Below are positions 1 through 64,000 of a stretch of 64,000 nt of DNA, piece after piece. The DNA comes from Candidatus Woesebacteria bacterium (GTDB lineage: Bacteria; Patescibacteriota; Microgenomatia; UBA8517): NCBI GenBank assembly GCA_963784785.1, contig CAWASW010000007.1:66394-130393 (forward strand), given 5' to 3'. Made by a program: the position numbers and the translations under genes. The notes under the pieces are model-generated. The model was not told the origin of the DNA, did not search any database, and saw only the letters and a list, made by a program, of their open reading frames with translations. Position 1 is the stretch's first letter. Every line of letters starts with the position of its first letter.

Positions 1-25
1 TGTATCTCGTAACTTGGTTATTATA

Positions 26-1027
26 CTAAGAACCAATCTTAAATTCAATGACATCTCCGTCTTTTACCATATAGTCTCTTCCTTCGCTCCTAACCTTGCC
101 TAATTCACGGCACACTTTCCAACCATTATTGGTCACAAAATAATCAAAATCGCAAACATCAGCCTTTATGAACTTTTTAATAAAATCGGTATGAATGACA
201 CCCGCTGCCTCTTGTGCCGATATTCCGTCATTTATTGTCCAGGCTCTAACTTCTTTTTCACCTGCAGTTAGAAACGTAATAAGACCTAGAGTCTTGAATG
301 CTTTTTGAATTAATTTATCTATTGCTGGCTCTTTTACTCCTAATTCTTTTAAATATTCTTTTTGTTCCTCATCTGATAGCTCTGCAAGTTCTGCCTCAAC
401 TTTTGCACAAACAGCAACTACCTGATTCTGGTCTATTCCTAGTTCTTTTGCATAACTAATTTCTAATTCCTCACTTCTTTTAACTTCCACCTCATCTACA
501 TTTACAACAACTAAAAATGGCTTTTTTCTGAAGTACTGAAGACTTTCAGTATCTGTGTTTTTTTTGGCCGAGTGCTTTTGTTCCATCTCTTCATCTGCAA
601 GGTCTAATTCTAGTCTTAGAATCTCTAAATCACTCTTTGGATCCTTGACTCCTTGCTTGATAACATCTGGATCACTAAAGGCACGGAGTACAAAACAAAT
701 AGCGTCTACTTGTCTTATATGATTTAGGAATTTATTTCCCAACCCTTCACCTTTTGAAGCCCCTTCGATTAAGCCTGCGATATCTACAAATTCTACAGTT
801 GCAGGCACTATCGGCGGCCTACTATGTACTTTGGACTCTGTACTTTGTACTTCGGCTAGCGCATCTAGCCGATTATCAGGGACTGGAACAATTCCTACAT
901 TTGGTTCAATGGTCGCAAATGGAAAATTCGCAACATATGCCATTTGTTTTTTCAGAAGTGCATTAAACAGCGTCGACTTCCCCACATTTGGTAACCCCAC
1001 AAGACCTACTTTTAAAGATGTGCTCAT
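26..1027 (-). CDS. ychF: Ribosome-binding ATPase YchF (Obg-family GTPase with C-terminal TGS domain)
   Basis: P-loop GLVGLPNVGKSTLFNAL at the N-terminus; length (333 aa) and the C-terminal TGS-like segment (GDVIEFKIG) are typical of YchF. Confidence 0.88.
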   Translation of the reverse strand: MSTSLKVGLVGLPNVGKSTLFNALLKKQMAYVANFPFATIEPNVGIVPVPDNRLDALAEVQSTESKVHSRPPIVPATVEFVDIAGLIEGASKGEGLGNKFLNHIRQVDAICFVLRAFSDPDVIKQGVKDPKSDLEILRLELDLADEEMEQKHSAKKNTDTESLQYFRKKPFLVVVNVDEVEVKRSEELEISYAKELGIDQNQVVAVCAKVEAELAELSDEEQKEYLKELGVKEPAIDKLIQKAFKTLGLITFLTAGEKEVRAWTINDGISAQEAAGVIHTDFIKKFIKADVCDFDYFVTNNGWKVCRELGKVRSEGRDYMVKDGDVIEFKIGS

Positions 1028-1100
1028 ATGTGTAGTGTATCATTTTTATAAAAGATCCAGAAAAAAATATTTAACACATTGTTAAAAAATTTATTCATAT

Positions 1101-3095
1101 TTATAAAGAATTAGGAAGCATAAAGATGAAAACATCATCTGGATCAAAAAGCATATCTGCCGGCCAAGTGTTGATACATAATCCATTGTTATTATTGCTG
1201 AGGAACAATACTTTCTCGTCGTACTCACCTGTACCCACAGGTTTCATGCCAACAGTAACTAGTTCACCGTGTTTTTGCTGTTCCATTTGCTGCCTCAGTA
1301 TCAAACCAATTTCAGGATGTATAACCTCTAAACCGAGAGCAACTGCTCTGTCACATATTCTATCAATTGTTGGCTTTTGAGATTCAAAGCCAAGGTCCCA
1401 AGCAGAAAGAATAACCACTTTTTCCTTTAAATCCATGTTGATTTTATCAAAGTTGATTTTTGAAATTAAATTTTTAGCATCAGGATAAACATAATATTGA
1501 TTTCTGGAAACTTTCTCTTGCAAATCTTGAATTACTTTTTTACCTATTTCTATATCCTTTATTCTGACTCTTTGTGATGGAAACACTGTATATATATTTT
1601 CTATATGATACTTTGCAAGTTTATCGAAAACTCCCGGTTTTAATGTACCCACAAATACTTTTGTGTCAGGTTTTATTCCATTCAATACTTCAGCAATTTG
1701 ATTTTCACCACAATCAAAAGAAGAAGCAATGTTTTTGTATAAATCTGAATACAAATCAGTACGTATATTATCAATACGAGGATCCTTCTTGTGGCCAAAA
1801 CCCTCTATCTCATTGCCTGACTCATACAAAAATTTGACCTCATCTTTAGCTAAATCAAAATTGCCACGGACTTTTTTGTCAATTTCTGTAAGCTTTTCCA
1901 TGTCGTTAACTTTTTTGCCATATTTATCACCACCTGGCAATTTCTCATATTTTTCTTTTGCAATATCAATAAATTCAGGTTCAAGATTTTGATCGCTATT
2001 TACTCCTCTAACTTCAGCCACAGATCCATTTTCCATTCTTACTGCAACTCTAGGTAATGACAATTTATCATCAGAATCTTTCGTAAAATAAATATAGATA
2101 TTACCTTGCTTTAAATAGTTTAATGCTGTCTCTTCTCCTGCGATACACCATCCAGTGCCTCTACCTTCAAGCGATTTAACTAGCTCGTCAGCTCCAGATC
2201 TTTGGGCAAAAGTTTTCCATTCCCCCTCTGTCCCAGACATTCCCCTCTCTTTAAGAGCGGTTAGTTGTTGTTCTCTTTGTCTATCTGCCAAATTATAATA
2301 GAGTTGGCCAAACCTACCCTGATAAGCTAGTTGTCCAAAATCATCCAGTTCTCTCTTCGCATCCTCCAAAACTCTTCGTCTTTCAATTACTTCATCTTTT
2401 TTTAGTCCAGCAATTGATTTCTCTTCAAACTGAATTTCTGCTACTTTCTTAACGTGTTTATACAAATTTGACAAAACCTCTTGATTTAACTCTGGAAAAA
2501 CACCGACATAGTTTTTGTCACGCTTGGGATAGGTAGCCTTTTGTTTATCAACTGATTTTAACTCGGATATATTTTTAAGTACATAAAAACGGAACCACGT
2601 TTCGGGATACGCAGATCTTGCGTCATCAGACAACAGATAATCGGTCCAATTTATTAGACTTGCTCTTTGTTCATTTTTTATGCTTTCAATTTCTTGTTTC
2701 TTAATATCATCACTTATCTCTAAATCTCCATGTCCACGTTCTCTAAGTAACCTTAGTTGGTTTTGAAAATGATTATCGGGAACATCTTCCTTTTTAATAA
2801 TTGACTCTTCTATAAAGGCACTGACTATTTGGTCTAAACGCTCACCGCGAGCTTTTCGTTCATCTTCTGTAATATCTTTTTCAAATGCTAGTTCTTCTAC
2901 CTTTTCAAGCATTTCAATAATTTTAAATGTCCGTGCTTCGGGATTAAGTTTATTTTTTTCTGGTAGAGATAATGTTGTTACGGCTAAATCCACGGCTGCA
3001 GAGCTAGATAATTTTCCATAGAATCTATTTATAAATTGTGCTCCTATCTCGGTAGTGGACTTATCTGCCATACTCACATTATATAGACAGTGCAA
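1101..3095 (-). CDS. Large hypothetical protein (664 aa), no recognisable catalytic motif
   Basis: Long uninterrupted ORF with coding-like composition; I recognise no conserved motifs. Confidence 0.5.
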   Translation of the reverse strand: MHCLYNVSMADKSTTEIGAQFINRFYGKLSSSAAVDLAVTTLSLPEKNKLNPEARTFKIIEMLEKVEELAFEKDITEDERKARGERLDQIVSAFIEESIIKKEDVPDNHFQNQLRLLRERGHGDLEISDDIKKQEIESIKNEQRASLINWTDYLLSDDARSAYPETWFRFYVLKNISELKSVDKQKATYPKRDKNYVGVFPELNQEVLSNLYKHVKKVAEIQFEEKSIAGLKKDEVIERRRVLEDAKRELDDFGQLAYQGRFGQLYYNLADRQREQQLTALKERGMSGTEGEWKTFAQRSGADELVKSLEGRGTGWCIAGEETALNYLKQGNIYIYFTKDSDDKLSLPRVAVRMENGSVAEVRGVNSDQNLEPEFIDIAKEKYEKLPGGDKYGKKVNDMEKLTEIDKKVRGNFDLAKDEVKFLYESGNEIEGFGHKKDPRIDNIRTDLYSDLYKNIASSFDCGENQIAEVLNGIKPDTKVFVGTLKPGVFDKLAKYHIENIYTVFPSQRVRIKDIEIGKKVIQDLQEKVSRNQYYVYPDAKNLISKINFDKINMDLKEKVVILSAWDLGFESQKPTIDRICDRAVALGLEVIHPEIGLILRQQMEQQKHGELVTVGMKPVGTGEYDEKVLFLSNNNNGLCINTWPADMLFDPDDVFIFMLPNSL

Positions 3096-3191
3096 TAGAT
3101 TTTACAATCCTTCCTTTATCATCCCTCTCCATCATTAATCTATCTTTATTTGGTTCTGGAATGCTTACCTTGAAGATGAAGTCAAAATTTA

Positions 3192-3512
3192 TCAAACGAT
3201 TCTTAAAGTTATAAGTTGGGACGGCGAAATGCATGTCCCAATATTCATTTCGCCAGAATCTCCATACAGCATGTTATATGGTTCATCTCCAGTGATATGA
3301 TAATGAGGATTAACAAAATTAGGAATACCTGAGTTACTTGGATAAATACGTGCTGCATGAAAATGATAGGTTAAACCGTTTTCTTCTGCATTAATCTGTG
3401 GGAGATCGACTATTACAATACCAGCATTGACGTCAGTTTCGTGTTTTTCATCAAGTAATTTAACAACATCTTGATGTGTTATTTTTAGTAGCAAATTATT
3501 AACACCGTCCAT
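3192..3512 (-). CDS. Small cupin-fold protein (putative)
   Basis: G(x)n-H-x-H-(x)3-E-(x)6-G-like segment GIPNFVNPHYHITGDEPYNMLYG resembles cupin motif 1. Confidence 0.35.
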   Translation of the reverse strand: MDGVNNLLLKITHQDVVKLLDEKHETDVNAGIVIVDLPQINAEENGLTYHFHAARIYPSNSGIPNFVNPHYHITGDEPYNMLYGDSGEMNIGTCISPSQLITLRIV

Positions 3513-3553
3513 AACAAAATTATATCACTAAATTTATTTTCAATATATTATTT

Positions 3554-3808
3554 ATGTTACAATGTGTTCTTATTTTAAAAATGACACTCGAAAAGCGCTC
3601 AGAAGATAGACATTTATATTTTGAACAGTTTGATCAAAAATTAGATAAAATCTTATATGATTTATCTAAAGGTCTAACACATAGGGAAATTGCTGATTCC
3701 ATTGGGTTCAAAGAAGGTACAGTAGACAAATTATTAGGCCGAGCTCGTAACGAACAACACAAGAATACAATGGAACTTATAACAGATTTCTGTAATAGAA
3801 GTTTGTAA
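3554..3808 (+). CDS. Small HTH protein (LuxR / sigma-70 region-4-like)
   Basis: LTHREIADSIGFKEGTVDKLLGRAR matches the LuxR-type HTH pattern. Confidence 0.4.
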   Translation: MLQCVLILKMTLEKRSEDRHLYFEQFDQKLDKILYDLSKGLTHREIADSIGFKEGTVDKLLGRARNEQHKNTMELITDFCNRSL

Positions 3809-3809
3809 A

Positions 3810-5270
3810 TTATACTTCCACAATTCGGTCCAGAAGTTCATCATCCCAGTAGAGCATTTTTTGCTCTGGGAAGAGGTAAGCTTTAGTAGGCTTTAGTTCT
3901 TTCATAAATTCAGGTGCATGGGAAACTATTATCATAGTTCCCTTGTATTCCTTAAGAGCTTCTAAAATAATTCTTTGAGACATAACGTCAAGATAGGTTG
4001 TTGGTTCATCAAGAATCAGTAAGTTATTATCTTTTCCTGTAAGACAAGCAATTGAAAGCCTTGTTTTTTCTCCACCCGATAAACTCCCCACTCTTTGAAG
4101 TTGTTTATCTCCAGCAAACATGAATTTCCCCAAAAAACTTCTTGCCATTCCCTCATTCATTTTTGTTGCTTCACAAAAAGTATCCATGACTGATTTATTA
4201 AAATCAAAAGTTTCAAATTCTTGTGAATAATAACCAACTGATAGTTCATCATTTCTGTACACCTCACCACTATCTGGTTCTAACATCTTCATCAAAATTT
4301 TAATAAACGTAGATTTACCTGCTCCGTTTGATCCGATTAAGGCAATCCTCTCCCCTCTTAAAATAGTAAAGTTCACGTCTCTTAAAACTTCCAAAGATCC
4401 GTAACTTTTTTTAAGGTCTACAGTTTTTATTGGAACTTCTCCAATTCTTTTAGGTTCTGGTAGACGAATTGAAATTTTCTTTAATTCCTGTGGAACTTCT
4501 GGAAGATCTTCCCTTTCTCTTTCTACTTTACGTCTTAAAATTGATTTTGTAGCTACAGCTCTTGAATTATTATATCTTTCCTCAGTTCTCTTTAGATGTC
4601 TTGATTTAATTTCTAATTCTTTTCTTAAGTTTTCTTCTTTGTCTTTTTTAAGCCTTTCATAATCAGAGTAAGTTCCTTTATATTCTTCAATTTTTCCATT
4701 GTATGGAGTAACCGCCAAAATCTTATCAAGTGACTGATCCATCAATTCCAAATCATGGGAGATAACTATTACTGCCCCATGATAATTGGCCAAAAATCTC
4801 ATAACCCATGCTTTACCAGAGATATCCATAAAGTTGGTTGGCTCATCAAGCATCAAAATATCTGGATTTTCAAAAAGAGCACGAGCCAATGCTAACTTAG
4901 TTTTTTGTCCACCGGATAATGTTTTGGGATTTTGCTCTAGAGCCACATTTAATTCAAGACCTTTAAACATTTTGTGAATTTCAAAATCAGCAAATTGAGT
5001 TTCTGAATCAACATATTGTCTGACGGTTGACGCTTTTTCCATTTTGGCATCGTGTTTTATTTCTTGAGGAACTAAACTAATTGTTCCTTCTAGTTTTACT
5101 TTTCCAGTGTATCCATGCTCTTCGCCTCTAATGATTGAAAGTATTGTTGATTTTCCAGATCCATTTGGACCCACAAGACCTACTTTTTGACCTTTTGAGA
5201 TACGAAAATTAACCCCTGAATAAAGAGGCTTTTCTCCAAACCCAAATGTGAGATCAGTTACTTGAAGCAC
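3810..5270 (-). CDS. ABC-F family ATPase (two tandem ABC domains, no TMD)
   Basis: Two Walker A sites (GLVGPNGSGKST, ALIGSNGAGKST), two LSGG signatures (LSGGQKTK, LSGGEKTR) and a charged inter-domain linker. Confidence 0.85.
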   Translation of the reverse strand: MLQVTDLTFGFGEKPLYSGVNFRISKGQKVGLVGPNGSGKSTILSIIRGEEHGYTGKVKLEGTISLVPQEIKHDAKMEKASTVRQYVDSETQFADFEIHKMFKGLELNVALEQNPKTLSGGQKTKLALARALFENPDILMLDEPTNFMDISGKAWVMRFLANYHGAVIVISHDLELMDQSLDKILAVTPYNGKIEEYKGTYSDYERLKKDKEENLRKELEIKSRHLKRTEERYNNSRAVATKSILRRKVEREREDLPEVPQELKKISIRLPEPKRIGEVPIKTVDLKKSYGSLEVLRDVNFTILRGERIALIGSNGAGKSTFIKILMKMLEPDSGEVYRNDELSVGYYSQEFETFDFNKSVMDTFCEATKMNEGMARSFLGKFMFAGDKQLQRVGSLSGGEKTRLSIACLTGKDNNLLILDEPTTYLDVMSQRIILEALKEYKGTMIIVSHAPEFMKELKPTKAYLFPEQKMLYWDDELLDRIVEV

Positions 5271-5299
5271 AGATGCCTATTATATCAGAACGAGGTTAA

Positions 5300-5758
5300 T
5301 TAAGCTGTGGCGAAGTTTTGGTATTTATCCAACCTGTCCACTCTTTTTACTAAATTATTAAAATCCTCCCCAGTTGGAGCATCCTCGTCAAGCGCATTAA
5401 GCTGTTTGCCTATCAAATCAGCCCTATCATTAATATCTTTGAATCCCTGCTTAGTTTCTTTTCTTAAATCACTTAAATTCAAGTTTGTATCATCAATTTT
5501 AGCACTCAGCTTTGCCTCAAATTGGTTTATTCTTGTTCCAAGTTTAGTTTCTACTTGGTTTATTCTTGTTCCAAGTTTAGTTTCTACTTGGTTTATTCTT
5601 GTTCCAAGTTTAGTTTCAACCTCACTTATTTTCCTTCCGAGTTTAGTTTCTACTTGGTTTATTCTTGTTCCAAGTTTAGTTTCAACTTGACCAATTTTCA
5701 CAACAAGATCTTTTTTCAAATCCTCAATCGCTTGAATTACCAATTTCGAATCATTCAT
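5300..5758 (-). CDS. Coiled-coil protein with 11-aa tandem repeats (TKLGTRINQVE x5)
   Basis: Translation shows five near-identical 11-residue repeats encoded by a 33-bp DNA tandem repeat. Confidence 0.6.
   Translation of the reverse strand: MNDSKLVIQAIEDLKKDLVVKIGQVETKLGTRINQVETKLGRKISEVETKLGTRINQVETKLGTRINQVETKLGTRINQFEAKLSAKIDDTNLNLSDLRKETKQGFKDINDRADLIGKQLNALDEDAPTGEDFNNLVKRVDRLDKYQNFATA
5514..5690. repeat. 33-bp near-perfect tandem repeat x5, in-frame inside the CDS
   Basis: ttggtttattcttgttccaagtttagtttctac repeated head-to-tail with 1-2 variant copies. Confidence 0.85.
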
Positions 5759-6022
5759 AATTATATTATTCTCTTTTTTTAAAAGTTTTCAACATATCAA
5801 ACTATGATAATATTTATCTAATGGCACATAACTATTTGAGAAAAACTACTTTTTATTTGATAAATATGGGGAATTGGAAGCTACCATTCAGTGGAATTGC
5901 TGTAATAGTAGCCATGTTAGCACTAACAGTTTATTACCTACAATTTAAAAGTAATAGAATTTTCAGACACAATATATGGCACATATTATCTGCAGGAATT
6001 TGTTACTTTTCAATCCTAACTT

Positions 6023-6787
6023 TCACTTCTTAAAAAAGTTACTTAATATATAAAATCCAATTCCAACCAATACTACAATTGGGCCGGTTGGAAGGTTAAA
6101 TGACTTGGCAATTATTATTCCAAAAACTGTAGACAGCAGGCCAATAGCTATTGATAAAAGATGATAACTTCGTATGCTTCCTGCAATATTTTTTGCAGTA
6201 ACAGCTGGGATTATTACTAACGCTCCAGTTAACAAAGTCCCCAAGAATTTAACGCCCAACGCAACGACCAATCCAACCAATAATAAATAAATTAAGTTAG
6301 TTTGAGAGATGTTTACTTTTTGTGCTTTTGCTAAATCCTCTGAAACAATTCCCAACATCAACTTTTTAGAAATTAATTTTGTAATAACAAATATAGTCGC
6401 TGCTCCCGCAACAATTATCAAGCCGTCAATAAATGTAATTTTATCAATATTTCCAAATAATGCCTCAAATATCTCAGGTTCTGGAGTAAGTAATATTCCA
6501 AGTGCTAAACTAGCAGTAAAGAAAATGCCGAATAGTGCTTCTGGATATACTTCCGATCTTTCACTTAAAAACCACACGGCAATTATCGCCAAAAATAAGG
6601 CAAAAATTGCACCAAGCATTGGATTAATACCAAAAGTAAGGGCTATCGCAATACCAGGTAGAGCTACATGGGAAAGTGCGTCCCCAACTAACGACATTCT
6701 TTTTAAGACCATAAAAGATCCTAAATAGCCAGATGCCGCTCCAACTAATCCCCCAATAAGTAATAAATATATTATGTCAGTGATCAT
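6023..6787 (-). CDS. ABC-3 family metal (Zn/Mn) ABC transporter permease (ZnuB/MntB/TroC-like)
   Basis: Polytopic membrane protein; N-terminal pattern LLIGGLVGAASGYLGSFMVLKRMSLVGDALSHVALPGIA is typical of the ABC-3 permease family. Confidence 0.8.
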   Translation of the reverse strand: MITDIIYLLLIGGLVGAASGYLGSFMVLKRMSLVGDALSHVALPGIAIALTFGINPMLGAIFALFLAIIAVWFLSERSEVYPEALFGIFFTASLALGILLTPEPEIFEALFGNIDKITFIDGLIIVAGAATIFVITKLISKKLMLGIVSEDLAKAQKVNISQTNLIYLLLVGLVVALGVKFLGTLLTGALVIIPAVTAKNIAGSIRSYHLLSIAIGLLSTVFGIIIAKSFNLPTGPIVVLVGIGFYILSNFFKK

Positions 6788-7397
6788 GTTTTAAATGTAT
6801 AGTTTGATCAGAATATTTTTTGACAATTTCTTCATCATGAGAAATAAAGATAATTGTTAAATCATTATCTTTTTTCAAGTTTTCGAACAATTCGTAAAAA
6901 GTCTCCTCCCCTTTAATATCTACTCCGGCAGTTGGTTCATCGAGAAGTAAAACATTAGGGTCTTTTAATAAAGCATAGGCAATTAAAATTCTTTGAAGTT
7001 CTCCACCAGACAAATTACCAAGTCTAGTGTTTAGTACTCTAACATCATGATGTTCATGTTCTGCCTTTAATTTAAAACCTACTTTAATCAAGATATCTTT
7101 TACGACTTTTAAGTCGATTTCTTTGAGATTTAAAAATTCCAAAACAGTAAGAGGCAAATCTTTTGAAATTGACATTTTTTGAGGAACGTATCCAATTCTA
7201 ACGTCTTCTGCCCATTTTATCTGCCCCTCGTATTTCACAAGATTCAATAAACACTTGAACAATACAGTTTTACCTGAACCATTTGGCCCAACTATGGCAA
7301 CCGTTGTATCACGAACAACATCAAAATTTAAATCATTTAATATTTTATGATTATTGAAACTAACATTTAAATTGTTAACTGTTAATATGTTTGTCAT
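6777..7397 (-). CDS. Metal ABC transporter ATP-binding protein (ZnuC-like)
   Basis: Walker A GPNGSGKT, signature LSGGELQR, Walker B LLLDEP; overlaps the permease gene (operon). Confidence 0.85.
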   Translation of the reverse strand: MTNILTVNNLNVSFNNHKILNDLNFDVVRDTTVAIVGPNGSGKTVLFKCLLNLVKYEGQIKWAEDVRIGYVPQKMSISKDLPLTVLEFLNLKEIDLKVVKDILIKVGFKLKAEHEHHDVRVLNTRLGNLSGGELQRILIAYALLKDPNVLLLDEPTAGVDIKGEETFYELFENLKKDNDLTIIFISHDEEIVKKYSDQTIHLKHDH

Positions 7398-8557
7398 ATT
7401 TTTAAAGTGTCACTTATTTTGACTTTGTATTTTATACTTCTGTAATAAGCAATAATCACCAAATTAACTAAAAATGTAGATAGCAACAATATAATCAAAT
7501 ATTGCCATCCAGCAGAAGTAAATCTTGGAAGTTCAGTCTTAGATAAGTATCCCATGATTCCTGACACAACTCCAATACTGGTAATGAGTTGCAACGATTT
7601 TATACTGTTATTTAAACTCTGATTTTCTATATCAGTTAATACTGACAAAACGTTTTTAACGTAATCTCTGGTCATGGACCAAACCTCTTTTATGTAAGTT
7701 AACGTATTTACCAAAGTCTCAAATTTATAGTCAAACACCTTTTGTAAATGTTCTTCCAATCCTAATTCGCTTGAAATCACCTGTCTAGTTTTGATGTACG
7801 ACCCCATCTGGTTTATTCTATTGTTTATAATACTGATAGTTCTATCATAACTATCAAGTTTAGATCTATTTTTGACTATTTCGCTGCCTTTAATACTTCC
7901 ACTGTCTTTAATATGAGTAATTTCTTCCCATATCGTTCTGTGTATATTCAAATATTTCTCTAACTGATCTTTGAACTCCCTAAAAAATATTTGCATCTCA
8001 ACTAAATTTGAAGCGTCCTTAAATTGAGTTTTTGTCACAGCCAAAACTATATAATTTGCAGTTTTAAAAACTGTGAATTTATCAGAATTAATTGTTGAAT
8101 AAACTTCCCCAAAAATCGATTCATCAACTTTGTAATCCTTGGGGCTCTTTGTCTGCACAACAACAACCGTCGGATGTTCAAGTTTTATATTTGCCAAAAC
8201 TTTTGGAGTTGGGGCTCCTAGAGAAAAAATATAAGATACTGCAGGATTTAATGTGTTCAAATAATAATTTTTGAGTTTCTCTCTTGATAACTCTATGTCA
8301 TCAGAGTCAAATTCAAGTAAATATAATCCATCTTCGTAATATTTTATAGATATTCCATTGCCATTCGTAGCATGTACATATTCAAGATATCCATTTTCTC
8401 TGGTACAGGTTGAGACATCTAAACTTTTTCTAAAAGCATCCAGTTGGTTCTGATCCAAAGGGAGTTTCGAAATCCCTTTATGTAAAAAGTCATATATCTC
8501 ACTTAAATGAAGTGTCGTCCGCTGATACCACCCCCCATAGAAAATCTTGTATTTCAT
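7394..8557 (-). CDS. CorA-like putative divalent-cation transporter with a degenerate GMN motif
   Basis: Soluble N-domain, long helical region and two C-terminal TM helices; GIMGY sits where CorA has YGMNF. It is the first gene of the metal ABC operon. Confidence 0.4.
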   Translation of the reverse strand: MKYKIFYGGWYQRTTLHLSEIYDFLHKGISKLPLDQNQLDAFRKSLDVSTCTRENGYLEYVHATNGNGISIKYYEDGLYLLEFDSDDIELSREKLKNYYLNTLNPAVSYIFSLGAPTPKVLANIKLEHPTVVVVQTKSPKDYKVDESIFGEVYSTINSDKFTVFKTANYIVLAVTKTQFKDASNLVEMQIFFREFKDQLEKYLNIHRTIWEEITHIKDSGSIKGSEIVKNRSKLDSYDRTISIINNRINQMGSYIKTRQVISSELGLEEHLQKVFDYKFETLVNTLTYIKEVWSMTRDYVKNVLSVLTDIENQSLNNSIKSLQLITSIGVVSGIMGYLSKTELPRFTSAGWQYLIILLLSTFLVNLVIIAYYRSIKYKVKISDTLKI

Positions 8558-8581
8558 AATTTAATATTATCACAAAATCTA

Positions 8582-9802
8582 CTACTCGTATCGTAATGCT
8601 TCGATTGGTTGTAGGTCACTAGCTTTTTTGGCTGGGTACCATCCAAAGACTATACCAATTATACCAGATACGCCAATTGCGAGGGCTATTGAACTTATTG
8701 AGATAGTAAATGGAAGACTCATAACTTTAGCCAAAATAAACGATATCAGTATCCCAAGTATCATACCCAAAAATCCTCCTAAAACTGTTAAAATTATGGC
8801 CTCAGTTAAAAACTGGGTTATGATAGTTTTCTTTTTGGCTCCCAAAGCTTTTCTAAGTCCTACTTCCCTAGTTCTTTCAGTAACTGTTACAAGCATGATA
8901 TTCATAATTCCAATGCCACCGACTAAAAGAGAAATTGCTGCAATTCCTGACAATAAAGATGTAAATATTCCTGTAATTGATGAAGCGGTATTTAAGATAT
9001 CCCCCTGATTCATAATTCTGAAATCTGCCTTTACTGGATCAGTTAATTTATGTCTATCTAGTAACAAATATCCAACTTGATCCTGCGCAGTAACCATTAC
9101 ATCAGCTGATTTTGCTTCAACTGAAATTGAATTTAAATAATTTTGTCCATATAAAACTTTCATTGCAGTTGTTAATGGAACGTAAACCATATCGTCTTGA
9201 TTCATAAAACCTGATCCACCTTTTTCCTTCGTAATACCAATAACCCTTAATGTCTGGCCCTCTATTCTTAGCGTTTGACCAACAACTGACGACCCTTCCC
9301 CAAACAAATCGATAACTACCTGTGGACCAATGACAACAACTTTGTTCATAGCATCAACATCATTTTGAGTAATGAAGGCACCAGTTGCCACTTCTATTTT
9401 TTTAACCTCTGCATATGCAGGAGTTACACCATAAACTTGTGTATTTGTGTTATTTTTTCCAGTTACTATCTGGCTTCTTCTAGAAATTTCTGGAGAAACT
9501 TTTGAAACAGTATTAACTGCAGCAGATGATACTATAGCTTTAGAATCTTCGTAAGTTAAAGTCGTAACAGCACCTCCGCCTCTGACATTACCTGACTGAA
9601 CGTTAGTAGGCGTTATTGTCAACAAATTACTACCAAGAGATTGGATTTGATCAGTAATTGATTTTTGTGATGCTTGCCCCAAAGAAACAAGAGCTATGAC
9701 AGAGCCGATACCGATAACAATTCCAAGAACTGCCAAAGCAGTTCTCATTTTATTTACTCTTAAAGTATTTAAAGCTTCTTCTACTATTTCTGCTACGTTC
9801 AT
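8582..9802 (-). CDS. MacB/FtsX-family ABC transporter permease
   Basis: N-terminal TM, large periplasmic domain and C-terminal 3-TM FtsX-type domain (LVGGIGIMNIMLVTVTERTREVGLRKALGA). Confidence 0.8.
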   Translation of the reverse strand: MNVAEIVEEALNTLRVNKMRTALAVLGIVIGIGSVIALVSLGQASQKSITDQIQSLGSNLLTITPTNVQSGNVRGGGAVTTLTYEDSKAIVSSAAVNTVSKVSPEISRRSQIVTGKNNTNTQVYGVTPAYAEVKKIEVATGAFITQNDVDAMNKVVVIGPQVVIDLFGEGSSVVGQTLRIEGQTLRVIGITKEKGGSGFMNQDDMVYVPLTTAMKVLYGQNYLNSISVEAKSADVMVTAQDQVGYLLLDRHKLTDPVKADFRIMNQGDILNTASSITGIFTSLLSGIAAISLLVGGIGIMNIMLVTVTERTREVGLRKALGAKKKTIITQFLTEAIILTVLGGFLGMILGILISFILAKVMSLPFTISISSIALAIGVSGIIGIVFGWYPAKKASDLQPIEALRYE

Positions 9803-9902
9803 ATATTAATTATCAATTTTCATTTATCAATTTACAATCAATTATCAATTCATCATTGTATCAATGAAAATTCAATGAAAATTGCAAATTGGAAATTGGA
9901 AA

Positions 9903-10565
9903 TTATTTTACTATCCTCCCATCACGAATTACTATCGTTCTATGCGCATACTCAGCAATATCTGGTTCATGTGTAATCATAATTATTGTTTTTCCTTCTT
10001 TGTTTAATTTTGTAAATATATCCATAATTTCGGCTGCCTGATTACTAGCAATGTTTCCTGTAGGTTCATCAGCTAATATTATTGCAGGATTTAAAACAAG
10101 ACTCCTTGCGATTGCCACTCTTTGTTGTTGGCCACCTGATAATTGCGCAGGAGTATTTTCAAATCTATCTGCGAGCCCGACCATAGTTAAATATTTTTTA
10201 GCAATTTCTAATCTTTTTTCTTTTGGAGTTCCTGCGTATGCCATAGGTAGCATTACATTTTTCATTGCTGAAGTTCTTGGAAGCAAATTAAAAGCTTGAA
10301 AAACAAATCCTATTTTTCTGTTTCTAATATCAGATAATTGATCGTCATCTAGATTTTCAACATTCTCCCCATCTAATACATATGAGCCCAACGACGGTTT
10401 ATCAAGAGCTCCCAAGATATGCATAAGTGTTGATTTTCCACTTCCAGAAGGGCCCATTATAGCTACAAATTCACCTCTCTTAATATCAAAAGATATATTA
10501 TCTAGTGCTTTAATTTCGATATCCCCAGTTCTGTAAATTTTTGAAACATTTTTTACTTGAATCAT
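9903..10565 (-). CDS. ABC transporter ATP-binding protein (MacB/LolD type)
   Basis: GPSGSGKST, LSGGQQQRVAIARSL, ILADEPTGN; its start overlaps the adaptor stop (ATGA). Confidence 0.9.
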   Translation of the reverse strand: MIQVKNVSKIYRTGDIEIKALDNISFDIKRGEFVAIMGPSGSGKSTLMHILGALDKPSLGSYVLDGENVENLDDDQLSDIRNRKIGFVFQAFNLLPRTSAMKNVMLPMAYAGTPKEKRLEIAKKYLTMVGLADRFENTPAQLSGGQQQRVAIARSLVLNPAIILADEPTGNIASNQAAEIMDIFTKLNKEGKTIIMITHEPDIAEYAHRTIVIRDGRIVK

Positions 10566-11601
10566 CTTGGAAAACCACCACCCATTCCGCTGAATACTGA
10601 TTTTGTAGTTGTAGTTGTCCTAGTATTTGTAGTACCTGTAATTACAGTTTGGCCCTCTGTAAGACCTGATTTAATCACAGTTTCAGTATCAGATGAAATC
10701 CCAACTTCGACATCAATATTCTTTTCTTTACCGTTTGACATAGTCTTTGCCTGTGTCTCTCCATTTGCTGTAATTAGACTTCATCAAGCTTTATATTAAC
10801 TCCATAGCTTGTGACGTTTGATGAGGTTGTACCAATCCTATCAACTGTTGCAACAACACCTGTAAAGGTTTTTTCCGTAATTGAATCAAAAGAGATAGTT
10901 GCCTTTTGCCCAATTTTTATTTTTGGAACATCAGTTTCACTAGCAGTTACATTAACAACAGGTGTCGCGTTATTCTCAATAGTTGCAATGCGTTGAGCAG
11001 TTATGACCATTCCTTCAACAATATTTATATTCGAGATTGTTCCAGTATAGGGAGCCACAATAACAGGCGAAGTCTGTTAATAAGAAAGCCTAGCCTGAGC
11101 TAAATTATTATAAGCATTATCATTTGCTACCTCTGCTTTTGTTCTGGTTTCCTTCATGGCCAAGGTTTCATCCGCTTCGTGACCTTTTATTTGATCATAA
11201 GTATATGCAATAGAGGCCTGAGTTGAACGATAGGTATTTAAGGCAGACTGTAAGCTTGTATATGCTTTTACATTTGCCAGTTCTCCATCTGTATCAGGTG
11301 TTATTTCTGCTATCTTTTGACCTTTATATACTTTATCTCCATCTTTAACATAAACTTTTTTAACAATTCCAGAAGTACTGGTGCTGATTGGTAAAATACT
11401 TGTTGATAATGCTTTACCTGAAGCTGTAATAGTTGAGACTACTGTCCCCTTTGCAACTGTTGCTGTTTGATAACTAGTTTTAGCAACTGAATTCTTGCTT
11501 ACCGAATACCAGATACCACCTGCTATAAGCAATATAATTGATATAGAAACCTTCCAATATGTTTTAGCTAGTAATAAATACTTTTGCATCTCTTTCATCA
11601 T
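10562..11601 (-). pseudogene. HlyD/MacA-family periplasmic adaptor disrupted by an in-frame TAA (11077-11079) and a frameshift near 10775-10800
   Basis: Three consecutive pieces on the same strand: N-terminal TM plus coiled coil (11601-11080), barrel segment VAPYTGTISNINIVEG... in the same frame after TAA (11076-10777), C-terminal VEVGISSDTETVIKSGLTEGQTVITG in another frame ending ATGA at the ABC ATPase start. Confidence 0.6.
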
Positions 11602-11639
11602 ACACCCTGAAGCTTAAATCTGAATACTTAAGAAGAGCT

Positions 11640-11673
11640 TAAAAAAAATACATCCGCATTTCTGCGGATGTAT
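11640..11673 (-). terminator. Rho-independent terminator for the minus-strand gene ending at 11697
   Basis: Perfect 11-bp inverted repeat atacatccgca/tgcggatgtat with a 4-nt loop, followed on the minus strand by a T8 run. Confidence 0.7.
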
Positions 11674-11696
11674 TCGACAATAAAAGATAATCTAAA

Positions 11697-12155
11697 TTAT
11701 CTATCCATCATCCTTGTGCCCATTCCTCGGCCTTCTCCATCGCCTTTGCCAACGGGCCTCATGTATTCACGAAGTTTTGTTTCGTCAATACCCTCGGTTT
11801 TGTACCAGTTTTGCATTTCGGCACGATTTGCTTGCCTTTCACCAATATGTTCCTCCATTTTGGCAAGTAGAGTGGTTTTTTGAGCCTCTGTAATTACACC
11901 ATCTTTGACAGCTTGAGATAGTTTTTCTACTCTTTGAGACTTCATTTCTTCTTGCTTCTCATCTCTTACAGCTTCAAAAACAGCTTCAACATCAGCTTCC
12001 TTGAGATTAAACTTTTGTGCTATTTTTGAAATTAACGATGCATGCATTGGATTATTGTCCGCTGCTAATACATAACTGCTTCCAAAATAGCCAACTGATG
12101 CTATTACTCCCAATGCTAATACGATTGCTAGCGTCTTTTTGTTAATATAAATCAC
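11697..12155 (-). CDS. Small secreted helical protein (DUF2680-like) encoded next to the two-component system
   Basis: N-terminal signal peptide/TM, then a charged helical domain; placed immediately downstream of the HK/RR pair. Confidence 0.45.
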   Translation of the reverse strand: MIYINKKTLAIVLALGVIASVGYFGSSYVLAADNNPMHASLISKIAQKFNLKEADVEAVFEAVRDEKQEEMKSQRVEKLSQAVKDGVITEAQKTTLLAKMEEHIGERQANRAEMQNWYKTEGIDETKLREYMRPVGKGDGEGRGMGTRMMDR

Positions 12156-12186
12156 CCCACTTCATATATAAAATATATTAACTTTC

Positions 12187-13107
12187 TTAACTGAAGATGA
12201 CCTTAAAAGTAGTACCAATTCCTAATTTACTCATAACCTTAATCTTTGCATTGTGATTATCTGCAATTTGTTTAGCAATAGAAAGCCCTAGACCATAGCC
12301 ATCATGACTTCTCGCTTTATCTCCTCTGTAAAATCTATCAAATATATGAGGTAGGTCACTATCTGGCATACCTAGACCGTGATCAGTAATCCTCAAAACT
12401 TTATTTTTTAAACTTATTTCAATTTCATTTCCGTTTCCATACTTTATGGCATTATCTAGCAAAATACCTACTAATTCTAATAAGGAATTGCTATCACCTT
12501 TAATCATAGTCTTCTCCAATTTTGAGGTGACTTTTCTCTTACCAATCGATTCGATAACCACTTCAGCCAGATCAACCTGTCTAACTTCAATTTTTTCGTT
12601 CTGATGTTTATTTAGTTTAAGTAAGTAATTCGATAACTTTGTCATGTTGTTAATGTCATCAAGGTTACTCTTAAGCAATTCTCTTGCTTCAGCAATTGTC
12701 ATTTTATTAGATCTTAGAGCTACCTCGATTTGCAACTTAAGTGATGCAAGTGGAGTTCGAAGCTCATGGCTTGCATTACTTACAAATTCTTTTTGCTCTT
12801 CCATCATGATTTTAATTGGGTCTAAGGTTTTACCAGCTAAAAAATATCCAGATAATCCTGATACTACTAAAATTATTCCATTGAGGGTCAATAACGAAAA
12901 GAAAATTCTAGCCTTTGTTTCGATAATAATATCTGGATCAATCAAAAATGCAGGGTTGGGTTTTGAAATTCTTTGTCTATTTTCAATTCTTGAAAGTTCT
13001 AATGTTGCCCCCTGATAAATTATTGCACTAAAAAACAAAGAAATGACCATAATTATAGCCAGATAATAAATAGTTAATTTTATTCTTGCTTCTGTAAACA
13101 TATTCAA
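12187..13107 (-). CDS. Sensor histidine kinase
   Basis: Two N-terminal TMs, H-box SHELRTPL, G1/G2 boxes DHGLGMP and GYGLGLSIAK. Confidence 0.85.
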   Translation of the reverse strand: MNMFTEARIKLTIYYLAIIMVISLFFSAIIYQGATLELSRIENRQRISKPNPAFLIDPDIIIETKARIFFSLLTLNGIILVVSGLSGYFLAGKTLDPIKIMMEEQKEFVSNASHELRTPLASLKLQIEVALRSNKMTIAEARELLKSNLDDINNMTKLSNYLLKLNKHQNEKIEVRQVDLAEVVIESIGKRKVTSKLEKTMIKGDSNSLLELVGILLDNAIKYGNGNEIEISLKNKVLRITDHGLGMPDSDLPHIFDRFYRGDKARSHDGYGLGLSIAKQIADNHNAKIKVMSKLGIGTTFKVIFS

Positions 13108-13709
13108 TCCATTTTGTACCCAAAACCTCTAACTGTTCTAATTGCGTCTTTCCCTAATTTATTTCTTAAGTATTTTATAAATACTTCTACAGTATTTGGC
13201 AAAATATCTGATTCGTAATTCCATACATGCGCAATAATCTCGTCTTTAGAAACAATCCTACCTTTATTTTTTGTCAGATACTCTAGAAGTTGGTATTCTT
13301 TTTTTGTAAGCCCCAAATCATTAATTAATATTTCTTCGTCTTTAATTTCTTTTGGCCTGCGAGCAAGCGACCGCACCCTAGCTATAAGTTCTTCAAATGC
13401 AAATGGTTTAACCAAATAATCATCTGCTCCAGAATTTAACCCTAAGACTTTGTCTTCGATTTCTCCTTTCGCGGTAAGCATCAAAATTGGTGTATGGATA
13501 CCTTCTTTTCGTAAATCTTTAGAAATTGATATGCCGTCTTTGTTTGGCAACATTAAATCTAAGACGATAATATCGTAACTTTCTGAAATCGCGAGATCAT
13601 AACCGTCAAGCCCATCAAAAGCTAGATCGCAGATCCAAGATTCCTGCTCAAAACCCTTCTTAATTGAAGTTGCTATCTTATGTTCATCCTCGACCACGAG
13701 TATCTTCAT
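13104..13709 (-). CDS. OmpR/PhoB-family response regulator
   Basis: Receiver domain (DD...D...K pattern, LDLMLP) plus C-terminal winged helix (RTVRGFGY); overlaps the HK start. Confidence 0.85.
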   Translation of the reverse strand: MKILVVEDEHKIATSIKKGFEQESWICDLAFDGLDGYDLAISESYDIIVLDLMLPNKDGISISKDLRKEGIHTPILMLTAKGEIEDKVLGLNSGADDYLVKPFAFEELIARVRSLARRPKEIKDEEILINDLGLTKKEYQLLEYLTKNKGRIVSKDEIIAHVWNYESDILPNTVEVFIKYLRNKLGKDAIRTVRGFGYKMD

Positions 13710-13751
13710 GTTTATTTTAATTATACTCTTGAAGCTTAAAATTGACTTAAT

Positions 13752-14810
13752 TTAGAGAGCTAGTCCAAGTGAAATAAGTATCATCATTATTCCAAAACCA
13801 CTACCCAAGATCGTTGGCCACTCCACTCCGGTCACAGGTATCGGTGCAGACGTAGGAGAACTTGATGCGCCAGAACAGTTACAATTAGAGACAGATGAAC
13901 AATCAGGATTCTTGCATAAACCCCTGTAGCAGAATAAACCACTAGCACAATTAGAGTTGCTACCACATGTACCACCACAGGAATTTGGCTCATTGTTAGG
14001 AGTAGGAGTTGCCGTTTGAGTTAGACATCTGCAATCTGTTCGGCTGCTACAGTTAACATTTCTACACAATCCGTTATTTCCTTTTAGATTGTTATTATCA
14101 TAGCATGCTAGACCTGAAGAACAAACAGTTTGTGGATTCGTAGTTAGGTTGCATGATTGGTTACAAGAGACAGTTATAGGAGTTGATGTAACTCTTGGAC
14201 TGGATGTGGCAATCGGAGTTGCGCTAGCGCTACAAATACAATCGCTGTCATTTACGCAGGCAAGTTTTCTACAAAATTTGTCTCTGAGCTTTGAATCTGT
14301 TGCACATATTAACCCATCTGGACAATCAACATTTGTGTTGCATGAGCTATTACATCTACTAGGAGCAGCCGTAGGAGTTGCTGTTGCATGTGCAGTTGCT
14401 GTCGGAGTAGGAGAACTTGGGCATGCAGTCATATTTGAAGTCCAAGAGGCACCATTACAACAGTAGTTACGATCTTTACAAAACTCGATTCTACCTTTCA
14501 TCTGCAAATTACAAAGACTATCTTTTGGAGATCCGTCTGCCTCAGCTGGATGACAATTCCATAGATGATTCTCCGCTCCAGCCACAGGGCACTGCTCAGT
14601 ACCCGCGACAGAACATTGAGGAACCGAAGCCTTTTCAGATATATTCTGCTGCTGTCTCACTAAAATAATGCCAGCTACAACCCCAATAGACAAAACTACG
14701 ATTCCAATAATCGCACTGACTATTTTCCAATTAGTCTTTTTTACAGACTTAGAATTAGATAACCCGACAACTTTTAAATTACTTGAATCCATTACAGATA
14801 ATAATGTCAC
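13752..14810 (-). CDS. Cys-rich membrane-anchored surface protein with three Cys-rich modules and Thr/Pro linkers
   Basis: N-terminal signal anchor, repeated C-x-C modules (e.g. NSCGGTCGSNSNCASGLFCYRGLCKNPDCSSVSNCNCS), C-terminal hydrophobic segment; paralogous to 55907-56674. Confidence 0.6.
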   Translation of the reverse strand: MTLLSVMDSSNLKVVGLSNSKSVKKTNWKIVSAIIGIVVLSIGVVAGIILVRQQQNISEKASVPQCSVAGTEQCPVAGAENHLWNCHPAEADGSPKDSLCNLQMKGRIEFCKDRNYCCNGASWTSNMTACPSSPTPTATAHATATPTAAPSRCNSSCNTNVDCPDGLICATDSKLRDKFCRKLACVNDSDCICSASATPIATSSPRVTSTPITVSCNQSCNLTTNPQTVCSSGLACYDNNNLKGNNGLCRNVNCSSRTDCRCLTQTATPTPNNEPNSCGGTCGSNSNCASGLFCYRGLCKNPDCSSVSNCNCSGASSSPTSAPIPVTGVEWPTILGSGFGIMMILISLGLAL

Positions 14811-14872
14811 AAATCAACACTTGAAATCAATACCCTAAATGCTTTAGCATTACGATTAATTGTACAATTATT

Positions 14873-15217
14873 ATGACAAAATACAGAGAATTTTTCGAAA
14901 GAATGATAACTAGCGAAAAACAAAAATTTGATGCGTTTACAAAACTTCATATGCAATTCAGTATGGACCAAGACAAACTCCAAGAGGAATTTAACACAGA
15001 GGGAACAAAGATTGTTGCAATAATACGCGAGTGGGAAAATAAATTATGCTCCACAAGCGACAAAGCAGGATACGGAGGCTACACCTCAAATCTTTCTGAA
15101 AAATTTTGGGGTGAAATCAGAAAATCCTTCCCACTAATTGATTATGTTGGAGTGATAGTTAAGAAGAAAAGCGCGGATCCTGAAACGGGGTTCAGGATTA
15201 ATAAAATCAATCTTTAA
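14873..15217 (+). CDS. Hypothetical protein
   Basis: ORF only. Confidence 0.35.
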   Translation: MTKYREFFERMITSEKQKFDAFTKLHMQFSMDQDKLQEEFNTEGTKIVAIIREWENKLCSTSDKAGYGGYTSNLSEKFWGEIRKSFPLIDYVGVIVKKKSADPETGFRINKINL

Positions 15218-16457
15218 GGCCAAGCCCTAAAACTTCATCAAAGCTAATTGCTAAATCATATTTGTCTTCACTTGGAATATTAGACTTCAGCATCTCAAAT
15301 AATACAGCCATAGCTTTACCAGTATTTAAATCATCATTAATAGCATCTCCAAACTTTAATCTATATTCTTCAATCTTGTTATTCTTTTCTGTTGACAAAG
15401 TATTTCTCGAACTAGATTTTAGATTATAGATTATAGATTTTAGTTTTTTAAGTCCTTTGGAGGCAGACTCTAAAGACATCCATGTAAAATTCATTGGCTT
15501 TTTATAATGAGCACCCAAAAACAAGTATCTTAAAGCGATTGGGTCAAACCCTTTTTCTATAATATCTGATATTGTATAGAAGTTACCCAGAGATTTACTC
15601 ATTTTAGTTCCATCAACCATTAAAAATGCATAGTGTACCCAGAATTTACTAAAAGGTTTTTTTCCAGTTGCTCCTTCGCTTTGTGCTATTTCGTTTGGAT
15701 GGTGGATTGATAAATGATCTTCACCTCCGGTATGAATGTCAATTTGTTCACCTAGATATTTCATACTCATGGCAGAGCACTCGATATGCCAGCCTGGAAA
15801 TCCATCTCCCCAAGGACTTTCCCAATGCATGGCATGATCAGCAAACTTACCTACGCTCTTAAACCACAATGCAAAATCTTGAGGGTTCTTCTTGTTCTCG
15901 TCTGTCTTCACCTGTTCCCTAACACCTATTCGCTTTTCGTTAATTTGTTGTCCAAACAACTTTCCATAATCCTCAAATTTTGCTGTATCAAAGTAAACAG
16001 CTTCCTCTGTATCATAGGCAAAGCCATTTTTAAATAACTTTTCAATGAGTTCAATTTGATCTTTGATATGATCTGTTGCTTTACAAACAGTTGTTGGTCT
16101 AATGATATTTAATTTGTCCATTGAATCGTAGAAATTCTTTGTAAAAAATTCTGCCACTTCCCAAACAGTTTTATTTTGTTTTTTAGCTCCTTTTTCAAGT
16201 TTATCTTCCCCATCATCTGCGTCAGATACTAAATGACCCACATCTGTAACATTTTGAACGTGATTTACCTTAAAACCATTATGTTGAAGAGTTCTCTTTA
16301 AAATATCGTCCATCACATATTTTCTACCATGGCCGATATGTGCATAATCATAAACAGTCATTCCACAGGTGTAGAGTTTTACTTCATTGGGATCTATCGA
16401 AGAAAAAAGCTCTTTTTGTCTGGTGAGTGAGTTATATAAATACAAATCCATAATCAA
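15207..16457 (-). CDS. cysS: Cysteinyl-tRNA synthetase
   Basis: Class I HIGH motif (AHIGHGR) and KMSKS motif present verbatim; the nearby Cys pattern is typical of CysRS. Confidence 0.9.
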
Positions 16458-16650
16458 TTGTCAGATTTTATGATATCAAACTTAAAATAAAATTTTAAAA
16501 TATGAATTTGTTCATCAGGAGGTAATCTGCAAGCGACTTTATATTCACTGGAACCTAATTGACCTTGAATTTTTTTTAACAACTTTTTGGGATCAACAAA
16601 TTTATCTTCATTTTGCAATTTGATCCTAATTTTTTGTCCACCTTCTACTG

Positions 16651-17076
16651 TCATTTTAATATTTTAACATCTTTTGGCTCTAAGCGTTTTACCCCTAATT
16701 TATCAAAATCCTTATCGAATGACACTACAATCATTTTTTTTGATTGTATTTCTGGATTTGAAGCTATTAATGCGTCTATAAACTTTACTGAAAAATTTGA
16801 ATATAAATCCAATGTTTTTGAAAAATCATACTTATCAAAAACTTTTAAGTTATTTAACTTTAGGATACTTGACAAACCCCTGTCTATATTGTTCTTAGAT
16901 TCATTATAAGACGAGCCAAGTACCCATACAATTTCTGATAATACTGTTGATGATGTGAAGGCTTTAATTTTCGAGTTTTTGACTAAGTTTAAAAATTTGT
17001 GACATTCATCAAACACTTTTTTGTCCTCTAGTTCCAATACTCTAATAAAAATGTTGGTATCAATAAAATACTTCAT
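16651..17076 (-). CDS. PIN-domain toxin (VapC-like)
   Basis: MKYFIDTNIFIR start and conserved acidic residues typical of PIN; overlaps the upstream antitoxin gene. Confidence 0.8.
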   Translation of the reverse strand: MKYFIDTNIFIRVLELEDKKVFDECHKFLNLVKNSKIKAFTSSTVLSEIVWVLGSSYNESKNNIDRGLSSILKLNNLKVFDKYDFSKTLDLYSNFSVKFIDALIASNPEIQSKKMIVVSFDKDFDKLGVKRLEPKDVKILK

Positions 17077-17315
17077 ACTCTTTTGTAATGAGTCTGCATA
17101 TCTTCTCGAGCCTTTAAGGCATTCATTCCTTTTGGAGCTCTACCAATTGGAGCAATATCTAAGATATCTAATGTTGGCTCAAGATTTATAGACTTCTTTG
17201 TCATAGAAATTGCAATTTTAGTATATGGTTTCATACCAAAAAATTTTCTCATTTCAAAAGGTATTGTAACTTGGCCTTTTTGAGTTAATGTGGCTAATTG
17301 CATTTGCATATACAA
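17073..17315 (-). CDS. AbrB/SpoVT-fold antitoxin (VapB-like)
   Basis: Swapped-hairpin signature TLTQKGQVTIP; 4-bp overlap with the PIN gene. Confidence 0.7.
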   Translation of the reverse strand: MYMQMQLATLTQKGQVTIPFEMRKFFGMKPYTKIAISMTKKSINLEPTLDILDIAPIGRAPKGMNALKAREDMQTHYKRV

Positions 17316-17382
17316 GTAATACTATTACAAAAGTATTACTTTGTCAAGAAGTATTACATTACTACAAAGTAGCAGGTTATAC

Positions 17383-17913
17383 TTATCCACTTGGTGGTAC
17401 TGGTTTTTCAACACGTGTCTCTTCTTTTTTAGCAGCACCTTTTTGTCCCCCACCCATCTTTCTACCTTTCTTGGAGGTTGGCATGTCAACTAACGAAGTT
17501 GTTTGCTGTGCATTTCTATTTCTAACTGCTTGAATTTGTGCCTTTAAAACATCACGCTGTTCATAAGAAAGTTCTGTAAATTCCTCCAATGGAATATTTT
17601 CCCCTTCTTGAATCCTTTTCATCACGTCATTAAATATTTTTTGACGTCTGATATCTTTTAACTCTGATTCCAAGGCCTGAAGATGCCTCCCATCTTGCTC
17701 TGCAACCTGAGCTTTATATTTTGTCTCATCCTGAGGAATCTCAGGATCTGACTTTGCTCCATCCTGAGGACGCTCAGGACCTGCATTAGCGTTTGGTAAG
17801 TTCTCAACTCCTGTTACCTGTTTTGCAGCTGTACGAAGTAATTCCAATGGCTCCTGTGCCATTTGCTGAGCTGATTTTTTAATTGCTTGTTTTACTTGGG
17901 CAGTAGTATTCAT
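17383..17913 (-). CDS. Hypothetical protein with a Lys/Gly-rich C-terminus
   Basis: ORF; low-complexity basic tail. Confidence 0.4.
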   Translation of the reverse strand: MNTTAQVKQAIKKSAQQMAQEPLELLRTAAKQVTGVENLPNANAGPERPQDGAKSDPEIPQDETKYKAQVAEQDGRHLQALESELKDIRRQKIFNDVMKRIQEGENIPLEEFTELSYEQRDVLKAQIQAVRNRNAQQTTSLVDMPTSKKGRKMGGGQKGAAKKEETRVEKPVPPSG

Positions 17914-17920
17914 TAACTAA

Positions 17921-18529
17921 TCATAACATTCTTCGACCCTCTAATGCTTGTGTCAAAGTTGTATCGTCTACATATTCCAAATCAGCACCAGTTGGTATCC
18001 CCATCCCTAGGCGTGTAATTCGTAATTCATAATTCATACTTCGTAATTGTTTTGTAAGGTACATCGCCGTTGCTTCTCCCTCCATTGTTGGATTTGTAGC
18101 AATGACAACTTCTTGAATCTTAAATCTTGAATCTTGAATCCTGTCCAGTAGTGACTGGACAAATATCTCATCCGGTCCAATATTTTCCAGAGGATTAATT
18201 GCTCCATGCAAAACGTGATAAAGTCCTTTGTATCTTCCGCTTCTTTCAAAAGCGATAACATCAAGTGGATTTTCAACAACTAAACAAACCGTATGATCAC
18301 GAGCATCGTCTGAACAAATTGCACAAGGATCACTTTCTGCAATATTCTTACAGACTGAACAAAGTACAGTATCTTTTTTAAGCCTACTTAGATTGTTACT
18401 AAATTCATCTAACTGTGTTTGAGGTACACGAAGTAAATAATAAGTCAGGCGTTGCGCCGACTTCGGCCCAATTCCAGGTAATTTTTCAAATGACTCCGTT
18501 AAAGAAGTTATCGCCTTTGCAATTCGCAT
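17921..18529 (-). CDS. recR: Recombination protein RecR
   Basis: HhH (LPGIGPKSAQRL), C4 zinc finger (CSVC...CAIC) and Toprim domain. Confidence 0.9.
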   Translation of the reverse strand: MRIAKAITSLTESFEKLPGIGPKSAQRLTYYLLRVPQTQLDEFSNNLSRLKKDTVLCSVCKNIAESDPCAICSDDARDHTVCLVVENPLDVIAFERSGRYKGLYHVLHGAINPLENIGPDEIFVQSLLDRIQDSRFKIQEVVIATNPTMEGEATAMYLTKQLRSMNYELRITRLGMGIPTGADLEYVDDTTLTQALEGRRML

Positions 18530-18530
18530 A

Positions 18531-19292
18531 ATGAATTATTATATAGTAAATTATATAAATATGGATACTATCCCAGACTTTCACAATTCAGGTTGGGAAA
18601 CCTCGAGACGTTTTATAAACCAACCAGATATTTTTGGGTCACCTGAATCATATTTAGATGTGCTTCCAACTTACTATGGACGAACCGCACATGATGTTCT
18701 AATTGAAAAAACCAGCAAAGGATTTAGCCGTTTATTGGATCTTGGAGGTGGAGGAGGAATTGGCGCTGTCGGAATACGTAAACGTTTTTCGACAGAAAAA
18801 TTAGATATCTCAGTGATTGGTAGTGAAGCCGACACACTAAAACCATTCAAACTAAGTCCGAGAGAGCTCGACTTTCGTGAACCATCTAAGGATCATTTAA
18901 TAGAAAATAACATTAACTTTCATCAAATTGATTTTACTAAAATCACTCCCGACGACATTGCAAGATTAGGGAGGTTCGATGTAATAACAGCAGTATATTC
19001 AGTTGGATGGATGGAAGAAGCCAAATACAAACTACTACAAAAAATTGAGGGCTTGCTAAAGCCAGATGGAATTGCCTTTGTTGGACCCTTGCAAATATTA
19101 AAAAACATCAGTGACTCATCTTGGCAGACAGAATCTGCGTTTACTTACTTAAACAGAACATATGGAACACAAATTGATATGAGCAATGGTGGCGTTGCGT
19201 TTCAAAAAGACAACAATAAGATACAATTTCCGAATATTTTTGAAACACAAGCAATAAATGCTGCAAGTGAGAGGGTTAAATTACTTTCCTAA
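18531..19292 (+). CDS. Class I SAM-dependent methyltransferase-fold protein
   Basis: Motif I LLDLGGGGG, acidic residue after beta-2 (VIGSEAD), motifs II and III (FDVITAV, LLKPDGIAFV). Confidence 0.55.
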   Translation: MNYYIVNYINMDTIPDFHNSGWETSRRFINQPDIFGSPESYLDVLPTYYGRTAHDVLIEKTSKGFSRLLDLGGGGGIGAVGIRKRFSTEKLDISVIGSEADTLKPFKLSPRELDFREPSKDHLIENNINFHQIDFTKITPDDIARLGRFDVITAVYSVGWMEEAKYKLLQKIEGLLKPDGIAFVGPLQILKNISDSSWQTESAFTYLNRTYGTQIDMSNGGVAFQKDNNKIQFPNIFETQAINAASERVKLLS

Positions 19293-19568
19293 TCCACCTA
19301 GAAGTCCAGATAATCCGCCGCCCATTTCCATCATTTTCTTTGCTGCTTCTTTTTGAACTTTTTTCATTGCTTCATTAATAAGATCAACTAAAAACTTCAT
19401 ATCTTCTCCATCCTTTTTAATGTATCTTATTTTTTGATCTCCTGTCACAGAAACTGACCATCCATTTTTTTCCATGGTTTCGATAATCTTTTCTAATTCC
19501 TTTTGAAGAGCTGAAGCCTGTTGCCTCATTTTATTTAACTCGCCTAATTGTTTAAATTTGTCAAACAT
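19281..19568 (-). CDS. ybaB: Nucleoid-associated protein YbaB/EbfC
   Basis: ~95 aa, with the typical MGG..GLLGGLG C-terminus and the dnaX-ybaB-recR context. Confidence 0.85.
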   Translation of the reverse strand: MFDKFKQLGELNKMRQQASALQKELEKIIETMEKNGWSVSVTGDQKIRYIKKDGEDMKFLVDLINEAMKKVQKEAAKKMMEMGGGLSGLLGGLGK

Positions 19569-19660
19569 ATCCTTAGATTAATAGATAAATAGATAATTAG
19601 AGAACTAGTAACGCATTCTGACTATTCATCTAGTCATCTATTTATCTAGTTCGCTAGCTA
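19569..19660 (-). repeat. ~65-90-bp conserved upstream element (family copy C), ending at the ybaB start codon
   Basis: Contains actagataaatagatgactagatgaatagt...ttctctaattatctatttatcta, shared with 45781-45851 and 59612-59687. Confidence 0.6.
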
Positions 19661-19965
19661 AACATTTGTTCAGCAACATTGATTATATTTTGATTATTCA
19701 CATCCGTCAACTCCTGCCTTGCAGGAGCCTCCTCAAGACAACATTCTATCCTAACTTCTTTGCCAAAAATACTAAGTGCAATGTCCTCCAACATTTTTTT
19801 TGTTTTTGTTTCTTCTAACTTATCTTTGTGAAATTGATAGTACACACCAAGTTTTATTCTATTGTCTTCAAAACCTAAAAGTTTTGCAGAATTTAGAAGT
19901 CCAGCAATAGACAAACTAATTGGTTTTACCTCTGCAAGAATTTTTTTCCAAGTGAAGTCATCCAT
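19654..19965 (-). CDS. DnaX C-terminal-domain-like protein (separate ORF, ATGA-overlapped with dnaX)
   Basis: Position immediately after the short dnaX and its helical character; could be a split dnaX. Confidence 0.45.
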   Translation of the reverse strand: MDDFTWKKILAEVKPISLSIAGLLNSAKLLGFEDNRIKLGVYYQFHKDKLEETKTKKMLEDIALSIFGKEVRIECCLEEAPARQELTDVNNQNIINVAEQMFS

Positions 19966-20972
19966 TAACTAATTTTACACCACTTGATGAGGGCTAGCTC
20001 AAGTGGTAATTCCTCTATCGGACTATACTTAACCATCTCTTTTGATGTCAAAATAAATTCAATTAAAGGAATTATTTCTTTGTCCTGTGTTTCTATCAGC
20101 ACCTGATGCAATTTTTCTAGCAATTCATCTGTCAGATATTCTATGTTTGATGATTTCTTAACAATTTCTAATGATTTGTTCAAATCTTTCTTAAGCACAC
20201 ACAAAATTAATTCATTTGCATTTGACTCCTTATCTTTATCAAGAAAACTTTTATCTGATACAAATTGTTCTAATGATTTTGCAGCGTCTCTAAAAGATCC
20301 CCAAGCTAATTTTACGATTTTATCAATTTCTTCTTTCTTAATTTTTATCTCTTCTTTGTCTATTATCCTTTGAAGAGATCTCATGATCTCTTCGCTAGTA
20401 GCTTTACTGAATTCAATAATAGTTACTCTACTTTTTATCGTCTCAATTAGCTTTTCAGGATTTGTAGTTGCCAATATAAAATAAACATGAGCTGGGGGCT
20501 CCTCAAGCGTTTTTAACAAGGCATTTGATGCCTCTGTCGTTAACATGTGGCATTCATCAATAATATAAATTTTAGCCTTAGAACTACTTGGTGATAATTT
20601 GACTGCATCACGCAATACTCTGATGTCATCGATTCCTCTGTTGCTTGCCGCATCCATTTCAATGACATCAATATTATTACCCGCAGTTATTGATTTGCAG
20701 CTCTCGCACTCGTTACAGGGTTCAACTATACCCTGTACACTAGACGCTATACGCTGGCAATTTATTGCCTTAGCCAAAATCCTTGCAAGTGAAGTTTTTC
20801 CAGTTCCTCTTGGGCCTGCGAACAAAAATGCATGTGGAATATTTCCTGATCTCAAAATATTATTTAAAGACTCACGAACTGAAGTTATATCTATCTCGTC
20901 AATTGTTTGAGGTCGATATTTTAGGTAGAGTGTCATCCTCTTTAAGATATCATTCTTCGTGATGAATTCCAA
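19965..20972 (-). CDS. dnaX: DNA polymerase III subunit gamma/tau (short form)
   Basis: AAA+ motifs GPRGTGKTS, DEVH-like IIDECHML, Cys cluster CNECESC, sensor 2. Confidence 0.85.
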   Translation of the reverse strand: MEFITKNDILKRMTLYLKYRPQTIDEIDITSVRESLNNILRSGNIPHAFLFAGPRGTGKTSLARILAKAINCQRIASSVQGIVEPCNECESCKSITAGNNIDVIEMDAASNRGIDDIRVLRDAVKLSPSSSKAKIYIIDECHMLTTEASNALLKTLEEPPAHVYFILATTNPEKLIETIKSRVTIIEFSKATSEEIMRSLQRIIDKEEIKIKKEEIDKIVKLAWGSFRDAAKSLEQFVSDKSFLDKDKESNANELILCVLKKDLNKSLEIVKKSSNIEYLTDELLEKLHQVLIETQDKEIIPLIEFILTSKEMVKYSPIEELPLELALIKWCKIS

Positions 20973-21336
20973 GTAAATGAAGTGCAGAGTGGCCTACTAA
21001 TTCTAGTACTTTTTCTTCAATCAATTTATTTTCCATCTTTGCTTCTTTTAGAACAATTGGAAAGCAAACTACTATTTCACCTAAATGCATTGTATTATCG
21101 ATATGTTTAAAATTACATACTTCAGATTCTACGAATGAAAAAACATTGTGAACTCGATTATCTTTTCGGTAATATTTCTTTCCCAAGGCTTTCATCTTTG
21201 CTTCCCCTACAAAAGAAACGTGACATTCCGCATCAGAAACTATTCCATTATTTTTAAAAAAGTCTTGAAGAAATTTACGAACCTTAACTCCACTTATTGG
21301 ATAATTAGATTGTTTTGATACGTTTATTTTCACCAT
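20950..21336 (-). CDS. ybeY: rRNA maturation endoribonuclease YbeY
   Basis: Metal-binding H..LHLLG.HH motif (HSALHLLGIHHE) at the C-terminus. Confidence 0.85.
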   Translation of the reverse strand: MVKINVSKQSNYPISGVKVRKFLQDFFKNNGIVSDAECHVSFVGEAKMKALGKKYYRKDNRVHNVFSFVESEVCNFKHIDNTMHLGEIVVCFPIVLKEAKMENKLIEEKVLELVGHSALHLLGIHHEE

Positions 21337-21349
21337 TCTAATTAACCGA

Positions 21350-21808
21350 TTAACTAAGTTTCTGTCTTACTAACTGCGCGACCATTGCACCATCTACTCC
21401 TCCATTTTTAGATTTTACATCTGCTATAACTTTCCCCATATCCGCAACAGTCTTTGCTCCCAACTCAAGTATTGAATCACTGATTAACTGATTTACTTGT
21501 TCTTCTGTCACTTCTGCAGGTAAAAATTCAGACAATATAGCAAGCTCAGCTTTTTCGTTCTCTGCCTGTTCTAAAGCATTTGCTTTTGTATACATTTCAA
21601 TTGCTTCTTTTCTCTTTTTTGCTTCCTTTCTGACGACTAGCAGTTCTTCTGCTTCTGTTAATTCTCTTTGTTCAGTTGCCGCTGGATCGTAAACATTAAT
21701 TTTTGCATTTTTAAGTTCTGCAGATAAACCACGTAAAGTTGATACCCTGACAGCATCGTGCGCCTTCATCGCATCCCCAACCATTTTCATTATATTTGGT
21801 GTAATCAT
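21350..21808 (-). CDS. GatB/YqeY-domain protein
   Basis: Length and sequence pattern of the YqeY family. Confidence 0.75.
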   Translation of the reverse strand: MITPNIMKMVGDAMKAHDAVRVSTLRGLSAELKNAKINVYDPAATEQRELTEAEELLVVRKEAKKRKEAIEMYTKANALEQAENEKAELAILSEFLPAEVTEEQVNQLISDSILELGAKTVADMGKVIADVKSKNGGVDGAMVAQLVRQKLS

Positions 21809-22143
21809 TATATTTTGTTAAGTATATCACTCTCATCCTCTAATTTTCCAGCCAATAAATGCCAGTGCACATGCATTACTTCCTGATATTTTCCCCCGTT
21901 AAAAATCATTCTGTATCCATCCTGTAATTTTTTGTCCGCAATTACTTTCTGAGCCACCTTAGCCATCCGTAAAATAACATCACCTAGTTCCATAAAGTTC
22001 GTAATATGCTTTTTTGGAATTACTAACAAATGGCGTTCAGCAACTGGGGCGTTACTGTTAAAAACAATGCAATCAGAATCTTCATAAACGAAATCAACCT
22101 TTATGTCACTTTTAATAATTTTGCAAAAAACACAATCTTCCAT
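21808..22143 (-). CDS. HIT-family (histidine triad) hydrolase
   Basis: HVHWHLL histidine triad; N-terminal C..C. Confidence 0.85.
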   Translation of the reverse strand: MEDCVFCKIIKSDIKVDFVYEDSDCIVFNSNAPVAERHLLVIPKKHITNFMELGDVILRMAKVAQKVIADKKLQDGYRMIFNGGKYQEVMHVHWHLLAGKLEDESDILNKI

Positions 22144-22145
22144 AA

Positions 22146-22562
22146 TTATTTAAGTTTAGCCCACAATTTCAGATCAGCAACCCCCTTTGGGGTAGAAATA
22201 TTCAAAAAATGCTTGTCATATGTAACAAGTGTTGAATTTGTCTCTATTGCCGAAGCTGCAATCCAAATATCATTGGTCGGGATTGGTTTTCCCTTCTTTA
22301 GCAACTCAGAAAATATCTTGCCGTATATTTTTGCAGTATTAATCTGAATAGAAGCTCTGTTAACAAAAATATTATTTAAAAATAAATCAAGGATTCTTTC
22401 ATTTACTTGTAATTTATTTCCTTGATAAAAACCTACATAGAGTTCTCCAACCACAATAGTAGGTACAAATACGATATCGCTATTTTTGATTTGATCTATT
22501 ATTTGCAAATCTCCTTTTACAAAGTTACTATAAGCGTTTGTATCAAGTGTAATCGAATTCAT
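22146..22562 (-). CDS. PIN-domain toxin (VapC-like)
   Basis: ITLDTNAY... start and PIN acidic residues; directly follows the antitoxin gene. Confidence 0.8.
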   Translation of the reverse strand: MNSITLDTNAYSNFVKGDLQIIDQIKNSDIVFVPTIVVGELYVGFYQGNKLQVNERILDLFLNNIFVNRASIQINTAKIYGKIFSELLKKGKPIPTNDIWIAASAIETNSTLVTYDKHFLNISTPKGVADLKLWAKLK

Positions 22563-22847
22563 TTATTTCCAATCTTCGGGGTATATCTTCTCATTAGCCT
22601 CATCTGTCACTCGATTTAATTCATCAGCTTCTTCTACACTCATAGTACCTGCTAGAGATAAAAGATCAGCTTTCGCTTTTCTCTTGATGGTTTCAGTGAT
22701 TAAGTGATTTTCATAGGCAGTATAGACACCGATTGGATTATTATTAGACAATACAACGACGCCATCTTTGGCTGTCTTGGCTTTTTTGATAACAGCCTTA
22801 AAATTTCTTTGAATTTCTGTGGTTGTAGTGTAGATTGGCATTAACAT
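22563..22847 (-). CDS. Phd/YefM-type antitoxin
   Basis: N-terminal pattern (T..E...NF...I..A......VVLS.N..P.GV) typical of Phd/YefM; adjacent to PIN. Confidence 0.7.
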   Translation of the reverse strand: MLMPIYTTTTEIQRNFKAVIKKAKTAKDGVVVLSNNNPIGVYTAYENHLITETIKRKAKADLLSLAGTMSVEEADELNRVTDEANEKIYPEDWK

Positions 22848-22871
22848 ACGATCAGATTATCATACGTATAA

Positions 22872-24068
22872 TTATCTGTCAAGTTCTTGGAGTACTTCCT
22901 CAAAATCCAGAAGACGAGAATTACTTGAAGTTCTTTCTTTGTATTCAATTTTATCTCCAGTCTTCTCTGATACTACAAGCCTTACAGGAATTCCTATTAA
23001 ATCAGAATCGCTAAACTTTTCTCCTGCTCCAATTTCTCTATCATCAAACAATACATCAATACCTTTTTCTAATAATTTTTCATATACGTCTTTCCCTTTT
23101 CCATTTAATCCAATTAAGTGAACCGCAAACGGTGCAATTTCTTTGCTCCAAATTATACCTTTTTCATCGTGTGAGACCTCTACCCATGTTCCCATTACGC
23201 GAGTAGGACCTATTCCATAACTTCCAAACCAGACAGGTTTTCTTTTTCCATCTGAATCAGTAAAAGTCATGCCCATTTTTTCTGCATACCATGTTCCAAG
23301 TGGAAAAATATTTCCTACCTCAATTGATTTTGCAGAGATGAAATCTTCTTTTTTACCATCCAAGACTTCCTCGTTCACAGCTTCAGTATCCCCTTCTTTC
23401 CAGTAGATTACATCCTCACCTGCCTCAGACAAAACCTGAAATTCGTGAGTAAATTTGTCTGTAAACACTCCGCCTGAAGCTTTGGCAATTTTGAAATTAA
23501 ATCCAAGTCTAGTAAAAATTTTAGAGTACGCTCCTTTTACTTTTTCATAATATTCCATTAAGTCTTCTTCAGTTGTGTGGGCTGAATATAGATCTTTCAT
23601 CATAAACTCACGGCCTCTTAATATTCCATTCTTAGCTCTAAGTTCATTTCTAAACTTTGTGGAAAAATGATATACAGCAACAGGTAAATCTTTATAGCTA
23701 TTAATGGTTTTTCGGAATAAATCCATTACTATTTCTTCATGAGTAAATGACAATACAAATTCTTTATCATGCATATCTTTTAATTTATACATGATCTCAT
23801 TTGCTTTATCCCATCTACCTGTTTCTCCCCAAATAGCCTTAGGGTGCAAAAGTGGCATTAACATTTCTTGTCCACCAACTGCATTTATTTCTTCTCTAAT
23901 TATTTGGTTGATTTTAGTAACAACTTTCCACCCCATAGGAAGAAGGGTCCAACTTCCTGCCATTAATTGATCCATAAACCCTGCACGAACAAGAAGCTTA
24001 TGATTTACACTTTCCGCGTCTTTTGGTGCCTCTTTTTTAGTTTTTGGAAATAGCTGACTTTGCAACAT
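22872..24068 (-). CDS. proS: Prolyl-tRNA synthetase (short form without editing insertion)
   Basis: N-terminus MLQSQLFPKTKKEAPKDAESVNHKLLVRAGF and class II motifs; only 398 aa. Confidence 0.85.
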   Translation of the reverse strand: MLQSQLFPKTKKEAPKDAESVNHKLLVRAGFMDQLMAGSWTLLPMGWKVVTKINQIIREEINAVGGQEMLMPLLHPKAIWGETGRWDKANEIMYKLKDMHDKEFVLSFTHEEIVMDLFRKTINSYKDLPVAVYHFSTKFRNELRAKNGILRGREFMMKDLYSAHTTEEDLMEYYEKVKGAYSKIFTRLGFNFKIAKASGGVFTDKFTHEFQVLSEAGEDVIYWKEGDTEAVNEEVLDGKKEDFISAKSIEVGNIFPLGTWYAEKMGMTFTDSDGKRKPVWFGSYGIGPTRVMGTWVEVSHDEKGIIWSKEIAPFAVHLIGLNGKGKDVYEKLLEKGIDVLFDDREIGAGEKFSDSDLIGIPVRLVVSEKTGDKIEYKERTSSNSRLLDFEEVLQELDR

Positions 24069-24081
24069 ATGGGTTATTGTA

Positions 24082-25188
24082 TCACTTAGTCATATTATCA
24101 AGAAAGCCGGAGATTGAGCCTGCTGAAATTAGACCTCTGACATCCTTAAAAGTTATTGCCAGTATTGCGAGAAGTAAAATTGCCATACCTACACCATGAA
24201 TTGTTGCCTCCAACTTTGATCCAATCTTTTTCCCAAAAATAGCCTCAATTATTATAAATAGCAATCTTCCCCCATCAAGTGCAGGAAAAGGAATAATATT
24301 TAGTATTGCAAGATTAACTGAAATTATGCCAAGTAAATTAATTAAAGGTAATATTCCAGTTTTGGCAACTTCTGAAGTAACTGCAAAAACTCCAACGGGA
24401 CCTGATACATCCTTTGGAGATTTACCGTGGAACAAATCAGTAAAAATTGAAATAAATCCGTTAACTACATTCTTGCCCCAGAAAATAGCCTCCTTGGTTC
24501 CATAATATGCCCCATAAAAAGGTCTTTGCCATATTGGTGCAAAGTAGGTCTCTGTATTTGTTATTGTTACTCCTAATGCACCTTGGCCAGCTGGTGGATT
24601 TGCTCGTGGTGTTATTGTAACCGTTCTTTCTTGTAATTCTAATTTTACTTTTTTACCTTTTTTGGTTTCGATACTTGAGACAAATTCTGAAACACTTTTA
24701 ACCTCTTTCCCATCAACTTTTTTAACGACATCACCAACTAATAGTTTGGCATCTTGTGCAGGTGAATTTGTTGCAATATCAGTTATTTTTACTTGCCCAG
24801 TATCTCTAGGAATTCCAGTAAACGAATAAACAATACCAAAAGCAACAATGGCTAACAAAAAGTTCATAATGACACCTGCTGTAATAACTGCAGTTTTTAC
24901 CCATAAAGATTTATTTAAAAATGCCTTATCCTTTTTGAACACTTGCCCTGAGCTGGCCGAAGGGTCCTCTGTCATTTCGCCGTGAAGTCTGACAAATCCT
25001 CCAAAAGGAAGTGCATTAATAGAATAAATTGTCTCCCCTATTTTCTTGCCAAATAAACGGGGGGGTAGTCCAAATCCAAACTCTTCAACCCAAATCCCAT
25101 TCCATTTAGCCACCATAAAATGTCCTAGTTCATGAACGATAACAAGAATTGAAAGTACTAGAAGAAAAATTAAAATAGACCAAAGCAT
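24082..25188 (-). CDS. rseP: Site-2 protease RseP (M50 zinc metalloprotease with PDZ domain)
   Basis: HELGH zinc motif in TM1, a PDZ segment and C-terminal LDGG. Confidence 0.85.
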   Translation of the reverse strand: MLWSILIFLLVLSILVIVHELGHFMVAKWNGIWVEEFGFGLPPRLFGKKIGETIYSINALPFGGFVRLHGEMTEDPSASSGQVFKKDKAFLNKSLWVKTAVITAGVIMNFLLAIVAFGIVYSFTGIPRDTGQVKITDIATNSPAQDAKLLVGDVVKKVDGKEVKSVSEFVSSIETKKGKKVKLELQERTVTITPRANPPAGQGALGVTITNTETYFAPIWQRPFYGAYYGTKEAIFWGKNVVNGFISIFTDLFHGKSPKDVSGPVGVFAVTSEVAKTGILPLINLLGIISVNLAILNIIPFPALDGGRLLFIIIEAIFGKKIGSKLEATIHGVGMAILLLAILAITFKDVRGLISAGSISGFLDNMTK

Positions 25189-25239
25189 AAATAGTAGTAT
25201 GCAGTATGTAGTATGTAGAATGCAAGAAGAAAAGTAAAA

Positions 25240-26181
25240 TTACTTCCTTAAGTCTCTAAAATGAACGCTGGCCTTTTGATTTATCATTACGCCATCAATT
25301 TTTAAACTTCTAAGTACGTCTTTAGCAGTATCTTTGTCTGTATTCGGATTCAATAAACCATTTTGGCCTCCTAACATCGTGCCTTCAGTTAATCCTTTAA
25401 AAACATCAAATGGTAAAACAACAACGTCATCATAATCCTCATAACTAAATTTTAGTCCTATTGTTTTTAGATCATTGCCATCATGACCCACAGTTATTAA
25501 TTTCAAATTATCTTGATTTTTAGCCCACCATCTAAAGAAATTTTCAACTTTCAATTTTACATCTGGTCTGTCTACGACACGATCCGTCCTTTCTGGCTTA
25601 TGGTGCATATCAATCGGGTAAATAACTCTTAACTTATTCCCTTCAAATGGTTTATCGTTAAATTCGTTTTCTCTTAGCGTTTGTAAAAATAGTTCTTTAG
25701 TGGATAAATCAACAGATCGAGGAAAACTCGTAGCATTTGACCGTTGCCCCTTATTAAAAAGGTCAACGAAACCAGACATTGTAATATCTAATTTCTCAGA
25801 CTCATGCCCATTTCCATAGCCTAATATTATTTGGTCCTCTTTATAACCACCATTTGCATGAATATAAATTATTCTTGTATCTGGATTGGTTAAAATTCTT
25901 TCAAGTTTTAATTCTTCTTCTTTTCTAGATCTTCTTTCATCTTCTACTGCTATAACTTCTGTCTGAGTCATTGTTGGCATTTTAGGTTGTAAATGATCTC
26001 CGGCAAGCCATTGATTAAACTCACGCTTGTTAAAATTTTTGTCTCCTCTTTCTTCCTCGAAATCAGACTCCAGCAATCTTCTATCAGCTTTTGTTAATCT
26101 GTCTGGTCCTTTTGGTAATTTATCTGACATACTTATAAACATAGTTAAAAAAAAATACAAAATGCAACCGGGAATTTTCAA
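25240..26181 (-). CDS. Hypothetical protein (true start probably at the internal MSDKLPKG)
   Basis: ORF; no motifs I recognise. Confidence 0.4.
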   Translation of the reverse strand: MKIPGCILYFFLTMFISMSDKLPKGPDRLTKADRRLLESDFEEERGDKNFNKREFNQWLAGDHLQPKMPTMTQTEVIAVEDERRSRKEEELKLERILTNPDTRIIYIHANGGYKEDQIILGYGNGHESEKLDITMSGFVDLFNKGQRSNATSFPRSVDLSTKELFLQTLRENEFNDKPFEGNKLRVIYPIDMHHKPERTDRVVDRPDVKLKVENFFRWWAKNQDNLKLITVGHDGNDLKTIGLKFSYEDYDDVVVLPFDVFKGLTEGTMLGGQNGLLNPNTDKDTAKDVLRSLKIDGVMINQKASVHFRDLRK

Positions 26182-26408
26182 ATTCTGTTAAGGTCTGACC
26201 TTTTTTAGCTCCACCTTCGAAAAATTGATTTCAATTTGACGAGCGAATTCAATCAAAAAGTTTGCATCTGCTCGACGAGGGCTTGCCCCGAAGAAGTCAT
26301 GCAAACATAGTATGAGTGAGGCAGATTGCTACCAATTTTTTGCAGGTGTGTCTTTTCTTCTTCCAATTCTTGCTTTGGACAAGCAAGGAAGAATCGTGTT
26401 AAATGAAG

Positions 26409-26963
26409 TTAAATTGTGAGGAGTTCCTGTTTTTTGGATTCACCAATTGTTTCAATTTTAGCAATATAAGAATCAGTTAATTCTTGAATTTTACTTTCTG
26501 CATCTTTCTTTTCATCTTCTGTAATAACTTTGTCCTCAAAACTCTTTTTGACATCATGCATTTCATCAGCTCTGACTGAACGTACCATTACTTTGCCATT
26601 TTCTAATTTTTGAGACAATAGTTTTACATATTTTTCTCTATCCTCAGTTGTTAATGGAGGGAATGAAATTCTAATTACTTCTCCATCAATTGATGGATTC
26701 ATTCCCATATTAGCTTCCATTATCCCCTTTCGGATGTCTCCAATAATTGATTTGTCCCAAGGAGATATAACAATCATTTGTGTATCAGGTGCTGTGATTG
26801 ACGCAACTTCCATCACCCTCATCATTTGTGTTCCTCCATATGCAGGAACCATAATATTTTCAACTAAAGAAGGTGTTGCCCTACCTGTTCTAATTCCTGA
26901 AATATCAGAGACAACAGAATCTACTACCTTTTGCATTTTTGAAGAAATTTGAGAGCTATCCAT
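26409..26963 (-). CDS. frr: Ribosome recycling factor
   Basis: Full-length match to the RRF pattern (~184 aa). Confidence 0.9.
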   Translation of the reverse strand: MDSSQISSKMQKVVDSVVSDISGIRTGRATPSLVENIMVPAYGGTQMMRVMEVASITAPDTQMIVISPWDKSIIGDIRKGIMEANMGMNPSIDGEVIRISFPPLTTEDREKYVKLLSQKLENGKVMVRSVRADEMHDVKKSFEDKVITEDEKKDAESKIQELTDSYIAKIETIGESKKQELLTI

Positions 26964-27024
26964 TGTTTATATAATATATGTCATCGCGAACGAATGCAAT
27001 GAGTGAGGCGATCTAACATCAAAC

Positions 27025-27061
27025 AGATTGCTTCTCCGCCCAAGGCGAATCGCAATGACAC
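27025..27061. repeat. 37-bp GC-richer intergenic repeat AGATTGCTTCTCCGCCCAAGGCGAATCGCAATGACAC (copy 1, tsf-frr spacer)
   Basis: Near-identical copy at 54783-54819; partial copies ttcgcaatgacact at 54834-54847 and 59101-59114; related atgagtgaggc-agattgct module at 26312-26330. Confidence 0.55.
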
Positions 27062-27062
27062 T

Positions 27063-27515
27063 TTAATTCTTTCCTAATTCAATTCTCACAACACGTCCAA
27101 GTCTTATATTTTCCCCAGTTTTTGCAATAAGCTCTTTGATTAAATCTTTGATCTTTTTGCTTGGATCCTTAATAAAATCTTGATTCTCCATATCTTCCTG
27201 GCCCATTGAAGCAGCCTGAAGTGCTATATCTTTTCCTAACTGTTCAAACAATTCATTTTTTGCAACAAAGTCAGTTTCTGAAAATAATTCCACTACTGCA
27301 ACGATCTTATTACTGTGGTGAGTGTATGAGAATACTTTTCCTTGTCCTGTTACTCTATCTTCTCTTTTTGCAACTTTCTCTAAGCCCTCTTTTTTAAGAA
27401 TTTCTAAAGCTTTTACCTCATCACCATTAACTTCTACTAAAACATTTTTAACACGCATAATACCTACACCTGTTGCCTCACGGATTTTTTTAATTAATGC
27501 AGTATCAATCTTCAT
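27063..27515 (-). CDS. tsf: Elongation factor Ts (short form)
   Basis: N-terminal UBA-like LIKKIREATGVGIMRVKNVL and its position after rpsB. Confidence 0.8.
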   Translation of the reverse strand: MKIDTALIKKIREATGVGIMRVKNVLVEVNGDEVKALEILKKEGLEKVAKREDRVTGQGKVFSYTHHSNKIVAVVELFSETDFVAKNELFEQLGKDIALQAASMGQEDMENQDFIKDPSKKIKDLIKELIAKTGENIRLGRVVRIELGKN

Positions 27516-27541
27516 AGCGTATAGCGTATAGCGTATAGGTC

Positions 27542-28267
27542 TTAGTTCTTACTGTTACCTTTTCGCTTTTCGCTTTTACCTCCTTTTCCTTGTCCTTCTA
27601 AAATAGCCTCTTTAATATATCCTAAAACTAGTTCAAGTGCTTTTGTTGCATCATCATTCATAGGAATTGGGAAATCTACTAGATTTGGATCTGAATTGGT
27701 GTCAACTAAACCGATTATAGAAACATTCTTTCTGTTTGCTTCTTTTATAGCTGTTATTTCTTTTTTGATATCTACAACTATTAGTAGGTCAGGAGTAGAT
27801 TTAAGGTTTGTGATACCACCAAAAAATCTTTCAAGTCTTTCTTTTTCTCTTTCCAAAAGAAGTCTTTCTTTCTTAGTATATTTTGCATAATATCCGGTTG
27901 AGAACTTAACCTTCATGTCAGCTAACATATCAATTGATCTTTTAAGTTGTGTAAAGTTTGTGATTGTTCCACCAAGCCATCTTTCAGTAACTACTGAAAT
28001 TCCAGTTTCTTGAAGTATTTCCAAAGCCTTATCTTTTGCTTGTTTCTTAGTAGCAAGAAGCAATACTGAACCGTTAGCTTTAACTACTTTGGTTATTTCA
28101 GCTAAGGCAACTTCTAAAGCTTCTTTAGTTTTTACAAGATCAAAAATGTGAACACCGTCTTGTTCGCCGTAAACGAATTCCTTAACTTTTGGATTCCAAC
28201 GTTTAACCTGATGCCCAAAATGTGCACCTGATTCTAATAAGTCTTCTAGTGATATATTTACTGCCAT
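27542..28267 (-). CDS. rpsB: 30S ribosomal protein S2
   Basis: LLESGAHFGHQVKRWNPK motif. Confidence 0.9.
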   Translation of the reverse strand: MAVNISLEDLLESGAHFGHQVKRWNPKVKEFVYGEQDGVHIFDLVKTKEALEVALAEITKVVKANGSVLLLATKKQAKDKALEILQETGISVVTERWLGGTITNFTQLKRSIDMLADMKVKFSTGYYAKYTKKERLLLEREKERLERFFGGITNLKSTPDLLIVVDIKKEITAIKEANRKNVSIIGLVDTNSDPNLVDFPIPMNDDATKALELVLGYIKEAILEGQGKGGKSEKRKGNSKN

Positions 28268-28379
28268 GATATTTATATATGTTTCCTTATACTTCTATAG
28301 ATTCGGAAGGTCCAGGAAACTGAATCTATATGCTTAGTGAGTATTATATTAGAGAATTTATAATCTAGCAACTAGGAAG

Positions 28380-29036
28380 TTAATTGGTGAATTTGAAGGT
28401 AGAAAGAATCTGATCAAATACTGCATCAGGTTCTCCGATAGAAATATCAACAATATATTTATACAAACTAATTTCGATTAATGTATTAGCATGAGAAACC
28501 AATAGAATTTCACCACAAGCCATTTCACAATGTTTGTATCTAATAGCAGAAGAATCTGCGATTCTAATAGAATTTATATCAAAATTTTGTTGAAGCGAAT
28601 TTTTCTGGATGTTGTTTAGTGCGTCATCTAGTGTCTTTTCGTTAGAAATTGATCCATATAATATCCACGATTTAGATTTATTGTCTTCCTTAGAATAAGA
28701 AAAAATCGTAGGATATTCAGAATTTCCAGGTTGATTCAATTCTGCAGGATATTTAAACGAAAAACCATATTTTTCATTTGTATATGTTTTCCAATTTGAC
28801 GTATCAATTGCTGCGCTATCAGTTGCAACTGGTTCTGCAGTAGGTTTTTGTGTTGCTGTTGCAGCTATTCTTAAATCTTCATTCTTCATTCTCAATTCAT
28901 TTGCAAGCTTTTGATTTTGAAATCCAAAATAAGCCGAAATTGAGACAGAAATTAATAACAAAATAGACATTAAAACAATCAAAAGAACATTATTTTTAGG
29001 CTGTTCTATTTTTGGGGTTACTATTGGAGTCTCCAT
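28380..29036 (-). CDS. Hypothetical membrane-anchored protein
   Basis: N-terminal TM; ORF. Confidence 0.4.
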   Translation of the reverse strand: METPIVTPKIEQPKNNVLLIVLMSILLLISVSISAYFGFQNQKLANELRMKNEDLRIAATATQKPTAEPVATDSAAIDTSNWKTYTNEKYGFSFKYPAELNQPGNSEYPTIFSYSKEDNKSKSWILYGSISNEKTLDDALNNIQKNSLQQNFDINSIRIADSSAIRYKHCEMACGEILLVSHANTLIEISLYKYIVDISIGEPDAVFDQILSTFKFTN

Positions 29037-29059
29037 TATTTAATGGTAACATATTCTTT

Positions 29060-29473
29060 TCAAAGTTTCTTTAATATATCTTTGTTAATTTTTATGTTCT
29101 CCAATGCAGACTTTGCTGCGGCTCTAGCAAGAGAAATTGCATTTTTAATATCTGGCATTATGACCTTATCGTGAAGTTTGCCGATTTTTAGTGCAAGTTC
29201 TTGCAATTCTTTTGATATTTCTCTAATTTCAAGTGACCTTTCTATAGATCTTTCTAAATATTTTTTTGACTTAGAAATTTTTAGTTTTAATAACTTGATT
29301 TTTTTTAATTTCAAATTGAGTTCTCTAACTCTGTGATGAATTTCTTTTGTCACGTTGTTCGATTCCAAATTACAAAGCATATCTAAAATTGAAGCTACGT
29401 AGAAGGCTGTAGTACTTGGATTAACTTTTCTTTTAGTTACCAGAATTTGATTCTGGCAAGCTTTGCTTATCAT
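29060..29473 (-). CDS. Hypothetical basic coiled-coil protein (possibly spurious; overlaps the folD 3' end)
   Basis: ORF overlapping folD by ~40 nt. Confidence 0.25.
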   Translation of the reverse strand: MISKACQNQILVTKRKVNPSTTAFYVASILDMLCNLESNNVTKEIHHRVRELNLKLKKIKLLKLKISKSKKYLERSIERSLEIREISKELQELALKIGKLHDKVIMPDIKNAISLARAAAKSALENIKINKDILKKL

Positions 29474-30290
29474 CTTCTATACTAGTTATAGTACTAGTTG
29501 CAGCTAAAATCAAGTTTTCGGATAGACAGGTAATTGTAACTGGTCCTACTCCCCCAGGTACTGGTGTAAAAAAGCTTGCTTTGTTTGAAACTTCTTGCAT
29601 AACGTCCCCTTGAGGAGAACCAACATCAATTACAATTGCATCCTCTTTGACCATTTCTGGAGTGATCAAATTCATTGCCCCTGTAGCTGAAATTACGGCA
29701 TCAGCCTGCAGGGTGGAACCCTTCAAGTCCTGTGTATCTTTGTCTACTTCCAAAACAATATATCCTAATTTTTTTAGCTCGTTAGCGAGCGGTTTTCCAA
29801 CCATTCCATTTGCTCCGATAACACACACAGTAATCACATCAATTCGTGTTTCGAATATCGCTAAAGCCAAAACCTCCATAACAGCTTTTGAAGTTGGATG
29901 AAGAAAAAGACTATCGCTTTGCAATCCATCGACATCCTTTTGTCTCGCGATAGAATTTACAATTTCCAATTTCCAATTTTCAATATTCTTTGGCAATGGA
30001 AACTGAACCATAATTCCATGAATTGTTTCATCATCATTTAGTGTTTGAATCAAAAACTTTATATCATCGAATTTGACGTCCTCTGGTAACTCATAGATAT
30101 CAACTTGACAGCCAAGACTTTCGATAAATTTCTTTTTTAAATTTGTATATAAAATACTTGCTGGGTCAGTTCCTATAAGTAAAGTAGCTAAATGAGGAAC
30201 AATACCTAAACCACGGACTTTATCAACGCTACTTTGAAGTAACATCTTTTTCTTCGCTACATATTCCTTGCCATTAAAAGTTATTGCCAT
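29433..30290 (-). CDS. folD: Methylenetetrahydrofolate dehydrogenase/cyclohydrolase
   Basis: FolD family pattern and NAD(P)-binding GxxGxVG (IGANGMVGKP). Confidence 0.85.
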   Translation of the reverse strand: MAITFNGKEYVAKKKMLLQSSVDKVRGLGIVPHLATLLIGTDPASILYTNLKKKFIESLGCQVDIYELPEDVKFDDIKFLIQTLNDDETIHGIMVQFPLPKNIENWKLEIVNSIARQKDVDGLQSDSLFLHPTSKAVMEVLALAIFETRIDVITVCVIGANGMVGKPLANELKKLGYIVLEVDKDTQDLKGSTLQADAVISATGAMNLITPEMVKEDAIVIDVGSPQGDVMQEVSNKASFFTPVPGGVGPVTITCLSENLILAATSTITSIEDDKQSLPESNSGN

Positions 30291-30310
30291 AATATGCGTA
30301 TTGTACCAAA

Positions 30311-31543
30311 TTATGGAAGAGGAAATCTTGAATTTAGTTTTTTGATTTCAGCTGCAATTGATTTCAGCATTTTAACATCTTCTAAATTAGCAACCACCTG
30401 CAATATATATTTTGCAATTAATTTCATTTCTTCTTCTTTCATTCCTCTTGTAGTCACCGCAGGAGTTCCAATTCTAATTCCTGATGGGTTGAATGGTCCA
30501 GCAGAATCATTAGGAACTGAGTTTTTATTAACAATAATTCCAGCCATCTCCAAAGCTTCTGCAACTACTTTTCCAGTCAAATTTTTAGGTCTTAGATCAA
30601 CAACTATCAAATGACATTCAGTTTTCCCTGTAACAATTGTGAGTCCTCCTTTTACCAATTCCTCAGATAAAACTTTGGCATTTTTGACAACTTGTTGACC
30701 ATATTGTTTAAATGCTATCCCTTCGGCTTCGGAAAGGGCTATAGCAATCCCTGCAGTTGTATTGTTATGTGGCCCACCCTGTAATCCTGGGAATACTGCC
30801 CTGTCTATTTTTTTAGCTATTTCTGCATCCTTTTCAATTCCTTTTTTGGTCACCATTATCATAGCTCCTCTAGGACCTCTTAGGGTCTTGTGAGTAGTGG
30901 TTGTAACAATATGTGCATATGGAACTGGAGATGGATAAGCATCAGCTAAAACAAGTCCTGAGACGTGAGAGATATCAGCAATAAGCCAAGCCCCAATAGA
31001 ATCTGCAATATCTGCAAACCTTTTCCAATCTAAAATAAGTGGATATGCTGTTGTCCCTATAAATAATAATTTTGGTTTTTCTTTCTTAGCCAGTTTCTCG
31101 ACATCATCATAATTTATGATCCCAGAATCATCAGTTCCAAATTGTACTGATTTAAAAAACTTTCCAGAAAAAGTAATATTTGGATGCCCATGAGTTAAGT
31201 GACCACCAGAAGATAATTTCAAACCCATGATGGTGTCGCCTTGGTTTAGAAGGGCAAATAAAACTGCAGAATTTGCAGGAGATCCTGAATATGGTTGGAC
31301 ATTAACATGCTCTACTTTGAACAACTCTTTAGCTTTTTCAATAGCTATTGTTTCGATTTGGTCTACAAACTCATTACCCTGATAGTATCTCTTGCCACTG
31401 TACCCTTCTGCGTATTTATTCATGAGTACTGACCCAACTGCATTTCTGACATCCTTTGATGCATAGTTCTCAGAGGGAATCATCATCAAGGTATCTCGTT
31501 GCCTTTCTTCTTCTTTTTTAATTAAATCGAGAATTTTATTCAC
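30311..31543 (-). CDS. glyA: Serine hydroxymethyltransferase
   Basis: LMMIPSENYAS, PLP-lysine region TTTTHKTLRGPRG. Confidence 0.9.
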   Translation of the reverse strand: MNKILDLIKKEEERQRDTLMMIPSENYASKDVRNAVGSVLMNKYAEGYSGKRYYQGNEFVDQIETIAIEKAKELFKVEHVNVQPYSGSPANSAVLFALLNQGDTIMGLKLSSGGHLTHGHPNITFSGKFFKSVQFGTDDSGIINYDDVEKLAKKEKPKLLFIGTTAYPLILDWKRFADIADSIGAWLIADISHVSGLVLADAYPSPVPYAHIVTTTTHKTLRGPRGAMIMVTKKGIEKDAEIAKKIDRAVFPGLQGGPHNNTTAGIAIALSEAEGIAFKQYGQQVVKNAKVLSEELVKGGLTIVTGKTECHLIVVDLRPKNLTGKVVAEALEMAGIIVNKNSVPNDSAGPFNPSGIRIGTPAVTTRGMKEEEMKLIAKYILQVVANLEDVKMLKSIAAEIKKLNSRFPLP

Positions 31544-31558
31544 AATTATTATTATACA

Positions 31559-32068
31559 TTACCTTTCTTTTCCTATATATGCACCTTCAATCATTCCTCT
31601 AAACCACAATCTATTTGAGACCTCTCGTATTAAATTGGCACGAACCACTTCAATTTCATCATTTGCATTAACAACAACCCAACGAGCATCTATTTCTGCC
31701 ATTTTACGATAGCCAGCATTAGCACGCCTATGAAATGCTTCACTCATTGCGTCCATTCTGTTCCATTCACCACTTTGTGATTTTCTACCTAATCCGACTT
31801 CGATATCCACATCTAATAGAACAGTTAAATCTGGTTCCAAACCTCCAGTTGCAAAGGTAATCAAATCGTTAAGTTTATGTATGCTTTGTTGATGACCAAA
31901 ACCTTGATAAGCTATGGTGGAGTCATAAAAACGATCGCAGACAACTATTTGCCCCAATGCTAATTTCGGTTTAATTACTTCTTCAACTATCTGAGCTCTT
32001 GCCGATTGATAAAGTAATGCTTCAGTTCGCGGATGCATCTCAACGTTTTTGATGTCATGCAAAACATT
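31559..32068 (-). pseudogene. tmk: Thymidylate kinase, C-terminal portion (separated from its N-terminus by an IS insertion)
   Basis: HPRTEALLYQSARAQ...DRFYDSTIAYQG...PDLTVLLDVD are the Tmk LID/core motifs; the fragment joins in-frame to 33199-33420 once the IS plus one TSD copy are removed. Confidence 0.75.
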
Positions 32069-32147
32069 GGCTTAATAGCATAGTGTGTTGATATAACAGA
32101 AAGATATAGTTGATAATACGCCTCATTTTGAGTTTGAATAGTATTCA

Positions 32148-32726
32148 ATGGGTCAAAGAACACTTTTGTGCATATCCTGTAATAGTAAAATGTTTCTGTG
32201 GGGAAAGACTGGAACTGGAAAGAAAAGATGGTTTTGTAAAGTTTGTAAAACTTCAAGAATTTACCACAATAAAAAGAAAGATTTTAAAGTAGTTGATCTT
32301 TTCAGACAGTATATTTTGTGGGGTTTGACATATGAAATGCTGTCTTCTGTCTCAGGTTTGTCTGTAAGATATTTGGAGGGTGAATTTCATAAGTTATTGC
32401 TTCTTGATCCTCCAAAACTTCCTAGATTTGATCAAACTTTGTCTGGAAGAATTGATACTGCATATCTTTTGATTGATGGGCTTTGGTTTGGAAGATGGTT
32501 TGTCTTGATGCTGTATAGACAAAGTGGAACTTTGTACCTTTTGCATGTATCTATTGCTGGTAGAGAGGCTTCAACAAAAATAGTTAAGGATTTGAGGTTC
32601 ATAAAGGAGGAATTAAAATACACATTTTCAGGCTCTGTAACAGATGGAGGAACTGCCATTTGTTCTGCGGTTGATGAAGTGTATCCCCCACTCTCCACAT
32701 CAGATATGTCTTGCTCATATGCATAG
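32148..32726 (+). CDS. Transposase, N-terminal part (C2C2 zinc-finger region)
   Basis: CISCNS...CKVCK zinc-ribbon; continues into the overlapping ORF in another frame. Confidence 0.55.
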   Translation: MGQRTLLCISCNSKMFLWGKTGTGKKRWFCKVCKTSRIYHNKKKDFKVVDLFRQYILWGLTYEMLSSVSGLSVRYLEGEFHKLLLLDPPKLPRFDQTLSGRIDTAYLLIDGLWFGRWFVLMLYRQSGTLYLLHVSIAGREASTKIVKDLRFIKEELKYTFSGSVTDGGTAICSAVDEVYPPLSTSDMSCSYA

Positions 32727-33171
32727 AGATATTGTAAATGCACTTGGTAGACACTCAAAAGATAGAAGAATTGAAGAATTAATAAAAATTGCAAACCACA
32801 TTTGGTTCATAGAAAGTCATGAAGCTTTGAAATACTGGGAAACAATCTTAAAAGATTGGGTTAAGGCTAATTTCTTCTTTCTGAAAGAGATGAGGACAGA
32901 TGATTCTGGCCACAGTTGGTATATTCATAAAGGTGTGAGAAAAGCTGTCAGGATCCTAATTAAACTTCCAAAAACCTCATTCAAGTTTTTAGACCACCCA
33001 ACTATGCCAAAAACAACAAATGAAATTGAAGCTACATTTGGGCATATAGGACAAAGATGGTTAAGACATAAAGGCCTTAAAAAGACTCGTTGGGAAAGTT
33101 ACCTTAAATGGTTTGTATATTATTACAACTTTGAAAAAATGAAGGCCGATAATAAAACAAAACAGGATTAG
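32644..33171 (+). CDS. Transposase, C-terminal part (frame +1 relative to 32148-32726)
   Basis: Overlaps the previous ORF by 83 nt; TTNEIEATFGHIGQRW resembles the T-N-x-x-E motif near the C-terminus of several DDE transposase families. Confidence 0.55.
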   Translation: MEELPFVLRLMKCIPHSPHQICLAHMHRDIVNALGRHSKDRRIEELIKIANHIWFIESHEALKYWETILKDWVKANFFFLKEMRTDDSGHSWYIHKGVRKAVRILIKLPKTSFKFLDHPTMPKTTNEIEATFGHIGQRWLRHKGLKKTRWESYLKWFVYYYNFEKMKADNKTKQD

Positions 33172-33198
33172 AAAAACAACACATTAGTTCCATTAAGC

Positions 33199-33420
33199 CA
33201 AAACATTTCTTATTTGTTCTCCAATTGAAGTTCCACCGGGCTCACGAGTTGGAAAAACAGTAAAACCTTGTTCTCGTAGAAATTGAATAAGACGCGGCAT
33301 CTGTGATGTTTTTCCACAGCCCTCCTCCCCTTCCAGATTTATTAAAAATCCACCATTTATTTTTCGCATCTTGAGGCAAAGATATCTCAGAGCTATCAAA
33401 ACTTCAATGAGGAAAAACAA
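33199..33420 (-). pseudogene. tmk: Thymidylate kinase, N-terminal portion (P-loop)
   Basis: FLINLEGEEGCGKTSQ P-loop and TREPGGTSIGEQIRNVL; read-through into the IS ends at a TAA 3 nt past the TSD. Confidence 0.75.
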
Positions 33421-33423
33421 ATT

Positions 33424-33849
33424 TCATTTTCTGCCAGTACTTCCAAAGCCCTTTTCGACTCTTGAAGAATCTGACAAATCTTCTACAAGTTCGATTGTTG
33501 GTTGTTTTGCATTTTGTAATATTCCCTGTGCAATTTTATCTCCCACTTCAATTTTATAGTCATTTCCACTCAAATTAATCATTATAATTTTCCACTCTCC
33601 TCTGTAACCTGAATCAATCACCCCACCCATAACATGCATTCCTTTAATTGCCATACTACTTCTGTCTCTGATTGATACAAAATAATCGTTAGGTATTTCT
33701 GATGAAATTCCGGTTGCAACAGCATAGTACTCCATTGGTATTAAAGTTTTCACTTCAATTGAATATATTCCAAACCCAGCGTCATCAGTATGTGCATACG
33801 ATGGCATAATTGCCTTCGAGTCAAGAAGTTTAAATTTTAGTTTGTTCAT
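33424..33849 (-). CDS. dut: dUTP diphosphatase
   Basis: dUTPase motifs GVIDSGYRGE and C-terminal GFGSTG. Confidence 0.85.
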   Translation of the reverse strand: MNKLKFKLLDSKAIMPSYAHTDDAGFGIYSIEVKTLIPMEYYAVATGISSEIPNDYFVSIRDRSSMAIKGMHVMGGVIDSGYRGEWKIIMINLSGNDYKIEVGDKIAQGILQNAKQPTIELVEDLSDSSRVEKGFGSTGRK

Positions 33850-34262
33850 TAAAATGATGTTTTAATTCCTACTTTTTTAAAATCAGAATCGAGTGTAAAA
33901 ACTTCATTAATTTTATAATCTTTAACCAAATTAAAAATTGAAGCGTCTACAAAGGATAGCTTATGTTCTGCAAATTTAATCATCGTCTCTGTAGATTTAT
34001 CAAACATAACTTCATCAACATCTAGCACTTTCAGCTCGCCAGCTTTGATAGCAGTATCAATTTGGTTTATTATTTTCTTCAAAACAACCTTTCCCAAAGT
34101 ATAAATAACTCTTGTATAAAGTTCATTCAATACATAATAAGAAGTATAAAATTGATATCTGTTATTGACATACTCGTCAAAATTACTTGAAGCCTCTTTA
34201 TGTTTGATCTCATTTTTAACAAAAATTGCCAAATAAGCACTAGTGTCAATAAATATTTTCAT
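33849..34262 (-). CDS. PIN-domain toxin (VapC-like)
   Basis: MKIFIDTSAY start and PIN acidic residues. Confidence 0.75.
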   Translation of the reverse strand: MKIFIDTSAYLAIFVKNEIKHKEASSNFDEYVNNRYQFYTSYYVLNELYTRVIYTLGKVVLKKIINQIDTAIKAGELKVLDVDEVMFDKSTETMIKFAEHKLSFVDASIFNLVKDYKINEVFTLDSDFKKVGIKTSF

Positions 34263-34265
34263 TAG

Positions 34266-34487
34266 TTAGTCGATTAAATACTCCGTATCGTCTTTCATTG
34301 CATAGTTTGTTGATTTTTTACCAAGATCAATTAAACCAATAAAATTCTGAAGATTTGATTTTTTGGCAAGTGGAGTTTTTGTAACAGAAAGAATTTTCAG
34401 CACGTTATGAGCATAGCGATCTACAAGATCTCGAATGATTTTTGATCTTGAAACACCTGTAAATTCCTGAGTTTCGTCAATTATCGC
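34266..34487 (-). CDS. Possible ribbon-helix-helix-type antitoxin ORF lacking a canonical start codon
   Basis: ~70-codon open frame ending TAA 3 nt upstream of the PIN ATG (…SGSVAIIDETQEFTGVSRSKIIRDLVDRYAHNVLKIL…); no ATG/GTG/TTG in frame, so it is absent from the ORF track. Confidence 0.3.
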   Translation of the reverse strand, partial: AIIDETQEFTGVSRSKIIRDLVDRYAHNVLKILSVTKTPLAKKSNLQNFIGLIDLGKKSTNYAMKDDTEYLID

Positions 34488-34609
34488 TACTGAACCAGAA
34501 TCTAAATATATTTAGTATCTTGTCATGAATATACATTACTATATATGGTGTATGTTTGTCAATATCTTTGGCACTTTTCTTTTTACTTATATGTTGTATA
34601 AATATCTAA

Positions 34610-35152
34610 ATGCTAATTATTGGAATTACAGGCACTTCAGGGGCAGGAAAAGGAACAGTCGTCGAATATTTAGTCAACAAACTTAAATTTAGACATTATT
34701 CTGTTGGCGATTACTTAATTGAGGAAATTAAAAAAAGAGGTTTGGAAGCAAATAGAGACAATCAAAGAGAGATTGCAAATGAGATAAGAACATTAAAGGG
34801 ACCGGATTTTATTACACAAGAATTATTTAAAATTGCAGAATCAAAACAAGAAAATGCAATTATAGAAAGTATCAGAAATCCAAAAGAAGTAGATTTCATA
34901 AAATCAAAGGGCGGCAAAATGCTTGCGGTAACTGCTGACCAAAAAATAAGATTTGAAAGAATTAAATTAAGACAATCTGAAAAAGACAACGTAACATTTG
35001 AGGAATTCCAGAAACAAGAAGAAAAGGAATTTCAAAATACTGATCTTAATGCACAGAATCTTCCAAAGTGTATTGAAATGTCTGATATTATTATTACTAA
35101 CAACGAGAGTTTAGAAAAACTATATGAACAAATTGAAGATGCAATTAAATAA
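34610..35152 (+). CDS. P-loop nucleoside/nucleotide kinase-fold protein (dNMP-kinase / dephospho-CoA-kinase-like)
   Basis: N-terminal Walker A GITGTSGAGKGT at residue 5; ~180 aa; overlaps the dCMP deaminase gene. Confidence 0.45.
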   Translation: MLIIGITGTSGAGKGTVVEYLVNKLKFRHYSVGDYLIEEIKKRGLEANRDNQREIANEIRTLKGPDFITQELFKIAESKQENAIIESIRNPKEVDFIKSKGGKMLAVTADQKIRFERIKLRQSEKDNVTFEEFQKQEEKEFQNTDLNAQNLPKCIEMSDIIITNNESLEKLYEQIEDAIK

Positions 35153-35627
35153 TCATGTTCGCCCTAGCTGGGATGAATATTTTTTAAATATTATGAGAAC
35201 TGTGTCCGAAAGGGCGACCTGCGACAGAGGACGAGCGTCTTCAGTTTTTGTAAAAGATAAACAAATCCTAGTAACTGGCTATGTTGGCTCCCCTATTGGT
35301 ATGCCACATTGTGATGAGGTTGGGCATCAACTCAAAAAAACAATTCATGAAGATGGGACAATTACTGAACATTGTGTCAGAACAGTACATGCAGAACAGA
35401 ATGCAATTTGCCAAGCTGCAAGACGCGGTGTCCCGCTTGAAGGCTCTACAGTTTACGTCAATATGACCCCCTGCAGAACTTGTGCAATGCTTCTAATTAA
35501 CTCTTGCATCAAAAGGGTTGTTGCAGCCAACAAATATCATGCCGGCGCCGAATCCGAAGCAATGTTTGCAAAGGCAAAAATAAAACTGGAATTTGTCTCC
35601 TCAGAAGTGGTGAAATATAACAAGTAG
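35124..35627 (+). CDS. dCMP (deoxycytidylate) deaminase, zinc-dependent
   Basis: HAEQNAI ... PCRTCA zinc-binding motifs of the CDA/dCMP deaminase family. Confidence 0.85.
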   Translation: MNKLKMQLNNHVRPSWDEYFLNIMRTVSERATCDRGRASSVFVKDKQILVTGYVGSPIGMPHCDEVGHQLKKTIHEDGTITEHCVRTVHAEQNAICQAARRGVPLEGSTVYVNMTPCRTCAMLLINSCIKRVVAANKYHAGAESEAMFAKAKIKLEFVSSEVVKYNK

Positions 35628-35650
35628 CTCGTTCCAAGTAAAAAATAAAT

Positions 35651-36483
35651 TTAGACAATACCTTTTTGAGCCTTCATATCAGCAATTGTTGGAGTTGGCC
35701 AAACTTCTTTCATTTTATTTAATACTGTTTGTTCTGGAACACCCAATTTGACACCAGCCCTAATAACAACATCTACATCTGACTTTCTAGATTCTAAAGA
35801 AAGTGGAAGCCCCAGCTCTTCTCTGTCTTCATTTGTAGAAGTACAAGCTTTAGCTATTTTTTTAAAGACATTTTCATTTAATTCGCCCTCTGTTATATTC
35901 ATCGCCTGTGCTATTTCAGCTGTTAATATATGGCTTGGCAATCTAGATTTTCCACTCTGTTCATCTTTGATTTGCCTTTTGTCCAAAATATCGTTTCTAG
36001 TTTCTTTTGTAGCTACTATTTCTTTACCAATATGTAATAGAACTCTGTCTTCAACTTCTTCTTTTGGAAAACCTACTTTTTGTGTTTCATCAAAAAATCT
36101 TGTAATTCCATCTTTTGTTTGTAGACTATCAGCTCTCCAAGAGGAAAACACTGTAAAGTAATTGTCATAAACAATATTAGCTGCGTCTGGATGAACATCC
36201 AAGGCTTTAACTAAATGTAATCTGGATTTTGTAACCTGCAGAAAGTGATCACTTGTTTGTCCAGACAGTGTATAGTGCTCACTATCTCGTAAAGTACATT
36301 GATTTATACCAACACATAAGTCTTTTTCTGCTTGCGTTGGAATATTGGGGGGGTATTTACTTTTGCCTCTGCGATTTCCTTTTGTACTAATACAAAGCTT
36401 TCTCTCCAACTAGCATCAGTGGCTTGATTATAAAATAATGCCTTGTAATCAATTTGTTGTTGAACTGGACTTTCAGGTAACAT
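35651..36483 (-). CDS. Hypothetical protein interrupted by a frameshift at a G7/C7 homopolymer (36344-36350)
   Basis: The frame starting ATG at 36483 (MLPESPVQQQIDYKALFYNQATDASWRESF...AKVNT) runs into the C7 tract and stops; the long ORF 35651-36409 continues in the adjacent frame. C8 would fuse them into a ~277-aa protein. Confidence 0.45.
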
Positions 36484-36529
36484 AATTTATTATAACACTT
36501 TTTGTTTATCGTCTAATTAACAAAAAAAC

Positions 36530-36811
36530 TTAATTAAATCTAATTTCCAAATTCTTCCCAAATGCTTCGGCGATTTTTTGTAGAAGGCCAATTGAAGGGC
36601 TGACAGTCATATTCTCTATCCTTGATATTACAGCCTGAGTTGTTTTTGCCTTTTTGGCAAGTTGCCTCTGAGACATCTTTGCATCAATTCTAGCTCTAAT
36701 TAATGCTCTTTGTGCTTGATATGCAGGTTCAAGCCTGTCCCATTCTTTTTTAAACTCAGGATCTTTTAATTGTTCTGCAAGATATTCATCAAAATTTGTG
36801 TGTTTAACCAT
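36530..36811 (-). CDS. XRE-family HTH antitoxin (HigA-like)
   Basis: Cro/C1-type HTH (MSQRQLAKKAKTTQAVISRIE) directly downstream of the RelE/HigB-like gene. Confidence 0.7.
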   Translation of the reverse strand: MVKHTNFDEYLAEQLKDPEFKKEWDRLEPAYQAQRALIRARIDAKMSQRQLAKKAKTTQAVISRIENMTVSPSIGLLQKIAEAFGKNLEIRFN

Positions 36812-36835
36812 AAGATTATGATATCTAATAAGGTA

Positions 36836-37174
36836 TCACATGTCAAGTAGTGTTTTATACCTACTAATTGCGACATTTAACTCTTTTATTGGAGTTTTCT
36901 GACTTTTTTTAACAAAAATATTTAGAATCATTATCTGACCATTTATTATTGATACAAGGATGATCCTGATATTATCATTACCTAAAATTCTATATTCCCA
37001 TAACTTTGTACCGATTAACTTTCTTAAATTTGGAATATCTCTACTTATACCAAATTCCTTTAACGCCGCTATAGCTTTCAATATTTTTGACCTGTACTGC
37101 TTTGAAGAATCATCAAGAATTTTCTTTACAACAGCCTTCCCATTTGAAGATGTATACAGCTCGACAATATACAT
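36836..37174 (-). CDS. RelE/HigB-family toxin (Gp49-like)
   Basis: ~110 aa; KLWEYRI...RIILV...KKSQKTP pattern of HigB/Gp49; toxin-first order. Confidence 0.65.
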   Translation of the reverse strand: MYIVELYTSSNGKAVVKKILDDSSKQYRSKILKAIAALKEFGISRDIPNLRKLIGTKLWEYRILGNDNIRIILVSIINGQIMILNIFVKKSQKTPIKELNVAISRYKTLLDM

Positions 37175-37219
37175 AAATTAATATTAGTACAAATGTTATT
37201 AAAAATAAAATTGAGGCGA

Positions 37220-39199
37220 CTATTCTTTTTCACCCTCGGCTACAGGTTTTTTCCATGAAGCATATTTACATTCTGGATAACGAGAGCATCCAAAGAAGTT
37301 TCCTCTTTTTGCTTTTTTGACTATCACGTCCCCTTCTTTACAATCTGGGCATTTCACTCCTACTTTATCCAAAAACTTTTCTGTATGCTTACATTCTGGG
37401 AAAAGAGAGCATGAGATAAACTTGCCAAATCTTCCTGTTCTTACTACTAGTTCTCCATCTGCACAGTCTGGGCAATGTTTGCCTAATTTCTCTGTTTCTA
37501 TTTTTACCCTAACTGAATCCTTTTCTACTGCTGCTAATTTCTTAGAAAATGGCGTCCAAAATTTTTTCATTTCTTTCTGCCATTTAATTTTTCCCTCTGC
37601 AATTCTATCTAAATCTAGTTCCATCCCTGCAGTAAAACCATAGTCCATTTCGTCAGGAAAATTAGTTACCAAAAATTCTGTGACAGCAAAACCAATTGTA
37701 GTTGGGAAAAAGTTTTTCTCTTTCTTTTCTACATAAGCTCTAAGTTGAATAGTTGAAATAATTGGAGCATACGTTGAAGGCCTACCAATTCCTAATTTTT
37801 CTAATGTCTTAATCAAAGATGCTTCATTAAATCTTGCTGGTGGTTGTGTAAACTTTTGAGTTGGATCAATTTTTACTAAATCTAAATTTTCATCTTTCTT
37901 AACTTCAGGAAGCATTACAATTTCTTTGTCGATATATGAATAACCTCCGATCACAAACAATTTTCTCCAACCATCAAAGACGAGCGTCTGACCCGACGCT
38001 CTTAGGTTGTAGGTTATAGCTGATAGGTTACAGATAGCTACAACGTCGATAGATGTTTCATTGTAAAGTGCTTGGCTCATCTGACATGCAAGAAATCGCC
38101 TACGAATAAGATCGTACAATTTTTCTTCTCCATATTCGCTATTACCTATGCCCTGTCCGCTATTACCTACGTCCGTAGGACGAATAGCTTCGTGAGCTTC
38201 TTGTGCTGATTTACTTTTTGTATGATAAATTATTGCTTTTTCTGGCAAGTATTCTTTTCCATATTCTTTTTCAATAAATTTTCTAGCAACCGCCACAGCG
38301 TCAGCAGATAAATTCAAAGAATCAGTTCTGTGGTATGTAATTAAACCCTCTTCATACAATTTCTGAGCTGCAGACATAGTTTTCTTGGCACTCCAGCCAA
38401 ACATTCTTGCAGCTGCTTGAGTTAAGGTCGAAGTAGTAAACGGTGGATACGCATTTTTTCTAACTTCTCTTTTCTTAACGTCCGCTACTTTATACTTTGC
38501 AATTTCTAGATCTTTTAAAATCTTGTCAGCGGTAGCTTTGTCTTTAACCTCTTGCTTAACTAATTGCACTTTAAAGCAATCCTGTAATACTTTTGATACT
38601 TGTAATACTTGTTTTACCTGTGCATAAATTTCCCAATATTCTTCTGGCTTAAATGCTTTTATTTCATTTTCTCTATCTACTATTAAACGAACAGCAACAG
38701 ATTGAACACGACCTGCAGATAATCCTCTTCTGACCTTTTTCCACAATAGCGGCGAAAGTTTATAACCAACAAGTCTATCAAGTACACGTCTTGCAATCTG
38801 AGCATCAACAAGATTTTGATTAACAATCCCTGGATTACTAATTGCTTCTTCCACTGCCTTTTGTGTAATTTCATGGAAAGATATTCTTTTAACTATTTTT
38901 GATCTTTTTCCAATTATGAATTCGACATGCGCAGCTATTGCTTCTCCTTCTCTATCTGGATCAGAGGCAATATAAATTTCATCAGCTAGTTTTGCTTTTT
39001 TCCTAAGATCTGCAATTGTTGATTTCTTTTTGTCTATTGGCTGATAGTCAGGTAAAAAATCATTTTCAATATCAATTGAGAGTTTGCTTTTAGGAAGATC
39101 CATGATGTGACCTTTGGTTGAATCGACAAGATAGTCAGAGCCGAGAAATTTCGACAATGTTCTTGCCTTGGTTGGACTTTCGACGATGATAAACTTCAT
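37220..39199 (-). CDS. topA: DNA topoisomerase I
   Basis: Toprim N-terminus (MKFIIVESPTKARTL), catalytic region, two C-terminal C4 zinc ribbons (CPDCADGELV..., CPDCKEGDVIV...). Confidence 0.9.
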   Translation of the reverse strand: MKFIIVESPTKARTLSKFLGSDYLVDSTKGHIMDLPKSKLSIDIENDFLPDYQPIDKKKSTIADLRKKAKLADEIYIASDPDREGEAIAAHVEFIIGKRSKIVKRISFHEITQKAVEEAISNPGIVNQNLVDAQIARRVLDRLVGYKLSPLLWKKVRRGLSAGRVQSVAVRLIVDRENEIKAFKPEEYWEIYAQVKQVLQVSKVLQDCFKVQLVKQEVKDKATADKILKDLEIAKYKVADVKKREVRKNAYPPFTTSTLTQAAARMFGWSAKKTMSAAQKLYEEGLITYHRTDSLNLSADAVAVARKFIEKEYGKEYLPEKAIIYHTKSKSAQEAHEAIRPTDVGNSGQGIGNSEYGEEKLYDLIRRRFLACQMSQALYNETSIDVVAICNLSAITYNLRASGQTLVFDGWRKLFVIGGYSYIDKEIVMLPEVKKDENLDLVKIDPTQKFTQPPARFNEASLIKTLEKLGIGRPSTYAPIISTIQLRAYVEKKEKNFFPTTIGFAVTEFLVTNFPDEMDYGFTAGMELDLDRIAEGKIKWQKEMKKFWTPFSKKLAAVEKDSVRVKIETEKLGKHCPDCADGELVVRTGRFGKFISCSLFPECKHTEKFLDKVGVKCPDCKEGDVIVKKAKRGNFFGCSRYPECKYASWKKPVAEGEKE

Positions 39200-39285
39200 G
39201 GGTTAATTTTTAATTTCTAATTTTTAATTTCTAATCAATTTCTAATTACTAATTAATAAAATAAATATTCAGTAAAAACTAAGAA

Positions 39286-39864
39286 TTAAGAACTAAAAAT
39301 TTTGTTAATGTAGTTTATTATTGTTTTTGGCTCATGTACAGCAGTAGCTCCATTTTCAATTAAATAATCCGTTGCTTCTGATCCCGCAATAGCGAAGACT
39401 TCAGTATCTTCATTTGCTGCATGGTTGGCGGTGGAGATTGTACCAGACCTTCTTTTTCCTTCAATAACCAAAACTGCTTGCGATAGTTTTACAATTAGCT
39501 GATTTCTGGCCAAAAAGTTTTTTGGTAATGGCTCTGTTCCCTCTGGAAAACCCGATACAACAGCACCATTTTTTGAAATTTGTTCCGCTAAATTTTTATT
39601 TTCTGGTGGATAAATAATATCAAGGCCTGAACCAATTACTGCTATAGTTCTACCTCCATATTTTAAAGCCGTCTCATGAGCCACAGTATCTATCCCTCGA
39701 GCGAGTCCTGATACTATTGTAATATTATTTTTAACAAGTTCTTTTACAAATTCCTCAGTTAATTTTCTACCTCTTGCTGACATTTCTCTTGACCCCACCA
39801 CAGCCACCGCCCTTTTGTCTTGTTCTTTTAATTCTCCTAAAATGTATAAGCAAAAATCATTCAT
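39286..39864 (-). CDS. dprA: DNA processing protein DprA (Rossmann domain only)
   Basis: VVGSREMSARG...IVSGLARGIDTVAHE...GSGLDIIYP motifs. Confidence 0.8.
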   Translation of the reverse strand: MNDFCLYILGELKEQDKRAVAVVGSREMSARGRKLTEEFVKELVKNNITIVSGLARGIDTVAHETALKYGGRTIAVIGSGLDIIYPPENKNLAEQISKNGAVVSGFPEGTEPLPKNFLARNQLIVKLSQAVLVIEGKRRSGTISTANHAANEDTEVFAIAGSEATDYLIENGATAVHEPKTIINYINKIFSS

Positions 39865-40624
39865 AAATCGTTTTCCATAGCTTTATAAAAACTTCATCGA
39901 AATCTGCTTTCTTAACTGGATGCTTTTTATCTAACGAATAAGATTTGTAATTCGCAAAAACTTTTCTTAGTACATCTCTAGATTCTCTCACTACACATTG
40001 GTCTTTATTAAAATCTACAAAGATAGTTGGTACATTTGTAGCAAAATCGACTGGTATTTTGTATTTTAGTGTCGATAACCACTGCATGTTTAATTCTTTT
40101 AAATTTTTGTTAGGAATATATGACACTTTACGTATTAAATTTCTAATTAATTGCATAAGCAACTTGAAATTACCTATTAAATCAAAGAAAGATATAAGGA
40201 GTTTACGTAAATTATTACTGTAATATCGTCCTGATGCAATTAATATTATTTTTTTGTATTTTTTATCGTCATTTCTAATCAACTGAGTTGCTATCTGCGT
40301 ACCGTAAGAAAAACCAATTAAATTTAAGTTATCCAATTTTAATACATTAATAAATTGAGCAACAGTTTCAGATGTTGAATTTATAGAGTTATCAAGTTGA
40401 GGTAAAGAATAACCTCTCCCTGGATAATCTGGGCAAATCCACAAATCTCTTGAATCGAAATATCTTTCAAAATTTTTAAAAAACTTACCAGAATGAGAGC
40501 CGGGGGCTAAAAGCAAACAAGTTCTTCTTGGGTTCTTGATACCATTTGACCAGTATCCAAACTGCTGACCGTTTATTTTAGTTTTATGTAATTTTAGTTT
40601 AATCATTTTTAAAATATTCGTCAA
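39857..40624 (-). CDS. Alpha/beta-hydrolase-fold protein
   Basis: Nucleophile-elbow GFSYG and overall length. Confidence 0.55.
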   Translation of the reverse strand: MTNILKMIKLKLHKTKINGQQFGYWSNGIKNPRRTCLLLAPGSHSGKFFKNFERYFDSRDLWICPDYPGRGYSLPQLDNSINSTSETVAQFINVLKLDNLNLIGFSYGTQIATQLIRNDDKKYKKIILIASGRYYSNNLRKLLISFFDLIGNFKLLMQLIRNLIRKVSYIPNKNLKELNMQWLSTLKYKIPVDFATNVPTIFVDFNKDQCVVRESRDVLRKVFANYKSYSLDKKHPVKKADFDEVFIKLWKTIYE

Positions 40625-42086
40625 AAATTTTTCTTGCTATTGGGCCGGCGACCTTACTCCCTTCACCTGATTTTTCAACCATGACAGTTAATGTAATTTC
40701 AGGATTTTCAATTGGAGCAAAACTGAAAAACCATGCATGTGTTTTGTCATCTTCATTTGTTTCTGCAGTTCCTGTTTTACAAGCAGCTTCAAGTCCATTA
40801 TGCTTCTCAGCGAAGTCAAAAAAAGTAAACCCTGTCCCTCCTGTTTGGCAAGCCTTCTTCATTCCTTCTTTTACTAAACCGATATTTTCTGATTCTATTT
40901 TTAAGTCCACACATTTTGTTTTGCCAACTATTTTTAAGTCACATAGCTTTCCACCATTTACTACTGCTAAGTCCGCTCTATGTATTCCTACTGCAGTTAG
41001 TGCCAAGTCCCCTTGTCCAATCGAAAAATGATAAGTATTACCCAAGAACCATTTTTCTTTTTTTACTTTTTCTTTCCAATCTGGTGATGGAACTAAAGAC
41101 AAGACTTCACCATTCATATCAATATCAGTGAGTTTGGTAAGACCAAATCTCTTCATCCAATCAACCAAGCCATTAATACCAACCGCTTCCCCAATTTTAT
41201 AAAAAAAGGTATCAGTTGAACGAGCTAACGCTTTAGTTAGATCAATCTCGCCTTCTCTTCCACCATACTGAGTAAAGTACCAATTTGAATAGGAATAGTT
41301 ACCATAGATAGACTCTGTAGTTACGACACCAGTATCAATATATCTAAAGTCTTTGTCTATCTTTTTTTCTTCCAAGGCAGCTATTGTTACAAGGGGTTTA
41401 AAAATAGAACCAGGATGATATAGTCCCCCAATTGCACGATTAAAAAGTGGCAACTCAGGATTTGTAAGAGATGGTCTTATATCATCTGGATTATAAGTAG
41501 GTGAAGAAAAAAGCGCTAAAATCTGACCATTTTTGTCGGTTGCTACAACTGATCCAAGTTTACCAATCATTTCTTTTGCAACTGTTTTTTGCAAATTGTA
41601 ATCAATATTGGTTTTTACGTCAGTTCCTACAATTGGCTTTCTAATTCCAATTGTTCTAATTTTTTTGCCTTGGCTATTTACTTCAATTAGCTCCTCGCCA
41701 TCTATGCCAGTTAATATACAATTATATTCCTGTTGTAATCCGCCACGACCAACGACCTGACCTAATTTGTATGTTCCTTTATCAATACATTTTGGATCAA
41801 TTTTTCCAACTTCAGACTCATTAGTTTCTTGTAGGTAACCAGTGATATGGGCAAAATCAGGTCCATTTAAGTATTCTCCACCTCGTGCTAAAATTTTCCC
41901 TCTTTCAGCTTTTATTTTAATTCTATCTATTCTATTTCCTTCTGATAGATTTCTGTAAAACTCGCCTTTTATTATTTGGAGCTCAAAAAGTCTGGCTATT
42001 AAAATTAATAATCCAAGAATCAAAATGCCCCTCAAAAACCAAGAAAACCACGAATCATGTTTTGAGGATGTCGCAAGCGTTTGCAT
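40599..42086 (-). CDS. Class B penicillin-binding protein (PBP2/FtsI-type transpeptidase)
   Basis: N-terminal TM, SxxK (GSIFKP) and KTG (KTGTA) motifs; encoded immediately after mreB. Confidence 0.8.
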   Translation of the reverse strand: MQTLATSSKHDSWFSWFLRGILILGLLILIARLFELQIIKGEFYRNLSEGNRIDRIKIKAERGKILARGGEYLNGPDFAHITGYLQETNESEVGKIDPKCIDKGTYKLGQVVGRGGLQQEYNCILTGIDGEELIEVNSQGKKIRTIGIRKPIVGTDVKTNIDYNLQKTVAKEMIGKLGSVVATDKNGQILALFSSPTYNPDDIRPSLTNPELPLFNRAIGGLYHPGSIFKPLVTIAALEEKKIDKDFRYIDTGVVTTESIYGNYSYSNWYFTQYGGREGEIDLTKALARSTDTFFYKIGEAVGINGLVDWMKRFGLTKLTDIDMNGEVLSLVPSPDWKEKVKKEKWFLGNTYHFSIGQGDLALTAVGIHRADLAVVNGGKLCDLKIVGKTKCVDLKIESENIGLVKEGMKKACQTGGTGFTFFDFAEKHNGLEAACKTGTAETNEDDKTHAWFFSFAPIENPEITLTVMVEKSGEGSKVAGPIARKIFDEYFKND

Positions 42087-42104
42087 ATCTACATAATACC
42101 AGAA

Positions 42105-43277
42105 TTATTTAAGACCTTTTGTAATCCTGATTTTGGAAAGAAGTGAGGGATTTGTAAGTAAATTTCCACAACCTCTGACAACACAGGTCAATGGATCTTC
42201 TGCAATGTGAACTGGCATTTTTGTTGCATCTGCTATTGCTTTATCTATACCATGAATTAATGCCCCGCCTCCTGCAATATAAATTCCTTTTTCCATAATA
42301 TCTGATATTAATTCTGGTGGCGTTTCCTCTAAAGTATCTGATATTCCCGTTATAATCTCATGAATTATTGGGCCCAATGCTTCTCTTATTTCTCCTTCAG
42401 TTAATTTTACTGATCTTGGAAGTCCAGTTTCCAGATCTCGTCCTCTAATAACATGCACTTTTAATCTTTTAGGAACAGACTCTTCATAAGCAGTGGCAGA
42501 ACCAATTGAAATTTTGACTGCTTCAGCCGACGGCTGGCCCAACAATACAGAATATTTTAATTTAACATAATTTATTATTGCTTCATCCATTTCATCCCCC
42601 GCAACTCTTAGTGATCTGCCAATTACAATTCCTCCAAGCGAAATCACTGCAATTTCGGAGGTCCCTCCACCGATATCAACTATGAAATTACCTTCTGGAG
42701 AATCGACATCAAGGCCAGCTCCAATTGCAGCTGCCATTGGTTCCTCTATTAAATCAGCACGTCTTGCACCAGCGTCAACTGCAGCGTCAGCTACGGCTCT
42801 TCTTTCTACTTCTGTCACTCCAGATGGTATCCCTATAACAACGTGGGGCCTTGGAATACGAGGGACATTTCCACCTGTCTCGTGAACTTTCTTTATATAG
42901 TATGTAAGTATTGATGAAGCTGCATCAAAATCAGCAATCACACCATCTCTGAGTGGTCGGACAACCTCAATAGTTGAAGGAGCACGACCAATCATCTTTT
43001 TTGCAGACAATCCAATTGCCAAAATTTCTTTTGTTTTTTTGTTTCTGGCTACAGCAGAAGGTTCACGTACAGCGACACCTTTATTCTTTATAAAGACAAG
43101 AGTATTTGCAGTTCCTAAATCAATTCCTAAATCAGTTGAAAAATAGCCAAAGATTAGATCTATTGGATTTGGTATACTTTTGAAAACTGACATGATTCCA
43201 GTAATTTTTAACATATTATTTTTTATAATTCCGCTAGTTTTCTTAAAAAACACATCTGAACTTTTTGAATTCAACAA
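42105..43277 (-). CDS. mreB: Rod-shape-determining protein MreB (annotated start gives a ~40-aa N-terminal extension; true start probably internal)
   Basis: Actin-fold motifs GIDLGTANT, DIGGGTSE. Confidence 0.9.
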   Translation of the reverse strand: MLNSKSSDVFFKKTSGIIKNNMLKITGIMSVFKSIPNPIDLIFGYFSTDLGIDLGTANTLVFIKNKGVAVREPSAVARNKKTKEILAIGLSAKKMIGRAPSTIEVVRPLRDGVIADFDAASSILTYYIKKVHETGGNVPRIPRPHVVIGIPSGVTEVERRAVADAAVDAGARRADLIEEPMAAAIGAGLDVDSPEGNFIVDIGGGTSEIAVISLGGIVIGRSLRVAGDEMDEAIINYVKLKYSVLLGQPSAEAVKISIGSATAYEESVPKRLKVHVIRGRDLETGLPRSVKLTEGEIREALGPIIHEIITGISDTLEETPPELISDIMEKGIYIAGGGALIHGIDKAIADATKMPVHIAEDPLTCVVRGCGNLLTNPSLLSKIRITKGLK

Positions 43278-45192
43278 GATTGTAACACTTTACGCCTTTA
43301 CAGCCTTGATTGTATCAGCTTGGGCAATACAGTCAATTCGAATTAAAAAGTTTATATTTAAAAAAACAATTTTAGATATTCCCCTAGTTATCTATTTATC
43401 TATTTATTTAACCAGCTCTCTATTGTCAATCGATCCAAGAACATCATGGCTTGGTTACTATTCAAGGTTTAATGGAGGTTTAGTTTCGCAAATTTGCTAT
43501 GCGTTACTTTATTGGGCCTTCGTCTCACACATGTCAGCGAAGCAGTCCCTATACGCTATACGCTATTCCCTAATCTCTACAGCAATCGCCGCAGCTATGG
43601 CTGTCGTAGAGCATTACGGGATATTTACTACCTGCGGGATAATGGGATTTGGTTACAGAGAATCTTGCTGGGTCCAAGATGTACAAAATAGAGTTTTTTC
43701 AACACTTGGTCAACCTAATTGGCTGGCAGCAACGATCACTGCGTTAATACCAATGACTTGGTATTTCGCAATTTTTGATTTTAAATTTTTAATTTTTAAT
43801 AAATTGAATTCAAATTTTAAATTTCAAATTTCAAATTTAATCTGGCTTGTTATTTCAATGCTATTTTTTGTCACGTTGCTGTTTACCAAATCTCGATCAG
43901 GGCTACTTGCTTTTGGGATTGAAGCAATTGTCTTCTGGGGATTTTTATTTTTAAGAGAGAAAAATAAGTATTTAAAAGAATTTATATTTATCTTTTTATC
44001 ATTTAATTTTTTAGCATTTATATTTTGGTTTTTACCAAGCATCCAATTAACTAACAACCAAGCTTCTGTTTCAAGTGGCCCCGCCCTTGAGACCGGGGGT
44101 ACTGAATCTGGAACTATTCGTAAAGATGTTTGGCTTGGTGCGATTGAAGTTTTTAAACACTATCCTATTCTTGGAACTGGACCAGAGACTTTTGCTTTTA
44201 GTTTCCCTATGTATAAACCAGTCGAACACAACTTAACTTCTGAATGGGATTTCATTTACAACAAAGCACACAATGAATATCTAAACCTGCTTGCAAATGT
44301 CGGGGTCCTTGGCTTTCTTTCATATTCATTATTAATATTAGTATCAATAAAACAAATCGCAGGTAATTTACAATTTACAATTTACAATTTACATTCAATT
44401 TCTAATTTGAAAATTAACAAAAATGAAAATTCATTGATAATTGATAATTGGAAATTGAGAATTGGATTGCTTTCCGGTTATATTGCAATCCTCGTTACTA
44501 ATTTTTTTGGATTTTCTGTAGTTCCTGTATCACTTTTATTTTTTCTATTTCCTGCGTTAACAGTACAAAGTACACAGTACGAGGTACTTAGTAATGGCAG
44601 ATCAAAGCTCGACGTAAGTCAGGTGATTGGTGTTATCTTTGTACTATGTACTATGTCCTATGTACTATTTTGCATAGCAAAATATTGGCAGGCTGATGTT
44701 TACTACAACAAATCAAATTTTGACAAAGCTATTTCAATTTCTCCAAACGAACCAAACTACATTTCAAAATTAGCCCTATCCGATAACTCAGTCGAAACAG
44801 CGTTAAAAGCGGTTGAAATGAACCCTTATAACCAAAACTCTCGAAAAATTTTAATCAGTAATTTAGTCAAGAGTTCGACTAAGGACTCAAACGGTATGAA
44901 ACTTGCTGAAGCAGTCATCAAAAATGGTATTTTATTATCACCAAACGATCCAAGACTTTACTATCAATTAGGCATTTTACAATTAAGAATTGGTGAACAA
45001 AAAAGTGGAATCGATAGTCTAATTAAGTCAACTTTACTCAAACCAAACTATAAAGAAGCAAGATTTGCACTTGGCGCCACTTATTTAGATGTTAAAGAGT
45101 TTTCTAAAGCAAAAATTGAACTTGAATACATACTGAAGAATATCGACCCAAATGACGAGTTGACTAAAAACTATTTGAAAGAACTATTGTAG
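43180..45192 (+). CDS. O-antigen-ligase (Wzy_C)-like polytopic membrane protein with C-terminal TPR repeats
   Basis: Multiple TMs; KAHNEYLNLLANVGVLGF matches the Wzy_C core; C-terminal TPR-like helices; its 5' end overlaps the annotated mreB start on the other strand. Confidence 0.6.
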   Translation: MKTDMIPVIFNILFFIIPLVFLKNTSELFEFNKIVTLYAFTALIVSAWAIQSIRIKKFIFKKTILDIPLVIYLSIYLTSSLLSIDPRTSWLGYYSRFNGGLVSQICYALLYWAFVSHMSAKQSLYAIRYSLISTAIAAAMAVVEHYGIFTTCGIMGFGYRESCWVQDVQNRVFSTLGQPNWLAATITALIPMTWYFAIFDFKFLIFNKLNSNFKFQISNLIWLVISMLFFVTLLFTKSRSGLLAFGIEAIVFWGFLFLREKNKYLKEFIFIFLSFNFLAFIFWFLPSIQLTNNQASVSSGPALETGGTESGTIRKDVWLGAIEVFKHYPILGTGPETFAFSFPMYKPVEHNLTSEWDFIYNKAHNEYLNLLANVGVLGFLSYSLLILVSIKQIAGNLQFTIYNLHSISNLKINKNENSLIIDNWKLRIGLLSGYIAILVTNFFGFSVVPVSLLFFLFPALTVQSTQYEVLSNGRSKLDVSQVIGVIFVLCTMSYVLFCIAKYWQADVYYNKSNFDKAISISPNEPNYISKLALSDNSVETALKAVEMNPYNQNSRKILISNLVKSSTKDSNGMKLAEAVIKNGILLSPNDPRLYYQLGILQLRIGEQKSGIDSLIKSTLLKPNYKEARFALGATYLDVKEFSKAKIELEYILKNIDPNDELTKNYLKELL

Positions 45193-45216
45193 CCTCAAAA
45201 ATGGTACAATATACGT

Positions 45217-45774
45217 ATGGTACAGAAAATTATACAGTCTGGAGAGAAAAAACTAAGGGAAGTAAGTAAGCCAATCGAAAAAATAGATAAAAAGATTGCA
45301 AAACTTGTTCAGGACTTACGAGATACACTGGCTGTTCAAAAAGATCCTGAAGGAGTTGGTCTTGCTGCTCCTCAAATAGGTATAAATTTAAGAGCTTTTG
45401 CTGTCGATTTTAAAGAATTAAAAAGAATAATAATTAATCCAGAGATAATAAGCAAAGCTTGGCCCTCTGGGCTAGAAAAAAAGAAAAAGCCCCACTCCGC
45501 CAAGGCTTCGAGGGGCAAGAGTGAAATTCTTGAAGGGTGTTTGTCACTTCCCCACTATTACGGACCATTGAAAAGAGAAGACTATGTAAAATTAAAATAT
45601 CTAGATGAAAACGGGAAAGAGATCATAGAAGAATTCAAAGATTTTAATGCTCAAATAATCTTGCATGAAGTTGATCATTTAAATGGGTTTTTATTTATAG
45701 ACAGGCTATTGGAACAAAAGAAGAAACTATACAAGTTAGATAGTAGTGATGAATGGGAGGAGGTGGAGATATAG
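45217..45774 (+). CDS. def: Peptide deformylase
   Basis: GVGLAAPQIG, EGCLS, HEVDHLNG motifs. Confidence 0.9.
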   Translation: MVQKIIQSGEKKLREVSKPIEKIDKKIAKLVQDLRDTLAVQKDPEGVGLAAPQIGINLRAFAVDFKELKRIIINPEIISKAWPSGLEKKKKPHSAKASRGKSEILEGCLSLPHYYGPLKREDYVKLKYLDENGKEIIEEFKDFNAQIILHEVDHLNGFLFIDRLLEQKKKLYKLDSSDEWEEVEI

Positions 45775-45780
45775 AGAATT

Positions 45781-45851
45781 AGACAAATAGTAAACTAGAT
45801 GAATAGTTTTGTTCTATCTAGTTATCTAATAATCTAGTTATCTAGTATTCT
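45781..45851 (+). repeat. Conserved upstream element (family copy A), ending at the fmt start codon
   Basis: aaactagatgaatagtttt identical to copy B; followed by tatctaataatcta. Confidence 0.6.
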
Positions 45852-46760
45852 ATGAAGCTGATCTTTTTTGGAACACCAGATTATGTAATTCCAGTTCTGG
45901 AAAAGTTACACAAGTACCATGAAATTGTAGCTGTTGTTACTCAATCTCCAAAGCCTATGGGGAGGGAAAAAACTCTTAGTTACTCTGCAGTTGATGCATG
46001 GGCATTTAAAAAACATATTCCAAGAAACTTTGATTACGTTGATCTACCTGAGGCTGACATGGGAGTCTGTGCGTCTTTTGGGATGATTATTCCTCAAGTT
46101 ATTTTAGACAAGTTTAAATATGGAATATTAGTAATTCATCCGTCACTACTACCACAATTTAGGTGGAGCAACCCAATTAGAGCAACACTTATCACCGGCA
46201 CAAATCCAACTGGGGTGACAATAATTAAAATGAATGACAAATGGGACGAAGGACCAATTCTAACCCAATTTAAAGAGGAAGTATTACCTGATGATACCAA
46301 CGAGACGCTACGAGAAAGACTATTTAAAAAATCTGCTGATGTTCTTTTGGAGATGATACCTGCCTATGTCGACGGAAAAATTAAATTAAAAAAACAAGAT
46401 AGCAAAAAAGCTACATATGCAAAAATGATTTCCAAAAACGATGCTTTCATTCCTTCTGTTTATCTCAAGAACGCGATGGAAATTAACGATTCTAAAGAGT
46501 CTTGGAATATTCCGTTTATAATAAATTATTCAGTTATACCTAATGCAAATTTATTAGATAGATTTATAAAAGCCATGAGCTTCTGGCCTGTGGCTTGGTC
46601 TAAATTAGAAATAAGAGGTCAAGAAAAAAGAATAAAAATAATTAGTGCACATATAAACTCTGAGTCTGGATACTTGGAACTTGATGAAGTTCAACTTGAA
46701 GGCAAAAAGCCAACTACATGGAAACAATTCAAAGGTGCATATGGAATTGAAAGATTCTAA
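45852..46760 (+). CDS. fmt: Methionyl-tRNA formyltransferase
   Basis: N-terminal formyltransferase domain (IFFGTP..., IHPSLLP); follows def. Confidence 0.85.
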   Translation: MKLIFFGTPDYVIPVLEKLHKYHEIVAVVTQSPKPMGREKTLSYSAVDAWAFKKHIPRNFDYVDLPEADMGVCASFGMIIPQVILDKFKYGILVIHPSLLPQFRWSNPIRATLITGTNPTGVTIIKMNDKWDEGPILTQFKEEVLPDDTNETLRERLFKKSADVLLEMIPAYVDGKIKLKKQDSKKATYAKMISKNDAFIPSVYLKNAMEINDSKESWNIPFIINYSVIPNANLLDRFIKAMSFWPVAWSKLEIRGQEKRIKIISAHINSESGYLELDEVQLEGKKPTTWKQFKGAYGIERF

Positions 46761-46774
46761 CTGAAGTTAATTAA

Positions 46775-46972
46775 TTAAGCCTCTTTGATCTTAAGTCGTT
46801 TTATACAAGCAGTACATAGCTTTTGGCCATGCCACTTTTGAATATTTGGTTCAAAAGTTCTTTTTGTTTCTTGAGCTCTTTTCTTCCATCTTTTTCCAGC
46901 AACACCACGCCCGTGAGTCTGTGAAGACCCGAACATTGTTTTCTTTAAGCAATTATCGCAAGTAAATGACAT
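46775..46972 (-). CDS. rpmB: 50S ribosomal protein L28 (probable)
   Basis: C..C...G...H......TKRTFEPNIQK resembles the L28 pattern (TKRRFLPNL). Confidence 0.6.
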   Translation of the reverse strand: MSFTCDNCLKKTMFGSSQTHGRGVAGKRWKKRAQETKRTFEPNIQKWHGQKLCTACIKRLKIKEA

Positions 46973-47043
46973 AGTTTAATTAAAAATTAATAGTTAACAG
47001 TTAAAAATGAATTATTAATTATTCACTGTTAACTCTGAACTCT

Positions 47044-47694
47044 ATGGATTATACTAGTAAATACACTATTTCTCAATATATGATTATTATCTGGATTTTA
47101 GCCTTCATTGTAGCAATCACAATTCATGAAGCATCTCATGCATGGATGGCTGACCGTTTGGGAGATCCTACCGCTCGTCTTATGGGTAGATTATCTTTAA
47201 ATCCCCTAGTACATTACGATCCAATCGGAACAACACTTTTACTTGGACTGTCAATTATGAGAGCCATGGGAGCTCCTGTTATCCCATTTGGCTGGGCCAA
47301 ACCTGTTGAATTTGATCCATATAATCTGAAAAATCCAAGGCGTGATTCAGCCCTAATTTCGTTTGCAGGCCCTGCTTCAAATTTAATTATTGCTTTAGTT
47401 ATTTCACTAATAGGAAGAATAAATCCCCTATTATCTCTATTTGCAGTTCCTTTTATAATTCTAAACGTTTCACTTGCAATTTTTAACCTTGTTCCAATTC
47501 ATCCATTAGATGGCGGAAAGATACTTATAGGTATACTACCTGCAAAATATGCTTATGATGTAGAAAATTTCTTAAGTAGATTCGGAACAATACTGCTCTT
47601 TATGCTAATACTGCCAACCTTTGGAGGCTCATCTTTAATTTCACAATTTATATCTCCTGTTATTAATTTCTTTTTACTTCTTCTCATTCCCTAG
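47044..47694 (+). CDS. M50-family membrane zinc metalloprotease (SpoIVFB/site-2 protease-like)
   Basis: HEASHA zinc motif inside a TM helix; a second conserved motif NLVPIHPLDGGK. Confidence 0.75.
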   Translation: MDYTSKYTISQYMIIIWILAFIVAITIHEASHAWMADRLGDPTARLMGRLSLNPLVHYDPIGTTLLLGLSIMRAMGAPVIPFGWAKPVEFDPYNLKNPRRDSALISFAGPASNLIIALVISLIGRINPLLSLFAVPFIILNVSLAIFNLVPIHPLDGGKILIGILPAKYAYDVENFLSRFGTILLFMLILPTFGGSSLISQFISPVINFFLLLLIP

Positions 47695-47953
47695 TCCCGA
47701 TTGTATCGGGATTGATTCATCTGATACAATGTATATGGTCCTGTTTGATTAGTGTTTTAGTCAGATTTTCCTGACTAAATCTATGAATTGGGAGGATGCG
47801 TTTGATAATCGTTCGCGATTATTGACAGTCCACCCACCTGAAGCAATTCAGGAAATTCACTGAGGCACTTTTCAGATGGGACCATTTTTGTATTAAAAAC
47901 GTATTATATTTGATATGAGATTCAACATTAAAAATGTTATAATTCCATTGTTC

Positions 47954-48025
47954 GCCGGCGTAGCTCAGTGGTAGAGCAGAACTTTTGTAAAGTTAAGGTC
48001 GGGGGTCCAAATCCTCCCGTCGGCT
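47954..48025 (+). tRNA. tRNA-Thr (anticodon UGU)
   Basis: Manual cloverleaf: 7-bp acceptor gccggcg/cgtcggc, D-arm tagctcagtggtagagca, anticodon loop ttTGTaa, T-arm ggggg-tccaaat-cctcc; preceded by an extended -10 tgttataat. Confidence 0.85.
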
Positions 48026-48037
48026 CAGATACGATAC

Positions 48038-48233
48038 GATACCGTTGCATAAACGGTCACTTGTTTAGCCTTAAATGATTTGTTGTTTTTCGTTAAAATA
48101 ATAACACTTTCGTCCGATTACTCGGACAATGCTGAAATTGGTTGTAGAAGCGTTTACTTAGTGAAACTACCTTTTTAGGCCGAAAGTATAGTAAAATCAG
48201 TGTATTTTAGAAGACCGAAATGTAACGGTCTCG
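48038..48233 (+). repeat. 196-bp structured repeat, copy 1, immediately 3' of tRNA-Thr(UGU)
   Basis: Near-identical to 52319-52514 (2-3 mismatches); begins with hairpin accgttGCATAAaacggt and ends with hairpin gaccgAAATGTAAcggtc; contains a further hairpin gtccgaTTACtcggac. Confidence 0.8.
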
Positions 48234-48293
48234 CTCAAGAATACGGGATAATTTTATATTGACTTCGGTTATACTTCGTACTATATTTTATAT

Positions 48294-49085
48294 ATGCCCG
48301 CTCGATGGTCCAAAGAAGTTGAGCTTATTAAATTTAGAGAGTTATATGATTTATATGTAGTTCAAAACAAAACAATCGGTGAAATTGGTAAGATCTTGCA
48401 TTTGGCTGAGGCAACTGTTTACGATCGACTACTGAGACTTAACATAAAACCAAATCGTTCAGTTAAGAAAAATTACAATAATCAAAGAAGCGATATAACA
48501 ATTCCACACATTCATACAAGTGAACTCGCTGAATTTTTTGGCATTATGTTGGGTGATGGATGTATATCTCCTACTCAGGTTATGGTCACTTTGGGTAATA
48601 AAGAATTAGACTATGTAAAATACGTTTCCAAACTGATTACTAAGATTTTTAAAATAACACCTAGAATTTACATACGTAAACGTGGATATTATGTTGTATC
48701 TTTTGGATCTACAAAGGCTGTTATATGGCTTATAAATAACAATTTGGTTATGAATAAAGTTAAAAAACAAGTCAAGGCACCTGAGTGGGTTTTAGAAAAG
48801 AAAGTATTTGAACAAAACTTATTAAAAGGATTGTTTGATACTGATGGTTCTGTATATCGGGTACGTTTTGGTGTACAATTATCATTCTCGAACAGATCAT
48901 TGCCTTTATTAAAAGATGTTTTTAATAGTTTAACATTATTAAATTATCATCCATCTAAAATTAGCAGATCTCAAGTTTATTTAACGAGAAAGAAACAGGT
49001 TTTACGATTTTTTAAAGATATAAACCCTGCTAATATAAAACATAGACAAAGATTTGAAGAGTTTGTAAAATATTACGATAAATAG
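48294..49085 (+). CDS. Double-motif LAGLIDADG homing endonuclease
   Basis: Motif 1 FFGIMLGDGCIS and motif 2 LKGLFDTDGSVY ~100 aa apart; sits between two tRNA genes. Confidence 0.8.
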   Translation: MPARWSKEVELIKFRELYDLYVVQNKTIGEIGKILHLAEATVYDRLLRLNIKPNRSVKKNYNNQRSDITIPHIHTSELAEFFGIMLGDGCISPTQVMVTLGNKELDYVKYVSKLITKIFKITPRIYIRKRGYYVVSFGSTKAVIWLINNNLVMNKVKKQVKAPEWVLEKKVFEQNLLKGLFDTDGSVYRVRFGVQLSFSNRSLPLLKDVFNSLTLLNYHPSKISRSQVYLTRKKQVLRFFKDINPANIKHRQRFEEFVKYYDK

Positions 49086-49090
49086 TAAAA

Positions 49091-49173
49091 GCCAAGGTGG
49101 CTGAGTGGTCAAAAGCACGAGTCTGTAGAACTCGCTCCGCAAGGATACCTAGGTCCGAATCCTAGCCTTGGCA
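49091..49173 (+). tRNA. tRNA-Tyr (anticodon GUA) with a long variable arm
   Basis: Acceptor gccaagg/ccttggc, anticodon stem-loop cgagt-ctGTAga-actcg, T-arm ctagg-tccgaat-cctag. Confidence 0.8.
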
Positions 49174-49206
49174 CACTGTTTTAGAGTAATAAATTTGTTC
49201 TAATAA

Positions 49207-49811
49207 TCAGAACTCCACAGATTCAACAAACTCAAGAAGTTTTTCACCTATAGCTTGTTGCCAAAACATGTCTTGTTCTTCTTGTGTCATGTCTGCAATA
49301 TATTTGTTTGTAGCAAGGTCAATCTGGATACTTTCTAACGAGTATCCTGCTTGTTTGTTTGTAGTTGGAGTTGATACAAAAGTTCTTGGTGATTTTATGA
49401 TAGTTTCTTTATAATTACCTTCTGGAGTTGCAATACAAATTCCAAATTCCCGATATCCTTCTGCTTTACCTCCTAGATTATCAATTAATTTAGAGTAATA
49501 CTCAATCATTTCTTCATCTGTAGTTACTGTGTGCCCATCAATCCTTCTAACATTTAAGGCTGGTTGTTTATCATCAGTAACCCATTAATGTAGAGTGTAT
49601 TATCCATTGAAAAAACTGTCTTACCTAATGCTTTTGCATATATTAGTGCCTTCTTCCTTACATTTTCATTTGCGTTTTTTCCATCTTCAATAACTTCAGG
49701 AAGTAGTGATTTATCAGCAACGCCATTCACTTCAATACCACTAGGCGCCAAAGCTCCCCTAATTTGTTTTATCTTTGCTTCATTTGTAGTTCCAAAAATT
49801 AATTCTTTCAT
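49207..49811 (-). pseudogene. rdgB: Non-canonical purine NTP pyrophosphatase (RdgB/Ham1 family) with a frameshift near 49520-49555
   Basis: N-terminal piece LIFGTTNEAKIKQIRGAL (Ham1 start) and C-terminal piece in another frame; the junction reads ...YINGLL / TDDKQPALNVRRIDGHTVTTDEEMIEYYSKL across frames. Confidence 0.55.
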
Positions 49812-49830
49812 CCTCCAATTATTCCTATAT

Positions 49831-50331
49831 TTATTTTTTATTTTTTTCTACAAACTTTTCTACCCATGATGGCAAGTAACCTTTGTGCATATTATATATT
49901 TCAGGTTTGGAAATATCATTCCAATGAAGTACTTTTCTACAATTATCTGCTCCACATCTACATTCCCAATCATAGGCAATATCAGTTCCTTTTGCTTCAT
50001 CAATATCCGTAGTTGCATAGTCATATGTTAGTTCTTCACCTTTTTGCATATCTCTTTTGGCTGAAAGTTCGTTATCTGAAGTCCACCAAGTGTTAGCGTC
50101 ACAGCTGTGGTTCCATGATTCTCCCTTTCCCGTAGCTACAACAAAATTTCCATCACTATCTGGATATGCATCTTTTTTAGTTTCTTCTGGAAGTTCTTCC
50201 CATTCCTCTTTTGTATATTTTTCAGTTTTTGTTAACTTCCAAATTAAAGTATCTTTTGGAATAAACTCTGAAGCAAATACACCATTTCCTTTGTTTGAAA
50301 TTTCTTTTTCATAAACAGAAACATACATCAT
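49831..50331 (-). CDS. SET-domain protein (putative lysine methyltransferase)
   Basis: NHSCDANT (NHSCxPN), ELTYDY, and post-SET Cys cluster CRCGADNCRK. Confidence 0.8.
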   Translation of the reverse strand: MMYVSVYEKEISNKGNGVFASEFIPKDTLIWKLTKTEKYTKEEWEELPEETKKDAYPDSDGNFVVATGKGESWNHSCDANTWWTSDNELSAKRDMQKGEELTYDYATTDIDEAKGTDIAYDWECRCGADNCRKVLHWNDISKPEIYNMHKGYLPSWVEKFVEKNKK

Positions 50332-50347
50332 ATTCAGTGAGTTTATA

Positions 50348-50739
50348 TTAAAAAGATTCTCTTATAACTTCAAACATTTTTCTATGCCCATTATCATTTG
50401 GGTGAAGACCATCCGCAAAATCTTTCTGCTCAAGACAGCCAACAAGAGATACAAATCTGCAATTATTTTTATCGGCAATTACATTTAATATCTTGTCATA
50501 ATTTTTAACCCTATTTAAATCATATGATTTGCCTTTTGAACTTTCTGGAAATGGTTTCAAGAGTGAATCGTCCCCTAGTGTTAATCCAATAAATGTAATA
50601 TTTTTACTAAAACTTTTAGCATCCCTAATTAAACTTTCAACATTCTTTATAAATATTTCCTGATTAAATCTACCCAGCTATTTTTAATATAAGCTGCTTG
50701 GGTGACGCTATCTCCAAATACGCGATAAGTTTTGTCCAT
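50348..50739 (-). pseudogene. SGNH/GDSL-family hydrolase with a frameshift near 50640-50660
   Basis: Block I FGDSVTQ in the N-terminal frame (MDKTYRVFGDSVTQ...RKYL*) and block V DGLHPNDNGH in the C-terminal ORF (50348-50560) in a different frame. Confidence 0.5.
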
Positions 50740-50789
50740 GATGCTTTTCAGATTATATTACTAGAGGATTTACAAAACCACCACTTTTT

Positions 50790-51245
50790 CTATCTCTCGA
50801 GGTTGGTCTTTTTTACCAATTTAGCAACATAGACGATCTTTCTAAGTTCTCCATCTTCACCTTCAATCTCACTAGACCCTGTAAGTCTCTGATATTCTGA
50901 CAAATAAGTGGATAGGGCTTCCTGTGCTTCTTTTAATTCGTTCTTCATCTCAGTCACTTTGTCATTTGCCATCTTGCCCTCGGGAGTTGAAAGAATCTTC
51001 GCTTTTACATCTGATTTTTTCTTACTTGCCTCTTTAGCTTCTTTGTCTGCAATTTGATATTCCTCGTTATTACTAAAAAGATCATTAAGCATTTCCTTCA
51101 CAGGTTTTAAGTCTTCTTTGACTCGAGCTATACGGGATATTAGCGTTTTTATAAGTGACTCAACTGAAAGCTGAGTTTTAACGGTATCTGGAACGATATC
51201 TGTTACTTCTGGGTCCAATTCGTTTAACTGATTATTATCATCCAT
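50790..51245 (-). CDS. Hypothetical acidic coiled-coil protein
   Basis: ORF. Confidence 0.4.
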   Translation of the reverse strand: MDDNNQLNELDPEVTDIVPDTVKTQLSVESLIKTLISRIARVKEDLKPVKEMLNDLFSNNEEYQIADKEAKEASKKKSDVKAKILSTPEGKMANDKVTEMKNELKEAQEALSTYLSEYQRLTGSSEIEGEDGELRKIVYVAKLVKKTNLER

Positions 51246-51306
51246 GGCCTAATAAAGTTACACAAATCTGTTATAACAAGCAATAGGCTTTTTTAAAATT
51301 AGGTGA

Positions 51307-52296
51307 CTATTCAAAAACTGGTTGACCGATTTTTGGAATATAAGTTTTAAATTCCTCGCGCTTTACTAATTTTTTATCTTCAAATGTCATTTTAACCACT
51401 AATCCTTTTTTAGTTTCTTCACTCCACATTTGATCAAATATAAAGTTACCCAAAGAATAATACACAGGGGCATTCCCGATTATCTCAAAATTTTGCACCC
51501 AATGTGGATGATGGCCAATTATTATATCCGCCCCACTTTCAATCATTTGTTTTGCAACTATACGCTGTACGCTATTCGCCACTGCCTTGTATTCTTCCCC
51601 CCAATGTGGACTAGTAATAAGAACATCGACTAATTTATCACTACTAGCGATTAGATCTTGGTCACTTGTAGTAAATTTATTTGAGACTAAATCAAAACCT
51701 AAAAAACCAAACTTAACACCATTCTTTTCAATTATCTCCAAGTTCTCATAACCCACTGATTTAATTCCAATATTACTTAAGTTTTTCTTAGTCTCTTCAA
51801 AACCTTTGTTACCATAATTATTAGTGTGATTGTTTGCTAAGGTCACGATATCAATACCAGAATTAGTCAACCCCTGAGCGATCTCAGGACTGGTGCAAAA
51901 CGAGAAGCTTCCTTTATACTGCCTAGGACAGTCCTTAATAACTGCATTTTCAAGATTTCCAAAAGTAATGTCGGCATTTGACAAAAAGCCTTGGACATTT
52001 CTAAAAGGATATAAATAGTCATTTTTATCAATCGCCTCCCCCATTACAGAGCGGCCAAGCATGATATCACCAGTGAAAATAAGAGTTGCTTGGTCAGTTG
52101 GAGGATTAGTTAATTGGACAAACGAAACTGGCACAAGAGCGATCAAAAACGCAATTAGGGAAGAAATTAGATTATTAAGCATGATATAATCATACCACTC
52201 TAATCGCCTAGATAAGAAAATCTTGTCTATGTATATGATGCCTAGATAGCTCAGTGGTAGAGCACCAACTTGGTAAGTTGGGGGTCGTGAGTCCAA
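51307..52296 (-). CDS. CapA/PgsA-family metallophosphoesterase (poly-gamma-glutamate capsule-type)
   Basis: N-terminal TM, GDIMLGR, FGNLEN, GHHPHW motifs. Confidence 0.8.
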   Translation of the reverse strand: MDSRPPTYQVGALPLSYLGIIYIDKIFLSRRLEWYDYIMLNNLISSLIAFLIALVPVSFVQLTNPPTDQATLIFTGDIMLGRSVMGEAIDKNDYLYPFRNVQGFLSNADITFGNLENAVIKDCPRQYKGSFSFCTSPEIAQGLTNSGIDIVTLANNHTNNYGNKGFEETKKNLSNIGIKSVGYENLEIIEKNGVKFGFLGFDLVSNKFTTSDQDLIASSDKLVDVLITSPHWGEEYKAVANSVQRIVAKQMIESGADIIIGHHPHWVQNFEIIGNAPVYYSLGNFIFDQMWSEETKKGLVVKMTFEDKKLVKREEFKTYIPKIGQPVFE

Positions 52297-52311
52297 TCCT
52301 CACTCTAGGCT
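52240..52311 (+). tRNA. tRNA-Thr (anticodon GGU)
   Basis: Acceptor gcctaga/tctaggc perfect, anticodon stem-loop ccaac-ttGGTaa-gttgg, T-arm cgtgagtccaatcctcac. Confidence 0.85.
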
Positions 52312-52318
52312 CAACCGA

Positions 52319-52514
52319 GATACCGTTGCATAAACGGTCACTTGTTTAGCCTTAAATGATTTGTTGTTTTTCGTTAAAATAATAACACTTTCGTCCGATT
52401 ACTCGGACAATGCTGAAATTGGTTGTAGAAGCGTTTACTTAGTGAAACTACCTTTTTAGGCCGAAAGTATAGTAAAATCAGTGTGTTTTAGGAGACCGAA
52501 ATGTAACGGTCTCG
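52319..52514 (+). repeat. 196-bp structured repeat, copy 2, immediately 3' of tRNA-Thr(GGU)
   Basis: See copy 1; starts 7 nt after the tRNA 3' end. Confidence 0.8.
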
Positions 52515-52574
52515 ACTTTTTTAGGCTCAAAATTGAGGCTGGATTGAATTTTATTATGGTGTTAAAATAACTAT

Positions 52575-52760
52575 ATGGCAAAAAAGGGAGCAAGAGAAAT
52601 CGTAGCAATGATCTGTCCAACCTGTAAAGCACAAAACTATGTGACAGACAGGAATAAGGTTAATATGGATACAAAAGGTAAAGGGAAATTAGAACTTAAA
52701 AAATGGTGCCAAGTTTGTAAAAAACAAACACTTCATAAAGAATCCTCAAAACTTAAGTAA
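52575..52760 (+). CDS. rpmG: 50S ribosomal protein L33
   Basis: MAKKGAREIVAM.CPTCK..NY...KNK.N....LELKKWC..CKK.TLHKE is the L33 zinc-ribbon pattern. Confidence 0.85.
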   Translation: MAKKGAREIVAMICPTCKAQNYVTDRNKVNMDTKGKGKLELKKWCQVCKKQTLHKESSKLK

Positions 52761-52858
52761 GAATATCTTGCTTTTGCAAAGTAAGTATTTAGATATAACT
52801 AAGTTACTATTCAGATATACAATTAGGTATATTTTTTTATTTATTCAGGTCGGGGGGT

Positions 52859-52932
52859 GGCAAGGCTGGAGGGAATCGAACCCCCACTAAAAGATTTGGA
52901 GTCTTTTGGTCTACCATTAACCTACAGCCTTA
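52859..52932 (-). tRNA. tRNA-Trp (anticodon CCA), genomically encoded CCA end
   Basis: Revcomp gives acceptor aaggctg/cagcctt, anticodon stem-loop aaaga-ctCCAaa-tcttt, T-arm ggggg-ttcgatt-ccctc, then gCCA. Confidence 0.8.
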
Positions 52933-53575
52933 TACTATTGGCAAAGGTATTATATAGGGAAGCAAGTTCATGAGCAACTTTATAGTCATAATATGTAACA
53001 TGAAGACTTCCCATATAATTTTCTCTTTTTCGCTTTCCTGTATGAGGTTTTAAATAGCTTTTGTTAAATTTATTAAGTGGAATGTTAGTTACTCTTGACC
53101 AAAATTTGAGGATCTCCGTTTCATTATGATATTTGTGAATATGAACTATTGCCCTAAATTTTTCTTCATCTAACTTAAATGACTTTCTTAGAGCATACAT
53201 AAAAGTCGATATCATTTTTGGGTCTGAATTGGTAAAACCTAGTCTTGTAAATCCCCCTTTTTCACCCTCTGTCCAAATAAATATAGCTGCAATTAATTTA
53301 AGAAGCGATGTCGTCATTTTAATTTTCTTAAACGATGACATTGCTTTATTCGACACCTCGTTCAAAACAAGTTTCCTACGATTACTAATTGTTTTAAATG
53401 CTCTTTTTCTAGCTGTATCTTGCCTATCTCGAATGATCTTTTTACCTGACTCTGTGATCTTTTCCTTCGAAGTCCAGAGTGAAGCTGTGCTTTTAGCTAT
53501 TTTTAACTCGGAAGAAATTTGGCCTAATGAGTAACCAGATCGCCTTAATAGTTTAGCTTTTTTTAACTACATTGC
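52922..53575 (-). pseudogene. HTH-containing endonuclease-like gene remnant (no canonical start for the HTH portion)
   Basis: Open frame upstream of the 147-aa ORF encodes LKKAKLLRRSGYSLGQISSELKIAKSTASLW (HTH) but is preceded by ATG-TAG; the downstream part carries a degenerate GxxxGEKGG segment. Function uncertain. Confidence 0.3.
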
Positions 53576-53654
53576 TTTTATATACATAGGTTATGTAAAT
53601 TAACTATACTGTTCGTTTTAAGTAGTGTCGACACAAACGATAGAAGTGTAAAAT

Positions 53655-54083
53655 ATGATAATGAAAATAGTTCTTGTAGGTGGATGTTTTGATATTCTTC
53701 ACATAGGTCATGTAAAGTTTTTAAAAAAGGCCAAAAGTTTTGGTGATTATTTAATTGTTCTATTAGAATCTGATGTAAACATTAAAAAACTTAAAGGCCC
53801 CACTCGCCCAATTCAAAATGAATTACAAAGAAAAGAAATTCTTTCTAGTTTAAAGTATGTTGATAAAATAATTATGGTACCAAAAAATGCCACTCACGAA
53901 ACATATCACAAATTAATAAAAAAAATTAAACCAAACATAATGGCAATTACCCAAGGTGATCCAATTAAACATTTAAAACTCATGCAAGCCAAATCAGTCG
54001 GAGCTAAATTAAAAGTAATTAAAATGTTTGGAGATTTATCTACTACAAAAATTATTGAAGGACTTACGGAGAGCGGAGACTGA
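53655..54083 (+). CDS. Cytidylyltransferase-fold nucleotidyltransferase (TagD / RfaE-domain-II-like)
   Basis: GGCFDILHIGH (H-x-G-H) at the N-terminus; ~140 aa. Confidence 0.75.
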   Translation: MIMKIVLVGGCFDILHIGHVKFLKKAKSFGDYLIVLLESDVNIKKLKGPTRPIQNELQRKEILSSLKYVDKIIMVPKNATHETYHKLIKKIKPNIMAITQGDPIKHLKLMQAKSVGAKLKVIKMFGDLSTTKIIEGLTESGD

Positions 54084-54166
54084 TTTTTTTGTTGATTTTC
54101 TAAATTTTTTGCTGGTGCAATTACTTGCAAAAAATTTAAAAACTATCAGTCCCCACTCTCTTTCTT

Positions 54167-54367
54167 CTACTTCTTTTCCTCCTCTTTTTTTTCTTCCGCG
54201 GGCGGATTCGCCGGGACAGGGGTAAATGTCATTCGTGAATTGGTGATGTTACTCAGCCAAACACCCATCGACATCGATGGTTTTTTCGGATAACAAGCGG
54301 GGCAAATCTTTATGCTCCCTTTCTTACCGTTCGGGCAAATACAGCCAGACATTTTGACCTCCGTCAA
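54167..54367 (-). CDS. Possible small zinc-ribbon protein (low confidence)
   Basis: C-I-C-P...C-P-A-C spacing; sits in a locally GC-richer region. Confidence 0.25.
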   Translation of the reverse strand: MTEVKMSGCICPNGKKGSIKICPACYPKKPSMSMGVWLSNITNSRMTFTPVPANPPAEEKKEEEKK

Positions 54368-54531
54368 AAAAATAAATTTCCTCAGCTAACGCTTTGGTAA
54401 AAAGAATTATAGGTTAAAATAAATTTTTTGCAAGACCCTCCCTAACTACCTATAGCAAATTTTTAAACTTTTGTTATAATCCTAATCGTCGTAAGTTCAA
54501 AATCTTTTATTTTGCTTAGGAGGCAAAAAAT

Positions 54532-54663
54532 GTCTGGAAAAGGTTTGTTAAAAAGTATCAAGGAATCATATCGCAAATGGAAAGCACGCCGCCGTGACAA
54601 AAACGGAAAAAAGGCGCTCGCCAATATCGGCAAGGTCAGCGGCAAGAAAAAGAACGGATCGTA
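54532..54663 (+). CDS. Small basic ORF (43 aa) with a strong SD
   Basis: taggaggcaaaaaATG; MSGKGLLKSIKESYRKWKARRRDKNGKKALANIGKVSGKKKNGS; not in the ORF track (<60 aa). Confidence 0.3.
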
Positions 54664-54782
54664 ATTGATCGATTGGATTGAGAGAAGTGATTTAGGAATC
54701 GGAAAAATTGCAAAATTGCGCAAAAAATCCGAATCAATATCCTAAATATCAGCTCTCAATCCAAGTAAGTCCCCCACAAAAC

Positions 54783-54819
54783 AGATTGCTTCTCCACCCA
54801 AGGCGGATCGCAATGACAC
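54783..54819. repeat. 37-bp GC-richer intergenic repeat, copy 2 (upstream of gmd)
   Basis: AGATTGCTTCTCCACCCAAGGCGGATCGCAATGACAC; 2 mismatches to copy 1. Confidence 0.55.
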
Positions 54820-54875
54820 CCATGAATTTATTTTCGCAATGACACTGGAGATTACTACGAAGTAGCAAGCTACGC

Positions 54876-55889
54876 TTACTTAAGTCTTGCAAGGTGGGCA
54901 TCAACCATGAGGGCTACTAACTCTTTGAATTTTGTTTTTGGCTCCCAGCCCAAAATTTCTTTGGCTTTGGCAGGATTACCAATTAGAGGTCCTGTTTCAG
55001 TAGGCCTGATAAACCTTTTATCAATTGTTACGTGATCTTCATAATTTAAACCTACATATTTATATGCCTCTTCACATAATTCTTGAATTGAATGTGTCTC
55101 CCCTGTTGCAAGTACAAAGTCATCTGCTTTTTCAGCTTGCATCATTCTCCACATGCCTTCTACATAATCACCTGCAAAGCCCCAATCTCTTTTTGCTTCC
55201 ATGTTTCCAAGTTGTACTTTTCCATCCTTTACTATTGGTTCACCCTCTTCATTTAAATGATTTGAGGTTCTAATTTCAAGCTTTGCACAAGCTGCTGCAT
55301 AAGTTACCTTTTGAGTTACGAAGCCTAGATGTCTTCTTGGTGACTCATGATTAAACAAAATTCCATTTGTGGCAAACATGTTGTAACTCTCTCTATAGAT
55401 CTTTGTCATACAAAAAGCATAAAGCTTGGCTGCAGCATAAGGATTAGCAGGATTAAATGGAGTTGTTTCTGTCTGTGGGATTTCTCTAACCCATCCAAAC
55501 ATTTCAGATGAACTTGCTTGGTAGAATTTAGTCTTTGGATTAACATCAAGTGTGGCGTCAAGTACCCTATGTGCTCCAATTCCTGTAATCTCTGCTGTGT
55601 GAATTGGTTGTTTAAATGATTCTGATGGATGAGATTGAGATGCAAGATTATAAACTTCATCTGGCTCTACCTTTTGGATAATTTCTCTTAAGGATACTGG
55701 ATCTAATAAATCTCCTTGAAATAATTTCAAACTTTCTTGAATATGACCAATGTTGGCATAGTCCTCATGAGATGTTTTTCTAACTATGCCTGCTACCTCA
55801 TACCCTTTGCCTAAAAGTAACTCAGCCAAGTACGATCCATCTTGACCTGTGATCCCTGTAATTAATGCTTTTTTGTTAGCCATTGACAA
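54876..55889 (-). CDS. gmd: GDP-mannose 4,6-dehydratase
   Basis: ALITGITGQDGSYLAELLL, catalytic S...YxxxK region. Confidence 0.9.
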   Translation of the reverse strand: MSMANKKALITGITGQDGSYLAELLLGKGYEVAGIVRKTSHEDYANIGHIQESLKLFQGDLLDPVSLREIIQKVEPDEVYNLASQSHPSESFKQPIHTAEITGIGAHRVLDATLDVNPKTKFYQASSSEMFGWVREIPQTETTPFNPANPYAAAKLYAFCMTKIYRESYNMFATNGILFNHESPRRHLGFVTQKVTYAAACAKLEIRTSNHLNEEGEPIVKDGKVQLGNMEAKRDWGFAGDYVEGMWRMMQAEKADDFVLATGETHSIQELCEEAYKYVGLNYEDHVTIDKRFIRPTETGPLIGNPAKAKEILGWEPKTKFKELVALMVDAHLARLK

Positions 55890-55906
55890 TATAATAGCAT
55901 ATTTCT

Positions 55907-56674
55907 ATGATGTATATAATGGCATCATTAAAATCAAGAAATCTTCTAATCTTAGGTCTCATTCTAGCAATGTTTGTTGCCCTTCCACTTTTTGTCTGGT
56001 CATTAATTAATATAAATTTGGATATCAGAGAGAGAGCTTTTATACCTCAATGTATGCCACGGCCAGCTTGTCTTGATGAAAGACCTCATCCATGTCAGAT
56101 ATCAGAACCAGAAGCTGGTTGGTGCCCTGCTGGTACTGCCACCGCAGTTTCTACAGCCACTGCAATTGCAACAGCAACATCAATTGCAACTTCGACAGCA
56201 ACAGCATTACCAACAGATAGTCCAGTTGGAGGAAATGATAATGCAAATTCTTGTGGAGGAACCTGTGGCAGTAATTACAACTGTAAAGCAAATTTATATT
56301 GCTATAGAGGGTACTGCAGAAATCCATTCTGTTCAGAAAATAGCACCTGTGACTGTTCAAATGTTGGTGCTACTCCAACTGTTAAACCAACAGTTAAACC
56401 AACTGTCAAGTCATCAATCAAACCATTTGCAGGTCTTAGTTCATCAAGCCCAAAGACAACTGCAAAATCGACATCTGTTGCATCAGAATCATCTCGACCA
56501 TTAGACAAATTTAATACAGATTCTGTTACAACCCCTAAAAACATGTTTTGGTTAAATAACGCAATGTATATCTTCTTAGGATTCTTGTTACTTGTCATCA
56601 CTACAATTTATTATGCTGTAAAAAGAAACAAGAGTAATAGTATTCCCCGAATAATGCCACCTACAAATATCTAA
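55907..56674 (+). CDS. Cys-rich membrane-anchored surface protein, paralog of 13752-14810
   Basis: Signal anchor, Thr/Ala-rich linker, module SCGGTCGSNYNCKANLYCYRGYCRNPFCSENSTCDCS, C-terminal TM. Confidence 0.6.
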   Translation: MMYIMASLKSRNLLILGLILAMFVALPLFVWSLININLDIRERAFIPQCMPRPACLDERPHPCQISEPEAGWCPAGTATAVSTATAIATATSIATSTATALPTDSPVGGNDNANSCGGTCGSNYNCKANLYCYRGYCRNPFCSENSTCDCSNVGATPTVKPTVKPTVKSSIKPFAGLSSSSPKTTAKSTSVASESSRPLDKFNTDSVTTPKNMFWLNNAMYIFLGFLLLVITTIYYAVKRNKSNSIPRIMPPTNI

Positions 56675-56732
56675 TTTATTATGTTAGAATAGGTCTCAAT
56701 GTTTAATTTGGAAGGAGGCGAGTTTTCAATAT

Positions 56733-56927
56733 ATGTTTATAGTAACAAAAAAACAAGGAGAGTCAGACGACTCATTAGTAGCAAGATTTCGCAAAAAGAC
56801 TTTAATGTCTGGTCTTTTGTTGGAGCTTAGAGACAGAGAAAGATTTAAGAAACCTTCTGAAAAAAGAAAAGAGAAGAAATACAAACTTAACTTTGCCAGA
56901 ATGTTGGAAAAGAAAAGAAACTATTAA
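56733..56927 (+). CDS. rpsU: 30S ribosomal protein S21
   Basis: ~64 aa basic; SLVARFRKK...LLELRDRERFKKPSEKRKEKK matches the S21 pattern. Confidence 0.75.
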   Translation: MFIVTKKQGESDDSLVARFRKKTLMSGLLLELRDRERFKKPSEKRKEKKYKLNFARMLEKKRNY

Positions 56928-56929
56928 AA

Positions 56930-57355
56930 ATGGAAAACAATAAACTCGTTGTTAACCCTGCGCAAGAATATGTTAATAGTCTTTTTACTGAATCCTTGAT
57001 TGGGAACAATAATAAATTAGTTCTTGTAGATGGAAAATATAAAGATATAGAAATTAAACAACTGTGTCTTAAAAGTTCTGATGAAAAAATACATCCGGTA
57101 TCTATAGCTGAAAATTTAGTTTTGGTCGGTCTTGTAGATGAGCCTGTTGAGTTTTCTGATATTATTTGGAATAGTGAATCAGCAACACCAATTAAGCTAA
57201 AGGAGGCTGTCGAACAAGGTAGATTGCCAAAAGATTCGAAAAAAGGTGTCTTGGCAATAGTTGCCACAGCTGAGAGAATTAAAGGGACAAGTCAATTTGA
57301 CATAAATAATAAAGTGTTTGAGGAACAAAAAAAGATTGAGAAATTATTAAAATGA
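56930..57355 (+). CDS. Hypothetical protein
   Basis: ORF between rpsU and secE. Confidence 0.4.
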   Translation: MENNKLVVNPAQEYVNSLFTESLIGNNNKLVLVDGKYKDIEIKQLCLKSSDEKIHPVSIAENLVLVGLVDEPVEFSDIIWNSESATPIKLKEAVEQGRLPKDSKKGVLAIVATAERIKGTSQFDINNKVFEEQKKIEKLLK

Positions 57356-57534
57356 AGACAGCCGTCAATTTTCTCACTGAAGTCAAACCTGAGCTTGAAA
57401 AAGTCACTTGGCCAAAACGAAATGTCGTGATAAACTACCTAGGTCTAGTTATAACTATATCTGTAGTTGTAGCATTTTTTGTAGGAAGTGTAGATTACGG
57501 TCTTACCAAGGGTTTAGAATATTTTTTAAAATAA
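57352..57534 (+). CDS. secE: Preprotein translocase subunit SecE
   Basis: 60 aa, single C-terminal TM, KVTWPKR motif, immediately upstream of nusG. Confidence 0.8.
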   Translation: MKTAVNFLTEVKPELEKVTWPKRNVVINYLGLVITISVVVAFFVGSVDYGLTKGLEYFLK

Positions 57535-57540
57535 GATAAT

Positions 57541-58149
57541 ATGAACGACGAACTAAAAATTAACGAGAAAGGTACTGGAAACAAAAAGATTCCAGGACAT
57601 ATCATTATTACTGCCTCAGAAGATCCAAAGGCAAAATGGTATGTAGTTCACACATCATCTGGTCATGAAGTTCGTGTCATGGAAACATTAAGACAAAGAG
57701 TAGAAACAATGGGACTTAAAACCACTGTTTTTGAAATGTTAGTCCCTACCCAAGACAAAATTATCATAAGAGGTGGAAAAAAGGCACAAGTAAAAGAAAA
57801 GATTTTTCCAGGATACATGCTTGTTAAAATGATATTAGATGATGCAACCTGGCTTGCAGTAAGAACAACAGCAGGAATCACAGGATTCGTCGGAGCAGGA
57901 AATAAGCCTACTGCCCTATCTGAAGTAGAAGTTAAAAACATTCAAAAATTCGTAAGCTCACCTGCACCAAGATACAAAACAAAATTTGTTACAGGAGAAG
58001 CAGTCAAGATTACAGACGGACCTTTCTCAGATTTCTTAGGAACAATTCATGAAATTGACGAAGAAAAAGGAAAAGTCAAAGTATTGGTCTCAATCTTTGG
58101 AAGAGAAACACCTGTAGAATTAGACTTCTTGCAAATCCAAAAGATTTAG
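57541..58149 (+). CDS. nusG: Transcription termination/antitermination factor NusG
   Basis: NGN domain (KWYVVHTSSGHE) and KOW domain (GEAVKITDGPFSDFLGTIHEID). Confidence 0.9.
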   Translation: MNDELKINEKGTGNKKIPGHIIITASEDPKAKWYVVHTSSGHEVRVMETLRQRVETMGLKTTVFEMLVPTQDKIIIRGGKKAQVKEKIFPGYMLVKMILDDATWLAVRTTAGITGFVGAGNKPTALSEVEVKNIQKFVSSPAPRYKTKFVTGEAVKITDGPFSDFLGTIHEIDEEKGKVKVLVSIFGRETPVELDFLQIQKI

Positions 58150-59015
58150 ATTCCTATTTTCCAAACTCCTTTTTCTCTAAATGCAGGGATTGTTTGCCTC
58201 TTTGCTAAATTAAAAATACTTGATGATTTATCATTCTTTTTCTTAGCATAATCAGAAAGCGAAATAATTTTTAAGCCTTTTAAATACGCAATTCTTTTGT
58301 GTAGTGATTCTAGCAAAGCTTTGCTTATTATCTCAATCATAGTCTTTATCCTTTTTGTTTCGTTGTATTCATTAAATGCATAATAATAATTAATTTTTTC
58401 CTTGTTCTTTACTATAATGTTTGGAAATCCGAGATTGGAAAGCATAAAATTAATCAACACTCTACCAATCCTACCGTTACCATCATTAAAGGGATGAATT
58501 GATTCGAACTCTAAATGAAATTCACTTATTTTATCCAAAAAATATTTATTATGATTACTCGTATAATTTACTAATAATTCACCAATCAAACTCGCTATTT
58601 TATCAGGATTTGAACCAATATGAGTTCCAACTCGTACATATTCGTTATTGTTTCTAAATCTCCCAGAAATATTTAAATTAATATTCTCTAAAAGCATTTT
58701 GTGAATAAACAACATCAAATCTATATTTAATTCTAATTTGTTTCTATCTTTTAGATATTTAAAAATTCTGGCCAGGTTCTTAGCCTCGAAGACTTCGCGC
58801 AAGTTTAGATCTCTTGAAATCTCATGTTCCATAAGTATTTTCTCAGTTTCTTTTAATGTAAGTGTTGAATTTTCAATTGCGTTGGAGTTGTATACACTAT
58901 CTGCAATTTCAGCTTCGTCAATCAAATTAAGAAGTGACTCTTTACCCAGCTTTAATTTGTCAAATTCTTTCTTTAATTCCTCAATTTGAGATTTCCTAGT
59001 ATTTCCAAGTGTCAT
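58146..59015 (-). CDS. Class II Fic-domain protein (putative auto-inhibited AMPylase)
   Basis: Fic motif HPFNDGNGRIGR; inhibitory-helix-like SNAIEN ([S/T]xxxE[G/N]) lies N-terminal to it in the same polypeptide. Confidence 0.85.
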   Translation of the reverse strand: MTLGNTRKSQIEELKKEFDKLKLGKESLLNLIDEAEIADSVYNSNAIENSTLTLKETEKILMEHEISRDLNLREVFEAKNLARIFKYLKDRNKLELNIDLMLFIHKMLLENINLNISGRFRNNNEYVRVGTHIGSNPDKIASLIGELLVNYTSNHNKYFLDKISEFHLEFESIHPFNDGNGRIGRVLINFMLSNLGFPNIIVKNKEKINYYYAFNEYNETKRIKTMIEIISKALLESLHKRIAYLKGLKIISLSDYAKKKNDKSSSIFNLAKRQTIPAFREKGVWKIGI

Positions 59016-59053
59016 ACAAGAAGAATAGCATACTCACGTAATTTTGTCAAATT

Positions 59054-59097
59054 GACGTGAATTTATGTCGTTTCCAACTTAAATTCACGTCGTTTTT
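59054..59097 (+). promoter_or_regulatory. Perfect 12-bp inverted repeat (gacgtgaattta ... taaattcacgtc) followed by a T-run, between the Fic start and rplK
   Basis: Seen directly; could be an operator for Fic or a leader hairpin/attenuator for rplK-rplA. Confidence 0.4.
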
Positions 59098-59185
59098 AGG
59101 TTCGCAATGACACTAGATTATAAGTTTATGTCTATGTTATAATACCAGTACCTCGATATTTATCGAGGGAGATTATATAAATCGA

Positions 59186-59611
59186 ATGGCAAAGAAAATT
59201 AAAGTAATAGTTAAAATTAACCTCAAGGGAGCAGAAGCTACCCCAGCACCTCCAGTCGGAACTGCACTTGGACAACATGGTATTGCAATCATGGAGTTTG
59301 TCAAAGCATATAACGACAAGACCAAAGACATGAAGGGACAAGTTATTCCAGCAGTTATCACCATTTTTGAAGATAGAAGTTTTGATTTTATAATCAAAAA
59401 GGCTCCAATGTCAGTAATGATCAAAAAGGTTTTAGGTTTAGAAAAAGGATCTGGAACTGCAGGAAGAGCAACACATGCAACAATGACAAGAGCACAAGCA
59501 GAAGAAGTAGCAAAAGAAAAGATGGACGATTTAAACACCAAAGACTTAGACGCAGCAGTTAAAATAGTCGCAGGAACAGCAAGATCAATGGGAATCAAGG
59601 TAGAAGATTAA
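59186..59611 (+). CDS. rplK: 50S ribosomal protein L11
   Basis: PAPPVGTALGQHGIAIMEF motif. Confidence 0.9.
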   Translation: MAKKIKVIVKINLKGAEATPAPPVGTALGQHGIAIMEFVKAYNDKTKDMKGQVIPAVITIFEDRSFDFIIKKAPMSVMIKKVLGLEKGSGTAGRATHATMTRAQAEEVAKEKMDDLNTKDLDAAVKIVAGTARSMGIKVED

Positions 59612-59687
59612 TAGCAAACTAGATAACTAGATGAATAGTTTTTTTCTAATTATCTAATAATCTATTTATCTAATTAACTAAACCAAT
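59612..59687 (+). repeat. Conserved upstream element (family copy B), ending at the rplA start codon
   Basis: aaactagataactagatgaatagtttttttctaattatctaataatctatttatctaatt. Confidence 0.6.
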
Positions 59688-60497
59688 ATGGGGAAAACTA
59701 AAACAGCTAAATTAACAGATACAGCTAAAGTTACTAAAACTTCTGCTGAAGAATATGCTGAAAAGAAAGCAAAGAAGGCTGCATTACAAAATAAAGTAGA
59801 AAAAGTATCAGAGGTAATAACAAATGAGGTACCAAAAGTATCAGAAGTATCAAAAGTAGAAACAGAACAAGAACCAGAAGTTCCAAAAAGAAAAGAGAAG
59901 ATTTTAACTATTTCATCTCGTGGTAAAAAATACTTAGAATCAAAATCAAAGGTTTCCAAAGCAAATCTTTACAAAATTGAGGATGCAATCAAGGCTGTTA
60001 AAGAATCAAGCTACTCAAAATTTGATGGTACAATGGAACTACATTTAAATGTCAAAAAGACGGGTATAAATGTTCAAACCACTCTTCCATTTTCAACCGG
60101 AAAACAAAAAAGAATTGAAATTGCTGATGAAAAAACATTAGCAAAGCTTAAAGAAGGAAAAATTGACTTTGATTTACTTCTTACAACTGCAGAAATGATG
60201 CCAAAACTAGCTATGTTTGCAAGACTATTAGGTCCTAAAGGATTAATGCCAAATCCTAAAAATGGAACAGTTATAAAGTCAGTTAAAGACGTCGAAAAGT
60301 TTAAAGGTAACATGATTACACTTAAGACTGAGAGAGAAGCTGCTTTAATTCATACATCATTTGGAAAAGTATCACAGAAACAAGAAGAGCTTGTAACCAA
60401 TGCTGAAGCCATTTTAACAGCCCTTGGAGGATCAAAGTCTATAGTTAGAGCTTTCATGAAGTCAACAATGAGTCCTTCAGTTAAAATAACTATCTAA
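59688..60497 (+). CDS. rplA: 50S ribosomal protein L1 (with ~60-aa Lys/Glu-rich N-terminal extension)
   Basis: L1 core (…LLGPKGLMPNPK.GTV…). Confidence 0.9.
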   Translation: MGKTKTAKLTDTAKVTKTSAEEYAEKKAKKAALQNKVEKVSEVITNEVPKVSEVSKVETEQEPEVPKRKEKILTISSRGKKYLESKSKVSKANLYKIEDAIKAVKESSYSKFDGTMELHLNVKKTGINVQTTLPFSTGKQKRIEIADEKTLAKLKEGKIDFDLLLTTAEMMPKLAMFARLLGPKGLMPNPKNGTVIKSVKDVEKFKGNMITLKTEREAALIHTSFGKVSQKQEELVTNAEAILTALGGSKSIVRAFMKSTMSPSVKITI

Positions 60498-60738
60498 CTT
60501 GTTGCTTCATTATTCTTAATACTCTTCTGTTTGCCATCTCGATTTTTTCGTAATCTGCTTTAGTAACTTTAAATCCAGACTCTACACCTACACAATTATC
60601 TGGATATCGTAGTATTAGGGTGGATTAATCTAAGATTATATGATTGATAACTTTTACCAAAATATTTTTTTCCTGCCTAGTTTGCAATGTTGCATCAAGA
60701 TTTTGAAATTTATCAACCATATTACATTTTTTTGATTT

Positions 60739-61176
60739 TTATTTATTTTGCAAATCTTTCAAAGCCTCGCCACCGACATCGTCATGATCCGTAGGAAACC
60801 AGTTTACTCCGTCATCAGAACCAAGTGTTACGGGTACAACACCATGCGAACCTGTCGCATCTGATGTTAGAAAGGTACATGTATGACTGTAAACAACAGT
60901 CGATTTTTCCCCTGGCTGACTAAGTAATATTTCTTTTAATTTGTTTGAAGGTATACCGCCCCTTATATTCCAATTTACTGACTTCGATACAGAACTATTA
61001 GGATCATATTGATTTTTACAATCTCTAGACAAAGAACATCCTATGCACCCCTTTTTTGCGTACTTGGTTCTACAAAAAACGCTTCTACGGCCTTTGCCAT
61101 CACCAATGTCAGTTTTTCCAACCCATGTATTGACTAAATTTGTAAATGTCAACTGCGGATCAAATTGTTCTATCAT
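60739..61176 (-). CDS. Hypothetical Cys-containing protein inserted between rplA and rplJ on the opposite strand
   Basis: ORF; no motif recognised. Confidence 0.4.
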   Translation of the reverse strand: MIEQFDPQLTFTNLVNTWVGKTDIGDGKGRRSVFCRTKYAKKGCIGCSLSRDCKNQYDPNSSVSKSVNWNIRGGIPSNKLKEILLSQPGEKSTVVYSHTCTFLTSDATGSHGVVPVTLGSDDGVNWFPTDHDDVGGEALKDLQNK

Positions 61177-61244
61177 CTTAGAGCTGATATTACAGATGTT
61201 TAAATTATTTTTCTTGAGTTCTTGTTGAGTAAAATAGGCAGAAG

Positions 61245-62060
61245 TTGTATACTATGGATATGACTGAGGCTGATTACATCTGTTTTTTGGCAAAAAATGT
61301 TACTTTAGGCCATTACCAAAATGATGGTTTTTATGTTGTTCCTAAGTATATAAACCATCCAAAATCTGTCTATTTCCCTGACCTTAATTATTCTTCTAAA
61401 TTCTGGAGTTTAATCTCAAAATGTAAAGCAAGAGATTTAGGTGATAAATTTCCAAAAGTTGCAGTTTTAGAAGTAGATTCAAAAATTGATTCCAAAAAAT
61501 CGAAAAGGATTACTTATAGGGATATAACTTTTGATTTGCTCGAAACAGAATATGGAACAATAGGAAGTTTTAATAAGTACATGATGACAAACAGAATAGG
61601 CAACTCAGAACAAGAATTTGAAAAAACTTTTACCCTAATGACACTTCTACTTAAAAGTAAAGAGAGAGGAGAAATAGGAGATGTTGTGTGGCACAAGAGA
61701 AATGCTGTCATTGAATATTTATTTGGTAAATTTAAAACAAAAGAATCAATGGAACTTGCAAAGAAAAGCGAAAAATATTTAGAAAAACTTGGATTTAGCA
61801 ACAAAATTCAACTTCCTAAGCTTAAAAATTTAACAAGACAAGAAGAAGATGTCCTAAATTTACTTCAAGAAAATAATGGAAATATTGTTTCATTTGATAA
61901 AATGGCAGAGGTTTTGTGGAGAGAAAATTCAGACGATAAATTCTCACTTGAGGCCATGGCAAAAGTAATTGAAAATGTAAGAAGAAAAATTAAAGATACT
62001 GGAATAAACAAAGAACTAATCTTCACCAAAAGAGGCAGTGGATATATATTAATTACTTGA
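61245..62060 (+). CDS. Transcriptional regulator with C-terminal OmpR/PhoB-type winged-helix domain and an unknown N-terminal domain
   Basis: C-terminus LTRQEEDVLNLLQENNGNIVSFDKMAEVLW...KVIENVRRKIKD...IFTKRGSGYIL fits the trans_reg_C pattern; no receiver domain. Confidence 0.55.
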   Translation: MYTMDMTEADYICFLAKNVTLGHYQNDGFYVVPKYINHPKSVYFPDLNYSSKFWSLISKCKARDLGDKFPKVAVLEVDSKIDSKKSKRITYRDITFDLLETEYGTIGSFNKYMMTNRIGNSEQEFEKTFTLMTLLLKSKERGEIGDVVWHKRNAVIEYLFGKFKTKESMELAKKSEKYLEKLGFSNKIQLPKLKNLTRQEEDVLNLLQENNGNIVSFDKMAEVLWRENSDDKFSLEAMAKVIENVRRKIKDTGINKELIFTKRGSGYILIT

Positions 62061-62093
62061 TTTTATATTTACAAAAGTATTATTATTTATTTA

Positions 62094-62303
62094 ATGACCT
62101 CATTAGTTTATAGGGATTTTTTAACTAATACTTCTGTGGCATGGTTTACTGCTGGAGTTATAACTCCAATTTTTATTGAAAAAATATCAAAGCGAGATTT
62201 ATTAAATAGCATTATCGCGATAATCATGTTTGTGGTATTCTTAAGAGTAGCAAGAGTTCTAGAAACGAACGAGAAAGGAAAAGTAAATGATAAATCAAGA
62301 TAA
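62094..62303 (+). CDS. Small hydrophobic ORF (low confidence)
   Basis: ORF only. Confidence 0.25.
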   Translation: MTSLVYRDFLTNTSVAWFTAGVITPIFIEKISKRDLLNSIIAIIMFVVFLRVARVLETNEKGKVNDKSR

Positions 62304-62538
62304 AATATTATTTGCATATAGCATAGGTGTAATAATGAGCGCAATAATAATTGTTTATATATATTTTGATGTTTTCAAGAAGAAACACAAAAAATGAATT
62401 TAAATATTGAAAATACTGTATACATACTTGCAGGGATATCACTAGTTATTATATTCTGGATAATCCATAAAATGGATCAGGAAGTTAAAAATTAATCTTC
62501 ACCAAAAGAGGAAGTGGGTATTTACTTGTTAGATAATT

Positions 62539-62712
62539 ACCCTAATGTTCTTGATCCTTCGCGTACAGGCTGCTTAGGTGCCTCTTTTGTATTCTCCATT
62601 CTTTTCTTAATCTCATCTTTTGTGTAAGAATCATTTTTTTCACCTTGACCTGCTTCAATTATTCTAATCCTTCCATCAGGGTCTGTCGTTGTTGTCTTTG
62701 TTGGTGTCATTT
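62539..62712 (-). CDS. Small ORF (57 aa) with a strong SD
   Basis: aaggaggtgatttgtaaATG; MTPTKTTTTDPDGRIRIIEAGQGEKNDSYTKDEIKKRMENTKEAPKQPVREGSRTLG; not in the ORF track. Confidence 0.3.
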
Positions 62713-62803
62713 ACAAATCACCTCCTTGATTTTCATAATGAATATAATATAATACAATCTGTCCTAAGAAAACAAGCAGCATCTTATTTTAGAAGCGCAA
62801 GTC

Positions 62804-63337
62804 TTGTCGAGGAATATGAACAGAATAAACAAAACAGATTTAATAACTAAGCTTTCTCCTAAGCTTAAAAGTGCTTCCTCAATTGTCTTTGTAAATTTTG
62901 CTGGTTTATCCGTTGGTCTTCAACAGAAATTAAAATTACAGCTTAAAGCTATAGGATCAGACATGACAGTTGTTAAAAACACCCTCATAAAGCTTGCAGG
63001 GAAAGAAGCAGGTCTAGCAGAAGAAGTATTAACAGATGAAGTACTATCAGGTCAAACTGCACTCATTATGACTGAAGGAGATTCAGTAGCTCCAATCCAA
63101 GTTTTAGGAAAATTTGTTAAAGAAAACCAAGTACCAAACTTCAAAGTAGGTATAATCGATGGCAAATTCCAAGGAAAAGAAGCATTACTTAAGATTTCAA
63201 CCTTACCTACAAAAGAAACTTTATACAGTCAAGTTGTTGGTTCTTTGATGTCACCAATGTACGGATTGGTAGGCACACTAAATGGAAATATGCAGAAACT
63301 AGTGTATATTCTGAAGGAGGTGAGTACACGTGGCTAA
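62804..63337 (+). CDS. rplJ: 50S ribosomal protein L10
   Basis: L10 family pattern; followed by rplL with an 8-nt overlap. Confidence 0.9.
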   Translation: MSRNMNRINKTDLITKLSPKLKSASSIVFVNFAGLSVGLQQKLKLQLKAIGSDMTVVKNTLIKLAGKEAGLAEEVLTDEVLSGQTALIMTEGDSVAPIQVLGKFVKENQVPNFKVGIIDGKFQGKEALLKISTLPTKETLYSQVVGSLMSPMYGLVGTLNGNMQKLVYILKEVSTRG

Positions 63338-63719
63338 CAAAGTAAATGAATTAGTAGAAGAAATTTCAAAACTCACAGTTTTAGATTTATCAGAACTTGT
63401 TACTGCACTTCAAGATAAACTTGGAGTTTCAGCAATGCCAGTAGCAGCAGCAGCTCCAGTAGCAGCAGCCGCAGCCGGCGATGCTCCAGCAGGAGAAGCA
63501 TCTGGTGGAAACCAAACTGTAGTAATGACAAATTCAGGAGCAACCAAAATTGCAGTTATTAAAGCTTTGAGAGAAATCAATCAAACTTTAGGACTTAAAG
63601 AAGCAAAAGATGCAACCGATAACGTTCCATTTGAGGTTCTTAAAGATGCAAAACCTGAAGATGTTAAATCAGCAGTCGAAAAGTTAAAGGCAGCTGGTGC
63701 AACAGTAGAGTTAAAATAA
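63330..63719 (+). CDS. rplL: 50S ribosomal protein L7/L12
   Basis: Ala/Pro-rich hinge and C-terminal domain ending KLKAAGATVELK. Confidence 0.9.
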   Translation: MANKVNELVEEISKLTVLDLSELVTALQDKLGVSAMPVAAAAPVAAAAAGDAPAGEASGGNQTVVMTNSGATKIAVIKALREINQTLGLKEAKDATDNVPFEVLKDAKPEDVKSAVEKLKAAGATVELK

Positions 63720-63755
63720 GAGTATTAGTTAATTAGTATCTTAGAAAAACAGAAA

Positions 63756-63779
63756 AGCCGCTCGAAAGGGCGGTTTTTT
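63756..63779 (+). terminator. Rho-independent terminator after rplL
   Basis: 6-bp stem with a GAAA tetraloop (ccgctc GAAA gggcgg) followed by T6. Confidence 0.75.
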
Positions 63780-63815
63780 GTGCCTACAAATAATCACACC
63801 TCCGAGGTGTGATGT

Positions 63816-64000
63816 TTAGGAGATACGTGAGAGGAGATAGTCAGAAAAGGCCTTAAGTTCAGGTGAAGTCCTCGCGTCTGGCTCAATTCCTGGGCCTTTA
63901 TTAACCTCAATGATATAAATCTTTCGAGTCAACTTCTCAATTGCCAAATCAACACCTGCAATATCGAGTCCCAAAATGGCTGCAGACTTCAATGCAATTT
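63816..64000 (-). CDS. ATP-grasp (RimK-like) ligase, C-terminal part (partial; continues past the window edge)
   Basis: Revcomp translation ...IALKSAAILGLDIAGVDLAIE...KIYIIEVNKGPGIE... matches the ATP-grasp C-terminal subdomain. Confidence 0.55.
   Translation of the reverse strand, partial: IALKSAAILGLDIAGVDLAIEKLTRKIYIIEVNKGPGIEPDARTSPELKAFSDYLLSRIS

What the first reader, a model, noticed from the sequence alone, without database searches (positions are those of the whole stretch)
57352..63719. Universally conserved secE-nusG-rplK-rplA-rplJ-rplL locus carries opposite-strand insertions including a class II Fic protein
A 289-aa Fic-domain gene sits on the opposite strand between nusG and rplK. 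It carries the HPFNDGNGRIGR Fic motif and an intramolecular SNAIEN inhibitory-helix-like motif N-terminal to the Fic core (class II architecture, i.e. auto-inhibited). Between rplA and rplJ there is a further ~2.3-kb block: an opposite-strand 145-aa Cys-containing hypothetical, a 271-aa regulator with an OmpR-type winged helix but no receiver domain, and tiny ORFs. This block includes a duplicated remnant of the regulator's C-terminus (…LIFTKRGSGYLLVR* at ~62470-62520 vs …LIFTKRGSGYILIT* at 62020-62060). A perfect 12-bp inverted repeat plus T-run (59054-59097) lies between the Fic start and rplK. Insertions into this operon are rare in bacteria. A Fic AMPylase embedded among translation/transcription-factor genes suggests a target in that machinery (speculative).
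Basis: partly seen in the sequence, partly recalled or inferred. Interest (0 to 1): 0.68.

Follow-up and report, generated by a model that had tools for sequence, protein, structure and literature searches.

The report
Self-regulated Fic gene in operon-boundary hotspot
In this Woesebacteria (CPR) genome, the extra genes among the ribosomal-protein genes sit between separate operons, at junctions that vary from genome to genome across the lineage, and the Fic gene is a self-contained cassette carrying its own promoter and operator, so the finding is real but ordinary.

Summary
The interpretation needs revising.

- **Source:** a Woesebacteria (Microgenomates/CPR) MAG.
- **Where the insertions lie:** across 80 related loci, three junctions are hypervariable: rpsU|secE, nusG|rplK and rplA|rplJ. 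They exceed 500 bp in about half of the genomes, and the cargo is almost never the same. secE|nusG, rplK|rplA and rplJ|rplL stay tight. The insertions therefore lie between transcription units, not inside an operon.
- **Age of the Fic insertion:** it is not a one-off. It is shared, in the same orientation, by a monophyletic set of genomes in a sub-clade. It is absent from the nearest Fic-less relatives.
- **No link to translation:** outside that sub-clade, 82 family members sit in unrelated contexts. That gives no support for a target in the translation machinery.
- **Class:** Fic is class II. SNAIEN aligns on FICD's TVAIEG, and HPFNDGNGRIGR is canonical.
- **The inverted repeat:** it is neither an rplK nor a nusG signal. 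It is the Fic gene's own operator and is conserved with the gene in every context, with rigid geometry: two inverted boxes, then the −35, a third box, the −10, and an apparently leaderless ATG.
- **Likely mechanism:** a predicted 40-residue C-terminal winged helix probably binds the operator. Experimentally characterised Yersinia CccR works this way.
- **rplA–rplJ block:** it holds an orphan ORF, a Microgenomates-specific wHTH protein and a genuine gene remnant.

The parts
56733..56927 (+). rpsU (ribosomal protein S21), the upstream core gene of the cluster
   Evidence: Called as PF01165 on the identical contig L001. Conserved in relatives.
56930..57355 (+). hyp141, an orphan 141-aa ORF inserted between rpsU and secE on the same strand, tightly packed against both
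   Evidence: No Pfam or PADLOC hit. It is the only member of its family among 5.8e9 proteins. Absent from all 80 related loci.
57352..58149 (+). secE-nusG transcription unit. This junction is never broken in relatives.
   Evidence: SecE PF00584 1e-15; NusG TIGR00922 197.6 bits against a cut-off of 135.7. The SecE|NusG gap is at most 112 bp in 78 loci.
58146..59015 (-). Class II Fic (AMPylase-type) gene, 289 aa, convergent with nusG. The two stop codons overlap.
   Evidence: PF02661 5e-19. FICD 9e-19 over residues 19-234. AF2 model pLDDT 82.8, pTM 0.85. Foldseek hits to FICD, BtFic and CdFic. PADLOC PDC-S04 4e-33 and SoFic 1.3e-27.
58869..58886 (-). Inhibitory-helix motif S44-N-A-I-E48-N49, matching (S/T)xxxE(G/N)
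   Evidence: Aligned on FICD TVAIEG. YNSNAIENSTLT is invariant in 49 family members.
58461..58496 (-). Catalytic Fic motif H174-PFNDGNGRIG-R185
   Evidence: Read from the sequence. Aligned on FICD HPFIDGNGRTSR. Invariant in the family.
58152..58268 (-). C-terminal small domain (residues 250-288), predicted beta-alpha-alpha-beta-beta winged helix. It is the candidate binder of the operator.
   Evidence: DSSP on the AF2 model, pLDDT 86-94. N..A(K/R)RQTIPAFREKGVWKIG is nearly invariant. No sequence match to known HTH families.
59022..59050 (-). Fic promoter: -35 TTGACA (59050-59045), 17-nt spacer, -10 TATTCT (59027-59022), then 6 nt to the ATG, which suggests a leaderless mRNA
   Evidence: Promoter scan, 10/12 matches with a TG. 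The same layout is conserved upstream of Fic in about 60 loci.
59031..59039 (-). Operator box 3 (ACGTGAGTA, one mismatch to the GTGAA core), inside the promoter spacer
   Evidence: Box 3 starts 23-24 nt after box 2 in 47 loci. Sequence.
59054..59091 (.). Operator boxes 2 and 1: a perfect 12-bp inverted repeat (gacgtgaattta N14 taaattcacgtc) immediately upstream of the Fic -35.
   Evidence: Sequence. Conserved with the Fic gene in unrelated contexts. Arms of at least 9 nt occur in 67 of 82 loci against 12% of shuffles. The core-to-core span is 32-33 bp in all 47 complete loci, and 32 bp in the window.
59135..59172 (+). Inferred rplK promoter and leader: extended -10 TGtTATAAT (59135-59143) and hairpin CCTCGA-N6-TCGAGG (59151-59168) followed by GAGAT
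   Evidence: Read from the sequence. The equivalent hairpin CCAC-N-GTGGAAGAT lies upstream of rplK in relatives with an empty site and in L007. The hairpin folds weakly, z = -2.0. This is an inference.
59186..60497 (+). rplK-rplA transcription unit (L11, L1). Its internal junction is tight in relatives.
   Evidence: The L11|L1 gap has a median of 10 bp in 73 loci.
60739..61176 (-). orf145, an orphan ORF divergent from the wHTH gene
   Evidence: No Pfam, NCBIfam or PADLOC hit. Only itself at E<1e-10 among 1.84e9 representatives. The analogous divergent ORFs in L003 and L251 are not homologous.
61245..62060 (+). wHTH271: an N-terminal domain of about 190 aa of unknown function plus an OmpR/PhoB-type winged helix, with no receiver domain. 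The public annotation starts at ATG 61260 (266 aa).
   Evidence: PF00486 6e-12 at residues 195-269. PDB hits cover only the wHTH. The family has 55 members, and those named are Microgenomates. It occupies the same gap in L251, L003, L011, L007, L254 and L255, and sits elsewhere in L253 and L256.
62094..62397 (+). Two small hydrophobic ORFs (69 aa at 62094-62303; 36 aa at 62287-62397) between the wHTH gene and the remnant
   Evidence: ORF list and gene calls on L001. 62395-62527 is shared with L002.
62489..62536 (+). Remnant of the last 15 codons plus stop of a second wHTH allele (KLIFTKRGSGYLLVR*)
   Evidence: (D2). It is 90% identical to the 3' end of L251's intact gene and 79% to the window's own gene. 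The same remnant stands alone in L249 and L002.
62726..62753 (+). rplJ promoter TTGATT-N16-TATAAT, conserved whatever the cargo upstream
   Evidence: Promoter scan 10/12. Homology with L249, L002 and L003 resumes at about 62726-62748.
62804..63719 (+). rplJ-rplL transcription unit (L10, L7/L12)
   Evidence: The L10|L12 gap is at most 157 bp in 60 loci.

Best explanation
The window comes from a Woesebacteria (CPR) genome. In this lineage the secE-nusG, rplKA and rplJL transcription units stay adjacent, but the spaces between them, and the space between rpsU and secE, act as hypervariable accessory-gene hotspots. The inserted genes do not interrupt any transcription unit, and rplK and rplJ keep their own promoters and leaders.

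The occupant of the nusG|rplK hotspot is a single-gene, portable cassette with these parts:
- a sigma-70-type promoter
- a three-box operator: two inverted GTGAA-type boxes spanning 32-33 bp just upstream of the -35, and a third box in the spacer
- an apparently leaderless ATG
- a compact class II Fic enzyme carrying its own inhibitory glutamate helix
- a roughly 40-residue C-terminal winged helix

The most likely mechanism is as follows. Fic dimers bind the widely spaced inverted boxes through the C-terminal domains and repress their own promoter. This keeps an auto-inhibited AMP-transferase at a low level until a trigger, possibly phage infection, releases it to modify a cellular target. Yersinia CccR works this way, and the SoFic / PDC-S04 class of Fic proteins is linked to defence.

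The cassette entered the nusG|rplK site once in an ancestor of a Woesebacteria sub-clade. It has since diverged quickly and been lost several times.

The rplA|rplJ hotspot holds a lineage-specific receiver-less wHTH regulator with a divergent orphan ORF, small membrane-type ORFs, and a remnant of an earlier wHTH allele. That block is the product of replacement and deletion.

**Shown:** hotspot statistics, class II features, conservation and geometry of the operator, lack of contextual linkage, monophyly.
**Inferred:** DNA binding by the C-terminal domain, repression, toxicity or a defence role, the target.
For: **Hotspots**
- Gap sizes were measured in 80 loci.
- Junction control: SecE|NusG, L11|L1 and L10|L12 stay tight. 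S21|SecE, NusG|L11 and L1|L10 exceed 500 bp in 33/53, 33/75 and 34/60 loci.
- The cargo is almost all singletons. It includes AbiEii/AbiEi, PDC-S01, mad2-like methyltransferases and an IS1595 transposase.
- The rplJ promoter is conserved whatever the cargo.

**Fic class II**
- Sequence alignment to FICD and family invariants.
- AF2 model and fold matches.

**Cassette and operator**
- The same architecture lies upstream of Fic in PIN/DnaB, MreB and AAA_14 contexts and in 80 metagenome loci at 46-62% identity.
- Inverted-repeat arms of at least 9 nt occur in 67 of 82 loci against 12% of shuffles.
- At least 3 copies of one GTNAA core occur in 52 of 82 loci against 3.5% of shuffles.
- The spacings are rigid: 32-33, 6-7 and 23-24 nt.
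- The half-site variant changes in concert within a locus: GTGAAT, GTTAAT, GTGAAA or GTAAAT.
- No other gene travels with Fic.

**C-terminal domain**
- A beta-alpha-alpha-beta-beta domain at pLDDT 86-94 with near-invariant residues.

**Precedent**
- CccR is class II, has a C-terminal HTH and represses its own promoter through 10-bp inverted repeats 26 bp apart (PMC9755527).
- Fic-HTH fusions were already proposed to regulate fic expression (PMC2686095).

**Defence link**
- PADLOC PDC-S04 4e-33 and SoFic 1.3e-27.

**History**
-.
Against: - DNA binding by the C-terminal domain is not demonstrated. It has no sequence similarity to any Pfam or PDB HTH.
- The isolated-domain model was poor, pLDDT 62.
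- Residue-operator co-variation could not be separated from phylogeny.
- The window's own promoter has a weak -10 (TATTCT) and a mismatched box 3.
- The defence assignment rests only on HMM hits to a candidate family. The NCBIfam SoFic equivalog scores 35 bits against a cut-off of 550.
- The best solved match is FICD, a regulatory AMPylase/deAMPylase rather than a toxin.
- The host tree and the Fic tree are neighbour-joining trees on few characters and differ in detail within the clade.
- Fic is only 74-77% identical between genomes whose NusG is 95% identical. This could also reflect allele replacement.
Confidence: 0.65

Rival explanations
1. One reading: Fic was placed among translation and transcription genes because it modifies a component of that machinery. 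The position is functional.
For: A sub-clade keeps Fic at nusG|rplK in the same orientation in at least five genomes. From general knowledge, the Fic-fold toxin Doc phosphorylates EF-Tu, so a translation target is not implausible in itself.
Against: 82 of 84 further family loci are not near nusG or ribosomal genes. The nusG-linked genes are monophyletic, so one insertion event explains the shared position. Close relatives have lost the gene. In other genomes the same gap holds unrelated cargo.
Confidence: 0.07
2. The inverted repeat plus T-run is mainly an intrinsic terminator on the + strand. It would stop secE-nusG read-through, which runs antisense to Fic, before rplK.
For: The + strand RNA folds at -17 kcal/mol (z = -3.7) and is followed by GUUUUU. 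nusG and Fic have overlapping stop codons with no terminator between them. An A-run flanks box 1 in 22 of 47 loci.
Against: - The repeat accompanies Fic whatever lies upstream.
- It has fixed spacing to the Fic -35 and a third box inside the promoter.
- The half-site sequence, not merely the pairing, is conserved and is repeated in the third box.
- The loop is 8-14 nt, and the terminator scan did not call it.

A secondary terminator role remains possible.
Confidence: 0.15
3. The operator is bound by a separate host regulator, not by Fic. The C-terminal domain would serve substrate recognition or dimerisation.
For: The C-terminal domain has no detectable sequence relationship to HTH families. 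In EcSofic the C-terminal domain regulates toxicity (PMC12249575).
Against: No second gene is conserved next to the cassette. The half-site variants differ between loci, which requires a co-varying binder encoded in cis. The CccR precedent also argues against it.
Confidence: 0.15
4. The Fic protein is a physiological AMPylase/deAMPylase switch like FICD or EfFic, acting on a host chaperone or another protein. It is neither a toxin nor a defence gene.
For: The best sequence and fold matches are to FICD. The inhibitory Glu, which in FICD supports deAMPylation (general knowledge), is invariant. No antitoxin or partner gene is present.
Against: The gene is patchily distributed, fast-evolving and hotspot-located, and its neighbours in equivalent gaps include AbiE and other defence candidates. 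It hits PADLOC PDC-S04 and SoFic. Tight autorepression is typical of toxins.
Confidence: 0.25

Closest known systems
CccR of Yersinia pseudotuberculosis (Fic-HTH toxin and transcription factor; PMC9755527)
   Same: [quoted passage not shown] Both genes are preceded by two inverted boxes with an unusually long spacer in their own promoter. CccR has 10-bp arms with N26; here the arms are 12 bp with N14 and the cores span 32-33 bp. Autorepression is demonstrated for CccR.
   Different: CccR is 380 aa with a roughly 100-residue HTH domain, is secreted by a T6SS and AMPylates FtsZ. The protein here is 289 aa with a roughly 40-residue beta-alpha-alpha-beta-beta domain and no detectable sequence similarity in that domain. 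It has a third box, and sometimes a fourth, overlapping the promoter. There is no secretion context, and binding and target are untested.
SoFic / PADLOC PDC-S04 (single-gene Fic anti-phage systems and candidates)
   Same: Both are single-gene class II Fic proteins. HMM hits are PDC-S04 4e-33 and SoFic 1.3e-27. The gene is located in a variable region next to other defence-type cargo.
   Different: The SoFic match covers only the Fic core (profile positions 58-282 of 361). The NCBIfam SoFic equivalog is far below its cut-off, 35 against 550 bits. No AS1-like small gene lies downstream; nusG is there instead. PDC-S04 is only a candidate family.
Human FICD/HYPE, BtFic (3CUC) and CdFic (4X2E): class II Fic structures
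   Same: These are the best sequence and fold matches. The inhibitory helix and catalytic loop align residue for residue.
   Different: FICD has a TM segment and TPR domain and acts on BiP. None of these is described with the operator cassette seen here.
Core-gene-flanked integration hotspots / defence islands (concept from E. coli and other pan-genomes; general knowledge)
   Same: Conserved flanking core genes, highly variable cargo that differs between close relatives, and enrichment in TA, Abi and methyltransferase genes.
   Different: The flanks here are the secE-nusG, rplKA and rplJL units of a streamlined CPR genome. No integrase, tRNA or att-type repeats were found at the junctions. I did not find this hotspot described, but the literature search was limited.
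OmpR/PhoB-family response regulators (for the 271-aa protein)
   Same: C-terminal Trans_reg_C winged helix. PDB hits are to DrrD, ArlR and PcoR effector domains.
   Different: There is no receiver domain. The N-terminal 190 residues match nothing. The family has 55 members, and those named are Microgenomates.

Membership tests
Fic/Fido (PF02661) | Profile match above the curated threshold | tested here: met
   69.4 bits against a cut-off of 24, E=5e-19.
Fic/Fido (PF02661) | Catalytic motif HxFx(D/E)GNGRxxR with the His intact | tested here: met
   HPFNDGNGRIGR at residues 174-185. Aligned on FICD HPFIDGNGRTSR and invariant in 49 relatives.
Class II Fic (intramolecular inhibition, N-terminal alpha-inh) | (S/T)xxxE(G/N) motif on the same chain, N-terminal to the Fic core | tested here: met
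   S44-NAI-E48-N49 aligned on FICD TVAIEG. Invariant in the family.
Class II Fic (intramolecular inhibition, N-terminal alpha-inh) | The inhibitory Glu contacts the second Arg of the Fic motif and blocks productive ATP binding | not testable with these tools
It needs a structure, or the activity of an E48G mutant.
CccR-like autoregulated Fic-HTH | [quoted passage not shown] | tested here: inconclusive
   The AF2 topology is beta-alpha-alpha-beta-beta at pLDDT 86-94. There is no Pfam or PDB sequence match, and the isolated-domain model was poor.
CccR-like autoregulated Fic-HTH | Widely spaced inverted repeats in the gene's own promoter | tested here: met
   59054-59065 and 59080-59091, adjacent to the -35. 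Conserved in 67-73 of about 82 loci with a fixed 32-33 bp span.
CccR-like autoregulated Fic-HTH | The protein binds those repeats and represses transcription | not testable with these tools
   Requires EMSA or footprinting and reporter assays.
SoFic anti-phage system | Protein matches the SoFic model at family level | tested here: not met
   The PADLOC SoFic hit (1.3e-27) covers only the core, profile positions 58-282 of 361. The NCBIfam equivalog NF046030 scores 35.3 bits against a cut-off of 550.
SoFic anti-phage system | Confers phage resistance by abortive infection | not testable with these tools
   No cultured host is available. It would need heterologous expression and phage challenge.
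PADLOC PDC-S04 (candidate single-gene system) | HMM match to the PDC-S04 models | tested here: met
   PDLC04836 4e-33, residues 40-233 on profile positions 29-226 of 244. The family itself is only a candidate.
Class I Fic toxin-antitoxin (FicT/FicA, VbhT/VbhA) | A separate small antitoxin gene supplies the inhibitory helix | tested here: not met
   The inhibitory motif is in cis. No conserved neighbouring small ORF exists.
OmpR/PhoB response regulator (271-aa protein) | N-terminal receiver (Response_reg) domain | tested here: not met
   Only Trans_reg_C at residues 195-269. PDB matches are limited to the effector domain.
Intrinsic terminator (for the inverted repeat) | GC-rich short-loop hairpin followed by a U-run, at the end of a transcription unit | tested here: inconclusive
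   A hairpin of -17 kcal/mol plus GUUUUU on the + strand. The stem is AU-rich and the loop is 8-14 nt. The scan did not call it. Its position is fixed relative to the Fic promoter, not to upstream genes.
Known cis-regulatory RNAs of ribosomal-protein operons (L10, L1/L11 leaders in Rfam) | Covariance-model match upstream of rplK or rplJ | tested here: not met
   There is no such hit at E<=1 in 56000-64000. The only hit is a sub-threshold rli51 match inside rplJ.

The most novel reading that the evidence does not exclude
In streamlined CPR genomes the boundaries between the essential secE-nusG, rplKA and rplJL units may serve as the lineage's main 'safe-harbour' exchange sites. Accessory and defence genes would be swapped there by homologous recombination through the ultra-conserved flanks.

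In the sub-clade that keeps Fic at this site, its position may have become functional in two ways. The gene overlaps convergently with nusG. Its operator lies about 20-40 bp upstream of the inferred rplK promoter. Together these could couple expression of an auto-inhibited AMPylase to transcription of growth-rate-controlled genes, through antisense interference or through shared operator occupancy.
Probability: 0.12. Interest if true: 0.6.

Novelty: new member of a known kind. Interest (0 to 1): 0.33.

Why it matters
The result turns an apparent oddity, a toxin-like gene inside a universal operon, into two ordinary and useful facts.

First, in Woesebacteria the boundaries between the secE-nusG, rplKA and rplJL units are recurrent accessory-gene hotspots. 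This helps when reading CPR genomes and when looking for their defence repertoire. It also warns against guilt-by-association inferences at such sites.

Second, a large and very uniform family of compact class II Fic proteins (8000 scored database hits, the cap of the search) carries a recognisable promoter/operator signature with rigid geometry. That gives a directly testable case of a one-polypeptide 'toxin + inhibitor + repressor' module like CccR, in organisms that cannot yet be cultured.

No long-standing question is opened by it.

Tried and rejected
- **Rfam scan of 56000-64000 at E<=1.** It found no L10, L11 or L1 leader. The only hit was a sub-threshold rli51 match inside rplJ, judged to be chance.
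- **Viral contig scan with the Fic alignment.** Nothing closer than 28% identity, so there is no evidence the cassette is phage-borne.
- **Residue-operator co-variation.** Mutual information and inspection of the C-terminal domain by half-site class gave clade-level trends (IPAFREKG with GTGAAT, IEAFLEKG mostly with GTGAAA). These were confounded by phylogeny, so the test is inconclusive.
- **Pfam scan of five isolated C-terminal domains at E<=10.** No HTH family.
- **Profile of 33 C-terminal domains against PDB sequences.** Only chance hits.
- **AF2 of the isolated 50-residue tail without an alignment.** pLDDT 62 and pTM 0.24, unusable, so no fold search was run on it.
- **afdb50 fold search.** The library was unavailable.
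- **Small ORFs upstream of Fic in L249/L251 and L252 as a possible conserved partner or antitoxin.** They are not homologous.
- **orf145 against the analogous divergent ORF of L003.** No similarity.
- **Mobility signatures.** I looked for flanking direct repeats or an integrase at the Fic insertion by aligning occupied and empty sites. None was seen.
- **Literature.** I found no description of this hotspot or of Fic in Patescibacteria.

Full report
**1. What is there**

In order along the window:
- rpsU (56733-56927)
- an unannotated 141-aa ORF (56930-57355)
- secE (57352-57534)
- nusG (57541-58149)
- a 289-aa Fic gene on the opposite strand (58146-59015)
- rplK (59186-59611)
- rplA (59688-60497)
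- a 145-aa ORF on the opposite strand (60739-61176)
- a 271-aa protein with a C-terminal OmpR-type winged helix and no receiver domain (61245-62060)
- small ORFs
- rplJ (62804-63337)
- rplL (63330-63719)

The 12-bp inverted repeat at 59054-59065 and 59080-59091 is perfect and is followed by GTTTTT. The duplicated 3' end of the regulator gene is real: 52 nt at 79% identity. It encodes KLIFTKRGSGYLLVR-stop and is preceded by an in-frame stop, so it is a true remnant. An identical contig exists in a public run. The titles of the closest genome records place the sequence in Woesebacteria (Microgenomates, CPR).

**2. The insertions lie at operon boundaries that are hotspots throughout the lineage**

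I fetched 80 NusG-centred loci from species-representative genomes and mapped the window's proteins onto them.

| Junction | Range or median | Loci above 500 bp |
|---|---|---|
| nusG\|rplK | 4 to 4512 bp | 33 of 75 |
| rplA\|rplJ | 6 to 6079 bp | 34 of 60 |
| rpsU\|secE | median 766 bp, up to 6674 bp | 33 of 53 |
| secE\|nusG | never above 112 bp | 0 |
| rplK\|rplA | median 10 bp, two exceptions | 2 of 73 |
| rplJ\|rplL | never above 157 bp | 0 |

From general knowledge of E. coli, the loose junctions are the boundaries between the classical transcription units secE-nusG, rplKA and rplJL. No operon is actually interrupted.

The window fits this picture. It keeps a promoter-like TTGATT-N16-TATAAT upstream of rplJ that is conserved in relatives whatever lies upstream. 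It also has an extended -10 and a leader hairpin upstream of rplK. That hairpin corresponds to the CCAC-N-GTGGAAGAT hairpin of relatives with an empty site.

The ORFs filling the gaps are almost all singletons across genomes. They include AbiEii/AbiEi, PDC-S01, mad2-like methyltransferases, an IS1595 transposase, AAA_14/DUF4143, and sugar and NUDIX enzymes. The statement that insertions here are rare is true of bacteria in general. It is not true of this lineage.

**3. History of the Fic insertion**

The two closest species representatives without Fic, L002 and L003 (NusG 93-94% identical), have 54-73 bp between nusG and rplK. However, the closest Fic proteins in the databases lie at exactly the same place and in the same orientation:
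- P0003 (74%) on contigs L249-L251
- P0007 (76%) on L252
- the 75% homologue in L007

A neighbour-joining host tree (NusG + L11) places the window beside L249/L251. L002, L003 and others without Fic are interleaved. In a Fic tree the nusG-linked genes form one clade, separate from homologues in other contexts. The simplest reading is one old insertion followed by several losses.

Fic has diverged far faster than its flanks. It is 74-77% identical between genomes whose NusG is 95% identical. Allele replacement therefore cannot be excluded.

**4. No contextual link to translation outside that clade**

Homologues at 67-73% identity lie next to a PIN toxin and DnaB, next to MreB and a peptidase, or between AAA_14/DUF4143 genes. 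None of 80 further family loci from metagenomes (46-62% identity) has nusG or a ribosomal gene within the fetched flanks. The family was not found on viral contigs. Genomic position therefore gives no evidence about the target.

**5. The Fic protein**

- It aligns over residues 19-234 with human FICD. SNAIEN lies on TVAIEG, the inhibitory helix with Glu234, and HPFNDGNGRIGR lies on HPFIDGNGRTSR.
- In 49 relatives both motifs are invariant.
- The AF2 model is confident (pLDDT 82.8, pTM 0.85). It matches FICD, BtFic, CdFic and SoFic.
- Class II architecture is confirmed at the sequence and fold level.
- PADLOC models PDC-S04 (4e-33) and SoFic (1.3e-27) match the core. The curated NCBIfam SoFic equivalog is far below its threshold. 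I therefore do not file the protein as SoFic.

**6. The inverted repeat is the Fic gene's own operator**

Upstream regions of Fic genes from four unrelated contexts share this layout:

GTGAATTT - N~16 - AAATTCACGT - N3-5 - TTGACA - N7 - CGTGAAT - N - TATAAT - 6 nt - ATG

Measurements across about 82 loci:
- The best inverted repeat has arms of at least 9 nt in 67, against 12% of shuffles.
- One GTNAA core occurs at least three times in 52, against 3.5% of shuffles.
- In the 47 loci with the complete pattern the two inverted cores span 32-33 bp.
- In those loci the -35 usually starts 6-7 nt after box 2, and box 3 starts 23-24 nt after box 2.
- The window fits this geometry with a 32-bp span. 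Its box 3 has one mismatch and its -10 is weak.

The half-site sequence differs between loci (GTGAAT, GTTAAT, GTGAAA, GTAAAT), but all boxes in a locus change together. This argues for a specificity determinant encoded in cis. Fic is the only gene that always accompanies the boxes.

The -10 is usually followed by 6 nt and then the ATG. This suggests a leaderless mRNA.

**7. Who binds it**

Residues 250-288 are predicted as beta-alpha-alpha-beta-beta at pLDDT 86-94. Their sequence, N..A(K/R)RQTIPAFREKGVWKIG, is nearly invariant. This topology is that of small winged-helix domains.

Sequence searches found no known HTH family. The isolated-domain model failed. Co-variation with the operator was confounded by phylogeny. 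Binding is therefore an inference.

The literature supports it:
- Kinch et al. noted Fic-HTH fusions that might regulate fic expression (PMC2686095).
- Yersinia CccR is a class II Fic with a C-terminal HTH. It was shown to repress its own promoter through 10-bp inverted repeats 26 bp apart, matching a 70 Å separation of the DNA-binding helices in the dimer (PMC9755527).

The cassette here works like CccR on present evidence, in a smaller format.

**8. The terminator alternative**

The repeat folds well as RNA on both strands. On the + strand it is followed by a U-run. nusG and Fic have overlapping stop codons with no terminator between them. A secondary role in stopping nusG read-through is therefore possible.

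Four observations argue against this as the primary role:
- The repeat's position is fixed relative to the Fic promoter in every context.
- There is a third box.
- The half-site sequence itself is conserved.
- The loop is long.

**9. The rplA|rplJ block**

- **orf145** has no relative at E<1e-10 among 1.84 billion representatives.
- **The 271-aa protein** belongs to a family of 55 proteins. The few that carry names are from Microgenomates.
- Members down to 34-39% identity occupy the same gap in L251, L003, L011, L007, L254 and L255. Two others lie elsewhere.
- In every case examined the gene is preceded by divergent, mutually non-homologous small ORFs.
- Contigs carrying the identical Fic protein differ in this block. 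L251 has the wHTH gene. L249 and L250 have only its last ~50 nt, directly after rplA.
- The window's remnant is closer to L251's gene end (90%) than to the window's own gene (79%). It is shared, with its upstream small ORF, by L002.

The block is therefore the product of replacement and deletion in a hotspot. Why the 3' fragment persists is unexplained.

**10. Verdict**

It is wrong on rarity in this lineage, on recency, on the meaning of the inverted repeat and on the functional inference from position.

The Fic cassette is a new, compact member of a known kind, the autoregulated class II Fic-HTH proteins and Fic-type defence candidates. The hotspot behaviour is the familiar core-flanked island pattern in an unusual place.

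Interest is modest. The operator signature and the CPR hotspot map are useful and testable, but nothing here challenges current understanding.

Noticed in passing
window 56930-57355 (+): A 141-aa ORF is wedged between rpsU and secE, and its stop overlaps the secE start. It is an orphan, the only member of its family among 5.8e9 proteins, and is absent from all 80 related loci.
   Followed up: partly
window 59015-59027 (-); loci L082, L085, L087, L099 and most of L089-L168: In most family members the Fic -10 hexamer is followed by only about 6 nt before the ATG, with no Shine-Dalgarno sequence. This suggests leaderless Fic mRNAs.
   Followed up: partly
window 62489-62536; L249 (reverse-complement coordinates 7480-7531); L002 8800-8860: The last ~45 nt of the wHTH gene persists as a free-standing fragment in relatives that have lost the gene, and as a second copy in the window. 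The break points are similar. The reason for its retention is unexplained; a recombination site or a regulatory signal are possibilities.
   Followed up: partly
L249/L250 versus L251 (Hainich groundwater contigs): Contigs that encode the identical Fic protein differ by presence or absence of the whole wHTH gene plus its divergent ORF between rplA and rplJ. This looks like a very recent indel polymorphism within one population.
   Followed up: partly
L059 11033-18908; L062 3083-6746: The two Amesbacteria loci have 7.8 kb and 3.6 kb between rplK and rplA. These are the only breaks of that otherwise tight junction among 73 loci.
   Followed up: no
L067 3810-4564: The nusG match is split into two pieces, query residues 3-183 and 166-202, about 100 bp apart. 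This suggests a duplication, an insertion or an assembly problem inside nusG.
   Followed up: no
window 59688-59900 (+), repeats 59789-59863: Ribosomal protein L1 carries a roughly 60-residue Lys/Glu-rich N-terminal extension containing imperfect 33-nt repeats. The bacterial L1 equivalog scores below its cut-off (120 against 216 bits).
   Followed up: no
L253, L254, L255, L256 and window 60739-61244: Every member of the receiver-less wHTH family that I examined is preceded by divergently transcribed small ORFs of 70-147 aa. These have no Pfam hit and, where compared (window against L003), are not homologous. This may be a regulator paired with a variable small-protein module.
   Followed up: partly
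L255 8361-9515: A second, longer (384 aa) Trans_reg_C protein lies just downstream of rplL in the same locus that has the wHTH gene between rplA and rplJ.
   Followed up: no
window 62814-62903 (+): A sub-threshold Rfam hit to Listeria rli51 (30.4 bits against a gathering score of 48, E=0.03) lies inside the 5' end of rplJ. It is most likely chance.
   Followed up: no
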